From NCBI GenBank assembly GCA_964549615.1, contig CAZJVP010000036.1, positions 1-52,412 of the forward strand: a DNA stretch of 52,412 nucleotides, in the 5' to 3' direction. Both the position numbers and the translations under genes were made by a program. The stretch comes from an uncultured Thermococci archaeon (lineage in GTDB: Archaea > CAYQAE01 > CAYVLA01). Shown piece after piece: positions 1 to 52,412 of the stretch; the first letter of the stretch is position 1; every line of letters begins with the position of its first letter. The notes under the pieces are model-generated. The model saw nothing but the letters and a program-made list of their open reading frames with translations. It was not told the DNA's origin and did not search any database.

Positions 1-405
<405 letters not shown>

Positions 406-480
406 ACGTTCTACATGCCGCGCCGTCTCCCGAGCCCAGCGAAGTCTAGAACCGAGGCGGAGCAATCCCCACTCCCCCGC

Positions 481-1881
481 TCAGGTCGGCGGTTGTTCTA
501 GCTCCAGCATGGTAGACATCGCGGGCTTGGGCTGATCCTCCTCGGTCACAAGTCCCCAGTCCTTGCTGTTCTCGTCTAGGTAGTAGTCCCTCCAAACCCA
601 CCAGCACCAGCCAGCCAGGCCTTCGTCAAGGCATGCACGATCCAACGTCTTCAGGTATGCGGCGCGCCTGGCCTCCAGGGCCTCGGGCCCCTCGTTGGGG
701 TAGAGCTGCTTGACGGGTATGCCGGTCTCCCAGAACATGACCGGCTTCTGGTACTTCGCCCTGGACCTTAGGGCATCGAGGCTTCGCATGACGACCTTGG
801 AGGCATCATCCGCTTCCTCGGGTCCGGCGGGGTAGTCGCCGCCGAAGTAGATGTCAACTGAGCCGACGCCCCAGGTCTCCTCCCGGTGGTAACCGTACCT
901 CCAGATATCGACCCTCTGTCCGATGATCGCCCTAGGGTTGCCGCGCCTTATCGCCCCGGTTATCTGCTCGGCCACTTTCTGGTAGACCATGTTGTGCCAC
1001 TCGTTAAAGTCGTTCCACTTCTTGGCGGTGTAGGGCAGGATCGGCAGGCCGTGGTAGTGGCTGGTGTGGATTCTACCCACCGTATCCGCCACCCATGAGT
1101 CGACGGGAAAGAGCACATCTTCCCATGCCGAGTTGCTCTCTCCCCATCTTCGATTCCAGTAACCCAGATCCGTGGCCCGGTCCTGGAGAAAGCTGCGCCA
1201 TGCCTTCAGGTTCAACGGATCGTCCCAGGACCAGGTGTTCATGTTGAGGTGTTGCCAGTCCAAGGGGTCGTAGATGATCTTCTCAAATCTGCGGGTGATC
1301 CTGGCGATGCGCTCGTGGAACTCGACAAAGCACTTCCAGACAAACGTTTCCTCCTCGACCATCCCCGGGTAATCGTAGAGCAGGTATCCGGAGAACGGTG
1401 CGTGCTTCACGCCGCCCGCGTCGACGTACTCCTCATATGGCTTGGCTTCGACGCCCTCCGGGATCCGCGAGATTCCGAACCAGAGGATCGTGTAAAGCCC
1501 GTTCGTCTGGGCCTCGGTGAGCAGCTCGATCAGCTTTTTCTCGTTCTCGTCGCTGAGCCTCTTGGTGCTTCGGTTCTGGTCGACGATGGGCATGAACGAG
1601 CCCCAGTTGACCTGGATCGCCACCGCGTTGAAGCCTTGGTCCCTCATCGTCCTGAAGTCTTCCCTCAGCTTAGCAAGGTCCAGTTCCTCCCAGAAGTACT
1701 GGTGGAAGGCATGGGGTTGGAAGTACATGGCGCCACGGATGAACACGGTTCGGTTTCCGTCGATCAGCCGATCGCCCTCGACGCGGAACGCTCCCTGCTG
1801 CGCCTTATGCATGAGCAGAAATGTGGACGCCATAAGTCCGGCCGCCGCTGCGGCTAACCCCAGTATCAGCACCGTCCTCAA
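481..1881 (-). CDS. Secreted or N-anchored clan GH-A glycoside hydrolase (GH5/GH42-like TIM barrel)
   Basis: Hydrophobic N-terminus, GFNAVAIQVNW, the GH42-like LGYWNRRWG..W..V..P segment, PVMFWETG nucleophile and GWCWWVWRD. Start moved to TTG 1881 because the longer ORF overlaps the upstream gene. Confidence 0.7.
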   Translation of the reverse strand: MRTVLILGLAAAAAGLMASTFLLMHKAQQGAFRVEGDRLIDGNRTVFIRGAMYFQPHAFHQYFWEELDLAKLREDFRTMRDQGFNAVAIQVNWGSFMPIVDQNRSTKRLSDENEKKLIELLTEAQTNGLYTILWFGISRIPEGVEAKPYEEYVDAGGVKHAPFSGYLLYDYPGMVEEETFVWKCFVEFHERIARITRRFEKIIYDPLDWQHLNMNTWSWDDPLNLKAWRSFLQDRATDLGYWNRRWGESNSAWEDVLFPVDSWVADTVGRIHTSHYHGLPILPYTAKKWNDFNEWHNMVYQKVAEQITGAIRRGNPRAIIGQRVDIWRYGYHREETWGVGSVDIYFGGDYPAGPEEADDASKVVMRSLDALRSRAKYQKPVMFWETGIPVKQLYPNEGPEALEARRAAYLKTLDRACLDEGLAGWCWWVWRDYYLDENSKDWGLVTEEDQPKPAMSTMLELEQPPT

Positions 1882-1964
1882 CTGCAGGGTCTCAGGCCGA
1901 ATCCCTCGGATCGGTTGAGAATTAGAAGCTTTCTTCCCGGCTTCCTCTGGCCTATCGCCTTGCT

Positions 1965-3056
1965 TCAGCGTCGTTGGCGCCGCAGGCCGCCCACGGCAAC
2001 GGCCACCAAGAGGATCGCGAGGATGCCGATGATGGCCCAGATGAGCTTGCCCTCCAGGATGCTGGGCTGGACCGTGAACCTGATCTCGTTGCTCTTGCCG
2101 CCCAGGTGGTTGGAATCCCCGTTCCAGCTCGCCCACACCACCCAGTCGCCCGGTTCCGGCGGTCGGAAGCTGTCCGAAAAACGGCCATCGTCGTCTGTGG
2201 CGACCGTCCTTTCCGCGCTCGTGATGCCCTGCTTAACGTAGCTCAGCGTGACGTTGGCGTCGGCGTGCGCAGGGAGCACGAAACCGTGCAGCTCAACCAT
2301 CTGTCCCTGCTGGATTTGATCTCTGGCGATCGCCAATGAGAGGTTCGAGGCCTCTCTCTGCGACTGTAGCAAGACTGGGTCCTGCTCCAGAACGGCGAAG
2401 TACTTGACGATCGTCAGGGGCCTGTATCCGTCCTTTGAGACGTTGAGCTGGATCGAGTACGAACCAGCCTGCTTTGCCGTCACGTTGCAGGGCAGGGTTA
2501 TCTGGCGCTTCGATCCGTCGGGAAGGTTGAGCCATGCACTTATGGCCGGGCCTTGGACATCGCAGTCGTAGGCAAGGTAGACCTTTTCGTTCTTGATGAA
2601 GACCGAGGCCCTTTTCGAGGCCGAAGGGTCCCTGGAAAGGATGATCTCAAAGGCCATGTCCTCCGGGGCTCCCTCGATCTGGAAGGTGGCCTCGGCTTGG
2701 CAGACGACGAACCTCCCCTCGATGAGGCTGGCTTGCACCACATACGGGCCTGAGTAGTACCTCTGATCCACGGGCAGGAGGAAGAGTTGAATGCTCTTTG
2801 ACTCGCCTCCTGCCAGGGAGAGGTCATGGCTGACCAGGGTCGGTGCCACCTTGGATCGCTGGTCCCTGAGCAGCACATCCAGCGACAGGTTGGTGGGCTG
2901 CCCCTTTGTGTTCGTGACGTGTGCGGTTACATCGATCACATCCCCTGGGCGGTAGACGGGCTGGCTCACGTTGAGGGCCAGGTCATGGGCCTGCGCAGCC
3001 GTGAGCCAGGCTGCCGCTGTGAATGCCATGGCCATGAACAGCCGGGCCGATCGCAC
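1965..3056 (-). CDS. Cell-surface Ig-like domain protein with C-terminal TM anchor
   Basis: Signal peptide, Ig-like motifs (YRPGDVIDVTAHVTN; TDDDGRFS..F.P..PGDW.V.ASWNGD), and a C-terminal TM followed by RRQRR. GTG start lies 1 nt after the upstream stop. Confidence 0.75.
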   Translation of the reverse strand: MRSARLFMAMAFTAAAWLTAAQAHDLALNVSQPVYRPGDVIDVTAHVTNTKGQPTNLSLDVLLRDQRSKVAPTLVSHDLSLAGGESKSIQLFLLPVDQRYYSGPYVVQASLIEGRFVVCQAEATFQIEGAPEDMAFEIILSRDPSASKRASVFIKNEKVYLAYDCDVQGPAISAWLNLPDGSKRQITLPCNVTAKQAGSYSIQLNVSKDGYRPLTIVKYFAVLEQDPVLLQSQREASNLSLAIARDQIQQGQMVELHGFVLPAHADANVTLSYVKQGITSAERTVATDDDGRFSDSFRPPEPGDWVVWASWNGDSNHLGGKSNEIRFTVQPSILEGKLIWAIIGILAILLVAVAVGGLRRQRR

Positions 3057-3057
3057 C

Positions 3058-6000
3058 TCACCACCACCTCGGGCAGAAAGTCGGATCCCCCAAGAGGGCA
3101 TAGAATATGTCTCCCCTCAGCGTTGTGCTGAAGTTCCAGACGTCCTCATCGTAGTCCTCGTTGCGGGCCTGAAGGTAGGCCTCGCCTATGCTCTTGCCCT
3201 CCAGGTAGACGGCCCGTAGTATGTCGTCGAACATGCGGTGCCAGTACGAGACGTCCGTTGCACCCATGTACGCCATCGCCCCCCTCCTGATGTGCTGCAC
3301 CGAGAGGACCATGCCCGGCTCGCCCAGGGTCACTTCAACGTTGTATGCGCCGGTGAGGCATGCTAGGTCGAGCACCACCACTGGCTCCAGGTAAACCTCC
3401 TGCCAGCAAAGATATCCGGAGTCGATAACCCCCTCGAAGAACCGCATGAGACCGTGGTCAACGAAGATTATCAGCCCGCAATCATCGTAGAGGGAGCGGA
3501 TGGTCATCCGGTTTCCGTCGACCTCGGCGTGTCCCGAGTAGAACCAGACGTTGTTGAACTGGCGCTCGACCTCCGGGGTCCAGTAAGTGGCCCTAGCATA
3601 GTTCTCCAGGACAGCCTCGTCTTTGGGCCCCAGTATGGTTTCCACCTGATGATCCTCCCTTACCATCACAAGCGCGTCCCTGCTTTTGTCAATGCGGTCG
3701 TAGAAGAGATCCCTCGCCACATACGCCGACACATCGGAGGCGGTCACCCCGTATATCCTTCCGGTCGCGATGTCTTGGTGGGCGAGGTTGTGCGTGCTGC
3801 CGTAGAATCTTCCGTCCACCTCCAACCACAGGGGCCCGCTATCGGCTGAGACCTCTATCCTCGCTATGCGGCGCAAGGATCGCGAGGGGATGTTGTAAAC
3901 GCATACATACCACCAGCCTTCGTCAGACCTCTCGTACCACGCCACGTTATCCCCCCATATGGACGGCAGAACCTGGTCGGCCGGCTCGCTTGTGAGCCTC
4001 TCCGGCCTGGAGGTCGCGGGGTCAAACAACCAGATGTCCCAGTTACCATTGCTGTTGTCCTGCCACACTACCCGGCCCTCGTAGATGCGGGGGTACATCT
4101 GGTCGCCGGCCCCTGCGGCAACTATGAGCTCGCTGCTGGTGATCTCGCCGTTTTCGTCCATCACGGCCATGCGGACGTCCCAGTGGCCGTTCCTGTTGTC
4201 CATGTAGACTATCTTGTTTCCCCATATGGAGGGGCGTTCCTGGTTGTAGTCGTCGCGGGTGACGTGGCGATATTGATGTGTGTTCAGATCGTACTTCATG
4301 ATGTCCGTGTGGTCTCCGAATGGCTGTTGGTAGACCACGGTTGTCCCCCATATTGCAGGCCATTCTTGGTTTTCGGGCGAGGAGGTCAGCTGCGTGGTGG
4401 TCCTGGCGAGGGCGTCGTAGGCGTATATGTCCCAATTGCCGTTTCTTGCGTCCTGCCAGACTATGACCGTGCCGTAAACAGCCGGCCTGCACGAGCCAAT
4501 CAAATACCGTCCCGTCTCGTTGGCCCCGGTGAGCTGGTAAGTCCTACCCGTCAAAAGATCCTGATACCAGATATCCCCCCAGGTGTTCTCATCCGTCCAT
4601 GCGAGTATCCGGTCCGAGCATGCCGGGTTGAACTGGACGCGCAGATTGTTTGTCACGTACTCCTCGCGGTCGCCCGACAGGGTGTTGCGCACAATGTCGA
4701 CGTCGATGTAACGGGCGCCCTGGTAGAAGATGTTGTCGCCCCAAATGGCCGGTGCGTAGGGCAGGTTGGCCCTGGCAATGGGGATGACCTCGGGCGAGGC
4801 GACGATCGTCAGGTAGCGGACCGGGCCCCCCAGCGGCAGGGACTCCATCGCCTGATCGACGAAGACGTCTATGTCGGGGTAGGAGTGAGAGGTCGTGCTG
4901 ATTATGACCTCCTTCTTGGCAGCCGCCAGGAAGGGCGCCACGAGCGAATGCTTAGCAAAGAGGTATGTCACGTTGGAGGCCTTGTCGGTCACGTAGTTGG
5001 ATCGCCGGTATGACCACAAGTCCAGTGGGTTGACCAGTATGACGCCCTTGGCGCCGGTGGCTATGCCGTAGTGCCTTCGAAGCTCATCCAACGTGAACCT
5101 CTGGAGCACCCTCGCGTTCACGGCGTCCAGGGCGCTCAGTTCGCCGGCGCTGAACTGTCCGACGAGATAGACGCTCTTGTGGTCCAGTTCACGCACGTCG
5201 TAGTGCCCCTGGAAGAGGATGGGCGCGTTCAGAAGCGAGGCATAGACCGATGCCATGAGTCCGGTGGCGTATTCATCCTGGGAGACAACGTACACATCGA
5301 TCTTGCTCCAATACTCGTTTCGCAGCTGCCTTTCCTCATCCTTGGTGAAGATGTCGTCCATGGGCATGACCCCATATCCCCCGGATTCGAGAAGCCTCGG
5401 AGATATCCCCCACCTTCCCGCAAGCGCCCTGCTGAAGCCGCTCACCTCCATGGGCGAGAGGCCGAGAATGATCATGCTGTCGCTCATGCTTGGGGCCGCT
5501 GCCCTCCATACCCTGATCTGCGTTTCGGACAGTCCCGGCCCGACCGGGGGCGGCGCGACCATCAGCCTGATGAGGTCAGCAGGCGGGGTGCCGAGGATGG
5601 TGACCCTTAAGCCAAGCCTGTTGCGGCCGTACGAGGCGTACTGCTGCAGGAAGCTGATGACGGAGTCTGCATCGAAAGCCGTCTCGTTTTCCTGGTGGTA
5701 GATCAGGACCGGGAAATTGTAGGTGGTTCCGACCTCAACGGGCTCGGTTGGGTGCATCTCCTTCCATACGGCAATCGGCACCAGGGACAAGACCGCCCTC
5801 CAGTCCAGGTCGGAGATCACGAAGACCTCCCGGTCTCTGTAGGAAGACATGTTCTTGACATTCTCCCTTCCTAGCGCCTCGACGGTGAAGCTCCTCTCCG
5901 TCGTCGTCGCGTGGTCGTCGTCAACGCTGTATGCCTCTGCATAGTACCTTACCGTGTAGCCTGCGGCCCAGGGCCCCCTGACTATGCTCAGGGTCGTCGA

Positions 6001-7917
6001 GTCTGAGACCTCGGCCACCTTGTGCCCGTTCAGGTATATGCGCAGTAGCCTGACGCCGTAGGGATAGGAGGCCGTGGCGGTGAAGGTGATCTCATCCGTC
6101 TCAGTTGGCTCTGTGGGATATATCCTCATCTCAAGCCTCAGCGGCGCGGAGTAGTAGGAACGGACCGTGAAGTTGTATACCGGGGTGAGGTTCGTGTTGC
6201 CGGCCCTGTCCGATGCGGCCGCGGCATAGTGAACGGTGCTCCTACGGGGATAGGGCCCACCGGTGTAGTCGCACGTGGTCGAGTTGTGGCAGGTCTTCAC
6301 GGCCATACCGTTGACGTATATGACGATGTAACTGATCCCGCTCGAGTCTGAGGCCACTGCACGGAAGGTCACGGTGTCCCGCTCGGAGGGGCTGAACTCG
6401 CCAATACGGGTTGGGAGGCAGTACACCCTGATGCTGGGGGGAGTGGAATCGGTCGGCGCGACGTTGATCGATGCGTCGACTGCATTGTTGGTCTCGTCGG
6501 TCTCGACGACCTCCGCCTCCGCATCCACCATGAAGGAGATGACGTAGAGTCCCGGGGCCGAGGGGGTCCAGGGCACGAAGAGCTGGCTGGACTCATCCAG
6601 CCTTCCCCCAGCGGGTATGGGCGGTATCCTGACCGATCCTATCTCGGAGCCGTTTGCCAGGAAAAGGCCGCTGCACTCCGGCGAGGCTACCTCGCCGAGG
6701 TTGGCTAGGACTGGCCTCAACGCGGCCGTCCTTCCTGCGGTGATGAGTTCGGGCGACCATAGGATGCCCGTCGCACAGAGATCCGCGCGCCCCTTTGGCA
6801 CCACCTTGACGATCATGGGGAGCAGGTTGTTATTCTCATCGGCTTCGTCCACCAGGCCGGTGTAGTCGGCCACGAAGGCAAGCGAGTACGTCCCCTGGAG
6901 CCCTGGGGTCCAGTTAAATCTTAGGGCTGCCTCCTGGCCAGGTTGCAGGTCCGGCACAAGGAACGTGAGCGCAAGTGAGCCGTTGACGAGGAGCCCCCCC
7001 TTGGTGACCAGCCCGGGGCTGCTACCGCCGACGTTCTTGGCGCGGACTTCGATTGAGACCTCTTCCTGTGCTGCAGGCGTTTGGGGGTTGAGGGTGGCGG
7101 CCGTGATGGTAAGATCGGGCTTACCTAGGACCTTGACCTGGGTGGTGAGGGCGTTGTTTGCCTCGTTGCTCTCCTGGACCTCCTGCTTCCAATCAGCGTA
7201 GAAGGAAAGATCCTGCCAGCCCTCGAGTCCCGGCCGCCACTTCGCCGAGATCGTTGTCTCCCTGCCAGGGTCAAGCGGGCTTATTGAAACGTCCGCCGAA
7301 AAGCTTCCGGAGACCAACCTTCCCGCGCAGGCCTTCGAAGCCCCGTTGCCCAGGTTGCGTATGGTGACGATTACGGTAGCGTCCCGTCCGACCGTCGGGG
7401 TCTCCGGGATCACCGAGATCGAGACGGGGGAAAGGTCGGCGATCTGCAGCGCTCCAACCGTCATGACGTAGACGTGCCATTCGGTTGGTCCCTCCTTCTT
7501 GGCCATGCCGCCGACCTGCCAGATCTGGTAGGAGGGCCAGATGCGCCACTGTCCGGCCTTGTCCGGGGAAAATGAGCTTGAGAACGCGACGCTTTGGCCC
7601 GGCGTTATTGTCTGGCCGCTGGCCGTGAAGCCGAAGGATCTATCGAGGCCGTCCGGGTCCCTCACGGCCGCGAAGACTCCCTTCTCCGCGAACGTGATGG
7701 CATACTGGTCGAAGTCCCTGAGCTTGAAGTCGACGCTGATCGTATCCCCGACCTTGGGATCGATGGGTCCCTGAATAAGCAAGTCGGTCAGCTGAAGGGA
7801 ATCGGCTACGTCCGGCCCCTTGTACTCAAAAAGCACTGCGGCAAGAGCTTGCGGAAGGCAGACCGCGAGGGAGAACGTTGCGACGAGGATGAAGTAGATG
7901 AGGCGCAAGCGGAGCAC
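3058..7917 (-). CDS. Large secreted protein: CARDB x3, Ig-like repeats, beta-propeller repeats and a gingipain-like C25 cysteine peptidase domain
   Basis: Signal peptide, three PDL...E..E.NN CARDB units, and repeated P.IWG..VV.QD.RNGNWDIY blades. C25 motifs are YLTIVASP..IP, DIATGRI, DHG, LACLTG, GAMAYMGAT and LLGDP. Confidence 0.8.
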   Translation of the reverse strand: MLRLRLIYFILVATFSLAVCLPQALAAVLFEYKGPDVADSLQLTDLLIQGPIDPKVGDTISVDFKLRDFDQYAITFAEKGVFAAVRDPDGLDRSFGFTASGQTITPGQSVAFSSSFSPDKAGQWRIWPSYQIWQVGGMAKKEGPTEWHVYVMTVGALQIADLSPVSISVIPETPTVGRDATVIVTIRNLGNGASKACAGRLVSGSFSADVSISPLDPGRETTISAKWRPGLEGWQDLSFYADWKQEVQESNEANNALTTQVKVLGKPDLTITAATLNPQTPAAQEEVSIEVRAKNVGGSSPGLVTKGGLLVNGSLALTFLVPDLQPGQEAALRFNWTPGLQGTYSLAFVADYTGLVDEADENNNLLPMIVKVVPKGRADLCATGILWSPELITAGRTAALRPVLANLGEVASPECSGLFLANGSEIGSVRIPPIPAGGRLDESSQLFVPWTPSAPGLYVISFMVDAEAEVVETDETNNAVDASINVAPTDSTPPSIRVYCLPTRIGEFSPSERDTVTFRAVASDSSGISYIVIYVNGMAVKTCHNSTTCDYTGGPYPRRSTVHYAAAASDRAGNTNLTPVYNFTVRSYYSAPLRLEMRIYPTEPTETDEITFTATASYPYGVRLLRIYLNGHKVAEVSDSTTLSIVRGPWAAGYTVRYYAEAYSVDDDHATTTERSFTVEALGRENVKNMSSYRDREVFVISDLDWRAVLSLVPIAVWKEMHPTEPVEVGTTYNFPVLIYHQENETAFDADSVISFLQQYASYGRNRLGLRVTILGTPPADLIRLMVAPPPVGPGLSETQIRVWRAAAPSMSDSMIILGLSPMEVSGFSRALAGRWGISPRLLESGGYGVMPMDDIFTKDEERQLRNEYWSKIDVYVVSQDEYATGLMASVYASLLNAPILFQGHYDVRELDHKSVYLVGQFSAGELSALDAVNARVLQRFTLDELRRHYGIATGAKGVILVNPLDLWSYRRSNYVTDKASNVTYLFAKHSLVAPFLAAAKKEVIISTTSHSYPDIDVFVDQAMESLPLGGPVRYLTIVASPEVIPIARANLPYAPAIWGDNIFYQGARYIDVDIVRNTLSGDREEYVTNNLRVQFNPACSDRILAWTDENTWGDIWYQDLLTGRTYQLTGANETGRYLIGSCRPAVYGTVIVWQDARNGNWDIYAYDALARTTTQLTSSPENQEWPAIWGTTVVYQQPFGDHTDIMKYDLNTHQYRHVTRDDYNQERPSIWGNKIVYMDNRNGHWDVRMAVMDENGEITSSELIVAAGAGDQMYPRIYEGRVVWQDNSNGNWDIWLFDPATSRPERLTSEPADQVLPSIWGDNVAWYERSDEGWWYVCVYNIPSRSLRRIARIEVSADSGPLWLEVDGRFYGSTHNLAHQDIATGRIYGVTASDVSAYVARDLFYDRIDKSRDALVMVREDHQVETILGPKDEAVLENYARATYWTPEVERQFNNVWFYSGHAEVDGNRMTIRSLYDDCGLIIFVDHGLMRFFEGVIDSGYLCWQEVYLEPVVVLDLACLTGAYNVEVTLGEPGMVLSVQHIRRGAMAYMGATDVSYWHRMFDDILRAVYLEGKSIGEAYLQARNEDYDEDVWNFSTTLRGDIFYALLGDPTFCPRWW

Positions 7918-7950
7918 TCCTAGCGACCAAGATCGAGCCCGGGACCCATT

Positions 7951-9288
7951 TTAAGACTTCCGTAGTTTGCTGCCGCGCCGTGGGGGCTTCCGCAAGCCGC
8001 CGCCGTGAAACTGCGGCAGATACCTTGAGCTGGCCAGGAGAAGTTCGTCAAGCATCGATTCAGCGTCCTCGACGGATCCGATCATGGGGTCCAGCAGCAA
8101 GGCCTGCAGGGCCAATTGCCTGTCGCCGTTTAGGGCGGCCCGGGCCGTAAGCTCTTGCTGGATTATGCGGTGGTGGGTTATGGCTGCAAGGGGGTCTGGC
8201 AGGTTTCCGACGTGTATGCCGCGCATGCCGTGCGAGCCGACCAAAGCATGGGTCTCGATGATGGCCCCTCGCGGGAGGTTGGGGACGAAGCCGTCGTTGG
8301 GGATGTTGACGACGAACTCGTCGTTGCGGTTGTCCACGATCGACTCTATGATGCGGATCACCTCTTCGCCCGATGGAGCGGTGAGATCGCCAAGCGGCAG
8401 GGATCCCTCGGCCTGAGCCAGCAGCATCTTGGTGCGCTCCCTCTTGTCCTCCATCATCCGGTCTATCTCCCGGAGCCTTAGGCCGTACTTGGCGCCCTTC
8501 TCAGTTCGGTCCGTTAGGAAGTAGGGGAAGAACTCGGCTATGTGCCTGTCGCCGGGCGAGGGGAAGTAACCGAAGATTCGGAATAGCTTGGAGCTGATGG
8601 GCCAGCCGGGGAGATCAGTTGTCCTAAGCATCTCGCGCAGCCGCGGGTAGCAATCCTTGCCGGAGATCCCCATGTCCAAGATCCAGGTCAGGTGGTTGAC
8701 GCCTGCGGCCAGGTAGGTCATCTTGTCCGGCGTCGTGCCGAGGAAGCTTGCGATTGCCCTCACCGTCCCGCGTATGCCGTGGCAGAGGCCCGCCATCTTG
8801 ATCCCCGTCGTCTCCCGCACAGCTATGGAGAGGCAGGTGAGCGGGTTGGAGTAGTTGAAGAGCCAGGCGTCGGGGCAGATCTTCTCCATGTCCTTTGCGA
8901 TCTCGACCATTGCCGGGATCGTCCTTAATGCCCTGATCAAGCCTCCCGGCCCAACCGTGTCGCCGACGGTCTGGTATACGCCGTACTTCATGGGGATGTC
9001 TATGTCGCTCTTGCAGATGCCCAGTCCTCCGACTAGGATGGTGGTGATGACGAAGTCGGCGGACTCGAGGGCGGCCTTCCTGTCCGTGGTCGATTCGATC
9101 TCGAGATCGGCCTTCCTTTCCCGCACCATGCGCTTGGCCAGCTTTGCGGAGATCTTGAGACTCTCCGGATCGAGGTCCATCAGGGTGATCTTGCTGCCGG
9201 AAAGGCTGGGCGAGTTCATGGCATCGCGGAGTATGCCGGGGGTGAAGTGGCTGCCAGCTCCGATGATCGTTATCGTGGGCGTTGAGAT
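7951..9288 (-). CDS. Family 4 glycoside hydrolase (NAD+/Mn2+-dependent, alpha-galactosidase-like)
   Basis: ITIIGAGS lies upstream of the first ATG. Other motifs are ADFVITTI, GDTVGPGG..RALR, NYSNP, GLCHG, AGVNH and VNIPN. The start is uncertain (see findings). Confidence 0.9.
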   Translation of the reverse strand: MSTPTITIIGAGSHFTPGILRDAMNSPSLSGSKITLMDLDPESLKISAKLAKRMVRERKADLEIESTTDRKAALESADFVITTILVGGLGICKSDIDIPMKYGVYQTVGDTVGPGGLIRALRTIPAMVEIAKDMEKICPDAWLFNYSNPLTCLSIAVRETTGIKMAGLCHGIRGTVRAIASFLGTTPDKMTYLAAGVNHLTWILDMGISGKDCYPRLREMLRTTDLPGWPISSKLFRIFGYFPSPGDRHIAEFFPYFLTDRTEKGAKYGLRLREIDRMMEDKRERTKMLLAQAEGSLPLGDLTAPSGEEVIRIIESIVDNRNDEFVVNIPNDGFVPNLPRGAIIETHALVGSHGMRGIHVGNLPDPLAAITHHRIIQQELTARAALNGDRQLALQALLLDPMIGSVEDAESMLDELLLASSRYLPQFHGGGLRKPPRRGSKLRKS

Positions 9289-9356
9289 GCCTCCTGGGCC
9301 AGTCGTCGGGCCCGCGCGGAGCTTAAGACTATTACGCGACTGCGAAGGAGAATGCC

Positions 9357-10481
9357 CTACGGCTCGAAGTCCTCGGCGAGCTTTGAAACGAGCTCCATCT
9401 TCCTTATGTCTGCCGTGGGGGGAAGCTCGTCCGAAACTCCGAGGATGAGGTTGGGCGAGAAGGCCTCAAGGACCCTTAGGGCAAAGTCCCTTGTCTGCTT
9501 GTCCGTATATACAGGTATGAACATGACGGCGGGTATGCCGTCCAGAAGGATCTTGTCGCCCATCGCCCGCCTCAGCTCGTCGATCTCCACATCCCCCTGG
9601 GGCTTGGGGGTGGCGGCCTCGATGCCATCGAACTCCAGTTGGCTCAGGAGGGGCAGAAGGGGCTTCATGGCCCCATCGATGTGGATGTGGCAGAACTTGC
9701 CGACTCGGTGGAGTTGTTTGACCCTGCGCTCGTAGTACGGGACGAGGTATCTCTGGAAGAATTTGGGCGAGGCCAGGTTTGCGTCTATGTTCTCCCCGAA
9801 GTTCAGGATCTTCAGCGGGCATCTCACCAGGACCTCGTACATCCCGTCGTCCCACTCCGCGATCGAATCCATGAAGCCCTCGATCTCGGCTTGATGGCGG
9901 TGGAGCTGTATGAAGAAGTTCCTGGCGCCCATGTACTCGACGATCATCTTCTGGAATGGTGACCGGGAGTAGAAGCTCTGGACTACGCCCCTGTCTCCGA
10001 AGGCTGCCTCGGCCTTGGAGTATGCCTCGTCGTCGAACTGGAACTCGGTGTGCTTGAGCACGTATTCCATGACCTTGCAGTCCTGGGGCGTCTTTAGGGG
10101 AAACTCGGTCGGATACCCGCCCCTGGTCTTGGACCTCAGTTTGCCCACGGGTGTCTCGGTGATGGTGATGCGCTCGCCCCCCTCGTCAAAGTGGACGTGC
10201 TTGATGCCGGCATCCGGGTCAATCCTCGTTCTGAACAGGCCGATGTCGAGGACCTCGCCCGGATACCTGGGCGATGCGCGAAGGAGGTCGTAGACCTGCA
10301 GGACGGTCTTCCCGCGGTACTCCGCAGGCACCTCGGGATAGGGCAACTCCCCCTGCCTTATTTCCTCGGGCCGCTTGTTCACTTGGTTTCCGGTGTACCA
10401 GTAACGTATCCTCGGCTGCCAGACGATCCGGTCGATCTTCTTCCTCTGGAACGTCCTCATGATCAATTCACGGAAGTTCAT
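9357..10481 (-). CDS. Uroporphyrinogen decarboxylase/methyltransferase (URO-D) family protein
   Basis: EFPLKT..D, SPKFF..YL.PYY, HIHIDG, TP.PQGD, LLDGIP and ILGVSDELPP. Confidence 0.8.
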   Translation of the reverse strand: MNFRELIMRTFQRKKIDRIVWQPRIRYWYTGNQVNKRPEEIRQGELPYPEVPAEYRGKTVLQVYDLLRASPRYPGEVLDIGLFRTRIDPDAGIKHVHFDEGGERITITETPVGKLRSKTRGGYPTEFPLKTPQDCKVMEYVLKHTEFQFDDEAYSKAEAAFGDRGVVQSFYSRSPFQKMIVEYMGARNFFIQLHRHQAEIEGFMDSIAEWDDGMYEVLVRCPLKILNFGENIDANLASPKFFQRYLVPYYERRVKQLHRVGKFCHIHIDGAMKPLLPLLSQLEFDGIEAATPKPQGDVEIDELRRAMGDKILLDGIPAVMFIPVYTDKQTRDFALRVLEAFSPNLILGVSDELPPTADIRKMELVSKLAEDFEP

Positions 10482-10569
10482 GGTCTCGGACCTTCTAAGC
10501 CATGCGGCGGGAAAACGCTTGCCACCTGAGTCGGGAGGGCGCGCGCCGCGAATGGTGCAAGAGGAGAAG

Positions 10570-11316
10570 CTATGCCATCCCCCTGGACTCGAAGTACTCG
10601 AAGCTGATTTTGACGCTTTCCAGCGGAGGCCTCTTGCAGGTGTCTTGCTCGACGATGTACCACTGGGTGCCGACCTCTTCGCAGGCCCTAAAGATCGGCT
10701 CGAAGTCGATTATGCCGCGGCCGACCTCGGTGAAGAAGTGGTTCTTGTCCATGTCTTTTATGTGGACCAGGGGGACCCTGCCAGGGTACTTGCGAATGTA
10801 CGTTGCCGGGTCCACGCCTGCGTGCTGGGCCCACATGACGTCGATTTCGGCCATCACGTTCTGGGGATCGGTTCCTTCCAGGAGCCAGTCCATGATGTAC
10901 TTGCCTTTGATCGTCGTAAACTCCTGGGAGTGGTTGTGGTAGTACAGTTGGATTCCGTTCTTCTTCAGCTCCGCGCCAACCGAGTTGGCGTATTCGACCA
11001 TCGCGCGACATCCTGCCTCGTCCGTTGGAAGCTTTCCGTCCGGCAGACAGGGACCCCAGACCGCCTTGCACCCCAGCTCCTTGTTGAACTTGACCAGCTT
11101 CTTCAGGTCCCTCTCGCCCATGTGGTTTCCGGCAAGCTTGAGGCCAAGATCGGCAAGTAGGTCTCTCACCTCCCTGGGCGCCAGCGAGTAAGTCCCTGCG
11201 AGTTCCACTCCAGCATATCCGATCTCGGCCACCTTCTGCAGGGTGCCGGCAAAGTCCTTTGCGCAAAGCTCTCGCAGAGTGTACATCTGAAGGCCAACGG
11301 GGATCTTCTTCATCAT
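10570..11316 (-). CDS. Sugar phosphate isomerase/epimerase (xylose isomerase-like TIM barrel)
   Basis: VGLQMYTLR, YHNH..EF, EIDVMW, VHIKD, EVGRG.IDF and IVEQD. GGAGG precedes ATGATG. Confidence 0.9.
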   Translation of the reverse strand: MMKKIPVGLQMYTLRELCAKDFAGTLQKVAEIGYAGVELAGTYSLAPREVRDLLADLGLKLAGNHMGERDLKKLVKFNKELGCKAVWGPCLPDGKLPTDEAGCRAMVEYANSVGAELKKNGIQLYYHNHSQEFTTIKGKYIMDWLLEGTDPQNVMAEIDVMWAQHAGVDPATYIRKYPGRVPLVHIKDMDKNHFFTEVGRGIIDFEPIFRACEEVGTQWYIVEQDTCKRPPLESVKISFEYFESRGMA

Positions 11317-11525
11317 GCTGCCTCCATTGCGTCTTGCGACCAGCGAAGGCCCCGCGGTCGGCTCGCGCTCGAGCCGCAGGATCTTCGGCCCCATGAGCGA
11401 CGAGGGGTTTGATAATGTATCTTACGTTGCAGGGGGACGTTCCAAGCGATCGTCTGGGCAGTGCGGCAACCCGCCTCCCGAGCGCCATTGTCTTCATCCG
11501 TTCCCCCCGGCCTCCGGTGGGAATC

Positions 11526-11532
11526 TTTATAT
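11526..11532 (+). promoter_or_regulatory. Archaeal TATA box (TTTATAT) for the Lrp/AsnC gene
   Basis: AT-rich box in a GC-rich background, about 35 bp before ATG 11567. Confidence 0.6.
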
Positions 11533-11566
11533 GAGGAAGACCGCCAAAGCTGCGTGGGTTTTCCCC

Positions 11567-11824
11567 ATGGTCTGTGGATACGTGTTCATCAACACCGAAT
11601 TGGGAACAGCCGCAAGCGTAGCCGAGAAAGTCGGGAAGATAAAGGGAATCGAGACCGCGTGCGCCGTGACGGGGGACGTCGACGTGATTGCCCACTTCAA
11701 CGTCAAGGAAGTGTCGGACATCGCCACGGTCGTGGCCGACAAGGTGCACGCCGTAGAGGGGGTGCTGGCAACCCAGACCCTGATCTGCGTCTCGTGCCAC
11801 GGCGAGAAGTGCAAAGTCTGCTAG
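11567..11824 (+). CDS. Stand-alone Lrp/AsnC ligand-binding (RAM) domain protein with Cys-rich tail
   Basis: YVFIN..G, AVTGDVDVIA and V..VEGV..TQTLI. The tail is CVSCHGEKCKVC. Confidence 0.85.
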   Translation: MVCGYVFINTELGTAASVAEKVGKIKGIETACAVTGDVDVIAHFNVKEVSDIATVVADKVHAVEGVLATQTLICVSCHGEKCKVC

Positions 11825-11954
11825 CCCTTTTCCTCTCGAGGAGTGTGGCTGATCCAATCAGCCCCGCCAGCTTGCCCCGGAATCTTGACGCTGGGAGCTC
11901 TGCTGTGGTCCTTGTGTGGGGCCGACCAGGCGAGGGCGGGTTCCGGCTCAGATG

Positions 11955-12728
11955 CTAGTGTCTTGATATGAAGTCCTTCACCCAAGCGGCCTGGGCTTGG
12001 TGGCCGTCGATGAGAACGGTGCCCAAGATGGAGTAGCCGGAGATCGTGCCTGCCTTCAGATGGGTCAGGACCTTCTTCCACTGTTGGGCCAAAAGATGCA
12101 TCGACACCGGCGACGCGGTCGGGTAGTCGCGCAGATAGCACCCCATGATGATGGGCTTGTCGGGGAAGATCTCCCTGCAGCGGCGAAGGCCCTCATCCAG
12201 CTTGGGCAGGTCCTGAGCCCTCCAGATCCAAAGGTTGACGACATCGATGTAGGGAGAGTAGGGCATCCAGAATTCATGATCGAGTTCATGTGTGTAGACC
12301 ACGCACCAGAGCTTGAGGTTCCCGTTCCGGCTCTTGAGCGCGCGGTAGATCCCGGCATAGTCCGAGGGAGCGTAGTTCTCCCTCGTGATAAGGCCCTTCA
12401 TGTCGTCGTGGATGGCACCGGTTATGTTGGGGTATCTCACGGATAGTTCGCTGACCGTGCGTGCCTCCTCCCTGACCGATTGCGGCGAAGAGTCCACCCA
12501 ATTGGCGGTTCCGCCGTCCTCGGTGCGGCGCCATTTCCACTTCGAGATGTCGCACACTATCTCCTTCAGGTGCGCCATCTTTCGCATGGCAAGATCGTCG
12601 TTAGGGTGGAACATGTAGCAGGCCCTCTCAAGCCCGAAGTACTCAGCGCCCTCGCCCACGCCGAATATCGAGGGATAGACGCCCGGGTCCAGTCCCTGTC
12701 CTTCCCAGACCCAGCCGAAGTCCTTCAT
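11955..12728 (-). CDS. Hypothetical protein (possible TIM-barrel, glycosidase-like)
   Basis: Coherent ORF of about 257 aa with YPNITGAIHDD, LKLW.VVYTHEL, IDVVNLWIW and KPIIMGCY. No signal peptide. Confidence 0.65.
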   Translation of the reverse strand: MKDFGWVWEGQGLDPGVYPSIFGVGEGAEYFGLERACYMFHPNDDLAMRKMAHLKEIVCDISKWKWRRTEDGGTANWVDSSPQSVREEARTVSELSVRYPNITGAIHDDMKGLITRENYAPSDYAGIYRALKSRNGNLKLWCVVYTHELDHEFWMPYSPYIDVVNLWIWRAQDLPKLDEGLRRCREIFPDKPIIMGCYLRDYPTASPVSMHLLAQQWKKVLTHLKAGTISGYSILGTVLIDGHQAQAAWVKDFISRH

Positions 12729-12836
12729 GATTCCCAATTGCCCTGAGCCTCCTGTCCACGACGCTACTCAAGGATATGCATATGTGTTTCCGTGAAGTGC
12801 AGCAGCGCGAGCTGGAACCTGACGGCGCGCAACCCA

Positions 12837-12893
12837 ACGCTGATGGTCCGCAGGAAGCTCTACCGCGCCGTCGCGACCACGAGGGCAGCCTAG
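12837..12893 (+). pseudogene. 3' remnant of a GATase-like membrane protein paralog
   Basis: Translates as TLMVRRKLYRAVATTRAA*, matching the C-termini of the genes ending at 24298, 27922 and 36600. Upstream sequence is not homologous. Confidence 0.75.
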
Positions 12894-13634
12894 GTGTTCG
12901 TCTTGATCATGAGGGAGGCAGCCGGGATCATCGGCATCTCTTTGGTCGTGGGGCTCCTTGTGGTCGGGCTGGTGCCCAGAAGGGGGCCAGAGACGGATGT
13001 CAGTATGGTCTCCTCGACGTGTCCGGAGAGGTTCGAGAGATCGGTCGGGTCCAGCCCTGCGCTTTCCTTGGGCCTCGTCGCCAACCGTGACATGGTGCAG
13101 ATGAAGCTCGCCTTTTCCGCGATGGTCGAGGCAAATCCGAAGGCCTGGCTGAGCGAGGCGGGGGCATGGGTCTACGAAGACGATCTTGGGGAAGGCGCCA
13201 CTGGGCTCATTCCGATTGACCTCTGGCTGGAGCAGGCCGCCGTCCGAGGTTTGCAATCTGTCCCGCGGAAAGCGAGCGCGATCGTGAACAACACCGACTA
13301 CGATGCCTACCTTTATGACTTTAGGGACGTGTCGGGCGCTGGGCCGTGCATGGACGTCTTTGCCTTGCTCTTCAGGGACGGAAATCCCAGCAAGGCGTAT
13401 TGGGGATATGCGGATTTCTTCGTTGAGCGCGGCTCCACGATCGAATCCGTGAAGTTGGAGTGTGGGGACAGCTCGGAGCTTTACACGGCCAACCCCAAGG
13501 GCCATGAGCGTTCCATCAAGGATCTGCCGCCAAAGGGTCTTTTCGCCATTGGGCCCCTGTCGGAGGATGAGGAGGTCTTCGTGTCGATGGCTCTCAGGGG
13601 CCATCTTGTGCCGCCAGCCAGAAGCTGGCTTTGA
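12894..13634 (+). CDS. N-anchored hypothetical protein, paralog of 27081-27920; possibly truncated by a premature TGA
   Basis: N-terminal TM and colinear similarity to 27081-27920. The in-frame sequence after the TGA (to TAG 13694) still resembles the paralog's C-terminus. Confidence 0.7.
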   Translation: MFVLIMREAAGIIGISLVVGLLVVGLVPRRGPETDVSMVSSTCPERFERSVGSSPALSLGLVANRDMVQMKLAFSAMVEANPKAWLSEAGAWVYEDDLGEGATGLIPIDLWLEQAAVRGLQSVPRKASAIVNNTDYDAYLYDFRDVSGAGPCMDVFALLFRDGNPSKAYWGYADFFVERGSTIESVKLECGDSSELYTANPKGHERSIKDLPPKGLFAIGPLSEDEEVFVSMALRGHLVPPARSWL

Positions 13635-13782
13635 GCCTGCCGGGCGGAGGTGGACGGCCTGGCCGAGGAGATTTGGATCCTCTCAGCTCTGTAGCTGCCG
13701 GATTCCCCATCACTGTGTTTCTGCTCCTTCATGCGTTCCAGACAAAGCAGATATATGGCAACGCGGCTAGCGGCAATCGTGG

Positions 13783-14115
13783 ATGGCCGATTCTGAAGAC
13801 GCCACTCGACCATACGAGGAAGCCAAGTGCCCAAACTGTGGCCGCGCCATCGAGGAGGAGCAGCTGTTTTGCTCCGCGGAATGCGAGCGGGCGTGGATGA
13901 AGCGGGAGCTAGCAAAGGCGGAGTTTGAAGGGATATTCTTCTGTCCGAGGTGCGGTTCGACCAAGATGACGGTCGTGCTACCTGGGCTGATCTCGACCTG
14001 GAGGTGCAAGGAATGCGGCTACCAGGGCGGGCTGGCGGTCAAGGACGGCGAGATCCGGAACGCGATCCATAGGAAGTTCGAGGAGGCACGGGGGAAGAAG
14101 AAGGGCTCGGCCTAG
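13783..14115 (+). CDS. Double zinc-ribbon protein (DUF2116-like N-terminus)
   Basis: CPNCG..I.....FCS.EC and CPRCGS...WRCKECGY. TATA-like GATATAT lies about 30 bp upstream. Confidence 0.8.
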   Translation: MADSEDATRPYEEAKCPNCGRAIEEEQLFCSAECERAWMKRELAKAEFEGIFFCPRCGSTKMTVVLPGLISTWRCKECGYQGGLAVKDGEIRNAIHRKFEEARGKKKGSA

Positions 14116-14216
14116 TGCGACTCCTCGACGGGGCAACCACTACCGGCGATTCCCATCTTTCATCTCTTGATCTTGTGCCCGTCCCCAGTCTCCATCCTCG
14201 AATGCCGGCCCCCGGG

Positions 14217-14609
14217 CTACCTTCTGATTCTGCCCTCCGCGCAGCGGGCCTTCATCCTCTCCTCGTCCAGGCAGGCAACGAAGAAGAAGAGCAACACGAG
14301 GGCCCCAGCGTAAACAGGGGTCAGATGCACCAGGTATCTCCGCCACAGAACGTACGCAATGGCGGAGAATACGGCAAGCCCCACTAGGAAGACCAACAGG
14401 AGCTGCATGGCAGTCTTCATGGTGGTCTCGGATGACTCCCTGCCGCGAGTTCTCTCCTCTTCGGACCGTTCAGGCATCCGCAGCCCCTCCTGGCGGGCCT
14501 CAAACTCGGTCACGACCGGCTTCCTCCCGATCATCAGACCAAGGAGGGTGAGCACGATGGCGACGGTCGGCACTGCGACGAGTGCAAAAATGCCGATGTC
14601 TACGGACAT
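14217..14609 (-). CDS. Small membrane protein (about 3 TM)
   Basis: Three hydrophobic segments; GGTGGAG precedes the ATG. Confidence 0.6.
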   Translation of the reverse strand: MSVDIGIFALVAVPTVAIVLTLLGLMIGRKPVVTEFEARQEGLRMPERSEEERTRGRESSETTMKTAMQLLLVFLVGLAVFSAIAYVLWRRYLVHLTPVYAGALVLLFFFVACLDEERMKARCAEGRIRR

Positions 14610-14618
14610 TCTCCACCC

Positions 14619-14899
14619 TCATGGGCAGCCAAGGTCTATGGCCAGCATCAGCCGGGTAAGACTACGACGGTGTAGAGGAGCATCCCGAACGCGACGAGCG
14701 CGAACGGGGACGCCCCGCGCAGCAGTCCCGCGCCTGCGCCGATGAGTGCGACCGCGGTGACGGACTCCGCGGCGAGATGGAAGCCCATACGAACAGGTTC
14801 GATCGTGAGCTCCGGCACCTGTCCGGCCGTGATGAAGAACGCCCACTCGGCGACCATGAGGACACCGGTCACGACCGCACGCCAGCCCCCGAACCTCAC
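14619..14899 (-). pseudogene. Probably truncated small membrane protein; first gene after attC-B
   Basis: W.FF..AGQVPEL..EP....FHLAAE..TA and GMLLYTV...PG resemble a conserved 4-TM family, but the frame stops right after PG. A short hydrophobic tail (LMLAIDLG) is in another frame. Confidence 0.5.
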
Positions 14900-14923
14900 C
14901 CCGAGACCCCCTCGCGCCGGTCA

Positions 14924-15030
14924 ACCGAACGGTCTCGTGCTGAGCGGCGCCGCTCTTCTACCTCACAGAATATCACGCCTTGCGCCGATTCGGGCCACTG
15001 CGCGGCGTCCGCTCCAGCGACGTGTTGGGC
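14924..15030 (-). mobile_element. Integron attC recombination site (attC-B)
   Basis: Minus strand reads R'' GCCCAAC, 5-nt spacer, GCTGGAGCGGACGCCGC...GCGGCGCCGCTCAGC, then R' GTTCGGT. The arms pair except for two extrahelical bases (G, A). Length 107 bp, starting 26 bp after the cassette gene's stop. Confidence 0.85.
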
Positions 15031-15814
15031 CGCCGATCATAACGATCCACTGCGCGTCACGGGCCTGATCTACGGAGTCTCAAGCCTATCCAGATGAACG
15101 CGATCGGGGCCAGTATCACTCCTGCGCCCGCGCCGATTGTGCCGAGAGCTTCAACGCGGAGGACAGTGCCCGCCACGATAAGCCAGTAGGCGATCCCCCC
15201 GCCAAAACCCACGACGGAAAGCGGACGCGGCCAACGGTTCGCCTGCAGAGCAAGGGCATTGATGACGAGAAGCCACGCTCCGATCGCGCCATGGGTGATC
15301 CATCCGTGTGGATCGAGGAGGACTAGGTACAGGTTGCCAGCCGTCGCAGCCCTGGTTGCTGCATCTCCCGTCATGTACGTTTCCGCCATGTGAGGAATGA
15401 GGGCAATCTCGCGCAGGTACTGAACCGCAGTGACAGAGTAGCCCAGCATGGCTATGGCTGTCGCCCAGCGGAGCCAGCCTTCGTGGACGGGTCGCAGGAT
15501 GCGGGGTATGGCGATGACAACAGCGAGGCCGAGGATGGCACCAATGACGTTCGCGGAGTACTCAATCATGGCATACGTTGGCACTTCGGCGAATGACTCG
15601 AGGTAGGCGGCAGGATCGCCCCATGTCTGCTGCGCTAGGGGCATGAGCAGGAACGCTACTGCGGAGATGGGAAGCAGTACACCAGAAAGGATCGCGCATG
15701 TGCCGCCCAACTTCGTCAGGCTGCTGTTGACCATGTGATTCCTCCTGTCCTTGGGCGGGACGCGACCGCTTGGCAGTCTTCCGGCAGGACGGCGACGGGT
15801 CGGCCGCGGCCCAA
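14930..15814 (-). mobile_element. Integron-type gene cassette carrying one membrane-protein gene
   Basis: Begins TTGGGC, from the R' of attC-A. Its own R'' (GCCCAAC) is the exact reverse complement of GTTGGGC. Contains a single ORF. Confidence 0.8.
15057..15734 (-). CDS. DUF4386-like multi-pass membrane protein (cassette gene)
   Basis: About six hydrophobic segments and a WPR.L...G...G motif. AGGAGG precedes ATG 15734. Confidence 0.75.
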   Translation of the reverse strand: MVNSSLTKLGGTCAILSGVLLPISAVAFLLMPLAQQTWGDPAAYLESFAEVPTYAMIEYSANVIGAILGLAVVIAIPRILRPVHEGWLRWATAIAMLGYSVTAVQYLREIALIPHMAETYMTGDAATRAATAGNLYLVLLDPHGWITHGAIGAWLLVINALALQANRWPRPLSVVGFGGGIAYWLIVAGTVLRVEALGTIGAGAGVILAPIAFIWIGLRLRRSGP

Positions 15815-15908
15815 CGGCCTGGAGCTCAGCTGCCGGGCCAGCCAAATTCGCTTTCGGATTGGCCGCTTCTCCCCTGCTGGCCCGGTCAGCTGCAACGAGT
15901 TGATCATA
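15809..15908 (-). mobile_element. Integron attC site (attC-A) with damaged R'' box
   Basis: Minus strand reads [TATGATC]AACTC-GTTGCAGCTGACCGGGCCAGC...GCTGGCCCGGCAGCTGAGC-TCCAGGCC-GTTGGGC. It has the same extrahelical G and A as attC-B, but the R'' AAC is replaced by ATC. Confidence 0.75.
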
Positions 15909-15909
15909 T

Positions 15910-16021
15910 CTTTCAATTTCCTCTCAGTGGGACTTAGGGGTCACTCGTCCATAGGGGTGAACCAGCCCCACATGTTCAGCAACCCTTTCAATTCCCCCTC
16001 AGTGGAACTTAGGGGTCACTC
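15910..16021 (-). CRISPR. Orphan CRISPR mini-array: 2 repeats, 1 spacer
   Basis: 37-bp repeats at 15985-16021 (GAGTGACCCCTAAGTTCCACTGAGGGGGAATTGAAAG) and 15910-15946 (3 mismatches), with a 38-bp spacer at 15947-15984. ATTGAAAG 3' end and an internal CCCCT/AGGGG stem. Confidence 0.75.
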
Positions 16022-16140
16022 CGCGCTTCGGAAGTGCTCTGCCTTTTATAAAGCTACTGTGAAGATCGGGAAATCGGATCACCCTCTCCTAAGGTCTTCA
16101 CGCCCTTGCGCAATGCAGCATATTCCCGGACATCCCGAAT
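16022..16140 (-). promoter_or_regulatory. Putative CRISPR leader with TATA box TTTATAAAA (16044-16052)
   Basis: Non-coding, relatively AT-rich stretch. The TATA box lies about 23-31 bp before the first repeat. Confidence 0.6.
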
Positions 16141-16147
16141 AGGCGCC

Positions 16148-16764
16148 ATGCAGAACCATCTTTTGGGATCCGGCGTCGAGGAGATCAGGGCGTACGAGCA
16201 GGAGTTCCGCTACCCCTTCTATGGCTTCCGCCACGCCTATCCTCCCAGCACCTCGGCCATATGCAGGGACTGCTGGGCATGAACGGATACGATCGCGTCA
16301 GGGGCGAGATCTTCCTCGACTGGCCTCAGTTTGAGCCCATTCGACCCAGCCCAATCGAAGCCGGAATCGAGGTGCAGGTTGAGCTCCGGGAGGGGAAGGG
16401 TGAGATGCTGGGCGTGGAGGTCAGGGCACTGAAGGGCGAGGATCAGGTCGGCTTTTGCGGCTCCATATCCTGCGGGGAGTTCTCCCGCTCACCCGAAGTC
16501 TTCACCGACTCCCTCAGCGTAAAGGATGGTTATCAGGGCCGCGGCTTGGGCAAGCACATCCTCGGCCGCTCGCTGCAGGAGCCTCACAGGATAGAGTGCC
16601 GTAATGCCGCGATCAGCAACGATTGGAACGATCACCGTGCCCTTCTCCTTCATTCCAACTTCGACTGCCATGTCGTTGACTGGGCCTACTGCCTGAGTCG
16701 GCGCTGGCGGACCCGTTGCTCAACCGGCCTAGACGGGATTGCGGCACAGCCAGACGGGGCTTGA
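16148..16764 (+). pseudogene. GNAT acetyltransferase pseudogene (frameshifted, probably 5'-truncated)
   Basis: ...FRYPFYGFRHAY changes frame at about 16241 into SQHLGHMQGLLGMNGY, consistent with a 1-bp deletion. The acetyl-CoA motif is YQGRGLGK, and the C-terminus looks degenerate. Confidence 0.7.
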
Positions 16765-18312
16765 CCATGCCGTTATGCCTTGGTATCTTAGGCGGAGATA
16801 ATAGTACATGAATGGGGACGGGTCCCTGGGAGCACCCTCGATCCACAGGTTGCCGACATCGCGGTCGTCGGTGAAGGTGTAGAGGGTATGAACGTCCCTG
16901 ATCTTGAAGCTGTGTAAGAGTTCGTTGTTGCAGATAATCTCGAGGGTTGCTGGCAGCATGCTCGTGCAGACCTCAATCCTGATCGTTCGGGCAGGCTCTT
17001 GTGCTTCGCCCACCTCCAGCGTCCCTCCCATGGGGGTTGACTCGACCCAGAAATCGAGGATCGGCCTTGTTGAGGTCGTGGCATAGCAGCGCCGCTTCAT
17101 CAACGAGTCGAAGATCGCCTGCCTGGACAGTTCACGAGCATAGACGGCGGCAAGTCCCTGGTTGACCATCGAGTTGGCCGGATGGTGGTACGGACAAGGC
17201 AGGATCGAACATGGGCTGCCCGGCATGGTGTGGTGCGTGTCGCTTGAGCCTATCACGCCGTATCTGTACCCGAGCTTGAGGGCGTCCTGCAGGTAGGCTG
17301 GAGCGTCCGACTTGCCGCCCCTTAAGTAGAAATCGTCGTGCCTTGCCTCTGAGCTTCCCCACATGGAGAATACCTCGAGGACCGGCTCACGCGTGGGGTT
17401 GTAGTAGGGCAAAGTGAAGTTCCTGTACTTGGCCGCCCTTCCCGTGTGGTGGGGTATCGTCAGGTAGGGTTTTCCCTGGCGGTCCAGCCAGTCCCAGAGG
17501 ACATCGAGGCCGACCTTGGGCGAGGTCCCCTTCATATCCTCCCTGTCAAGCCAGAAGTACCCTGCGTCCGCGTCGAGGTAATAGACGTTTATGTCCCCTC
17601 CGTGATCCTTGGAGTGAGAGGATTCGAAGCCCAGCAGGGCGACGAAGTCCCCAGGCCGGTTGTGCTCCTCCGCAAGGGCCTTGATCCTTTCCCACCTCTC
17701 CCGGTTGAGGCCCCGCAGATGGTCGGTCACCGCTGCAAAATCCAGATGCGTCACCTGCCTGGCATACCAGTAGGCGAATTCGGGTTCCTTGGCGATATCT
17801 TCATGGCACCTGCCCAGGACGGAGTGGACGTGGATGTCGCCCCAAAAGAGCCTTTCGGAGGGGTTCTCGATCACCTTGGTTGGATTGCTTCGCGGTGGCT
17901 TGCCCGGGGATCCCTCGACCTCGCCCTCGACGTAGAGGACGCCAGGCTTGGTGGAACGGAGTCCAGCGATCGTCTTGATGCCGCGGTCTGCGGGAGAGAA
18001 CTTCAGCGTACTCGGAAGCTTGAGGCAGGGCTGCGATGGGTTGAGCTTCACGATTCCCCTGAAGCCCTCATCCGGCATGCCCGAGACGTTCAGCATGGTG
18101 ATCTTGAGCCGGAAAGGCTCGTCGACCCCCACGATCGACGGGAGGGTCATGAGCAGGATTCTCGACTCTCCCGCGATCTTCTCCTTCTCCTGAGGAAAGA
18201 GATCAAGGTAGGATTTCATCGCTTCCACCGCCTTCCTGCATTCGATTGCTGGAAGCGTGATAAGGCTTTCCGCGTGCCCGATGGACCGGAGCAGAAGGCC
18301 GGTTGCCCTCAC
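16729..18312 (-). CDS. DUF3604 / CehA-McbA-type PHP-like metallohydrolase
   Basis: FWGDIHVHS, AVTDH, IPHH, EVFSMWG, GSSDTH, RRCYATT and AWSSPVW. Alternative start at ATG 18219. Confidence 0.85.
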   Translation of the reverse strand: MRATGLLLRSIGHAESLITLPAIECRKAVEAMKSYLDLFPQEKEKIAGESRILLMTLPSIVGVDEPFRLKITMLNVSGMPDEGFRGIVKLNPSQPCLKLPSTLKFSPADRGIKTIAGLRSTKPGVLYVEGEVEGSPGKPPRSNPTKVIENPSERLFWGDIHVHSVLGRCHEDIAKEPEFAYWYARQVTHLDFAAVTDHLRGLNRERWERIKALAEEHNRPGDFVALLGFESSHSKDHGGDINVYYLDADAGYFWLDREDMKGTSPKVGLDVLWDWLDRQGKPYLTIPHHTGRAAKYRNFTLPYYNPTREPVLEVFSMWGSSEARHDDFYLRGGKSDAPAYLQDALKLGYRYGVIGSSDTHHTMPGSPCSILPCPYHHPANSMVNQGLAAVYARELSRQAIFDSLMKRRCYATTSTRPILDFWVESTPMGGTLEVGEAQEPARTIRIEVCTSMLPATLEIICNNELLHSFKIRDVHTLYTFTDDRDVGNLWIEGAPRDPSPFMYYYLRLRYQGITAWSSPVWLCRNPV

Positions 18313-19697
18313 TTCAGAAGTCGACGGAGCCTCTTCCTCATATCGGATGCTTTCGCGCGCTCGTCACGGGCGAGATTCCGCAGCTCGTGTGGGTCCTCCT
18401 CCAGGTCATAGAGCTCGTCCTGGTCACCGTCGTGTTCGGCGAACTTGTACCGCCCGTCGAACAGCATGCGTGAATCAGCAAGTTCGCTCACCTGGCACTC
18501 CCGTGCGGCGTCCGCGTCCCCTTGGAGGATCGGAAGAAGGGACTGGCTCTCCAGGTCGCCGGGGCAGCCCAAGCCGGCCAAGTCCAGTATTGTGGGCGCG
18601 AGGTCTGAGAGCTGCACGAGCGCGTCGATCGGTCCCCTGTGCTTGATGCCCGGCCCCGCGATCAACAGCGGAATCCTCAGTGCCTGCTCGAAATACGTGG
18701 ACTTGGCGAACATGCCGTGGTCGCCCATCATCTCGCCGTGGTCCGAGGTGTAGATGATGACCGTGTCGTCGTAGAGTCCCCGCATCTTCAGGATATCCAC
18801 GAATCTTCCCATGTAGTCATCGATCAAGCTCACCATGCCCGAGTAGTGTACCATGGCGGAGGCGAGCCTCTCGGCGGTGAGGTCTCGGCTGTGCTCGTTC
18901 CGGCGGGCTCGGTAGACCTGCGGCTTGTCCTCCATCTCGTCCTGGATGGTTCGGCGCGTCGGCATATCACCGGGCCGGTATCTTGAGGAGTATTCCCTGG
19001 GGGCGTCCCACGGATTGTGCGGCCCCACGAAGCTCACGAAGTAGTGCCAAGGCGTTTCGTCGCTGACCCTTTCAAGGAAACGGCATGCGTTGCGCCCAAT
19101 GAAGTCGTCGTGGTAGGCGTGGAGCGGAAGGACCGAATCACCGCTTGACCAGATCGGACGGCGGCTTTCGCAGTCGTCGTGGAAGATCTTTGCCAGTCCA
19201 TTCTGAATGAGGTAGTGCGTGTATGGGCAAACGCCCTGCATTGCGTATCTTCCGGCACTCTGCTTTCCCTCCGTCTCCATGGGGTCGGTGAAGCCGAGGT
19301 GGTACATGATGGGCCGATCCCCGCGGATGCCCTCCCAGTGATCCCTCTTGTGAAGGTCGGTCTTGCCAACGCACCCGACCCGGTATCCCGCGGCCCTCAG
19401 GGCTTGATAGTAGGTCGGCACATCGATGGGGTAAAGGTCGCTGTTTGACAGCACCCCGACGGTGCTGCACTTGAGCCCGCTGGCAAGGGCGGACCGGCTT
19501 GGCGCGCATACCGGGGAGTCGCAAGACGCCATCCTGAAATACACGCCGCGACGGGCCAGCTCGTCGATGTTGGGCGTCCTGACCCAGTTCGCGCCGGAGC
19601 ACCCCAGCCAGTCGGCCCTATGCTGGTCGGACATGACCAAAAGGACGTTGGGACCCTCGCTCCGCACGACCCCCTGCTTGTTGTGCATCCTCTTCAT
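18309..19697 (-). CDS. Sulfatase (Cys-type, formylglycine-dependent)
   Basis: PNVLLVMSDQHR, CAPSR signature, VGKTDL, GPHNPW, SDHGEM.GDHG and ELYDL..DP.E. Start is approximate (19688-19751). Confidence 0.92.
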   Translation of the reverse strand: MKRMHNKQGVVRSEGPNVLLVMSDQHRADWLGCSGANWVRTPNIDELARRGVYFRMASCDSPVCAPSRSALASGLKCSTVGVLSNSDLYPIDVPTYYQALRAAGYRVGCVGKTDLHKRDHWEGIRGDRPIMYHLGFTDPMETEGKQSAGRYAMQGVCPYTHYLIQNGLAKIFHDDCESRRPIWSSGDSVLPLHAYHDDFIGRNACRFLERVSDETPWHYFVSFVGPHNPWDAPREYSSRYRPGDMPTRRTIQDEMEDKPQVYRARRNEHSRDLTAERLASAMVHYSGMVSLIDDYMGRFVDILKMRGLYDDTVIIYTSDHGEMMGDHGMFAKSTYFEQALRIPLLIAGPGIKHRGPIDALVQLSDLAPTILDLAGLGCPGDLESQSLLPILQGDADAARECQVSELADSRMLFDGRYKFAEHDGDQDELYDLEEDPHELRNLARDERAKASDMRKRLRRLLK

Positions 19698-19825
19698 CCG
19701 GATCCTCCGTACCGTCGAGAACTGGAAACGCGCGCTCATTGACGGTTCCATATTAATGGCTGTTGCACGGCCGGGCGGCGATTTCCGACGGAAAACCTTT
19801 ATTCCTGTCAGGTAGCGGGCAGCCT

Positions 19826-20758
19826 ATGCGCGTGATGATAATCGGGGGAACCCGATTTCTTGGTAGGGCCATCGTAGATGGTCTCCTTGCGAGGCATCAC
19901 GAGGTCATCGTGGCCCACAGGGGACGAACGCCCCTCAGGGCCAAGGGAGTCACAGAGGCGCTTGTGGACAAAGGCGACAGGAAGGCCTTCGGGGATCTGC
20001 TCTCAGGCGTGCGGTGCGATGCGGTGATCGACACGATCCTGAGCGCCGATGACCTCAGGTTCGCCATACCGATCCTGAGGGGGAGGATCAAGCACTTCAT
20101 ACACTGCGGATCGACCGGCGTCTACACGCCCATGAAATACATCCCGGCCAAGGAGGACGACCCATGCAATCCGCCTCCGGAGCTCGGCGGGTTTGGAACC
20201 AAGCTCGAACAAGACAACGTATTGATGGATGCATACCGGGAGCACGACTTCCCGGCGACATGCCTGCGGCCGACAAACATCTACGGCCCCGGCGACGTGC
20301 CGCTCGACATCTGGGGAGGACGCGACCCGAACCTGCACCGGCGCATCGCAAGAGGCGATGAGATAATCGTCCCCAACGACGGTAGGGCGCTCCTGCAGCC
20401 GGGATACGTTGAGGAGCTCGGCGAGGCATTCTGCCTCGCCCTCGGGAATGAAGAGTCCCTCGGCGAAATCTACAACATTTCAAGCGAGCGGTGCGTCACG
20501 CTGAATGAGTACCTGAGGATGATGATGGAGATAGTTGGATCCTCGTCCCACGTAACGCACATGCCCATGGAGGAGCTGATCGCAACGCACCGGGATTACT
20601 TCAAGTGGCCGGCGGGGCTTAAGTTCGTCTGCGAGCACATGTGCGTGGATATCCACAAGGCGATGGACCAGCTGGGCTTCTCGCCTGAGATCCCGCTGGA
20701 CGAGGGGCTGCGGCGCAACTTCGAGTGGATGAGGGACGAAGGGATCGTTAGGTACTGA
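19826..20758 (+). CDS. NAD-dependent epimerase/dehydratase
   Basis: IIGGTRFLG, STGVY, LRPTNIYGP and EIYNIS. TATA-like CTTTTATT lies about 25 bp upstream. Confidence 0.88.
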   Translation: MRVMIIGGTRFLGRAIVDGLLARHHEVIVAHRGRTPLRAKGVTEALVDKGDRKAFGDLLSGVRCDAVIDTILSADDLRFAIPILRGRIKHFIHCGSTGVYTPMKYIPAKEDDPCNPPPELGGFGTKLEQDNVLMDAYREHDFPATCLRPTNIYGPGDVPLDIWGGRDPNLHRRIARGDEIIVPNDGRALLQPGYVEELGEAFCLALGNEESLGEIYNISSERCVTLNEYLRMMMEIVGSSSHVTHMPMEELIATHRDYFKWPAGLKFVCEHMCVDIHKAMDQLGFSPEIPLDEGLRRNFEWMRDEGIVRY

Positions 20759-20774
20759 AATTGCCGGAGGAAAG

Positions 20775-21416
20775 CTAGACAGCGTCGGGGGACCTTCTCC
20801 CGTTGACGAGGACTTCCCTCAGCGTCTCCATGTTGAACTCGGTGTTCGCACAGCCGTTGCGCAGCAGCGGGACGGCCTGGTAGGGTATCGCTTTCCCGTA
20901 CTGGCGGATGCCCATTTGTATCTCGTTCGGACAGGCCACGCCAACGACGCCGTTGTAGAGCCTCTTCGCAAGAACCTTTGGGATGCATGAGCCGCCGGGG
21001 AGTACGTAGACGTCGTATCCCTCCTCCTCGCCCATCCGAACGGCCTTGTTGATCATGCAGTCCTCCGAGCAGTGCTTACACGTGTATGTTGACAGCTCAG
21101 GGTTAAACTCGGCTTTGCACCTGTGGTCCATGTACTTCCTGGAGCAGTGAGGAAGGACGAGGGCACGCTTGGTCGATCTCCTGAAGCTCTCCTGCTGGGC
21201 AAGGTTTCGCGCGTAGATGTCGATCATGTCGTTGATGAGGGTGACCGCGTCGCTCAACGGCAGTCCGGTGACCTCCTGGATGTTGAAGGCCTTGATGACG
21301 TGCTCGGCCATCGCTCCGAGCTTGCGGTGAAGGTCCCTCTGGTCGGAGATCCTAGCCATCTCCCTGAAGAAAGACCGCGACAATCCGGTCAGGTCAAACG
21401 AGAACTTGTACGCCAT
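20775..21416 (-). CDS. DUF116 family protein
   Basis: LPHC, C.HCS.DC, VYVLPGGS, GVAC..E and PL...GC.NT. Confidence 0.85.
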   Translation of the reverse strand: MAYKFSFDLTGLSRSFFREMARISDQRDLHRKLGAMAEHVIKAFNIQEVTGLPLSDAVTLINDMIDIYARNLAQQESFRRSTKRALVLPHCSRKYMDHRCKAEFNPELSTYTCKHCSEDCMINKAVRMGEEEGYDVYVLPGGSCIPKVLAKRLYNGVVGVACPNEIQMGIRQYGKAIPYQAVPLLRNGCANTEFNMETLREVLVNGRRSPDAV

Positions 21417-21631
21417 CTGTAGAACTCCAGCGAACAACCCGGCGGAAGTCTTGTCTGCTCGGCTTGGAAGCGCCCATGATTTAAGTCTCTCTCATTTTGA
21501 GGCGGGAAGCTTCGCGACCCTGGCAGATGCTATCCGAGACTAGGCGGGGGCAAAGGATAGGGAAGGCCGCCGGTCAAGCCTTGCCCACGCAAAAGATATC
21601 TGCGACGGGACGAGCCACAAAATGGTCAAAC

Positions 21632-21982
21632 ATGGTAGTGTACAAGAACCCCAAGCCGAACAGACATACGGCGGAGATGCCGGTCGAGAAGCATTTCCAC
21701 GACCACGACGAGACGTGGGTGATAATGGGAGGCAAGGCGAAGGCCTTCATGGTCGACAGGGTAGGGAGAAGATCCGAGTTCATCCTAGAGAAGGGCGACA
21801 TATGGATGGTCGAGGCCGGCGTGGAGCACGGATGCGACCCGATAGGCGAGGTTCTCATCTTCCCATTCCCCGGCACCATACCTGAGGGCTCCCACAAGCC
21901 AGGCCACTACTACATGGAGAAGGAGGGTTACATGCCCACTCTGGTCGTGAGGAAGGATCCGTGTAACCGCTACAAGAGGTGA
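21632..21982 (+). CDS. Cupin domain protein
   Basis: HFHDHDETW and GDIW....GVEH. Confidence 0.85.
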   Translation: MVVYKNPKPNRHTAEMPVEKHFHDHDETWVIMGGKAKAFMVDRVGRRSEFILEKGDIWMVEAGVEHGCDPIGEVLIFPFPGTIPEGSHKPGHYYMEKEGYMPTLVVRKDPCNRYKR

Positions 21983-21989
21983 AAGCCGG

Positions 21990-22964
21990 ATGCGGACCCT
22001 TGGCATAGAGTATCCGTCGGCCGGCACGGTGCGCTTGATCGACATCGGCCAGCCCCCGGAGCCCGGCCCCAACGAGGTCCTGATAGAAACGGTCTACAGC
22101 GGCATAACGAACGGCACGGAGCGGCACGCGCTTCTGGGCGAGCACGGATGGAAGGGCGCTTTTCCAGGAAGGCACGGCTATCAGCACGTGGGGATCATCG
22201 CGCGCGCCGGGGAGCTGGTCAAAGGATTCCATGTCGGCGACTGGGTATTCTACGGACGCTACGTGGGGCACCGCGGGTGGAACATCCAGGAGATGTCCCG
22301 AAGCGACCCGCAGGCCAACGACTCTCACTTGGTCATCGCGCTGCCCCCAGGCATCGACCGGGAGCTATGCGCGCTCTTCGGGGTTGCGGGCGTCGCGTTG
22401 CGGGCGGTCAGGCGCCTTCGCGTCGACGCCACCCAAAAGGTCTGGGTCGTGGGCGCAGGGCCTGTCGGGCTGTTCGCGGCACAGGCCGCGCGTGCTTTCG
22501 GGGCTGAGGTAACGGTGACCGATCTCATCCCACGAAGACTGGCCGTTGCAAGGGAACTCGGTGCCCACATCGTCATAGACGCCTCCGCCCCCGACGCCCC
22601 CGCGGCGCTGAAGGAGGGCGGTCCCTACGATCGCATAATCGACGCAAGCGGGGCGGTCGGGCTCCTTGAAGACATCAGGCGCCTCGGCGTCCTGGCACAC
22701 GGGGGAGCGATCGGCCTGATTGCGGTGCGTTCCGACACGACTTTCCAGTGGTCCATGTTGCACGGGACGGAGGCCTCGATCGAGGTGTCCTGTCACTTCG
22801 GCTTGGGCGACCTCGCGCTCTTGATCGACCTGGTCAGGCGCGGCGTGATCAGCATCGCCCCGATGATCTCCCACAGGGAGCCCATTCAGAGGGCCCCGGA
22901 GATATACGCCACCCTCAGGGATAGACCTTCCGAGCTTCTGGGCGTGATCTTTGACTGGAGATGA
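21990..22964 (+). CDS. Zinc-binding (MDR) alcohol/sugar dehydrogenase
   Basis: SGIT.GTE, FPG..GY..VG, VVGAGPVG and IIDASG. Confidence 0.88.
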   Translation: MRTLGIEYPSAGTVRLIDIGQPPEPGPNEVLIETVYSGITNGTERHALLGEHGWKGAFPGRHGYQHVGIIARAGELVKGFHVGDWVFYGRYVGHRGWNIQEMSRSDPQANDSHLVIALPPGIDRELCALFGVAGVALRAVRRLRVDATQKVWVVGAGPVGLFAAQAARAFGAEVTVTDLIPRRLAVARELGAHIVIDASAPDAPAALKEGGPYDRIIDASGAVGLLEDIRRLGVLAHGGAIGLIAVRSDTTFQWSMLHGTEASIEVSCHFGLGDLALLIDLVRRGVISIAPMISHREPIQRAPEIYATLRDRPSELLGVIFDWR

Positions 22965-23071
22965 TGCGTAAAGGGCACCTCCCGTGCGGCGGTGGGCGGC
23001 CAACGGGCGCGCGCGGCATGGGCCCCGAAGCTTTATCAAGTCCGCTGCGACATATGCACTTGGGGTGTGGG

Positions 23072-24298
23072 ATGAGGCGCGCGTGTCCATGTTGGGCGGC
23101 GCTGGTCCTGATCGTTCTGCCATGCGCCCTCGCTGCGACGGGCATTGATCCTCGCAAGGTGTCCGTGCTCTATACCGGCGACCCCTACCCAGGGATCACC
23201 CCGTACCTTTCCATGAAGGAGGACGCTTTCATCTCGGTTACGCCCGTCCAGGCGTCGTCGATGCACTACGCAGGGATCACGTCAGAAGACATAAGGAAGG
23301 CGATGCGAATCTACATGGCACGCAGCTACGACGACTACGTCAACAAGTACGACGTCATGATACTGAGCGACTCCAACAGGGGCGTCTTCACATCGGGCCA
23401 GATATTCTGGTTCAGGGACGGTGTCTTGGACCACGGGATAGGGCTCCTGATGGTGGGCGGGTATGAGAGCTTCGGAGGAGGATTCAACCATCCCAGCTGG
23501 GCAGGCTCCCCGGTTGAGGAGGTGCTTCCCGTTCTGGTACCCCAAGGCCTGGTTACCTGGGTCAGCGGTAACGTGAGGATCGAGCCCGTCAAGTACGATA
23601 ACCCCTTCATGGCCAGCCTTCCTTTCAGGCCGACCCCCGAGTACATGAGGATAGGGACGGACGGCAACTTCGTCATACAGAAGGAAGGATCCGAGCTTCT
23701 CGCCCGGTGGATATCGACCACCTACAACGATCCCCCGTGCTACGTCACCTGGGAGGTTGGCAAGGGCAGAACCTTCGCCATGATGCACGACTGGACTCCC
23801 GGGGGTGGCTACTGGATGTCTAGGTGGGACTACTACCGCGACTTCGCAGTCAACCTCATGCTCTACTTGGCGGGGCGCCAGCTTCCAACCGATTATCTCG
23901 TCGTCCACGAATACAGATCTGCCATACATTCGATATCGGTGAGCAAAGGGCTGCTGATGTCGCTCATCGATTTCGTGGACAGCTTCGGTGGGAATCCTAG
24001 GGAGATCGACAGCCAGATCATCGTGCTCAACGCGATGGTCGCGGAGTCGCAGGAGTACTACCTCGACCACCGGTTCGAGGAAGCCCTCGAGAGGGCGCAG
24101 CTCGCCATCGAGAAGGTGAAGGAGATAGAGCAACTGTCGGTGAGGATAAAGAACCAGGCCCTGCTGTGGGTTTACGTGGTGGAGTGGCTGAGCGTCACCG
24201 GCGTCAGCCTCCTTGCGGGCGTCGTCGTGTGGTCGCTGATGGTGCGGCGGAGGCTGTACAGAGAGGTAAGGGTCACGCGGCTGAAGGAAGTCATGTAG
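23072..24298 (+). CDS. Membrane-anchored class I glutamine amidotransferase-like (DUF1355-like) protein, paralog 1
   Basis: Signal peptide, YDVMILSD, GLLMVGGYESFG, EEVLPV and W.VGKGRT, then a helical stalk, TM and LMVRRRLY tail. Confidence 0.75.
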   Translation: MRRACPCWAALVLIVLPCALAATGIDPRKVSVLYTGDPYPGITPYLSMKEDAFISVTPVQASSMHYAGITSEDIRKAMRIYMARSYDDYVNKYDVMILSDSNRGVFTSGQIFWFRDGVLDHGIGLLMVGGYESFGGGFNHPSWAGSPVEEVLPVLVPQGLVTWVSGNVRIEPVKYDNPFMASLPFRPTPEYMRIGTDGNFVIQKEGSELLARWISTTYNDPPCYVTWEVGKGRTFAMMHDWTPGGGYWMSRWDYYRDFAVNLMLYLAGRQLPTDYLVVHEYRSAIHSISVSKGLLMSLIDFVDSFGGNPREIDSQIIVLNAMVAESQEYYLDHRFEEALERAQLAIEKVKEIEQLSVRIKNQALLWVYVVEWLSVTGVSLLAGVVVWSLMVRRRLYREVRVTRLKEVM

Positions 24299-24475
24299 GG
24301 CCTCTCCCTGGCCGTCGATGCTTCAACCGCTGGTGATCGATCCCATTCAAGCTGTGGACACGATTGCCGCGACGCACGGTCGGCGAAACTGGGACGCGCC
24401 AGCCTTCGAAAAACTTATGAGGTCGGAGGAGGCCCCGTTCGGAGGGAGAGCTGCCTGCAGCAAAAGGCCGCGGTC

Positions 24476-25432
24476 ATGGCATTGGCCGTCTTGGGTCTAC
24501 TGACCCTGCGCATCGTGCGGGCCGGCTCGGAAAGCGCGCCGGTGATCCTCATCTATTCTCCCGGCGCCCCGCTCTACGCCCAAGAGCTAGGACGCCTGAT
24601 TGAGGAGGACGGACGGATCGAGGCCGATATCCGGATCGTGCATTCGTCGGACGTGTTCAGCGTGATGCTCCACTACCCCACCGTTAAGCTCGCCATCGTG
24701 GCCCTGTACGTCAGCGCGAATCAGAACATAGGATCCGCCCTGGACCGCTTCTTCTCCAGAGGCGGTGCGCTCATCGGACTTGGTTTCGCAGGGTCCGTCC
24801 AGGCAACCGGCCGCGCGGCGGAGACGGTTTTCCCCATCTTCGGCAACCACTACATCGCGGGCGTTTTCGATACGGCATCGAGAAGCTTTCGCATGAGCCA
24901 CCTCAAGGTTCAGGAAGACGAGATATCAGATGGCTTGGGCAACTTCACGGTGCCCGACCAGAAGCTCGTCCTCAGCGTGGATCCCGTAACCAAGGCGTAC
25001 TTGCCGAGGACGCCGCCGGAGGGCGAGTACAAGGTCCTCTATAGGGAGCTGTCGAGCGGCGCGCCCTCGGTCGTGAGGTATCATAACCGCGGAGCCTCGG
25101 TCACGTTTGCATGCTTCGCCGGCGACGACACCGAGAAAGGATTCAGCTACTTCGGCCGGTTCACCTCGACCCCTGAGTTCAGAACCCTCTTCACCAATGC
25201 CGTCTACTGGGCATGGAATAACGAGAAAAGGTACGAGGCGGCAATGTCCTGGTCCTCTGGGCACGCACAACGTCTTCGGGAGATTGAGGATGCGGCGGAA
25301 AGGGCACGGGAGCGCAGAAGGAGGCGCGAGTACGGAAGGATCCTACAGGTAGCTTTGACGGCCATCCTCAGCGCCGCCGCTGCCATCGGCGTCTACTGGG
25401 CGACCTTTGTGAAGACGCAGAGGATGAAGTGA
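24476..25432 (+). CDS. Membrane-anchored GATase/ThuA-like protein
   Basis: Signal peptide, FF.RGGALIGLG and FRTLFTNAVYWA, then a charged helix and C-terminal TM. Confidence 0.65.
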   Translation: MALAVLGLLTLRIVRAGSESAPVILIYSPGAPLYAQELGRLIEEDGRIEADIRIVHSSDVFSVMLHYPTVKLAIVALYVSANQNIGSALDRFFSRGGALIGLGFAGSVQATGRAAETVFPIFGNHYIAGVFDTASRSFRMSHLKVQEDEISDGLGNFTVPDQKLVLSVDPVTKAYLPRTPPEGEYKVLYRELSSGAPSVVRYHNRGASVTFACFAGDDTEKGFSYFGRFTSTPEFRTLFTNAVYWAWNNEKRYEAAMSWSSGHAQRLREIEDAAERARERRRRREYGRILQVALTAILSAAAAIGVYWATFVKTQRMK

Positions 25433-25487
25433 GCGGCCAAGTGCCGCATCCCACGCACCCTAGCCCTGCTGGGGGAAAAGGACCAGA

Positions 25488-26990
25488 TTAGGGCTCTAGG
25501 AACTTCCCTTTCTTCGTGCAGAAGTGTCTGGAACCTTTCACGGCGTAGCTCCGGCACCTGTAGCAGAGGTCGGGATCGAAGGTTCCGCGGCACGCCAGGC
25601 TGGGATCGAGCGGCTTTCGGACAGGGGCGTGGACTGCGGCCCTCCGTTTCTGGGCCATCCTAGCGTATGCCCCGATGATTATCGCGACAACGACGCAGAG
25701 CGCCACGCCAAGGAGTGCGCCTCCGTACCTGCTACGGCCCATCGACCTGATGTCGGAGGCGGTCAGCCCGGTTATTATGATTGGCCTTTCCGATAGCAAG
25801 AGCTCGATTTGCCTTGAGTCCTCTCCAAGGTGGATCGCACCGCCGACTATGTCCTGCGCTGCAAGCTGGCGGGCTCTGGATTTCAGCCTCATCCTGATCT
25901 GGCGGGTTCCGTTCGCCACCCATATGAAAAGGATCTTTTCGTCACCCTTCCGGAAGGTGTGGCACTCTACCCCTTTGATCCTCACCCTTGAATCGTACTG
26001 CGCCCCATCAAGCAAACGCGCGAGGTTTGCATGGGCGATGAAGGCGGGCCTCCGGGTGAAGTCGTGGTCCAACAGTCCGGATCCCTCCTCGAGCGGCGAT
26101 CCCCTGAAGTTGAACCACAGCAGCCTGTCCACGCCTTCCGCAAGGGAAAGCACATAAGCCCTGACGAGGAAGTTGGCTTGGTCCTCCCTGGTGATCTTGG
26201 GCCCGATCCCCCATGCCAGCTCCGTGAACCAGATGTCCTTGTCGGCGTCGCCGTTCTCGGACATGATTTGCTTGAGTTCCTTCATCTTTTCCGAGAAGTT
26301 GAACTGGTCGAAGCAGAGCTCCTCCCCCACGTAGGGGTGGAAAGCCATCGCATCGAAGTATCTTGAGGCGCCATACGAGTAGACCTGTCTGATCCAGTTG
26401 AAGTTGAACCCGATGAAGCCCCCGATCAGGACCGTGCATTCGGGGTCTGCCTTCTTGGCAGCAAGATAGGCCTCCCTCAGGAGCTTCGCGTATCCCAGCG
26501 GATCGGGCTCGGGCAGCCAGAAGTCGTCTATGTTCGGCTCGTTCCAGACTTCCCAGTGGCTGACCCTTCCCTTGAAGTGATCGACGGTCTTGTAGACGTA
26601 TTCCCTCCAATCCTCGAGGTTCTTCGGCGGAGCCCGGTCGCGACCGTCGGTCCATGTCGTCGGGGCGGAAGAGGCCCATTCAGCCGAGTAGTCTAGGATG
26701 CCCAAGACGCGCACGCCGGCCCCGGTGGCTTCCTCGACAACCTGATCGTACTGGTCGAAGGTGAATGTGCCGTTCTCGGGCTCGATCGCGTTCCAGGTGA
26801 AGTCCTGCCGGTGCCAGAGGAGGCCGCCCTCCACCATGATTGAGAAGTTGTGTCCGTGGTTTACGCCGAAGGGCCACTTGTCGGCCTTCTCGAGCCGCGG
26901 GTCCATGGAGGACGCAGAGGCTGACAAGAGGGCGCATCCCGCAATCGCCAGGACTTTGAGGAGATTTTGAACGCCGAATCGCTTCGTCAT
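25488..26990 (-). CDS. Membrane-anchored clan GH-A glycoside hydrolase (GH39/GH5-like) with Cys-rich cytoplasmic tail
   Basis: Signal peptide, R.DF.W..IEP..G, WEVWNEPN, FHPY and IWFTELAWG, then a TM and C-x7-C-x2-C-x11-C. Confidence 0.85.
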   Translation of the reverse strand: MTKRFGVQNLLKVLAIAGCALLSASASSMDPRLEKADKWPFGVNHGHNFSIMVEGGLLWHRQDFTWNAIEPENGTFTFDQYDQVVEEATGAGVRVLGILDYSAEWASSAPTTWTDGRDRAPPKNLEDWREYVYKTVDHFKGRVSHWEVWNEPNIDDFWLPEPDPLGYAKLLREAYLAAKKADPECTVLIGGFIGFNFNWIRQVYSYGASRYFDAMAFHPYVGEELCFDQFNFSEKMKELKQIMSENGDADKDIWFTELAWGIGPKITREDQANFLVRAYVLSLAEGVDRLLWFNFRGSPLEEGSGLLDHDFTRRPAFIAHANLARLLDGAQYDSRVRIKGVECHTFRKGDEKILFIWVANGTRQIRMRLKSRARQLAAQDIVGGAIHLGEDSRQIELLLSERPIIITGLTASDIRSMGRSRYGGALLGVALCVVVAIIIGAYARMAQKRRAAVHAPVRKPLDPSLACRGTFDPDLCYRCRSYAVKGSRHFCTKKGKFLEP

Positions 26991-27080
26991 AGTGACCGCG
27001 ATGCCTGCGGAAAGCCGCGCGTTGCTGCCCGGCTCGAACATGGAAAGCCGGGCATCGTTGTTTTTGGGCCCATCCTCCCC

Positions 27081-27920
27081 TCAACCGAGGTTTCTGATGA
27101 ACGTTGGCTGTAGACCTAGGTCAAGCACCTCCCCGTCCGCCATCACCTCGATCCGGAGCAGGAATCGGTCGCCGAGCAGCGCGTTCTTCGTCTCCGCCGT
27201 TGATGCCTTGATGTTCGGCCTCCACCTGAGAGTGATCGATATGACGTCTCCCGGCGATAGGTCCCTGAAGCGAACGAGCCCACCTTCCGGCCTCTCGCGG
27301 ATGGTCCTGCGACCGCTGCCGGCCTCGGAGAAGTACTCGGTGATGTTCTGGTTGCATTCGATGCCTATGAACTCCAGCGTCTCCTCCGCCCTGTAGAAGA
27401 AATCCTCCATCCCCTTGTAGAACCCCACCAGGTGACGGGTGGAGTTGAGGAAGAAGTCGTAGACCAGGTATGCGCCGCTTTGGACTATTCCGCCGCTGGA
27501 GGCATCGAAATCGAAGGTGAGCAGGGTGAGCTCCCGGCCAGCCAGATCGATGGTCTGGTTCAGGATCCTCGGAGTTGCCTCGTACTGCGAGAAGAGCTCG
27601 CTGAGGTTGCTCAACGGGGGCATCCGAAGGAGATCGGCCGGATCGTCGAAGCGAACCCCGAGCTGATCCATCGAATGGGATGAGTTGATGGTCGATATGA
27701 AGCGGATGTCTAGCAGCCCTATGGGCTGCTGGCAGACGAGGGACATCGTCATGGACGGAGAATCCTCCCTCACGCCGAAGAGGCTATCAGGGATCCTAAG
27801 CAACGTCAAACGAACGGGTTCTTCTTGGGACGGCCGCGTCGCCCGCAGATAGACGATAGCCGTTGAGGCTATCATCGCAATCAGCGCGATCCCTATGTAC
27901 TGGGTCCGGATGGGCGGCAA
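27081..27920 (-). CDS. N-anchored hypothetical protein, paralog of 12894-13634
   Basis: TTG lies 1 nt after the upstream TAG; N-terminal TM and shared motifs with 12894-13634. Confidence 0.7.
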   Translation of the reverse strand: MPPIRTQYIGIALIAMIASTAIVYLRATRPSQEEPVRLTLLRIPDSLFGVREDSPSMTMSLVCQQPIGLLDIRFISTINSSHSMDQLGVRFDDPADLLRMPPLSNLSELFSQYEATPRILNQTIDLAGRELTLLTFDFDASSGGIVQSGAYLVYDFFLNSTRHLVGFYKGMEDFFYRAEETLEFIGIECNQNITEYFSEAGSGRRTIRERPEGGLVRFRDLSPGDVISITLRWRPNIKASTAETKNALLGDRFLLRIEVMADGEVLDLGLQPTFIRNLG

Positions 27921-27921
27921 G

Positions 27922-29130
27922 CTACCTTCCCCGGGTAAGCACGACCTCGCGGAACATGGCCCTTCGGACCATGAGGGTATACAGAACCGTGCCGCTGACC
28001 AGGAGCGTCCCAGTGACGGCAAGCCATTCCGTCAGATAGACGTAGAAGAGAGCCTGGTCCCTGAGCTTCATGGCCTCAACTCGGGCCTGCGTGTTCATCT
28101 CCTCAGCCTTCTTGAGCAGCTCGAAGGCAGCCTCGAAGTTCTGTGCTAGGTACTCGTCCTCCGCCTCGTCCCTTAGCCCGTCAAGTTCCTCCAGCATCTT
28201 GTCGATCTTCCCCATCCGGCCTCCGAACTTCTCGACGAACTCCAGTATGGAGAGAAGGGCGATCCGCCTATCCTTGAAGTTGCGGAACTCCTCCCGAGCC
28301 TTGTGGACGACTTCGATGTCGTCGGGAAGGCTTCTGCCCCTGGCATATAGGATGATGTTGACCAGGATGTCGAAGGAGTACGGGTTGTTGTAGGAATGGT
28401 GCATGTACCACCACCATCCATGATCGATGTCGTCTGCGACCGCCCAGAAGTTTCCCTTGCCCTGCTCCATGGAGACAAGCCATGGAGTATCGGTCTTGTA
28501 GAACGAGACCGGCTTCACCACCGCCCAAACGGTGCTGCCCTGCTTCTCGAAGAGGGTCGTGAAGTGGTAGCCCACGACCCTTTCGATGCCAAGCCGCCTG
28601 AACATCGAGAGGACCGGCGGATCATCCTTGGTTACCCTTATCGAGAAGTCGCTGTTGGGTCTTTTCATCGTCGGATCCATCTTGACCGGCAGGAGTTCGG
28701 CCAGGCTTGTGCCCAGCCAGGTGTACCATATGTTGCCCTCAGGGCTATTCAGGCCGCCCCCCATCGTAGCCAGGCCAGACGCCCCCCCGGTCAGGACCAC
28801 GTCGGTTAGGTGCGAGATCTGAACGTTTGTTAGGGGCCTGAGGTTCCCGTCGGGGTACATGAAGAACTCGTATTCGCCGACGGCCTCCCTCGTCCTGGGG
28901 AAGTACTGGCGGACATAACGGCGGGCCTCGTCATCGGTAAAGCCCGAGATCGTATCGACGTCCGTCGGTATCAGGGTGAGGTCGAACAATGGATCCGTGG
29001 GGAACCAGTGGGGAAGGGGACACTCTGCCGGAAAAACCTGCCCCAGGGCAAGCACGCGTATCTTTGCCTGCCCCTGCACGGGCGCAACGAGGCCCAACGT
29101 CACGATTGCAGCAAGCAGCAAGGTCCTCAA
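27922..29130 (-). CDS. Membrane-anchored GATase-like protein, paralog 2
   Basis: Same architecture as paralog 1: RYVRQYFPRT, ELLPV, FVEKFG and EWLAVTGT...LMVRRAMF.EV..TR. Confidence 0.75.
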   Translation of the reverse strand: MRTLLLAAIVTLGLVAPVQGQAKIRVLALGQVFPAECPLPHWFPTDPLFDLTLIPTDVDTISGFTDDEARRYVRQYFPRTREAVGEYEFFMYPDGNLRPLTNVQISHLTDVVLTGGASGLATMGGGLNSPEGNIWYTWLGTSLAELLPVKMDPTMKRPNSDFSIRVTKDDPPVLSMFRRLGIERVVGYHFTTLFEKQGSTVWAVVKPVSFYKTDTPWLVSMEQGKGNFWAVADDIDHGWWWYMHHSYNNPYSFDILVNIILYARGRSLPDDIEVVHKAREEFRNFKDRRIALLSILEFVEKFGGRMGKIDKMLEELDGLRDEAEDEYLAQNFEAAFELLKKAEEMNTQARVEAMKLRDQALFYVYLTEWLAVTGTLLVSGTVLYTLMVRRAMFREVVLTRGR

Positions 29131-29326
29131 GGGATCTCCCTCGCCGTCCGACGATGCCAAACAGTGGAAGGTCTTCTACCCACACGGAGGCGAAAGGTGG
29201 CATATATGTTCTTTGGTGGAGCCCTTTCAGGGATGTCGGTGGACGGCCCCGGGTGGACCTGCCCTCGGCCTTCCAGAAGCAGCCTTGTGCGAGAGACATT
29301 TCAGGTGTCGGTGGAGCCCGATCGCC

Positions 29327-30385
29327 GTGGATGACGCGATCCAAGGCAGAATCGCTAGTCTCATCGGCTCCTCCATCTCCTCAGGCCTTTTCCCGGGGGC
29401 GGTTTGGCTGGTCGAGGAAGCGGGCAGGTTGGTCAGCCAGGGCGTTGCGGGCCTCGCGCAGGAGGTGCCGCAAAGGATAGCCATGCACGAGACGTGTGTA
29501 TTCGACCTAGCGTCCTTGACCAAGCCGGTTTGCACGGCAACTATCGCCCTGAGGATGTGGGAGGCCGGGGAGCTGTCGCTAGACGAGCCCGTGAAGAGCT
29601 ACCTACCTGAGTTCTCGGGGGGCTGGAGGAATCGCGTCGTTCTCAGCCAGATCCTCTCGCACTGCTCGGGACTGCCATCCGGCCTGCCCATCCCACAACT
29701 TTGCAAGGATGCCTCCCAGGTGCTCGGCGCCATCTGCAAGGCGCGGATGGAATATGAGCCGGGGAGCAGAGCCATCTACAGCGACGTCGGTTTCATCCTG
29801 CTTGGGAAGCTGTTGGAGCGGGTCTCGGGGCAGAGCCTGGACGCACTCGGAGGGCAGGTGGTGTTCCGGCCGCTGGGCATGCTTCGAACCATGTACCGTC
29901 CGCCCCGCAGGCTCCGGCCGGATATCGCGGCAACGCAGAGGTCTCAAACCGGAAGGACCGCACTGGTCGGGGTCGTCCATGACGGAACTGCACGCTTCAT
30001 GGGCGGCGTGAGTGGGCATGCCGGGCTTTTTTCATGCGTTGGTGATCTTGGGAAGTACTGCGGCATGATGCTCGGGAGGGGAAAAAGGCTTCTCTCCAGC
30101 CGGACGATCCAGGAGGCCACGAGGGTGTGGGCCGCCCACGGACGGAACGCGTACGGCCTCGGTTGGTTCAAGAGGCGCTGGCCCGAAAACCCGGCGAGCA
30201 TGCACTTCTCGGAAAGCGCGTACGGACACACGGGCTATACGGGTACCTCGATCTGGATCGACCCGGCGAGAGATTTCTTCGCAATACTCCTCACGAACCG
30301 GGTCCACAGCAAGAGTGATGGAGGGCGCATACCCGAGATGAACAGGGTGAGGCGGAAGTTTCACGACCTAGCCCTGGGTTTTTGA
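29327..30385 (+). CDS. Serine hydrolase, beta-lactamase/AmpC-like family
   Basis: FDLASLTK (SxxK), LSH.SGL, YSDVG, GHAGLFS and GHTGYTG. Start is approximate. Confidence 0.9.
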   Translation: MDDAIQGRIASLIGSSISSGLFPGAVWLVEEAGRLVSQGVAGLAQEVPQRIAMHETCVFDLASLTKPVCTATIALRMWEAGELSLDEPVKSYLPEFSGGWRNRVVLSQILSHCSGLPSGLPIPQLCKDASQVLGAICKARMEYEPGSRAIYSDVGFILLGKLLERVSGQSLDALGGQVVFRPLGMLRTMYRPPRRLRPDIAATQRSQTGRTALVGVVHDGTARFMGGVSGHAGLFSCVGDLGKYCGMMLGRGKRLLSSRTIQEATRVWAAHGRNAYGLGWFKRRWPENPASMHFSESAYGHTGYTGTSIWIDPARDFFAILLTNRVHSKSDGGRIPEMNRVRRKFHDLALGF

Positions 30386-30520
30386 GCCAGCGGTCCGGCG
30401 CGTGGCTCCCGCTCCGAGGGCTTTCCCATCCTGTCCTGCCAAAGGTGCAACTGGATTCGTGGTCCGAGGCCAGGATGCATCTTTAAGGACGGTCGGCAGG
30501 GCCACAAGATCGGTGATGGC

Positions 30521-33142
30521 TTGAGACTCCTCGCCCCTGGACTTTGCCTCATCACCTTGGCGGTGATGCCGATCGTCGCCGGGATGGGACCAGTATACGT
30601 TGGCCAGGACCTTTTCTACGGTTTTCCAGACGGGGATGATCTTTGGCTTGGGGCTGGAAAGGATGGCATCTTCGTTGCCGACCTGGCTTCGGGCACGGTC
30701 AGGCATCTCTGGGAGGGTGCAGGCCTTCCCGTCAACTCCACCACGTGCGGCGTCTCTGCCTTCGGCAGGGTCTGGGTTGGTTCCCAGAACGGTCTATTCG
30801 CGCGGGAAGCCTCGGGGATCTGGTCCAGGGTAGGCGTGAACGAGTTGCCCTCGCAAACGATCAACTGCCTGGCGGTTCAGGGTAGCTACCTGTGGGTTGG
30901 AACGAACAGGGGCGCTGCGAGGTACAACAGCGCGAACGGTGCTTGGAAGGTCTTCACTGTGGCCGACGGGCTGTCCGATAACTGGGTACTGTCGATGAGC
31001 GTTTTCCACGACAAGGTCTTCTTCGGGACTATGCGCGGCGGCGTCTCCGAGTTCGACACGTCGCTTGGGACCTGGCGGTCTTGGAACAAGGAGAACGGCC
31101 TGATCTCGAACACCGTCTTCTCGGTTTCGGCCTCGGCGGACTACATCTTCGCCGGAACCACCAGCGGCCTTTCGGTGTTCTGCAAGCACTGCCCCGGCTG
31201 GGTCAGCTATGATTCGGATCTGCCGAGCCCAAGCGTTTATGCGACGCTCTGGGATTCGGAGCTGGACCAGGGATGGATCGGGACGGGCAACGGCCTCGCG
31301 ATATGGCACCCCTCCAACATGAGCGTTCAACCGATCAGGAAGGTCGGCGAGATAGAGTTAGGGCGGGTGAACGGGCTTGCCGTGGCACAGGGCACAGTCT
31401 GGCTCATGAGAACCACCAACTGGTGGTTCCGCCACAAGACGACCGGGGTCCTCGGCTTCGACAAGGCGTCCTCCTCATGGCTCCGCCCGATCATCCTCGA
31501 CGTCCTGATCGATCAGTCAGGCTATGGGCCGGGAGATCGGAAGGGCTTCATCGTGCAGGCAAACGAGCCGATTGAAGGGGAGGGTAGGTTCTTCGTCGAG
31601 AGCATGTCGGGTCGAGTCGTCTTCTCTGGCGTCCTTGCCCCCCGGTACGATCGGGCTGACTGGGATGCGTACTACTGGTCGGGCGATTTCACCTCGCTGC
31701 AGGTGCGGGGCAACTTCACGATAAGGGTTGAGCTGGGTCAGTGGACGGCGCGCTCCCCAAGGTTTGAGATGGACAACGAGATCCTTCTGGAGGAGTGCGG
31801 AGAACTGATCTACGAGTGGCTCCGTTACATGAGGTGCGGCGTCGCCCACGAGTACAGGCCGAAGCCTTGCCACCTGGACGACGGGGTCCTGCCCAACGGC
31901 ACACACATCGATGCCACCGGTGGGTGGCACTGCGCCGGCATATGGGGCGGCAAGTACAGCGAGTACGACACCTATGTGCTTTTCAACCTTCTCCTTGCAT
32001 ACGATGTTCGGCCCGATTTCTTCGGTTCGATTGATAGGGATGGGAATGGGCTGGCCGACATCCTGGACGAGGCGATGTGGGGGTGCGAGTTCTTGCTCAA
32101 GATGCAGGTCGAGAACGGGTCGATCTACCACGAGGTGGAGAAGGTGGAACAGACGGACGGGATCATCGGCACCTCGGATGACCGCAAGATCCTCGGCTGG
32201 GTTCCAACCTACAACGGGCTGCTCGCGGTCGCGGGCCTGGCCGGGACCTCTGCCCTGGTATCGGAACGCTACCCCGAGGATGCAGCAAGGTACTTGGCCG
32301 GTGCCCTGCGAAGTTTCAGCTATTACGGATCCCTGGTGCGCGCGGGCCTGGGAAGCTCACTGAACGGCGCAGCGATGGTTCTCGCATGCGCCCAGCTTTA
32401 TCGAGCTACCTCTAACCAGACCTTCCTTGAGCTCGCAGAGCGATCGTGCGATGCCACCGTGCTTATGCCCTACTCCGACTATTACGGGCCCTTCGTACCA
32501 TGTGCGCTTGGGTACTACGTCGAGATCAATCCCCAAACGGCGTTGAGGGATGCCGTGACTCGATACATCGTCGGCCTCGCGGACGACAGAGTGAGGGCGG
32601 ACACAGCGGAGAGCAACCCCCACCAGCCCTTCGAGATACCGACGTGGGCCCTCTACATAATGGATCCTTGGGCGGCCGAAGTCCTTTTCGCGTATCGCCT
32701 TACAGGCAACAGAACTTATCTGGACCACGCCCTAAAGTTGATCGACTGCCACCTCGGGGTCAATCCCTACGCCATCTGCATGTTGGAGGGGACGGGCACG
32801 ATCAACCCGCCGGGCTACACATCGAGCTTCGCATCCCCACAGAATCCTAGGGGGGCGGTGCCCGGGTCCATCCCGCAGGGGATATACTTCCTCATGGGCA
32901 AGCCCTTCTACGAGATGAGCATCCAGCCCCACTACGAGACGGGCGAGACTTGGGATATTAACACGAACTTCATCCAGGCGATCAGCCTGCTGCCCAGGGA
33001 CCAGGCCCAATATCCTTTGGAGGTACCGGAGCGTGCGCCGTTGGAGGCCTTGGCAGAGCTGGCCATTTTCGCATGTGCATTCTCTTGCAGAGGAAAAACC
33101 AGGTGCGCCCGGGCGATCCGGTCGGGTCGTTACGTGGGCTAG
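30521..33142 (+). CDS. Secreted beta-propeller + Ig-like + GH9-like (alpha/alpha)6 protein
   Basis: Signal peptide, repeated GL..N.V...WVGT..G blades, DQSGY.P...K, D.TGGWH, DILDEA.WG..FLLKMQ, LG.NP and G.VPG. Confidence 0.82.
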   Translation: MRLLAPGLCLITLAVMPIVAGMGPVYVGQDLFYGFPDGDDLWLGAGKDGIFVADLASGTVRHLWEGAGLPVNSTTCGVSAFGRVWVGSQNGLFAREASGIWSRVGVNELPSQTINCLAVQGSYLWVGTNRGAARYNSANGAWKVFTVADGLSDNWVLSMSVFHDKVFFGTMRGGVSEFDTSLGTWRSWNKENGLISNTVFSVSASADYIFAGTTSGLSVFCKHCPGWVSYDSDLPSPSVYATLWDSELDQGWIGTGNGLAIWHPSNMSVQPIRKVGEIELGRVNGLAVAQGTVWLMRTTNWWFRHKTTGVLGFDKASSSWLRPIILDVLIDQSGYGPGDRKGFIVQANEPIEGEGRFFVESMSGRVVFSGVLAPRYDRADWDAYYWSGDFTSLQVRGNFTIRVELGQWTARSPRFEMDNEILLEECGELIYEWLRYMRCGVAHEYRPKPCHLDDGVLPNGTHIDATGGWHCAGIWGGKYSEYDTYVLFNLLLAYDVRPDFFGSIDRDGNGLADILDEAMWGCEFLLKMQVENGSIYHEVEKVEQTDGIIGTSDDRKILGWVPTYNGLLAVAGLAGTSALVSERYPEDAARYLAGALRSFSYYGSLVRAGLGSSLNGAAMVLACAQLYRATSNQTFLELAERSCDATVLMPYSDYYGPFVPCALGYYVEINPQTALRDAVTRYIVGLADDRVRADTAESNPHQPFEIPTWALYIMDPWAAEVLFAYRLTGNRTYLDHALKLIDCHLGVNPYAICMLEGTGTINPPGYTSSFASPQNPRGAVPGSIPQGIYFLMGKPFYEMSIQPHYETGETWDINTNFIQAISLLPRDQAQYPLEVPERAPLEALAELAIFACAFSCRGKTRCARAIRSGRYVG

Positions 33143-35328
33143 TGTGATTGCGCCGGGACGACCTCGCACTGGGCGATCTGGGTGGCTTGCCACGGGCTTT
33201 CGTCTGGCACCGTCACGGTTGCGACGATCCACATCGACCCAGCTTGGCTCGGTGCCTCAAGCTTGGCCAGGGTTCTGAACGTTTCGCGCGGCCTGAGGCT
33301 GGGGAGCTCCAGCTCAAAGAGCGGGCTCTCACGATGCGCTGCGCCCCGGCCCAACATGACAAGGCCCGCACGGGATATCTCTCGGTTCCATGTGTTGCGG
33401 ATCGTCAAGTGAACTGGGAGCTGGCCGGCTGCCGTCGCCTGCGTCGGGCAATCCAGCTTTAGGGCGAGCCTCTCGTTAAGGATGGCGAAGTCCATCGGTC
33501 GAATTGTGATCCCACGCCATCGGTAGGGAACGCTGGCGAAGTTGCCAACCACCAGCGTCCCGTCTGAGAACCGGGTGAGCTGGACGTCATCGCAGTGGAA
33601 AGCGTTATCCGGGCCAACTATTACCCTGGGACCGGTCAGGTACTCGTGGCTGACGAGCTCAGCGTGCGCCGTGCCCCGAAGCTGGTAGGCGATGCGACGC
33701 CCCTTGTCATCCATAGTGTCCGCGAGCCAGCCGAAGAGGGCAGCGTGGGGCGGGTCGGATTGGTAGTACTGGGTGCCGGTGCCGGTCTGGTTTAGGACGC
33801 AGCCGTGCCAGACGAGCGGGTGCAGCGGGACCGGGATCATGGGGGGCATTATCCTGAAGCTGCTGTTCCCGTACCCGCTGTATGGAAAGACCGAGAAGTA
33901 CGAGCCGACCTCCACGCAAGGAGCCAAGAAGTCCTGAGGCAGCGCCTCGGTGGTAACGACCCCGAACCTCTTCTTGACCTCGGCAATGATTGCCTGCCTG
34001 AGGCGGCAGTCCTGCTCCTTCGTCACCGGGTGTCTCGGATCGTAGCAGTCGAAGAGCGGCACCGCACCCTCAACGTCGATGTAGATGGAGCCTCGCCCGA
34101 GAGTCGCCAGCAGCTCCTCCATCTGTGGAAGGGCCACCTCAAGTCTTTTCGCGGGACAGACCGTGTAGGTCCAGATGTCGCGCTTCCCCTTCCGGCGAAT
34201 GCGGAAGTTCCTCCTCATCGAGCCGTCGCGCTCGCGCACGATCAAGGATTCGTCCCAGTCCGGGTAGCGCTTGGCGTCCTTTCTCTCCTCCTGCTCGCCG
34301 GCACGGAAGATGTCGAGGTAGTTCTCGTAGACCGAGAGGCGGAATCCGGGGGAAAGGGATCTTGCAAACCTGGCCGCCTCGGCCACCTGAGCAGGCTCGC
34401 CACGGAGGACGTTGTGTGCGACCACCCGGTCGAATCCAGCCCGAAGGGCGGAACGGAAGAAGCCGTACGCGTTGCGCTCGTCATATGGGTCAGCTCCGCA
34501 CGGCTCGACGTAGGACAGATGCCGGTGTCCGAGAAGTGCGCCGACAGTCAGTTCGACCTCCGGATTGTTTTGGGATTTATCTCGCAGGGTTACAAACTTC
34601 CCGCTGCGGACAAGCTCGGACCGGTAACGCTTGGCTATCCCAATGTAGCCGTCGCCGGCCGGGAAGAAATGTGCCCGACGGACGGAGTTGGTCCTCTCGT
34701 CCATCACCCAAACCGGTGTCTGAGCGTAGATGCGTCGCCGCCCGCGATTGAGCTCAGTCTTGATCTTGCAATCAAACGGCGTCTCCACAATGCAGCCTAG
34801 CGTGTGCTCCCCATCGAAGACGCCAAAGATGGGCATGGTGAGGCCGGTCTGTCCCCCTGAGTATATGCCGAGCTCGCAGATCCTGGCCTTGCGCGACGCC
34901 GAGAAGTCACACAGCGCACCCATGCCGACGGGGATGACGATGTATCCTCTCTGGCCAGCCTTGGCCCACCCTAAGCCGCGGGGAAACTCAAGTTCAATCC
35001 GATCCCCGGGTCTTAGCCCTTCGGCGGGTCCGACCTCCACAACGGCCGCGTCGTTCTGCACTGCCATCCGGAATGGGATTCTGGCCTCGTTTCGACCCCG
35101 CTTCCAGCAGATCGACCCGAGGACCTTTCCGTCGGTTTCCACCAAGGTCAGTTCGGCCTCCCGCACGGGCCGGCCGGGCTTCCAGTCATCGCCCCCCATC
35201 CTCAGCGAGGCGGCAGGGACAAGGGAGGCCCAGACCCCTCCGGCCTGATCCCGGAGCACTATCGTCTTTCGCCTGACCGTTAGGGCCAGCTTGTGTGTGG
35301 GTTGCATGATCGAACCATGTCGTTCCAT
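33139..35328 (-). CDS. DUF5696 / GH129-GH101-like glycoside hydrolase
   Basis: GYIVIP.G.G.L, MPIFG, Y..IAKRYR...TL.DK...NP, YIDV....LFDCYDP.HP.T and IPVPL..LVWH. Start trimmed to avoid the divergent gene. Confidence 0.7.
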   Translation of the reverse strand: MERHGSIMQPTHKLALTVRRKTIVLRDQAGGVWASLVPAASLRMGGDDWKPGRPVREAELTLVETDGKVLGSICWKRGRNEARIPFRMAVQNDAAVVEVGPAEGLRPGDRIELEFPRGLGWAKAGQRGYIVIPVGMGALCDFSASRKARICELGIYSGGQTGLTMPIFGVFDGEHTLGCIVETPFDCKIKTELNRGRRRIYAQTPVWVMDERTNSVRRAHFFPAGDGYIGIAKRYRSELVRSGKFVTLRDKSQNNPEVELTVGALLGHRHLSYVEPCGADPYDERNAYGFFRSALRAGFDRVVAHNVLRGEPAQVAEAARFARSLSPGFRLSVYENYLDIFRAGEQEERKDAKRYPDWDESLIVRERDGSMRRNFRIRRKGKRDIWTYTVCPAKRLEVALPQMEELLATLGRGSIYIDVEGAVPLFDCYDPRHPVTKEQDCRLRQAIIAEVKKRFGVVTTEALPQDFLAPCVEVGSYFSVFPYSGYGNSSFRIMPPMIPVPLHPLVWHGCVLNQTGTGTQYYQSDPPHAALFGWLADTMDDKGRRIAYQLRGTAHAELVSHEYLTGPRVIVGPDNAFHCDDVQLTRFSDGTLVVGNFASVPYRWRGITIRPMDFAILNERLALKLDCPTQATAAGQLPVHLTIRNTWNREISRAGLVMLGRGAAHRESPLFELELPSLRPRETFRTLAKLEAPSQAGSMWIVATVTVPDESPWQATQIAQCEVVPAQSH

Positions 35329-35350
35329 AGCGACGCGAGAGTTCACAAGG

Positions 35351-35369
35351 AAGGCTATAAGTATCGCTT
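35351..35369. promoter_or_regulatory. Probable bidirectional TATA element between divergent genes
   Basis: AAGGCTATAAG on + and AAGCGATACTTATAG on -. The TATAA core is about 28 bp from both ATG 35328 (-) and TTG 35389 (+). Confidence 0.5.
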
Positions 35370-35388
35370 CCCCGCATCGTTGAATAGA

Positions 35389-36600
35389 TTGATCGGCGAC
35401 CGAGCCGGGCGCGGAACATTCGCCATTGCCCTGATCGGATGCATGTTCCTGGTCGGCACACATGCATCGCAGGCCAGGGTAGATCCCGTCACGGGACGCA
35501 TCAGGATACTGTACATCGGCGACGGTTGGGGCCCGTCGCCCGTGCCCAACTTTCAATCGGACCCAGCCTTCACGGTCGTGTCCGTGCCGACAAGCGAACT
35601 GCATGTGGGACAGGGCGTCCTGTCATTCGACATTCCCACGATGAAGAAGTTCGTGAGGCTGTACATGCCCAGGACTTACGAGGCCATGTTGGACAACTTC
35701 GATCTGATCATCATAAGCGACGCGAACTCTGCCTTGATGGAGAACCAGCACATCAAATGGATGAAGGATTCCGTCACGGGCGAGGGCTTCGGCATCGTGA
35801 TGGTGGGCGGCCTTGAGAGCTTTGGGGCGCCCCGGGCGCAGCCTTGGACCGCCCTAGAGGAGCTCTTCCCCGTCGTGATGACGAGCTCGATCTGGAGCTA
35901 TCGGGACTTCAAGGTCAAGCCGGCCCTGGATCATCCATTCACAAGGGCCCTGCCATGGGCAACGATCCCCTACTTCCATGGGGCGAACAATGTGTGGTTG
36001 AAGGACGGGGCAACGCTGCTCCTAAGGGCTGACGAGGTCGATATCCCGCCGCTGTCCTACTGGAACATCGGGGAGGGCGTGGGCGTGGCGCACGCCATGG
36101 ACTGGACGCCGGGCGGGGGCACCGATGTCATGCAGTGGGAATACTATCCGGACTACGTGGCGAACATCGGCTATCTTGCCACGAAGAACGAGATCCCCCA
36201 GGACTCGCAGCTCATGCACCACCTCAGAACTAGCTTCTGGTCGACCCGATCAAGGCTGACGTCCGTTATCGACACGATGAACTTCGTCGAGAAGTTCGGC
36301 GCAAACACCCAGCCCCTTGGAAACAAGCTGGGGGAGATCAGGGCCATGATAAGGGATGCTGAGCGGCTATACGTCGAGCACGAGTACGACGCCTCGGCGC
36401 AGCGCATACAGGAGATAGACGATCTGATGATCCAGCTTCAGAGCCAGGCCATGAAGCTGAAGGACCGGGCGCTTCTTTGGATCTACGTGATCGAGTGGGC
36501 CGCTACCACCGGGACGGCTCTGGTCGCAGGCTTCTTTTTATGGACCATGATGGTGAAGAGACGGCTCTACAAGGAAGTCAAGACGACTAGGTTGGCATGA
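35389..36600 (+). CDS. Membrane-anchored GATase-like protein, paralog 3
   Basis: KFVRLYMPRT, FDLIIISD, GIVMVGGLESFG, DWTPGGG, FVEKFG and EWAATTGT...MMVKRRLY.EV.TTRL. Confidence 0.75.
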   Translation: MIGDRAGRGTFAIALIGCMFLVGTHASQARVDPVTGRIRILYIGDGWGPSPVPNFQSDPAFTVVSVPTSELHVGQGVLSFDIPTMKKFVRLYMPRTYEAMLDNFDLIIISDANSALMENQHIKWMKDSVTGEGFGIVMVGGLESFGAPRAQPWTALEELFPVVMTSSIWSYRDFKVKPALDHPFTRALPWATIPYFHGANNVWLKDGATLLLRADEVDIPPLSYWNIGEGVGVAHAMDWTPGGGTDVMQWEYYPDYVANIGYLATKNEIPQDSQLMHHLRTSFWSTRSRLTSVIDTMNFVEKFGANTQPLGNKLGEIRAMIRDAERLYVEHEYDASAQRIQEIDDLMIQLQSQAMKLKDRALLWIYVIEWAATTGTALVAGFFLWTMMVKRRLYKEVKTTRLA

Positions 36601-36707
36601 GAGCGTGGGATCGCCGCCAAGGCATGAAACCCGGAATGGCTCGGCATGATTCGAGTTTCGGATCCTAGGTGGCCGGCGGGGCATAGGGGAAGGGATTTCG
36701 GCCAGAG

Positions 36708-37043
36708 TCAGGGGATCTGCTTCATGTGCCTCTGGACCGAGCTTACCTTGTCCGCCATGGATCTCGGCCTGTCCCTCCGGTCATCTATCCGAAGCGTTGA
36801 CTCCACCCTCAGCGAACCGGCTTCGACAAGGGCCTCGTGGGCCACCCTCACCGCTTCAAGGATTGGCGCAAGGCCTTCGGCCTCAAGGATCGTCCCCATC
36901 GGGGTCAGCTGGTAGCGAATTCCCTCTACCTTGGCCATGGCCTTCACCGCGATGGCTACCTGGCGCCCGATGCTGGTGGATCCCCCGCCGATGGGCACTA
37001 TGCTGAAATCTGCAATTACGCACGGCTTGCCTCTGTCTGTCAT
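36708..37043 (-). CDS. MTH1187/YkoF family thiamine-binding protein
   Basis: ADFSIVPIG, Y.LTPMGTILE and RIDDRRD...M..KV.SV. Confidence 0.9.
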   Translation of the reverse strand: MTDRGKPCVIADFSIVPIGGGSTSIGRQVAIAVKAMAKVEGIRYQLTPMGTILEAEGLAPILEAVRVAHEALVEAGSLRVESTLRIDDRRDRPRSMADKVSSVQRHMKQIP

Positions 37044-37178
37044 GCAATCGCGGTAATTGCGTCGAACTCCCTTATGAACTTATCGAAGGCTTCAGCCGAG
37101 AGCGCACGATCCGGGTAAGATGTTACAGCAGGCTTTTTATCTGGGCATGCAACAACCGGCGAGACGATCACGGGGTGG

Positions 37179-38417
37179 ATGCCCGTGGCATATGAAACCA
37201 AGTTCTACGAGTTCACTGAGCATCCCGATTCGGACTCGTGCTGGTCTTTGTCGACCGGCCCGGACGGCCGGATCTATGCTTCGGCCTGCGCCGAGGGCGT
37301 GCCCGGCGGCGTGGTCAAGCTCGTGCGCTACGACGAGGGGCGCGACCGGCTGGAGTACCTCTTCGACCTAGACGAGATGGTCGACGATCCGCGCGACTCT
37401 GGGAGGGCCACGCAGTGCAAGATACACTACAGCTTCGCTCCATCCATGCACGATGGGGTGCTCTATATGGCAACCCACCTCTCGGGGCCGCCCATTGATC
37501 GTCCGGCCTACTCGCCATGGAATTCTTGGCACGACGCCGAAAGGTGCTTCCGGGGAAGCGCGCTGCTTGCCTTCGACACGCGCAAGGACCAGGTGCTCTG
37601 GTGGGACACCCTCATCCCGAAGGAAGGCTGCAGGTGCATGGCTCTGGACGAGGACCGTGGCATGATATACGCCGTGAGCTACCCCAGAGACCATTTCATC
37701 ATTTACGACGTCGAGAAACGCACAAGGAGGGACATCGGCAGGATCGGGTCGATAAACTCGCAGGCGATCTTCACAGACGACAAGCACCGCGTTTGGACCT
37801 CAAGCGACTACGGGCACCTGGTCAGATATGATCCAGAGAAGGACAGGATGGAGAGGTCGCCCTACAAGCTGCCTCACGATCCAAGATACCAGACGGGCTG
37901 GCACAGCGTGTTCTACGACGCCGTCCGGCAGCCATACACCGACTGCATATGGGCGGTCACCTGGATCGCCAGCCCCCGGCTGTTGCGGATCTGGCTGAAC
38001 GAAGGCGAGTGGGGGCGCCTGGAGGACCTCGGGCCAACGACCCAGGACCGTGACCTAACCCTTCCCATGAACACTTTCAGGGACCACTGCGGCGGCTTGA
38101 CGTTTGCAGCGGACGGGCAGCTATACTACGTGGCTTCGAGGTGGAAGGACCCGCAGTACAACCCAATGGGGGATGACCACGAGGAAATGGAGGGCGTGGT
38201 GATAAGGGTGAACCCGAGTACCCTCCAGCGCGAGGAGGTCGCGGTTCTGCGGCGTCCCGGCCATTGTGCCCAGTACGTGTCGCGCGGGGCGGTCGACCAC
38301 AATGGAGATCTGTTCTTCGGCCACGTGGGGCCACGACCGGTGGGCATATTCAAGGTCCAGATGCCCCCGGACAGGAAGCGGAAGGACGCACACTTGCCGA
38401 TCAGGACCTGGGGGTGA
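37179..38417 (+). CDS. Hypothetical beta-propeller protein A
   Basis: Repeated blade motifs (GPDGRIY, DGVLY, DGQLYY, NGDLFFG) and KIH. No signal peptide. Confidence 0.7.
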   Translation: MPVAYETKFYEFTEHPDSDSCWSLSTGPDGRIYASACAEGVPGGVVKLVRYDEGRDRLEYLFDLDEMVDDPRDSGRATQCKIHYSFAPSMHDGVLYMATHLSGPPIDRPAYSPWNSWHDAERCFRGSALLAFDTRKDQVLWWDTLIPKEGCRCMALDEDRGMIYAVSYPRDHFIIYDVEKRTRRDIGRIGSINSQAIFTDDKHRVWTSSDYGHLVRYDPEKDRMERSPYKLPHDPRYQTGWHSVFYDAVRQPYTDCIWAVTWIASPRLLRIWLNEGEWGRLEDLGPTTQDRDLTLPMNTFRDHCGGLTFAADGQLYYVASRWKDPQYNPMGDDHEEMEGVVIRVNPSTLQREEVAVLRRPGHCAQYVSRGAVDHNGDLFFGHVGPRPVGIFKVQMPPDRKRKDAHLPIRTWG

Positions 38418-38421
38418 TGGG

Positions 38422-39519
38422 ATGGAGAAGAGGAAGCGCTGGGACATGAAATCGCCGGAGACGAAGGCGCTGGTCGATGAGATCGTCCATGGAACCTTCG
38501 TGAAGGAGGGAACCATGGTGGCCTTCCCGGCCTGCTTTCCGGGCGTCACCGTGCCGATCCCGGCTGACGAGAGCCACATAACGGCGCTGGATGTCTCTCG
38601 GGACGGGATTGTCTACGGCGGAACGAGTGGCAGAAGGGTTCACCTGTTCGTTGGCATGTTCCACGGCGTGACGGGCCTGGTGTTCGACTTGGGATGGTTG
38701 GAGGGATCGCGGAGATGCACGGCCGTATGTTGCACTAAGGACGGCTTCGTCGCGGCTGTGAACGGTCCCACCGGCGGCAAGCTCGTCGCTGGCAAGTACC
38801 AGCCCCTGCCGTTCGACCTCATCCAGGAATGGGGCTTCTCTAGGCCGCCGCTCGAGGATCTGGGCGAGGCGGTGCACGGGGAGGAGATCGTACACGCGGT
38901 GGCGGATGGGACTGGGACGAAGATCATAGGAACCACCCCGGGGCACCTGTTCAGCTACGACCTGGAGCGGAGAACCTTCGAGGTTGTGGCGAAGACGGAG
39001 GCAGCAGGACAGATCGTGCTGGGCCCATCGGGCAATGTCTTTGGGACAGACAACAAGGGGGCCCTTTGGCGATACGTCCCCGGACGCGAGAGGTTTGAGG
39101 CAGGGTGGGCGCGACTTCCGCCCGGCAGTTGGGGAGACGGGTCGCCCAAGTGGAGCACGGACCCCAAGAGCGGCAACCTGTACGTGGTTGACTCCGAAGG
39201 CAGGATATTTTCCTTCGACGGGGCTAAGTTCAGCAAAGAGTTGGGCCGCACGCCGCTCGCCCCGGTGGGGGCCATGGCGGCGACCTTCGACGGCCGGCTG
39301 TTCGGAGCCTGCGGAGAGGGAATATCGAGGCTGTTCTGCTTCGACCCGCGCGACGGCATGGTTCGGGATCTGGGCGTGGCCGTGTCGGTGATCGAGAGGC
39401 GGAGGTATGGCTATCAGTTCGGAGCGGCTGCCGTCGGACGGGACGGCGAGATAATCCTTGGCGAGGAGGACGACCTGGGCCATGTCTGGTTGTACTTCCC
39501 CAAGATTCTACCGAGGTGA
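38422..39519 (+). CDS. Hypothetical beta-propeller protein B
   Basis: ITALD...DG.VYGGTSG, DGRLFG, DLG repeats and DGEI.LGE. Starts 4 nt after gene A. Confidence 0.7.
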   Translation: MEKRKRWDMKSPETKALVDEIVHGTFVKEGTMVAFPACFPGVTVPIPADESHITALDVSRDGIVYGGTSGRRVHLFVGMFHGVTGLVFDLGWLEGSRRCTAVCCTKDGFVAAVNGPTGGKLVAGKYQPLPFDLIQEWGFSRPPLEDLGEAVHGEEIVHAVADGTGTKIIGTTPGHLFSYDLERRTFEVVAKTEAAGQIVLGPSGNVFGTDNKGALWRYVPGRERFEAGWARLPPGSWGDGSPKWSTDPKSGNLYVVDSEGRIFSFDGAKFSKELGRTPLAPVGAMAATFDGRLFGACGEGISRLFCFDPRDGMVRDLGVAVSVIERRRYGYQFGAAAVGRDGEIILGEEDDLGHVWLYFPKILPR

Positions 39520-39669
39520 CGCAGCCTTCTCAGGCTTGTGCGCCCGCTGGGCGGCTTCCCCTGCATCTTGACAGGATGGCCATCACCTTCACGAAAGCGA
39601 TGCGGACCGCGCCCCAGGTCAAGTGGTGCCACATTTCAGCTTCCCGCATCCTCCCTTCCGGGCGGTTCC

Positions 39670-41889
39670 ATGGCGACTCCGCTGAAGCGGCCCATCTCTC
39701 CTCAACGCCCGCTCTTGATCATCATGGTCAAGTCGGCGCAGTCCTACGAGCAGGAGGGTCGTGACCTTGTGCGGCTCTGGGATGGATTCGATGATTTTCT
39801 GCGGCACCACGTGACCGTGCAGATCGAGGGCACGGCTGGGGATAACTTCGAGCGCTGCGAGACACTCCTCCGGCACGCCGCACCGGCGGGCATCCCCATC
39901 ACGCTGCAGATACAGGGCGACAACGCCGAGCGACGGGATACCATGCCTCCATGGCGGGTTCAGGAATTTCTCGACCGATTCGACAACATCGTCGGCCTGC
40001 AGATAGTCGAGGCGAGCCAGCGGACATTCGTGAACCAGCCCGCCGGCCCCGAATATACCATGGGACGTAACGCCCGGTACGCCCGGGACATCATCGAGCT
40101 TGCCGGTGAGCGCGGTCTTTTCATGAGCTGGCAGCTGATGCGCGATAACTGGGCGGCGATCGGATGTTCGGTCGACAACGAAGCGCTGTTCGACAGCTTG
40201 TCCCGCCACGCTGCCAACGTTATCCCGACCCACGAGATGAACTGCGAGTTCTGCAAGCCGATAGACCACTTGGGTGCCATGGGAATGTGGATGAGCGGGG
40301 CGACCGCCCAGTGGGGGGTGGAGGCGCAGTCGTGGTACTGGTCGGACTGTGGCTACAGTCAGCCGGGCTGCTGTTTCCCCGGCACGCTGGACATGCCGGG
40401 CGGGCTGTACGCGATCATGTTTCTTCTCGGCGCGGCTGCGGGGGCGACCGTCTATTCCATCGAGCCGCCGAAGGACGTGTGGGAGGGTCCGGATGCTTGG
40501 CGTTTCGCCGACCACATGGAGCCGCTTTTTCGCAGGCTCGTCAATGAGCGCCTGATCCCGACGCGTGACGAGATGTTTGAGGCATGCCCCGTGGCGTATC
40601 ATCTCCCGCTCTGTCGTCGCCCGGACGAGTATTACCGCGTGCTTGAGGATCTAGACTTTGACCATGCGGAGGGGCGCCTCATCCGTGCGATGAACGGCGT
40701 GTATGATCGTTCTCGGGACGCGGAACTCATCCCGAACGACCCCCGGTACGGGTTCGTTCCCGTGCTGCCGGCAAGGACGCCGAAAAGCGTCCTAGATCGA
40801 TTCGCTCTGGTCCTGAAGCCCGGGGACATCGAGGGCGTCGAGCAGGCCCGGGAGCTGCTTTCGGCCTACTTCCCCGAGGTCGACCGGGGAGATGCGTGGA
40901 GCACAAGGTCAGGACCGCTCATCTGTGCGGCGAACACGCATGAGAACTGGTATGTTGCCCAGCGGGTGAAGCTCAAGGTGCCCCGGCGCCCCGTTGGCGT
41001 GCGGTTCGATGGCACCGAGCTATCATGGGAGCCTTCGAGAGGCGATCGCGCTTGGAACGTCTGGCTGCTGCGGAACGGCGTTGAAACGCGGCTCACGGAG
41101 AAGCCCGTCACCGAGCCTCGGTACCGACCCGTCGATGTGAAGGCGGGAGATAGGTATGCAGTTTCGGCCATCACCCAGGCGACCGAGGAGATCGACGCGA
41201 CGCTGCATCTGCACGATCTGCTGCTTTTCTCGGCTCGCGAAAGCCGAAGGTCAGTGTGGGTCGCGGCTTCCGGCCGCGCTGTGGAGCGGCACCGGTATGG
41301 GGAGTCGGTTTCGCCGGTGGCGGGGGAGGTGGCGTCGCGGGAGCTGCGTTGCGCCGAGTGCACGCCGGTTGAAGACTTGCGGTCGCCGGTCGTTGGGGCG
41401 AGGGGACCTGAACGCGAGGTCATGGCGGCGATGGCTGCATGGAAGCGGTCGATCGAGGCAGAGGACATCGACGCGACGTTGGCGTGGTATGCCAGCGACT
41501 ATCGGGAAGCGGATGGCAGAACAGTGGAATCTGTGCGGGTCGCGCTTCGATGCCTGCTTTGGTCGCAGTTGCGCGGGCAGTTCGGCTTCATGGAGAAGGA
41601 GTGGGGGCGCGTCGCAGCGTGGCGCCGCCCCGTGGTGAGGTTGCTAACCCGGGCTTGGGAACGCGTCGAACATAGCGAGGTTGTGGTGCTCACGCAGTAT
41701 CAGCTCTGGGCAGGCGCCGGCCCGGAGATGGAACCGAGCGATATGCTCAAGCTTCCGTTCCGCCGAAGCAACGACATGCGAATGATATGGAGACGAACGG
41801 ATGCAGGATGGCGGCTGGCGAGCACGGATCCCCCTTTCCTCCGGGCCGAAGACCTGTACCCCTATCGGTACACCTACCAGGGCTGGTAG
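39670..41889 (+). CDS. GH98-like glycoside hydrolase fused to a C-terminal SnoaL/NTF2-like domain
   Basis: RPISP..PL, MG.W.SG....WGV....WYW and GATVYSIEP. The C-terminal W...IE.EDI......YA.DY....G is typical of NTF2 folds. Confidence 0.6.
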   Translation: MATPLKRPISPQRPLLIIMVKSAQSYEQEGRDLVRLWDGFDDFLRHHVTVQIEGTAGDNFERCETLLRHAAPAGIPITLQIQGDNAERRDTMPPWRVQEFLDRFDNIVGLQIVEASQRTFVNQPAGPEYTMGRNARYARDIIELAGERGLFMSWQLMRDNWAAIGCSVDNEALFDSLSRHAANVIPTHEMNCEFCKPIDHLGAMGMWMSGATAQWGVEAQSWYWSDCGYSQPGCCFPGTLDMPGGLYAIMFLLGAAAGATVYSIEPPKDVWEGPDAWRFADHMEPLFRRLVNERLIPTRDEMFEACPVAYHLPLCRRPDEYYRVLEDLDFDHAEGRLIRAMNGVYDRSRDAELIPNDPRYGFVPVLPARTPKSVLDRFALVLKPGDIEGVEQARELLSAYFPEVDRGDAWSTRSGPLICAANTHENWYVAQRVKLKVPRRPVGVRFDGTELSWEPSRGDRAWNVWLLRNGVETRLTEKPVTEPRYRPVDVKAGDRYAVSAITQATEEIDATLHLHDLLLFSARESRRSVWVAASGRAVERHRYGESVSPVAGEVASRELRCAECTPVEDLRSPVVGARGPEREVMAAMAAWKRSIEAEDIDATLAWYASDYREADGRTVESVRVALRCLLWSQLRGQFGFMEKEWGRVAAWRRPVVRLLTRAWERVEHSEVVVLTQYQLWAGAGPEMEPSDMLKLPFRRSNDMRMIWRRTDAGWRLASTDPPFLRAEDLYPYRYTYQGW

Positions 41890-42682
41890 CTCGCGCCTCG
41901 CGCGACGATCCTAAAAGAGACCTGCTGCGGGTTGGGGGTTCATGACGCAGTTTTGGCCCTGAGCACAGCCCAACCAGCCCATGCTTGGCTTGTTGGACCG
42001 GGCCTCCAGGTCCGACTGGTCGGCGCAGGTTGTGGCGCTGTCCTTCGGGCGTGCGACGATGCCGTTGAGGGGCATCAGTTCCATAGCGCTGGCTATAGGC
42101 AACATGGTACGCGACGATCCGGTTCTGGAGAGATCTGGATCTCAGATTGATGGATCTGGGGGGAGATCCTACGGTTTCCAACTTCCAAATGGGGATCTCG
42201 GTATCTTCTTCAAGTGCCTGGGCGTGAAGCCCGTGCCAAAGAAGCACCACTACTCCCGCCGAACATGAAGCCGATCCTGCACGACAGCTCCCCCTCAGAG
42301 GGCGCCCTTGAAGGGACGAATCCTGTTTGGGGCGCATAGCCAGCGGTCAGATGCAGCACGAAGAGCTCATCCTAGCTTGCATGCCGGGCGCGGGCATATG
42401 GGCTACCTGATTCTTGCGAACATGGTATTGGGGATGGTACACGATTTCGATAGGGCGCGCTTCGGCCAAGAAGCGACATGGAAACAGCGAAATCCGTCTT
42501 TGCCGGTTCCAAGATTCGAGCAACGCTCTTACGAGATTCATGGTTGAGAAGGGCGCCGGCCTTCTTTCAGCGTCGCGGATGCGGTACGTCGTGGCGCGGT
42601 GGCGAGCTGCTTGCCGACATCGATCGAGTCCGCAATGCGGCAAGACGAAAGCTTTTAGTTGGCCGGCCCAACCGTGGCAAGC

Positions 42683-43540
42683 ATGGCGCTCCGCTACGCC
42701 GTGCACGCCTACTCATGGACGGACTCTTGGAGCAATCGGACTCTACACATAATCGATCATGTCAAGGATCTCGATTTCGACCTGATAGAGATTCCGCTCA
42801 TGGAGCTTGACAAGGTCGATCCCAAGGCCTGCAGGGAGCGGCTACAATCCGCTGATCTGGATGTTTGCTGCTCGGTCGTCTTGTCGGACAGGACGGACAT
42901 CACCAGCGCCGACGCGTCCGTGAGGAGGGCAGGTGTCCGTTTTCTGAAGGGCTGCCTTGATGCATCGCAGAAGATGGGGGCGAAGGTCCTGTCGGGTGTC
43001 ATTTACTCGGCCCTCGGCTTCTTTCCGAAGGAGCCGCCTTCCGAGAAGCACTGGGAGAGGTCGGCCTCCGCCCTTCGGGAGGTCGCTCGGTACGCCAAGG
43101 ACCTTGGGCTCGTGATCGGCCTTGAGCCGGTCAATCGCTATGAGACGTTCCTCGTCAACACCTGCGAGCAGGCCCTCAGGCTGCGCGAGATGATAGGCGA
43201 GCCCAACGTCGGGATACATCTGGATGCATACCACATGAACATAGAGGAGGACGATTTCTACGTACCGACGGTCAAGGCCGGGCCGTACCTGTGCCACTAT
43301 CACCTGAGCGAAAGCCACAGGGGGATACCCGGCAGGGGGACCGTTGACTGGGACGGAATCTACAAGGGCCTCGCCGACTCCAAGTACTCGGGCGTGGTGG
43401 GGCTTGAGTCCTTCGTTCAGGCCTCGGACGCAATGAGGGGTGCAACGAGGGTCTGGAGGAGGATGGCTCCCGATTCGGATACGCTGGTGACTGAGGGCCT
43501 CCGCTTCCTGAAAGGACTTGAAGCCAAGTACTACGGCTGA
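42683..43540 (+). CDS. D-psicose/D-tagatose 3-epimerase family protein
   Basis: LEPVNRYET, HLDAYHMNIEE, HLSESHRG.PG.G.VDW and LESF. Confidence 0.9.
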   Translation: MALRYAVHAYSWTDSWSNRTLHIIDHVKDLDFDLIEIPLMELDKVDPKACRERLQSADLDVCCSVVLSDRTDITSADASVRRAGVRFLKGCLDASQKMGAKVLSGVIYSALGFFPKEPPSEKHWERSASALREVARYAKDLGLVIGLEPVNRYETFLVNTCEQALRLREMIGEPNVGIHLDAYHMNIEEDDFYVPTVKAGPYLCHYHLSESHRGIPGRGTVDWDGIYKGLADSKYSGVVGLESFVQASDAMRGATRVWRRMAPDSDTLVTEGLRFLKGLEAKYYG

Positions 43541-43644
43541 TCCTCTTGCGCGATCCTCAGCCCCGGGCCGCGTTCATCTAGAGACCCAAGGCGGCACTCA
43601 TAGAACATTTTTACGGCGCGTTCCGGTGGCGCCGGTCTGAGACC

Positions 43645-44982
43645 ATGAGCAGGGTCATCCCCCCGCGATGGCTGAGGATGCTTGCCCCCTGGGAGATCAG
43701 GGCCTACATCAGATCAGTCAGGGAAGTCATAGACCGGCAACCTCAGAACTTCAGGTTCTGGATCCTCGTCTACGTCCTCTCCGGGGTGTATTCGGGCCTC
43801 TTCGGCGCATTCATAGGAATGTATCCGAGGACGCTCGGCGCAACCGCGGCCCAAATCGGGTTCATAAGCTCGGTTGCGGCCATCGTGGCTTGGGTTCCCC
43901 AACTGCTGGGTGGATTCCTCACCGACAGATATGGCAGGCGGTGGCTGCTGGCCGGTGGGTGGATATTCGAGGCCGCGATGTGCCTCATCTCCTATTTCGC
44001 CCGCGACTGGACTTGGTTGCTGGTCTCCGCCATCGTCGCCTCCCTTGGCGCGTTCGGCGGCAGTGCAAGCGGGGCTTTTATGGCCGAGTCGATTAACGAA
44101 AAGGACCGGGCCAAGGGAACCATGCTACTTTCCATCCTCGCGGCGATCCCCGTTATAGCCCTGCCGCCCGTCGGTGCAGCTCTCATCAGCAAGCTCGGCG
44201 GCGTCAAGGATGCTGGAGCGCTCAGGATCTACTTCTTACTGAACCTCGTGAGGATCCTTGTCCTGTTCGCGTACTTCTCCTTGAGAACGACGGAGACGCT
44301 CGGCACCCGACGCAACCTCTCCAAAGGCTTCTCCGTCTTTGGGGAACTTCTCTCAGACCTTAGGGAGCTCGTTGCCCTAAAGAGGGTCAGGATCTACCTC
44401 GCCTACACGCTCATGAGCGGCTTCGCGTCCTATCTCGTGGGGCCCTTCCAGGCCATAATCATCTACGAGGTCATCGGGGCCTCTCCGGTATTCATCGGCT
44501 TCCTAACCTCGGTCTCAACGGTCATCTCATATGCAGCGATGACGCTGGGAGCGGTCTGGTCCGACAGGGTTGGGAGAAAGAAGCCCATCATCGTAGCCTC
44601 CGTGATAAGCGGGATCGGCTGGGCATTCTTTCTCTTCGCCAGGCACCAGAACATGCTGATTCCTTTCTACATCATAACTTCGTTCTCAGCTGTGTCAGGC
44701 GGCGCGGCAAGCGCGTTGGTCATGGAGTACGTCCCAACCAGTATGCGGGGGCGGTGGTACGGGACCGTCAATTTCGTAAGCCTGATCCCGGGCGCAATCG
44801 CTCCTGTGGTCGGCGGATGGCTGTTTGACAACTTTTCCCCGAGGACTCCATACTACATCTTCTACATCATCTGCTTCCCCATCATAGTGCCGTTCTTCTT
44901 GAAGTTCATCCCCGAGACGATGGGGAGCAGCCGCGCGGAACCGACCCAGGACGGCCGCCACGAGGAAGCCCTGGTCAGGTGA
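43645..44982 (+). CDS. MFS transporter
   Basis: About 12 TM segments; motif A appears as G.LTDRYGRR and SDRVGRKK. Confidence 0.92.
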   Translation: MSRVIPPRWLRMLAPWEIRAYIRSVREVIDRQPQNFRFWILVYVLSGVYSGLFGAFIGMYPRTLGATAAQIGFISSVAAIVAWVPQLLGGFLTDRYGRRWLLAGGWIFEAAMCLISYFARDWTWLLVSAIVASLGAFGGSASGAFMAESINEKDRAKGTMLLSILAAIPVIALPPVGAALISKLGGVKDAGALRIYFLLNLVRILVLFAYFSLRTTETLGTRRNLSKGFSVFGELLSDLRELVALKRVRIYLAYTLMSGFASYLVGPFQAIIIYEVIGASPVFIGFLTSVSTVISYAAMTLGAVWSDRVGRKKPIIVASVISGIGWAFFLFARHQNMLIPFYIITSFSAVSGGAASALVMEYVPTSMRGRWYGTVNFVSLIPGAIAPVVGGWLFDNFSPRTPYYIFYIICFPIIVPFFLKFIPETMGSSRAEPTQDGRHEEALVR

Positions 44983-45526
44983 GATGCTCAACCAGCATCT
45001 TGAGCCCTATGCCTATCAGGATCAGCCCTCCGATGACCCCGACCACGTTCTCAAACACCCGACCCATCCTGTCACCGACGTAGAGGCCGGCAAGCGACAG
45101 GGCGAAGGTCACTGCGCCGATCACCAACACCGCTTGGACGATGGGGATGCCTGCAAAGACGAAGGTCACCCCAGCACCTAGGGCATCGATGCTCGTCGCG
45201 ACGGACAACATCAGCAACGCCCTAAGACACATGGGGTCGACCTGGTTCGGGCCCGCTCTTCTTGACTCGTAGATCATCCTGCAGCCTATGAAAGTGAGAA
45301 GGAAGAAGGCAATCCAATGGTCGACCCCTGCGATGACGTAGCTCAATGCAATGCCCGCCGACCAACCGATAACGGGCATCCCGACCTGGAATCCCCCGAA
45401 GAAGCCGGCCATCTTGAGCGCGTCCCGGATCCTGATCCTCTTGATCGCGATCCCGCTCGCGATGGAGACCGCCATCGCATCCATGGCAAGCCCGACTGCG
45501 ATCGGCAGGATGGTATGCGCGTTCAT
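44975..45526 (-). CDS. mntP: Manganese efflux pump MntP
   Basis: GLAMDA.AVS, FG.FQ..MP, DHWIAF, ATSIDAL and GG.ILIGIG.K.L.EH. Confidence 0.92.
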   Translation of the reverse strand: MNAHTILPIAVGLAMDAMAVSIASGIAIKRIRIRDALKMAGFFGGFQVGMPVIGWSAGIALSYVIAGVDHWIAFFLLTFIGCRMIYESRRAGPNQVDPMCLRALLMLSVATSIDALGAGVTFVFAGIPIVQAVLVIGAVTFALSLAGLYVGDRMGRVFENVVGVIGGLILIGIGLKMLVEHLT

Positions 45527-45863
45527 CCAAAGGCGCCGGCATCACGTGCCCGTTTTCGGGCAGATAAAACTCTGTCCTCGTGACCTAGGCCTATCCTAGG
45601 GATTTGTTGATTTGCCCCTCAGGCTTTGGAATCGGGATGACCCTGCGCAGGTGCCCCAGCCATGAATCCTCATCCATGCGGCGGCGCGGGCCTAGCGCTA
45701 TGACCCATCCAGGGCCGAGCGGTCGGGTCCATGGCTCCGAAGGGGTCCGGCGAGAATAGGAAAAGTTTAAGGATCATGCCATCTGGTTGGCATGCGTGCC
45801 GATGGTCATTCACGGCTCAGACTCTGAAAGACCATAGATATTTCAGGGGTTTGGGAGGATCGA

Positions 45864-47639
45864 TTGCCGGTGCGGCGGCTTAGATTCGTGCTGCTGGCGT
45901 TCGTCACGATATTCCTTCTAGGCCTCTCCTCGGCCCAAGATTCGGACGGTGACGGCATCCCGGATTCAACTGAGTCAAGCCTTGCGGAAAGGTACGCCCC
46001 GGTGCTGCGCCTTGCCCCCAGAGAGGTGTTCTTTCCGGTCGCGATCCAGTATGCCTTGAACAACTCCGAGCTGAAACTCCAGGAAGGCGGCGCCAGCATC
46101 GTGATCCAGGCGTCTCCCACCGTTGAATCCATCTCGGCTTTCCGCGACCCCGACTCGGGTTACTTCTTGGACAACCTCCACGGGAGCGTTGATGACCAAG
46201 GGATCAAGGAGAACTTCAGATCCGCGAAGGAGAGCATGGTCCCGACCGTTTACGCCAGGGTCACCGGGCACCTGTCCTACACCGTTGTGCAGTACTGGTT
46301 CTATTATCCTTTCAACGACGGGCCCCTCAACAGCCATGAGGGCGATTGGGAGATGGTGCAGGTTTTGCTTGAGGGAGAGGAGCCCGTGTCGGCTGCGTAC
46401 TCCCAGCATTTCTCAGGTCAGAAGGCAGCATGGCGCCAGGTCCTTCTACGGAAGGGGCATCCAGTGGTGTACGTGGCCAGAGGGTCCCATGCCAATTACT
46501 TCAGAGCCTACCAGGGCGTGCTGGGCGTGCAGAACGACGACGTCTCAGGGCTGGGGCCGACCCTGGAACCGGACGACTACCAGCTCGTTCTCCTGGGCGA
46601 ACTGGACTCCCATCCAGCTGACCAGCGCTGGCTGCTCTTCTCGGGTAGATGGGGGGAGTGGGGGGAGGCCCAGGACCAACTCATGGGAAGGAGAGGGCCG
46701 TCAGGCCCCGGGCAGGGAGAGAACGAAGAGAAATGGGAGTCTCCGGTCACGTGGCAGGAGGAGCTTCCCAGGCTGGACACCAACTGGCTCTGGATGAGCT
46801 GGATAACCTCCAACTTCGCCATCCTTTTCGGGCTATACATCATGGTGCGAGCGCTTTGGGGGATCGCTGGACTTGGCAGATCGGTCCTCTCCAGAAGGGC
46901 GCTCAGGGCCTTCGGGACGGGCCCGGGCCTGGCCGTCGCGGGCGGCGTTCTGACCGTCCTCGCCATATGGCAGCCTTGGTACGCCGTCAAGCTCAATGTG
47001 CCTGCCGGCGAGTACAGGACGGAGGGTGACGCAGCGGTGATGATGATCGATGGGATAAGGGGCCTGCAGCTCAGCGATCCGCAGAGCAACAGGGGCCTGG
47101 TGATGTTCATGGGGCTGAGGATGCCCATCGGCCTGATCTTCGTTTCGGGCCTCGTGCTGCTCCTACTTGACGTCCTCAAGGCGGGGGCACCCCGGGAGCT
47201 CCGCAGCAGCCTGGTCAGAGGCGGCGTGGCCAACATCCTCGTCCCGCTTCTGCCCATCCTCGTGCTGATCGCGGCGATGGGCCCCGTGGTCAATGAGCTA
47301 GCATCGGTTGCGCTCAAAAAGGAAGTTCCCGAGACGGTCGGCGCAATGATCGAGCAGGTTTCAGCGAGTCCCGCCGGCGGTTCCTATGAGGGAGATCTGG
47401 GCGAAATCGGCGAGGCGCGGTTGACGTGGGGCTTGGGTGTTGGCACCATGATGATCGTTGCTGGCGGAGCGCTCAAGATCATCGGGGGTCTTGCGTCAAG
47501 GAAGGGACCGTCGGTTCCGGATTCCGACCAACGCTTCGCGGAGCGACCCGAAGGCAAGGCCGCATTGGAGCCTGCCGGAACGCAGGTCAAGCCGGCTGGG
47601 GAAAAGGAGAAGGCCGACGAGTCCCCGCCTAGCAGTTGA
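45864..47639 (+). CDS. Vps62-related (DUF946-like) extracellular domain with multi-pass membrane C-terminus
   Basis: Signal peptide, DSDGDGIPD, YAPVL....E.FFP, QYWFYYPFN, HEGDWE, SQH, VYVA.GSHANY and F.GRWG...GP.GP. Confidence 0.8.
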   Translation: MPVRRLRFVLLAFVTIFLLGLSSAQDSDGDGIPDSTESSLAERYAPVLRLAPREVFFPVAIQYALNNSELKLQEGGASIVIQASPTVESISAFRDPDSGYFLDNLHGSVDDQGIKENFRSAKESMVPTVYARVTGHLSYTVVQYWFYYPFNDGPLNSHEGDWEMVQVLLEGEEPVSAAYSQHFSGQKAAWRQVLLRKGHPVVYVARGSHANYFRAYQGVLGVQNDDVSGLGPTLEPDDYQLVLLGELDSHPADQRWLLFSGRWGEWGEAQDQLMGRRGPSGPGQGENEEKWESPVTWQEELPRLDTNWLWMSWITSNFAILFGLYIMVRALWGIAGLGRSVLSRRALRAFGTGPGLAVAGGVLTVLAIWQPWYAVKLNVPAGEYRTEGDAAVMMIDGIRGLQLSDPQSNRGLVMFMGLRMPIGLIFVSGLVLLLLDVLKAGAPRELRSSLVRGGVANILVPLLPILVLIAAMGPVVNELASVALKKEVPETVGAMIEQVSASPAGGSYEGDLGEIGEARLTWGLGVGTMMIVAGGALKIIGGLASRKGPSVPDSDQRFAERPEGKAALEPAGTQVKPAGEKEKADESPPSS

Positions 47640-49503
47640 GCCCCATCCTGAGGCGCAGCAGATCCTCGGTGTTATCGGCGTGGATGAATATGGGCACGTT
47701 CCGCATCCCGGCTGCAGCGTAGGATGAAACCAGCCAGTCGCCGGGCGCGAACTCCAACGTCTTCTCGAGTATCCCCATGTCGATGGCAAAGACGTCGCTC
47801 ACGACGGTTCGGTCGTACGGCCGGGGAAGCGTTCCAACGAAGTACGTGTGCAGCTGTTGGAGGGCGTTTGTGTTCAGATACGCGATCCTCTGCGTTGATA
47901 TGCAGCACCCTATGCCGTACTTGCGTCCCTGACGCAGGAGGCGCTCTATGCTCTTTGAGCATTGGCCCTCCAGCCCCGAGGCACCTTGGGACGGGATGAA
48001 CTCCTGAGCTTCGTCGAAGACGAAGAGGATGTAGGGCCTCAGCCTGAACTGGAAGCTCCGCCGCCGCAGGATCTCCGAGGTGAGCTCGATGGCCAACCGG
48101 CGGATGCGGTCAGGATCGGATATCGACAGGCACACCGCCCTCGTTTCCTCCTCAAGCGCATCGCAGATCCGCTCGAGGGTGTACTCGTTGCGCTTCGGCT
48201 TCCACGCATGCTGGGAGGCCAGATTGACGAGTTCGGGCAGGCGCTTCATCGCGGTCGCCCAATTGTGGAGGGTCGACCCCTTGCGGAGGCCTCGCTCCTC
48301 AAGGACCATCTCCGCCTCCTCCCCCATCGAACGCGCGGAGGAATCGTCCGGCACATTCTCCTCGGAGACGCCTCTCTCTTTCATCCTTGCCATGACCCTC
48401 AGCCTTATCTCCTGCGCCGCTTGGCCCTGCGGGGAGTCCACGCTATCGCCGATGTCCGAGAGCTGGCGCAGGATGCCGCCGTAGGTTGGCATGTCGAATC
48501 TTGGCGGCTCCGAATAGTAGCCGACGCGCCCGAGGTCCAGCATTTTCTGGAACAGCGGAGTCGCCCGCTCCTCTCCTTCGAATTGCTTCGGCTTGACTAC
48601 CGAGTTACAGAGCTGGCCTGCGCCCGACACCTCCCCCTCCAAGACGATGAGAGACGGGATCCCGTCATCGGAGAAGACATCCGCAAGAAGGAAGGGGTAC
48701 TCGCAGGAGACGTCGAATATCACGACCTTGGAGTCCTCAAGGTGCAGCAACATTCGCCGCAAGATGTTGGCCATGAGGTTCGACTTTCCTCCGCCCGTGA
48801 ACGAGAAGATCCCGAAATGGTACCTCAGCAGCGCTTCGAAGTCAAGATAGAACGGTATGAGGCTCTCGCCGTGCGACAGGAACATCTTGATCGTGCCGAC
48901 TCTGGGATCATCCCACCGGTCGATCGCCTGGCCCTTCCACTGCAGCTTTTCCAGCACGGACTCGTTGTACATCCTGTTGATCATCTTTGAGTTGAGGAGG
49001 AGCGCCTCCTCCCCGAGCTTGGGGAAGGAGAAACCCCTGAGGAACTCGGTTCCCTTTGGCCCGAGGAGCAGGTCATAGTTTATCGGGATGGCGCTGAGAT
49101 GCACCATCATCGTGGAGCGATCATCCGTCGACCAGTCGGGAACGGCCTGCTCTATGATCTCGAACTGCATTGGGTAGTAGCTGTGATCGGACAGTCCCCT
49201 CAAGCCGAAGTGTTCGGGCAGGATCTTGCTGATCTCAAGGAGGGTGAAACGCTCGCATCCCGGGCGGGACTTGAAGTTCCGCACGGCGAGCAGCATCCCT
49301 TCCTCCAAGAGCCTCATGATCTCGCTGTGGTACTCGACCTTTATCCTGCAGTCGTACCTTGCGGAGATGCCGGAGAAACGTCCCTCGCCCTGGAGCTGGG
49401 GCGCCCTGCTCGGGATGACCCGGCTCAGCCTCGCCTTGAATCGGCCCTCGAAGTCGGTGAAGTACTCCTCATACCCCTTCGACGATCCTTCTTGATTGCT
49501 CAA
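47629..49503 (-). CDS. herA: HerA-family ATPase/helicase
   Basis: HFGIFSFTGGGKSN (Walker A), FVFDEAQEF (Walker B) and LLRQGRKYG...STQR; N-terminal HAS-barrel-like region. Confidence 0.88.
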   Translation of the reverse strand: MSNQEGSSKGYEEYFTDFEGRFKARLSRVIPSRAPQLQGEGRFSGISARYDCRIKVEYHSEIMRLLEEGMLLAVRNFKSRPGCERFTLLEISKILPEHFGLRGLSDHSYYPMQFEIIEQAVPDWSTDDRSTMMVHLSAIPINYDLLLGPKGTEFLRGFSFPKLGEEALLLNSKMINRMYNESVLEKLQWKGQAIDRWDDPRVGTIKMFLSHGESLIPFYLDFEALLRYHFGIFSFTGGGKSNLMANILRRMLLHLEDSKVVIFDVSCEYPFLLADVFSDDGIPSLIVLEGEVSGAGQLCNSVVKPKQFEGEERATPLFQKMLDLGRVGYYSEPPRFDMPTYGGILRQLSDIGDSVDSPQGQAAQEIRLRVMARMKERGVSEENVPDDSSARSMGEEAEMVLEERGLRKGSTLHNWATAMKRLPELVNLASQHAWKPKRNEYTLERICDALEEETRAVCLSISDPDRIRRLAIELTSEILRRRSFQFRLRPYILFVFDEAQEFIPSQGASGLEGQCSKSIERLLRQGRKYGIGCCISTQRIAYLNTNALQQLHTYFVGTLPRPYDRTVVSDVFAIDMGILEKTLEFAPGDWLVSSYAAAGMRNVPIFIHADNTEDLLRLRMGLNC

Positions 49504-51367
49504 TGCCAGACCTCCTTTCCCTGAAGCTTGACATGTAGAAGACGAAATCCCGGACTTTCCGGTTGGTCATGATCCATGAGGCCGTCGTCTCGACCATCCT
49601 CCGGAAGCACTCGTTGTTCCACTTGGCGACCTTGTCCGCTATGAAGAGCGGCTTGTTATGCCCAAAAAGCTCCGGAATGTCGGAGCTCGTCATGGCCGCC
49701 AGCATGCAGACAACGAGGTTCTGAAGCTCGCTGGGAGATGACGCGCTCCTTGGCAGGACTAGTCTGACGGGCTCAATCGCCTTGCCGTACTCGTTCTTCA
49801 GCTCCGTCAGGGAGCTCTCCCCCGCGTCGAATCCTGGATGGGCGAGCCGGTCCGTCAGCAGCACGTTGCTGCGGAACCTGTTGTCCCTCCTGGCTTTGGC
49901 CAGTTGGACGTAAGACTTGAGCATGAGCCTCTCCGGCACGATCTTGTTCCTGATGGACCCGCGCACCCTGTCAGTTCCGGCGGCAGGATCGTGGACGACC
50001 GTTCGCATGGCGCAGTCGTACTCGGCGAGTGCCCACGGCACGTCGAGCTTCGCGGCGTTCATCATCGACATTGCCTGAAGGAACATCCTGTCCGTATCGG
50101 GTATCTCTTGGAACGCCTTGGCCTCGATCCCCCCAGGGAAGGCGCCGATGTTTGAGAGCAGCGGTAGGACGTGGCGCTTGAAGTCTCTGGCCGCCGTGTC
50201 CTTCGTCAACCCGATGAGCAGGATCCGGCGCGACCAACACTCTTCGATCAGCATGTTGATCGTGAACAGGGTGAGGAATGCGAGGTCCAGCGAGGTGAGC
50301 CTCTTAGTTGTGCCTTCAAGTTGCAGGGCCAAGCACGCGCTGGGCTCGCCCCTCTCGGCGAACATGCGATCGCCGATCTGACGGACCATGGACTTGACCC
50401 TCTGCCAGTAACGTTCATACCTAGATGCCATCCGGTAATCCCCGAGGATATCCCCGATCATGCCCTCGTCCTTGAGGCGCTTGAGCTGCCTTGATGCGCG
50501 ATCCCTCTGGGCACCGGTAGTTAGGCCGAGCGCCCTGCAGATCCGGTTGAGGTCGCCCCTGTTCCCCGCCTCTAGGTAGTGAAGGATTGCGTAGCGGAGG
50601 TAGTCCCCGCGGGCGGGAAGGGTCCCAAGCTCGACATTGTGGATTCTGTGCCGGGAGTAGAAGATCTCGTTCTCGTCGATCGGGATGCCGTCCACCGGGT
50701 AGCCCACGATCGAGCAGGCACTGCGCCAGATGCTTCTCTTGGATGTGTCGAAGACGAGGGACCCGAGCTCACCCGACAGCGTCCGGTCCATCAGGATGAT
50801 CCGTGCAGGTTCATCTGGGTCCGAGGCGAGCTTGTATGCGAGGTAGAACTCCGAGAAGGTCATAATCCGGCCAGCAATCTCGGAGTTGGTGACCACGTCG
50901 GAATCGGTCAGGAGCTTCCCCGCGGATATCCCGTCCTGCCCCCGAGCCCATGTCGTCTGGTCGATATCGGCAACCTGATTCACGTACAGGGGCGCACAGG
51001 CGCAGATGCCCTTCGCGTCCCGGAGGTTATCCGGATCGTATTCTACCTGCACCCCCGAAGGCGTGAAGCGCACGGTTCCCGTTGCAGCGTAAGAGCCGCC
51101 GAAGAAGACGACGAGATCGAATAGGAGCCTCGAGTAGCTCGTGCCGTCCACGGCGGCGAACCGAACAGCATCGGTGCCGAAGAACCGCCTGGCGGTTTCG
51201 CACGACCGGGCCGAGTCGAAGGACTGGATCAGAAGATGGGAAAGCACGCCATCGTAGAGCTTCGATGCCGACGCGAACCTTCTCTGGTGTTCCATGATCT
51301 CCTGTTCGGCCCCGCTTCTCAGCACGCCGCCCATCCACCTGATCCTTTCCCCGATGCGGTCCTCCAA
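49469..51367 (-). CDS. nurA: Long NurA-family nuclease
   Basis: FAAVDGT, ILMDRTL, IGLTKD and GHNKPLFIADK; overlaps the herA start. Confidence 0.8.
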   Translation of the reverse strand: MEDRIGERIRWMGGVLRSGAEQEIMEHQRRFASASKLYDGVLSHLLIQSFDSARSCETARRFFGTDAVRFAAVDGTSYSRLLFDLVVFFGGSYAATGTVRFTPSGVQVEYDPDNLRDAKGICACAPLYVNQVADIDQTTWARGQDGISAGKLLTDSDVVTNSEIAGRIMTFSEFYLAYKLASDPDEPARIILMDRTLSGELGSLVFDTSKRSIWRSACSIVGYPVDGIPIDENEIFYSRHRIHNVELGTLPARGDYLRYAILHYLEAGNRGDLNRICRALGLTTGAQRDRASRQLKRLKDEGMIGDILGDYRMASRYERYWQRVKSMVRQIGDRMFAERGEPSACLALQLEGTTKRLTSLDLAFLTLFTINMLIEECWSRRILLIGLTKDTAARDFKRHVLPLLSNIGAFPGGIEAKAFQEIPDTDRMFLQAMSMMNAAKLDVPWALAEYDCAMRTVVHDPAAGTDRVRGSIRNKIVPERLMLKSYVQLAKARRDNRFRSNVLLTDRLAHPGFDAGESSLTELKNEYGKAIEPVRLVLPRSASSPSELQNLVVCMLAAMTSSDIPELFGHNKPLFIADKVAKWNNECFRRMVETTASWIMTNRKVRDFVFYMSSFRERRSGIEQSRRIVEGV

Positions 51368-51632
51368 CGTGATCGCGCCTCGCGTCTCAGCATGGAAGCG
51401 GATGCCTTCCCTAGAAGTAGGTTTCGTTCACCCAGGGCAGCAGGCAGTCGGATTGGCTTCAGACTGGCGGGCATGACGCAGTTGGCTCATTGTCCGTGTC
51501 GGCAAGCGAGGCGCAGAATGCATGGACTTCCCTCAGGATGAATGGTTGTTCCACTTAAGCATGGATGGCTGTGAAGCGAACCGCTACCAGGCTCGGGCGG
51601 TCCAGGGACCCGACGGCGTCCAGGTCCGTCGC

Positions 51633-51845
51633 TCATTTCGCGAGTATCGGCACCACATAGCCCGCGATTATCCACGAATACCAAAGGTCCCTCGCGAACC
51701 ACCATGGCACCTTCCTCTTGAAGAGTAGGCTGAAGGACGAATGATCGCAGGAGTTATCAAGCCACATCATCTCCAGCTGCCAAAGCCCTATTAATAGTAG
51801 GGAACCGGAGACGATCCCTGCGAGGGCCTGGATATTGGCCGCCAT
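51633..51845 (-). CDS. Small membrane protein (2 TM)
   Basis: 70-aa ORF with two hydrophobic, Trp-rich segments. BRE/TATA-like AAACACCTTATC lies about 45 bp upstream. Confidence 0.5.
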   Translation of the reverse strand: MAANIQALAGIVSGSLLLIGLWQLEMMWLDNSCDHSSFSLLFKRKVPWWFARDLWYSWIIAGYVVPILAK

Positions 51846-52164
51846 GGAACGTGTCTCCGACGATCGTGGTGGGTCCCGCGCGAGTGCCTGATAAGGTGTT
51901 TCCCGAGGGCTGCGGCCCCGTTGCCTAGCGTGAGTAGCTTTACGCCCGTCTTCGATGACCTCCTGCCGGGACCGCGCCTTCTTTCTATGCAGAGGGAGGG
52001 CGTTCCGACTCCGGGCGACCCCCGCAGGTCACGATGCCCCAGATCGGGCGACGGCAGGGAGGATAGGCAATCAGGAGGAGACTGATCCAAGACCGTCAGC
52101 CTTCCTTGGGCAAACTGCCGCGCGTATGCAGGCCATCCCCGAGCGCGACGTGCGCGCCGGAAGA

Positions 52165-52172
52165 TTATATAA
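52165..52172 (+). promoter_or_regulatory. Archaeal TATA box (TTATATAA)
   Basis: Preceded by the purine-rich GGAAGA; about 32 bp before TTG 52204. Confidence 0.65.
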
Positions 52173-52203
52173 CGGCGCAAGCCCGGAGAGACCGGGCGAG
52201 AGC

Positions 52204-52412
52204 TTGCGGAGCTTCCAGGTCAAGGACGATATGCAGACCAAATTCGGCACGATATACGGGCCGGAAGAGATCGCGGCGGTGACGGAGGTCATCCGTGCGG
52301 GTGCTCCGACCAACGATGCGAAGGTGCGAGCTTTCGAGGAGGCATTCGCCAGGTACTGCGGAGTGAAGTGGGCGGTCGCGGTTACGTCTGGCACCACCGC
52401 GTTGAACCTAGG
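52204..52412 (+). CDS. DegT/DnrJ/EryC1/StrS PLP aminotransferase, N-terminal part (runs off the window; not in the ORF track)
   Basis: Translates as ...YGPEEIAAVTEVIRAG...KVRAFEEAFARYCGVKWAVAVTSGTTALNL. Confidence 0.88.
   Translation, partial: MRSFQVKDDMQTKFGTIYGPEEIAAVTEVIRAGAPTNDAKVRAFEEAFARYCGVKWAVAVTSGTTALNL

What the first reader, a model, noticed from the sequence alone, without database searches (positions are those of the whole stretch)
14619..16140. CRISPR leader and mini-array fused head-to-tail with an attC cassette array
Seen on the minus strand, all co-oriented: TATA box, repeat, spacer, repeat, then attC-A only 1 nt later (its R'' box is damaged at the junction), cassette gene, attC-B and further membrane genes. 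Known: cassettes are usually promoterless and rely on an upstream Pc, and repeats ending ATTGAAAG are Cas6 substrates that leave an 8-nt 5' handle. Inference: the CRISPR leader could act as the cassette promoter, with Cas6 cleavage releasing a handle-tagged mRNA or an attC-derived guide, linking two DNA-capture systems. Chance juxtaposition by deletion in a decaying hotspot is also plausible, given the pseudogenes on both sides.
Basis: partly seen in the sequence, partly recalled or inferred. Interest (0 to 1): 0.85.

Follow-up and report, generated by a model that had tools for sequence, protein, structure and literature searches.

The report
Orphan CRISPR stub abutting integron cassette remnant
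In a hot-spring archaeon, a two-repeat CRISPR stub with its promoter sits directly against the remains of an integron gene-cassette array inside a small patchwork insertion, and the pairing looks like an accident of genome decay rather than a new combined system.

Summary
On the minus strand lie, in order:
- a TATA box (16052-16044);
- two 37-nt CRISPR-type repeats (16021-15985 and 15946-15910) around a 38-nt spacer;
- an attC-like palindrome (15905-15809);
- a promoterless DUF4386 gene;
- a second attC (15030-14924);
- a 3'-truncated gene.

A covariance model built only from bacterial class 1 integron attC sites scores attC-B at 26 bits. That is the top hit in the window and the only hit in the 3.2-Mb genome. 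attC-A scores 7.9 bits: its L box and R' are intact, but its R''/spacer side is aberrant.

The whole ~2.1-kb block is absent from the same-genus genome, where about 140 nt separate the two flanking genes. Every part of the block but one is damaged.

An independent re-assembly confirms the junction. A second hot-spring metagenome also carries the repeat|attC-A joint.

No integron integrase and no stand-alone Cas6 were found. A partial type I-G cas locus lies on another contig.

The best reading is chance juxtaposition in a decaying insertion hotspot. The leader TATA is the only promoter-like element upstream of the cassette genes, so read-through expression is plausible but untested. No evidence supports a functional CRISPR-integron link.

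The parts
16729..18312 (-). Conserved flank: DUF3604-family gene. Its stop codon (16731-16729) marks the right edge of the inserted block.
   Evidence: Pfam DUF3604. It has collinear homologues of 59-65% identity by tblastx in G001, G002 and G003.
16148..16764 (+). GNAT-like acetyltransferase pseudogene. It lacks about 108 N-terminal codons compared with its 311-aa homologue in G001, and it is frameshifted near 16240.
   Evidence: blastn and tblastx against L007, translations, Pfam on the G001 protein and the window ORF.
16022..16147 (-). Leader-like stretch of 126 nt, with the palindromic TATA box TTTATAAAA at 16052-16044, about 27 nt upstream of R1.
   Evidence: Sequence. It is one of 4 A/T-only runs of 8 nt or more in the window. 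G002's type I-G array has a TATA about 28 nt before its first repeat, the same geometry. No paralogue exists in the genome.
15985..16021 (-). CRISPR-type repeat R1 (37 nt, ends ATTGAAAG, stable hairpin).
   Evidence: RNA fold gives -12.1 kcal/mol.
15947..15984 (-). Single 38-nt spacer.
   Evidence: No protospacer was found in the own genome (best match 14 nt), in the phage collection or, for its 22-nt 5' part, in viral contigs.
15910..15946 (-). CRISPR-type repeat R2. It is degenerate: 3 changes against R1, and the hairpin is lost.
   Evidence: RNA fold gives -3.2 kcal/mol, no better than shuffled sequence.
15809..15905 (-). attC-A, a degenerate attC. R' is GTTGGGC, and the L box with both bulged bases is intact. 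R'' is GATCAAC, followed by a spacer 3 nt too short.
   Evidence: The model alignment covers the full length but scores only 7.9 bits. DNA fold. Top hit of my structural scanner.
15057..15734 (-). DUF4386 membrane-protein gene of 225 aa. It is the one complete cassette (cassette limits 15814-14930, 885 nt). It has a Shine-Dalgarno sequence and no TATA of its own.
   Evidence: Pfam DUF4386 at 53.4 bits. 31 relatives in metagenomes, all of similar length. Sequence.
14924..15030 (-). attC-B, a bona fide attC site. R'' is GCCCAAC and R' is GTTCGGT. The L box is 3 bp + bulge + 6 bp + bulged A.
   Evidence: 26.0 bits against models built from class 1 integron attCs. It is the top hit in the window and the only hit at E<=1 in the whole genome. 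The match is strand-specific.
14648..14899 (-). 3'-truncated membrane-protein gene of 83 aa. Its relatives are 115-138 aa. No attC follows it.
   Evidence: 34 relatives. It aligns to residues 1-86 of a 118-aa relative.
14217..14609 (-). Conserved flank: 130-aa membrane-protein gene. Its start codon marks the left edge of the block, and it has lost the TATA-like upstream region seen in G001.
   Evidence: tblastx to G001. Upstream sequences compared.

Best explanation
The region is a ~2.1-kb mosaic insertion (14610-16728) in a strain-variable spot between two conserved genes of a hot-spring archaeon.

It joins three kinds of debris:
- a truncated, frameshifted GNAT-like gene;
- the leader-proximal stub of a CRISPR array (TATA promoter, a good repeat, one spacer, a decayed terminal repeat);
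- the remains of an integron cassette array (a damaged attC, one intact DUF4386 cassette with a genuine attC, and a 3'-truncated third gene).

The CRISPR|attC joint lies on the R'' side of attC-A. That is not where an integron integrase cuts, so the joint was most likely made by an illegitimate deletion or rearrangement (inferred).

No integrase is present, so the attC sites are inert relics in this genome.

The functional consequence is probably passive (inferred, not shown). The leader TATA fires near 16022. With no terminator or other promoter in the way, it would transcribe through the repeats into the promoterless DUF4386 gene, the truncated gene and probably the conserved membrane gene. 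I put that read-through at about 45%. If the genome's type I-G machinery recognises R1, at most one crRNA would be made.

No dedicated CRISPR-integron coupling is needed to explain what is there.
For: Real junction:
- A 19.6-kb contig from an independent assembler covers 14000-17500 with 0 differences in run X1, which is probably the source sample.
- Run X2 comes from a different study. It holds a 151-nt contig covering attC-A plus one repeat, followed by 9 letters that match the leader flank 8 of 9.

Insertion:
- In G001 the two flanking genes are about 140 nt apart, against 2119 nt here.
- G002 has different content at the same spot.

Decay:
- The GNAT gene is truncated and frameshifted.
- R2's hairpin is lost.
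- attC-A is sub-threshold, with a 3-nt spacer deletion.
- The third gene lacks about 32 C-terminal residues and has no attC.

attC identity:
- Models built from 11 and then 24 plasmid attC rows score attC-B at 26 bits.
- Nine held-out attCs score 18-44 bits.
- attC-B is the only hit at E<=1 in the own genome.

No integrase:
- The best TIGR02249 match is 82 bits, against a cut-off of 265.
- 0 of 5 genomes of the phylum have a match at E<=1e-40.

Orphan repeats:
- 2 copies in the genome.
- 0 of 400 other archaeal genomes have a match.
- Only single chance matches turned up in the public collections.

Read-through:
- There is one TATA-like element and no T5 run until 14590.
Against: - The same orientation of leader, repeats and cassettes, together with the absence of any other promoter, is also what a selected promoter-cassette arrangement would look like.
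- The joint is conserved in a second population that differs by a few per cent. It has therefore persisted rather than been purged.
- DUF4386 is intact, while almost everything around it is broken. That hints at selection on its expression.
- X2 appears to carry one repeat where this genome has two. That could mean the stub is still active in spacer uptake rather than dead.
- The official IntegronFinder attC model could not be run, and my models come from class 1 attCs only.
- The genome is a 104-contig MAG. An integrase or a matching CRISPR array could sit in unassembled DNA.
Confidence: 0.62

Rival explanations
1. It is a live, small orphan CRISPR array served in trans by the genome's type I-G system. 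The leader promoter makes a pre-crRNA, Csb2 processes it, and the single spacer guards against an unknown element. The attC neighbourhood is irrelevant.
For: - Csb2 and Cas4g/Cas1g are present on contig C80.
- R1 has a stable hairpin and a tail ending ATTGAAAG, the same layout as the type I-G repeat of G002.
- The TATA-to-repeat distance (about 27 nt) matches G002's array (about 28 nt).
- The number of repeats may differ between two populations.
Against: - R2 has lost its hairpin.
- No protospacer was found.
- The repeat is only loosely like the one type I-G repeat available from the family.
- Cas4/Cas1 of G000 and G002 share only 53% identity, so the cognate repeat is unknown.
- No Cas6 family was found.
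- The cas locus is incomplete in the assembly.
Confidence: 0.15
2. It is a promoter-proximal repeat mimic, like a solitary repeat unit or RNA anti-CRISPR, carried by incoming mobile DNA. The highly expressed repeat RNA soaks up Cas proteins, and the downstream gene rides on the same transcript. The unit could even be an ORF-less integron cassette ending in attC-A.
For: - Solitary repeats directly downstream of a promoter and away from cas genes are known on mobile elements. One is co-transcribed with a downstream gene (passages of PMC10651486).
- X2 appears to have just one repeat between the leader and attC-A.
- The block is an insertion.
- attC-A follows the repeat directly.
Against: - No 5' cassette boundary (a preceding attC or G|TT site) exists upstream of the leader. 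The sequence there is the GNAT pseudogene.
- attC-A is the damaged site, not the good one.
- No virus or plasmid genes lie in the block.
- Similarity to the host's repeat cannot be tested, because the host array is unassembled.
- The one-repeat reading rests on a single 151-nt contig at depth 3, which could be a collapse of two identical repeats.
Confidence: 0.07
3. This is the reader's main idea: a selected fusion in which the CRISPR leader replaces the integron Pc promoter, and Cas processing of the repeats releases a handle-tagged cassette mRNA or an attC-derived guide, coupling two DNA-capture systems.
For: - The parts are co-oriented, and the leader TATA is the only promoter-like element.
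- The cassette is promoterless but has a Shine-Dalgarno sequence.
- The joint is conserved in X2.
Against: - Co-orientation alone has a 1-in-2 chance.
- No integrase was found.
- No Cas6 was found.
- R2, the repeat that would tag the mRNA, has lost its hairpin.
- No second, independent example was found in anything searched.
- The surrounding parts are visibly decaying.
Confidence: 0.05
4. It is a regulatory mini-array of the CreA or CRISPR-repeat-like RNA kind. Two degenerate repeats flank a pseudo-spacer that guides Cascade to repress a partly matching promoter.
For: - The format of two repeats and one spacer, with one degenerate repeat, resembles such elements (abstract of 10.1101/2023.03.03.530964, seen in the listing).
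Against: - It does not lie in or beside a cas locus.
- The best spacer match elsewhere in the genome is 14 nt, at chance level, and there is none on the cas contig C80.
Confidence: 0.03
5. It is an assembly chimera: the CRISPR and attC parts come from different organisms or places.
For: The genome is a MAG of 104 contigs, and repeats often mis-join.
Against: - A second assembler gives the same 3.5 kb with 0 differences at even depth (about 40) in X1.
- A different study's run carries the repeat|attC-A joint.
- GC content is even across the region.
Confidence: 0.02

Closest known systems
Clusters of attC sites (CALIN) or single attC sites lacking an integron integrase, including the archaeal CALINs of Ghaly et al. 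2022 (PMC9668308; Results read)
   Same: - A promoterless, co-oriented ORF followed by an attC with paired R boxes and an L box with two bulged bases.
- No neighbouring integrase.
- An archaeal MAG.
- An attC that a model of bacterial attCs recognises.
   Different: - Only one site reaches significance, and the second is damaged. The usual criterion of two or more attCs within 4 kb is therefore not cleanly met.
- The array is cut short at both ends.
- Both sites have an 8-nt spacer before R', against 5-6 nt in the class 1 sites I aligned.
Orphan CRISPR mini-arrays and solitary repeat units away from cas genes (Camara-Wilpert et al. 2023, PMC10651486, passages read; Shmakov et al. 2023 preprint, abstract only)
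   Same: - One or two repeats immediately downstream of a promoter, not next to cas genes.
- One repeat is degenerate.
- A downstream gene could share the transcript.
   Different: - It is not on a recognisable virus or plasmid.
- The match to the host's own repeat is unknown.
- No target was found for the spacer.
- It abuts an attC site, which those papers are not seen to describe in the parts I read.
Leader-proximal end of a type I-G CRISPR array, as in relative G002 (L026)
   Same: - The TATA box lies about 27-28 nt before the first repeat.
- Repeats are 36-37 nt, with a hairpin and an ATTGAA-containing 3' tail.
- Spacers are about 36-40 nt.
   Different: - There are no adjacent cas1 or cas2 genes.
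- There are only two repeats.
- The repeat sequence itself is only loosely similar.
Expression of integron cassettes from the upstream Pc promoter (general knowledge of integrons, recalled; also stated in the abstract of PMC3001079 in the listing)
   Same: A promoterless cassette depends on an upstream promoter and is read as an operon.
   Different: Here the only candidate promoter is an archaeal TATA box belonging to a CRISPR leader, not a Pc inside or beside an integrase gene. Its use is inferred, not shown.

Membership tests
integron attC site (site B, 15030-14924) | Inverse core sites R'' (RYYYAAC) and R' (GTTRRRY) that pair with each other (consensus recalled) | tested here: met
   - R'' is GCCCAAC, an exact match.
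- R' is GTTCGGT, with 1 mismatch.
- Together they give 5 Watson-Crick pairs plus 1 wobble out of 7.
- One-mismatch boxes are common in genuine sites: 11 of 20 inter-cassette segments had no pair matching both strict boxes, and 9 of those 11 gave a candidate once up to 2 mismatches were allowed.
integron attC site (site B, 15030-14924) | L box and stem with two extrahelical bases on the R''/L'' arm, scored together with sequence by a covariance model | tested here: met
   - It scores 26.0 bits over the full length of models R1 and R2, with E 1.8e-4 in the window.
- It is the only hit at E<=1 in the genome.
- Nine held-out genuine attCs score 18.4-43.9 bits, and the reverse strands of genuine attCs score 15-19.5 bits.
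- The models are mine, not IntegronFinder's.
integron attC site (site B, 15030-14924) | Lies just downstream of a co-oriented cassette ORF | tested here: met
   R'' starts 27 nt after the DUF4386 stop codon, on the same strand.
integron attC site (site B, 15030-14924) | Recombined by an integron integrase as a folded bottom strand | not testable with these tools
   This needs an attC x attI assay of the kind described in PMC9668308.
integron attC site (site A, 15905-15809) | Covariance-model score in the range of genuine attCs | tested here: not met
   - It scores 7.9 bits, with E 7.1 and 9.3 in the window and 1.4 in a local 8.1-kb search.
- That is below all 9 held-out genuine sites.
- The alignment shows an intact L box with both bulges and a consensus R', but a 3-nt deletion in the spacer after R'' and a non-consensus R''.
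integron / CALIN | Integron integrase (IntI, TIGR02249) beside the array or in the genome | tested here: not met
   - The best match in the own genome is one 325-aa ORF on contig C3, at 81.6 and 77 bits against a cut-off of 265. That is the level of ordinary tyrosine recombinases, which also ring in all 14 control genomes.
- 0 of 5 genomes of the phylum match at E<=1e-40. No positive control rang in that call.
integron / CALIN | At least two attC sites less than 4 kb apart (criterion as quoted in PMC9668308) | tested here: inconclusive
   There is one significant site and one sub-threshold site, 779 nt apart. The official attC model was not available.
CRISPR array | Direct repeats of 23-50 nt separated by unique spacers of similar length | tested here: met
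   Two 37-nt repeats flank one 38-nt spacer, which is the minimum possible.
CRISPR array | Repeat belongs to a described repeat family, or to an array elsewhere | tested here: not met
   - No Rfam match, even at E<=10.
- 0 of 400 other archaeal genomes.
- Only single chance matches in genome, viral and metagenome collections.
CRISPR array | cas genes adjacent or in the genome | tested here: inconclusive
   - None was noted among the window ORFs I scanned.
- A partial type I-G locus (Csb2, Cas4g/Cas1g) sits on the 1.9-kb contig C80.
- Cas6 families PF01881 and PF10040 gave 0 matches.
CRISPR array | Transcribed from the leader and processed within the repeats | not testable with these tools
   No RNA run was listed for this DNA. 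A TATA box in the right place is all that is seen.
solitary repeat unit / RNA anti-CRISPR | Repeat closely matches the CRISPR repeat of the host's own system | not testable with these tools
   The host's type I-G array is not in the assembly. No other repeat-like copy exists within 10 mismatches.
CRISPR repeat-like regulatory mini-array (CreA type) | Lies within a cas locus, and the spacer partly matches a promoter it represses | tested here: not met
   It is not near cas genes. The best spacer match elsewhere in the genome is 14 nt (E 0.25), and there is none on C80.

The most novel reading that the evidence does not exclude
The promoter plus repeat unit is not debris but a mobile RNA element that travels with integron cassettes. 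It could be an ORF-less cassette ending in attC-A that expresses a repeat mimic (an RNA anti-CRISPR), or a stand-in for the Pc promoter. Its transcript would be cut by the type I-G Cas5-Cas6 nuclease to give a handle-tagged DUF4386 mRNA. The apparent one-repeat versus two-repeat difference between two hot-spring populations would then mean the unit is still recognised by the spacer-uptake machinery.
Probability: 0.07. Interest if true: 0.8.

Novelty: new member of a known kind. Interest (0 to 1): 0.35.

Why it matters
- It adds an attC cassette remnant, recognisable with a purely bacterial model, to a sparsely sampled hot-spring archaeal phylum. Only 5 genomes of that phylum are held here, and none has an integrase. 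This fits the view that cassettes cross domains.
- If the leader promoter really drives the cassette genes, it would be a concrete case of how a promoterless cassette is expressed in an archaeon that has neither Pc nor integrase. It would also show how an insertion can take over transcription of a resident gene.
- For the scan itself, it is a caution. Two striking elements that touch each other inside a decaying hotspot do not make a system.

Tried and rejected
Tried without result:
- Rfam over the window at gathering thresholds, and at E<=10 over 14800-16200, gave nothing for the repeats or the attCs.
- The repeat pattern gave one single-copy chance match in genome contigs and one in metagenome contigs, both in coding-looking sequence. 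It gave none in viral contigs.
- The spacer gave no match in the phage collection. Its 22-nt 5' part gave none in viral contigs.
- attC-A, attC-B, the spacer and the leader have no paralogues in the genome.
- The attC model found nothing at E<=1 in G001-G004 (with no positive control within that call).
- No RNA holder was listed for this DNA.
- X2 has no contigs over 14000-15201, 15989-16953 and some gaps between. This says nothing either way.

Considered and rejected:
- The 135-aa ORF on the + strand (15735-16142), which would read the 75-nt period as a protein repeat. It has no Pfam match and is antisense to everything else.
- A third attC-like site at C2:21149-21290, found by my scanner. 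The covariance model does not support it.
- A 31-nt R-box-only palindrome at 41968-41998, at 13-14 bits.
- An integrase-made joint. The joint lies on the R'' side, not at the G|TT of R' (reasoning from recalled integron biology).

Limits:
- My Python attC scanner was tuned after I had seen sites A and B. It finds only 2 of 4 known attCs in L028, so its genome count is illustrative only: 3 distinct sites against 0 in the reversed genome.
- I called the plasmid attCs used for the models attC sites from their position after annotated cassette genes. The plasmid tables carry no attC features.
- The label PF26247 for the 83-aa ORF's relatives is the precomputed column. My own Pfam scan did not return it.
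- The one-repeat state in X2 rests on one 151-nt contig at depth 3. A collapse of two identical repeats in a k-mer assembly cannot be excluded.
- The literature searches listed no title or abstract about CRISPR repeats fused to attC sites. I read only listings there, plus the Results section and some passages of PMC9668308 and passages of PMC10651486. Supplementary files were not opened. The data tables of PMC9668308 might show whether this phylum or this contig was already reported.
Full report
WHAT IS THERE

The window is contig C36 of a 3.2-Mb, 104-contig genome. The genome encodes TATA-binding protein, a family that rang only in the four archaeal control genomes, so it is an archaeon. Runs holding this DNA are labelled hot-spring metagenomes. 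Only five genomes of its phylum are held.

Read on the minus strand, the region contains, in order:
- the stop codon of a conserved DUF3604 gene (16731-16729);
- a GNAT-like gene on the opposite strand (16148-16764);
- 126 nt with the palindromic TATA box TTTATAAAA (16052-16044);
- repeat R1 (16021-15985);
- a 38-nt spacer;
- repeat R2 (15946-15910);
- an imperfect palindrome, attC-A (15905-15809);
- a 225-aa DUF4386 gene (15734-15057);
- a second palindrome, attC-B (15030-14924);
- an 83-aa ORF (14899-14648);
- the start codon of a conserved 130-aa membrane-protein gene (14609).

THE CRISPR PART

Repeats and spacer:
- R1 and R2 are 37 nt long and differ at 3 positions. They are 75 nt apart start to start.
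- A pattern covering both matches 2 places in the window and none in 100 shuffles.
- They are the only copies in the genome, even allowing 10 mismatches in 37.

Structure:
- R1 folds into a stable hairpin (-12.1 kcal/mol) followed by a tail ending ATTGAAAG.
- R2 has two G-to-A changes in the 3' arm and folds no better than shuffled sequence (-3.2 kcal/mol). A decayed last repeat is what one expects at the far end of an array.

Promoter:
- The TATA box is one of only four A/T-only runs of 8 nt or more in the 52-kb window.
- Its centre is about 27 nt from R1.
- The type I-G array of family member G002 has the same geometry, with a TATA about 28 nt before its first repeat.
- The box is a palindrome, so on sequence alone it could also serve the GNAT gene on the other strand.

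Repeat family:
- No Rfam CRISPR family matches, even at E<=10.
- The repeat was not found in 3 genomes of the order or in 400 other archaeal genomes.
- Pattern scans of the public collections gave only two single-copy chance matches in coding-looking DNA.

cas genes:
- None was noted among the window ORFs I scanned.
- The genome has a partial type I-G locus on the 1.9-kb contig C80: the C-terminal part of Csb2, the Cas5-Cas6 fusion, and a Cas4g/Cas1g gene cut by the contig end.
- The two Pfam Cas6 families gave no match.
- The array that should follow that locus is not assembled, so the host's own repeat is unknown.
- Cas4/Cas1 is 53% identical to that of G002. The two repeats are only loosely alike.

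ARE THE PALINDROMES attC SITES?

No curated attC model was at hand, so I built one.

How the model was built:
- I fetched class 1 integron cassette arrays from seven plasmid loci.
- I took the sites lying after annotated cassette genes.
- I aligned 11 short ones.
- I built model R1 with the textbook structure: R box, 3 bp, a bulge, 6 bp, a bulge, then the stem.

How it performs on known sites:
- It finds nine different attCs that were not in its training set, at 18.4-43.9 bits.
- The reverse strands of genuine sites reach only 15-19.5 bits.

What it finds here:
- In the window, with filters off, the top hit is attC-B on the minus strand. It scores 26.0 bits over the full model length, E 1.8e-4, and lies 12 bits above the next hit.
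- A second model built from 24 rows gave the same result.
- Over the whole genome, attC-B is the only match at E<=1.
- attC-B starts 27 nt after the DUF4386 stop codon, on the same strand, as a cassette's attC should.

attC-A:
- It is aligned over the full length with the same boundaries and strand, but scores only 7.9 bits. E is 7-9 in the window and 1.4 in a local 8.1-kb search, where it ranks second.
- The alignment shows why. R' (GTTGGGC) and the L box with both bulged bases are intact. R'' is GATCAAC, and the spacer after it is 3 nt short.
- Both sites share a 2-nt insertion before R', so they look like one local type.

Conclusion on the attC question:
- There is one genuine attC and one damaged attC, 779 nt apart, bracketing one complete 885-nt cassette.
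- A single non-consensus box is not in itself disqualifying. In 11 of 20 plasmid inter-cassette segments no pair matched both strict consensus boxes. Nine of those 11 gave a candidate once up to 2 mismatches were allowed.

Integrase:
- None was found. The best TIGR02249 match in the genome is an ordinary tyrosine recombinase at 82 bits, against a cut-off of 265.
- None of the 5 genomes of the phylum has a match at E<=1e-40.
- The attC model found nothing in G001-G004.

THE SETTING: A MOSAIC INSERTION

- In the same-genus genome G001, the Zn-ribbon gene, the 130-aa membrane gene, DUF3604 and the sulfatase gene lie in the same order.
- In G001 about 140 nt separate the membrane gene's start from the DUF3604 stop codon. 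Here 2119 nt separate them.
- G002 holds different DNA at that spot.

Inside the block almost everything is broken:
- The GNAT gene lacks about 108 N-terminal codons present in its G001 homologue, which sits on a different contig. It is also frameshifted near 16240.
- R2 is degenerate.
- attC-A is damaged.
- The 83-aa ORF aligns to residues 1-86 of a 118-aa relative. Its 33 other relatives are mostly 115-138 aa, and some come from bacterial MAGs. It has therefore lost its C-terminus and whatever attC followed it.
- Only the DUF4386 cassette looks whole. It has 31 relatives in metagenomes, nearly all 225 aa long.

IS THE JOINT REAL?

Run X1 (probably the source sample):
- A 19.6-kb contig made by a different assembler covers 14000-17500 without a single difference.
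- The assembly is independent, but the data are not.

Run X2 (another study):
- It holds pieces a few per cent different from the window.
- One is a 151-nt contig covering 15805-15946, that is attC-A plus one repeat.
- That contig continues for 9 letters that match the leader flank of R1 at 8 of 9 positions, and the spacer at only 3 of 9.
- So both the leader|repeat joint and the repeat|attC-A joint exist in a second population.
- That contig shows one repeat where this genome has two. It has depth 3 and is one read long, so a collapse of two identical repeats cannot be ruled out.
- If the difference is real, it means either loss of a repeat-spacer unit by recombination or gain of a spacer. 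The differences inside the repeat were not reported, so I cannot tell which.

HOW IT MOST LIKELY WORKS

Shown:
- the parts and their order;
- the insertion;
- the damage;
- the attC identity of site B;
- the absence of an integrase and of Cas6 from the assembly.

Inferred:
- The joint lies on the R'' side of attC-A. Integron integrases exchange strands at the G|TT of R' (recalled knowledge), so the joint was probably made by an ordinary deletion or rearrangement.
- On the minus strand, the only A/T-rich promoter-like element between 16200 and 14592 is the leader TATA. No run of five T's occurs before 14590.
- DUF4386 and the 130-aa gene carry Shine-Dalgarno-like sequences.
- The 130-aa gene has lost the TATA-like region that precedes it in G001.
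- It is therefore plausible (about 45% in my estimate) that the former CRISPR promoter now drives DUF4386, the truncated gene and the resident membrane gene as one transcript.
- That would be a passive by-product, not evidence of a designed link.

COMPARISON AND VERDICT

- The cassette part is closest to the attC clusters without integrase reported in archaeal MAGs (PMC9668308).
- The CRISPR part is closest to orphan mini-arrays and promoter-proximal solitary repeats (PMC10651486).
- Four literature searches listed nothing on repeats fused to attC sites.

I score interest at 0.35. This is a tidy example of two capture systems' relics lying end to end, with one testable point (promoter capture) and one open oddity (one versus two repeats).

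Noticed in passing
G000 contig C80 (L005:1-1893): A partial type I-G CRISPR-Cas locus sits on a 1.9-kb contig. It holds the C-terminal part of Csb2 (Cas5-Cas6 fusion) and a Cas4g/Cas1g fusion cut by the contig end. The array that should follow is not assembled.
   Followed up: partly
L026:1058-1659 (G002 contig C37): Family member G002 has a complete Cas4g/Cas1g gene, a cas2-like ORF, an A/T-rich leader and an array of at least 8 repeats of 36 nt running to the contig end. A short run of N sits inside the array.
   Followed up: partly
window 14041-14153: In run X1, a minor 221-nt contig (depth 5 against about 40) follows the window up to 14153 and then diverges for 105 letters. The same sample therefore holds a second strain with different DNA just right of the Zn-ribbon gene, next to the hotspot.
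   Followed up: no
window 41968-41998: A 31-nt palindrome has perfect attC-like R boxes (GCCCAAC ... GTTGGAC) but no L box. It is the second-best hit of the attC models, at 13-14 bits, and is not an attC.
   Followed up: no
window 15024-15045 and 15898-15909: The 7-mer TATGATC lies just upstream of R'' in attC-B and overlaps R'' in attC-A. This could be a shared flank of this attC type, or chance.
   Followed up: partly
window 3058-7917: A 1619-aa ORF on the minus strand was not examined. The neighbourhood also holds GH4 glycosidase, sulfatase, DUF3604 and epimerase genes, which suggests sugar or sulfated-glycan metabolism.
   Followed up: no
G000 contigs C85:7656-7741, C51:72850-72947, C92:14180-14286: My crude array finder picked up short tandem or direct duplications with periods of 45-75 nt. 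None looks like a CRISPR array.
   Followed up: no
window 14648-14899: Relatives of the truncated 83-aa gene include proteins from bacterial MAGs (Actinomycetia, Caldilineaceae). That would fit a cassette of bacterial origin in an archaeon.
   Followed up: no

Follow-up and report, generated by a model that had tools for sequence, protein, structure and literature searches.

How should two imperfect palindromes, each about 100 nt long and standing on either side of a single membrane-protein gene, be understood when they are met in a genome of archaeal type? The whole stretch of DNA analysed here, 52,412 nt long and hereafter called the window, holds both palindromes and the gene at the very positions reported in an earlier note, which had read them as an integron gene cassette flanked by two attC sites. 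An attC site carries on its top strand an R″ box of consensus RYYYAAC at the 5′ end and an R′ box of consensus GTTRRRY at the 3′ end, and its bottom strand folds into a hairpin with two extrahelical bases. The integron integrase, IntI, recognises this hairpin and cuts at G|TT; the cassette is excised as a circle and re-inserts at an attI site. Our analysis leads to the conclusion that the two palindromes are canonical attC sites and that positions 14930-15814 are an integron gene cassette. The locus as a whole is very probably a fragment of a cassette array, namely a two-site CALIN, lying in the chromosome of an uncultured hot-spring archaeon.

The top strand of both attC sites is the minus strand of the window, and the bottom strand, the one that folds, is its plus strand. 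Site 1 (14924-15030, minus strand) is the own site of the cassette, and site 2 (15809-15905, minus strand) is the attC site of the preceding, now headless cassette; both were delimited by their match to a covariance model, R1, which is described below, together with a reading of the sequence. On the minus strand, the R″ and R′ boxes are GCCCAAC (15030-15024) and GTTCGGT (14930-14924) in site 1, and GATCAAC (15905-15899) and GTTGGGC (15815-15809) in site 2. Inverse core sites of the RYYYAAC/GTTRRRY type, also seen across 51 aligned sites of the same family, are present in both window sites with one departure each: the R″ box of site 1 and the R′ box of site 2 fit the consensus, while the R′ box of site 1 departs from it at position 4 and the R″ box of site 2 at position 2. 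After its R″ box, site 1 runs through a 5-nt spacer, 3 bp, a bulged G, 6 bp, a bulged A and a further 6 bp to a 48-nt loop, and its 3′ spacer, between the 3′ arm and GTTCGGT, is 8 nt long. Site 2 has the same bulge geometry, a longer stem and, again, a 3′ spacer of 8 nt. In both sites the extrahelical bases all lie on the 5′ arm of the top strand, as they do in an attC palindrome, and in the family at large the bulged G is found in 44 of the 51 sites and the bulged A in 47.

The architecture first described for the two sites therefore stands as regards the boxes, the 8-nt spacers and the extrahelical G and A, but not as regards a 5-nt spacer in site 2. In the structure-based alignment the 5′ spacer of this site is 2 nt, and no other of the 51 aligned sites has one so short. 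The heptamer TATGATC precedes both attC sites on the minus strand (15031-15041 and 15906-15912), and site 2 resembles site 1 minus about 10 nt between TATGATC and the AAC of the R″ box. The spacer of site 2 may be short because these nucleotides are missing.

As had already been pointed out, GTTGGGC, the R′ box upstream of the cassette, and GCCCAAC, its own R″ box, are complementary at 7/7 positions, a relation to be expected if the unit had formerly been circular, with closure at G|TT. Counted from the TT of this upstream R′ box to the G of the R′ box at its own end, the cassette measures 885 bp (14930-15814, minus strand). It contains one intact gene (15057-15734, minus strand) for a 225-aa DUF4386 membrane protein (Pfam PF14329, E 4.2e-14). 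The strong ribosome-binding site attributed to this gene is indeed there, an AGGAGG at 15741-15746 on the minus strand, 6 nt before the ATG at 15734. The stop codon of the gene is at 15057 and site 1 begins at 15030 on the same strand, which is the placement expected of the attC site of a cassette. Among metagenome proteins, 31 further cluster representatives match it at E≤1e-10; their identity is 44-86% (63-86% for the 225-aa homologues), most have 225 aa, and most come from contigs of about 1 kb.

Read along the minus strand, the array consists of a headless cassette ending in site 2, the complete DUF4386 cassette and the start of a third cassette gene. This third gene (14648-14899, minus strand; 83 aa) begins 24 nt after site 1. 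It had been described in the earlier note as a truncated gene at 14899 that might be the next cassette, and truncated it is, but alignment places the cut at its 3′ end and not at its 5′ end. Full-length relatives have 115-138 aa, about 40 C-terminal residues are missing here according to the alignment, and 34 homologues are labelled PF26247. The named relatives of this family are bacterial (Actinomycetia, Caldilineaceae), and downstream of the gene R1 found no attC site.

Could such structures arise by chance? Folding energy is not decisive here, as that of each site, folded alone, is not clearly better than that of shuffles (z -0.9 to -2.2). Four sequence motifs are common to both sites; three are confined to them across the 3.2-Mb genome, and the fourth occurs once more. 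We also scanned both strands of this genome for AAC...GTT units whose 5′ arm carries two bulges. A stricter form of the scan, requiring GTT[AG], gave no match, the R′ box of site 1 having a C at this place, and the pattern was then relaxed. The relaxed scan returned seven places genome-wide, with the window sites ranking first and joint second (18 and 16 bp). An extra match, C81:21956-22022, was not confirmed by R1 and was treated as chance. As this structural descriptor was written after the sites had been seen, a covariance model was taken as the independent test. Rfam gave no match at its gathering scores in the whole window, and none at E≤1 over 15850-16200, a result that says little because Rfam is not known to hold an attC family.

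The covariance model rests on a family search with a 16-base motif from the 5′ half of the sites, run against metagenome contigs, which returned at least 80 loci. Among the 80 loci listed, 19 satisfied strict structural criteria; some of the remaining 61 clearly represent this site too, with a weaker stem or with a part lost at the end of a contig, and the others are matches to coding sequence. R1 was built from 20 outside sites, these 19 and one from a Chloroflexia genome (L028, see below), with no window sequence, and serves as a stand-in for the attC model of IntegronFinder itself. The columns of the 5′ motif are fixed by the gathering pattern, but the 3′ half and the pairings are not; the 3′ half is conserved though it lay outside the search pattern, and a variable stem position covaries. 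R1 matches both window sites over its full length, site 1 with 62.2 bits (E 5.3e-15) and site 2 with 50.5 bits (E 9e-12), so that the covariance-model test proposed in the earlier note, performed here with a surrogate, comes out in favour of its reading. It gave no match in the window beyond 14924-15030 and 15809-15905, nothing beyond these two sites over the whole genome, and no site in the four nearest relatives, with 150 first-look candidates scored per genome. Together with the motif search, the whole-genome result with R1 answers the concern that the palindromes might be a dispersed REP-like repeat.

R1 was validated on textbook integrons fetched through their IntI protein. On a class 1 integron it found a site after 5/5 cassette genes, with E-values from 7e-9 to 0.007 for four of them and E=2 for the other; on a second class 1 integron it found 1/1, and beside the integrase of a cyanobacterial plasmid integron it found four sites, upstream. 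All of these matches are on the expected strand and the best off-target match has an E-value of 0.57. These results mark R1 as a genuine detector of attC sites. Applied to the fetched loci, it gave 77 matches at E≤0.01, including tandem same-strand arrays on metagenome contigs (seven sites in L074, eight in L114, six in L127, and four each in L096 and L062), and in the arrays of L074, L114 and L127 the longest ORF between two sites is co-oriented with them in 16 of 18 intervals. Across the alignment of 51 sites, pairing holds in 94.3% of cells, compared with 27-41% when the partner is slid, and 14 of 19 pairs show compensatory changes, figures that are tilted in favour of the structure because the alignment was fitted to the model.

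The attC sites of class 1 integrons (L178, L179) resemble the window sites in their inverse core sites, in the two bulges on the same arm and in the variable loop; they likewise stand just 3′ of a co-oriented gene and are found by R1. However, they score 18-40 bits with this model and therefore belong to a different sequence subtype from the window sites. Unlike our locus, class 1 integrons carry resistance genes on plasmids, beside IntI1.

What is lacking around the array is an integrase. The absence of one nearby, already noted from the window, extends to the genome, where neither a model search nor tblastn found any. No gene of this genome exceeds the cut-off of the IntI model TIGR02249: the best match (81.6 + 77 bits against 265) is a 321-aa Xer-like recombinase on contig C3 in which model positions 183-236 are unmatched, and tblastn with a true IntI returned only this gene, at 26% identity to Chloroflexia IntI. 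No IntI over the cut-off was found in 401 archaeal genomes, this one included. A search of the 80 listed metagenome loci, L028 and L029 found IntI in L028 only, as the remnant described below. Upstream of site 2 there is no intI or attI, and this place is taken instead by a 242-bp unique segment and a gene fragment. The complete set that makes a full integron, an intI with the extra domain peculiar to IntI beside an attI site and an array, is not found here. The two sites, 779 bp apart and with no intI, are the minimum for a CALIN, a term that Ghaly et al. (2022, Sci Adv, PMC9668308) apply to two or more attC sites within 4 kb of each other and with no intI in the vicinity.

Tyrosine recombinases with some likeness to the IntI model do occur in two archaeal genomes of 3.6-3.8 Mb (L009, G320:C31; L010, G300:C14). 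These are ORFs of 369-382 aa whose N-terminal halves reach about 128-140 bits to the model, none over the cut-off. Two of them stand in tandem on one contig, and a third, on another contig, has an in-frame TAG.

Where does the cassette come from? In the species-representative genome collection its protein has relatives in only two genomes, both of Chloroflexia, with identities of 65% (L028) and of 83% over residues 1-142 (L029). The L028 gene stands as the first cassette after a degraded intI, on the opposite strand, and an attI-like junction, and behind it comes a site sharing boxes, spacers and bulges with those of the window (84.6 bits with R1). Of intI, 103 aa from the N-terminus and a piece of the C-terminus are left, scoring 93.6 and 63 bits with TIGR02249. 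L028 thus follows the classical integron order, intI first, then attI, the first cassette and its attC site. A full IntI, with 473 bits (cut-off 265) and 52% identity to IntI1, is encoded in the genome to which L029 belongs. The bacterial affinity suspected for the cassette is supported by this check of homologue taxonomy, which places its relatives in the genome collection in Chloroflexia and in an integron context.

The likeness between the window and the Chloroflexia loci concerns the DUF4386 gene, the attC subtype, the cassette start G|TTGGGC, common to all three, and the stretch from the ribosome-binding site to the ATG, which is also present in L028. As global identity inside versus outside the cassette is uninformative, its gap-tolerant baseline being already 44-60%, we used local BLAST instead: in the comparison of the window with L028 the similarity begins at the ribosome-binding site and ends within the attC site, and homology with both L028 and L029 is confined within the unit 14930-15814. 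The loci differ in that the platform (intI and attI) is present in the Chloroflexia integrons and absent in the window, and in that the bacterial copies of the gene are damaged, broken in L028 and truncated in L029, whereas the archaeal copy is intact. In L029 (570-960) the match to the cassette gene ends at codon 142 and is followed by a small zinc-ribbon-like ORF and then by only the 5′ half of an attC site of the same type; this cassette looks decayed or rearranged. Between the window gene and that of L029, dN/dS is 0.14 and dS 0.81, values which indicate a gene evolving under purifying selection since an old split. With a dS of 0.81 the two are therefore old relatives and not a recent donor and recipient. 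The family is associated with IntI through the degraded intI of L028 and the 473-bit IntI of the genome holding L029; as the archaeal genome has no IntI or IntI fragment, recombination at the two sites here is putative.

The direction of transfer could in principle be the opposite one, with a native archaeal cassette pool from which the Chloroflexia received the gene, or with a third party supplying both. The dS value, which makes neither side a recent donor, and the survival of an intact copy in the archaeon beside a broken and a truncated bacterial one are compatible with such a pool, and archaeal integrons do exist according to Ghaly et al. (PMC9668308). Nevertheless, no homologue of the DUF4386 protein was found in 200 other archaeal genomes, IntI stays below the cut-off in all 401 and R1 is silent in the four nearest relatives, while both relatives in the genome collection belong to Chloroflexia, one of them beside intI, and the truncated neighbour gene has bacterial named relatives. 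We therefore regard this course as unlikely. A bacterial, Chloroflexia-type origin is clearly better supported than the reverse, though not proven.

How, then, did a piece of such an array enter the archaeal chromosome? The genes flanking the region, one for a 130-aa membrane protein and the other for a DUF3604 protein, are about 138 bp apart in a genome of the same genus (G001:C22) and about 2120 bp apart here, and the segment at about 14622-16740, some 2.1 kb with approximate ends and absent from that genome, is therefore an insertion. Besides the array it contains a fragment of a GNAT-like gene (16148-16703, plus strand), which by comparison with the full-length gene of G001 covers residues 109-298 of 311 with a frameshift; this genome has no other copy. 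No G|TT site coincides with either end of the insertion, and inspection by eye of the break with the GNAT-like fragment (about 16147) showed no G|TT secondary-site junction there. In G001 the full-length GNAT-like gene lies elsewhere, adjoining a tyrosine-recombinase gene and a small membrane-protein gene (L006).

These features are consistent with a history in which the cassettes would have been assembled by IntI in a bacterial, Chloroflexia-like cassette pool, and a piece of the array would have reached the archaeon as DNA. Since the fragment is cut off at both ends, and in neither case at G|TT, the recombination that fixed it would not have used the attC sites. The cassette would now be immobile unless an integrase were supplied from outside, since the genome has no IntI of its own. 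A livelier scenario, in which attC cassettes are taken up and perhaps still rearranged in this IntI-less archaeon by the resident Xer-like recombinase, or by a Chloroflexia integrase acting in trans, seems to us very doubtful; if it were true, the truncated array would be a working gene-capture spot and not a fossil.

An inserted array fragment presupposes that the bacterial-looking DNA really belongs to the archaeon. The archaeal character ascribed to the genome is confirmed by an archaeal SRP RNA (186 bits, in a search where only the four archaeal controls pass the cut-off) and by pieces of archaeal SSU rRNA. Both flanks of the locus are syntenic in order and orientation with one contig each of the same-genus genome G001 and of a same-family genome, G002. 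An assembly chimera or contamination, that is, bacterial DNA misjoined to or misbinned with an archaeal genome, might be feared of a metagenome bin with an estimated contamination of 2.81%, yet this synteny on both sides, the lineage-specific GNAT-like fragment lying between the array and the right flank, and a multi-copy family typical of the lineage on the same contig all speak against it. Moreover, the Logan assembly of the only public run with this stretch, a hot-springs metagenome, crosses 13800-17400 in a single contig with no differences; this separate assembly is not independent because the run may be the window's own source. An artefact of this kind, which the earlier note had named as a danger to its reading, is on this evidence highly improbable. 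Finally, the idea that the palindromes are some other hairpin element (REP-like repeats, terminators, or the ends of an IS200/IS605-type single-strand transposon), to which two co-oriented hairpins around a gene, unremarkable folding energies and a genome devoid of integrase might lend themselves, is already largely refuted and retains next to no credit, as the sites are not dispersed in the genome, R1 also detects the attC sites of textbook class 1 integrons, members of the family are strung in cassette arrays, one of them lies beside intI in L028, and inverse core sites with G|TT boundaries are specific to integrons.

The earlier note had presented archaeal integrons as rarely reported. Archaeal cases do exist, and the rarity has to be set against 75 of 6718 archaeal genomes in which integrons were already reported by Ghaly et al. 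(PMC9668308), most of them as CALINs. According to that study the attC types of archaea overlap with those of bacteria, one cassette from an archaeon has 92% identity to a bacterial cassette, and archaeal attC sites were recombined by IntI1 in experiments. The locus described here resembles those CALINs in that two or more attC sites lie within 4 kb of one another, without intI, in an archaeal genome from a metagenome, and in combining a cassette-borne membrane protein, attC types common to bacteria and cross-domain homology. It differs from them in that its array is a fragment, truncated at both ends and lodged in an insertion that is absent from a congeneric genome. Both archaeal CALINs and the sharing of cassettes across domains were published in 2022 (PMC9668308), and the window adds a case; the picture drawn there is unchanged and gains a well-documented example. 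This example is a natural case of an integron cassette common to Bacteria and Archaea: gene, cassette start and attC subtype agree between a hot-spring archaeon and a Chloroflexia locus beside intI. It also illustrates one route by which cassettes could settle in archaea, a broken piece of an array being fixed without an integrase, and R1, as a model of this attC subtype, could help to trace the cassette pool.

Several features of the surroundings deserve mention. The 242-bp segment upstream of site 2 (15906-16147) contains two 37-nt direct repeats, at 15909-15945 and 15984-16020, with four differences and a 75-nt period, a spacing that resembles a CRISPR mini-array. Neither the segment nor its repeats resembled any other part of the genome or any of the fetched loci, and neither gave an Rfam match. 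Within it, at 16045-16052, lies the self-complementary TTTATAAA, about 310 nt away from the cassette gene on its upstream side (minus strand); to the eye it is like an archaeal TATA box and could drive transcription either way. In the same-family genome G002 the intergenic spot that holds the insertion here is occupied by two unrelated ORFs of 292 and 473 aa (L054; G002:C2, about 2266-4659), so that a variable region of the family may lie here. Further along the window, the 3′ part (about 23100-24300) of a 445-aa ORF at 22961-24298 matches dozens of contigs in each of the three genomes of the same family.
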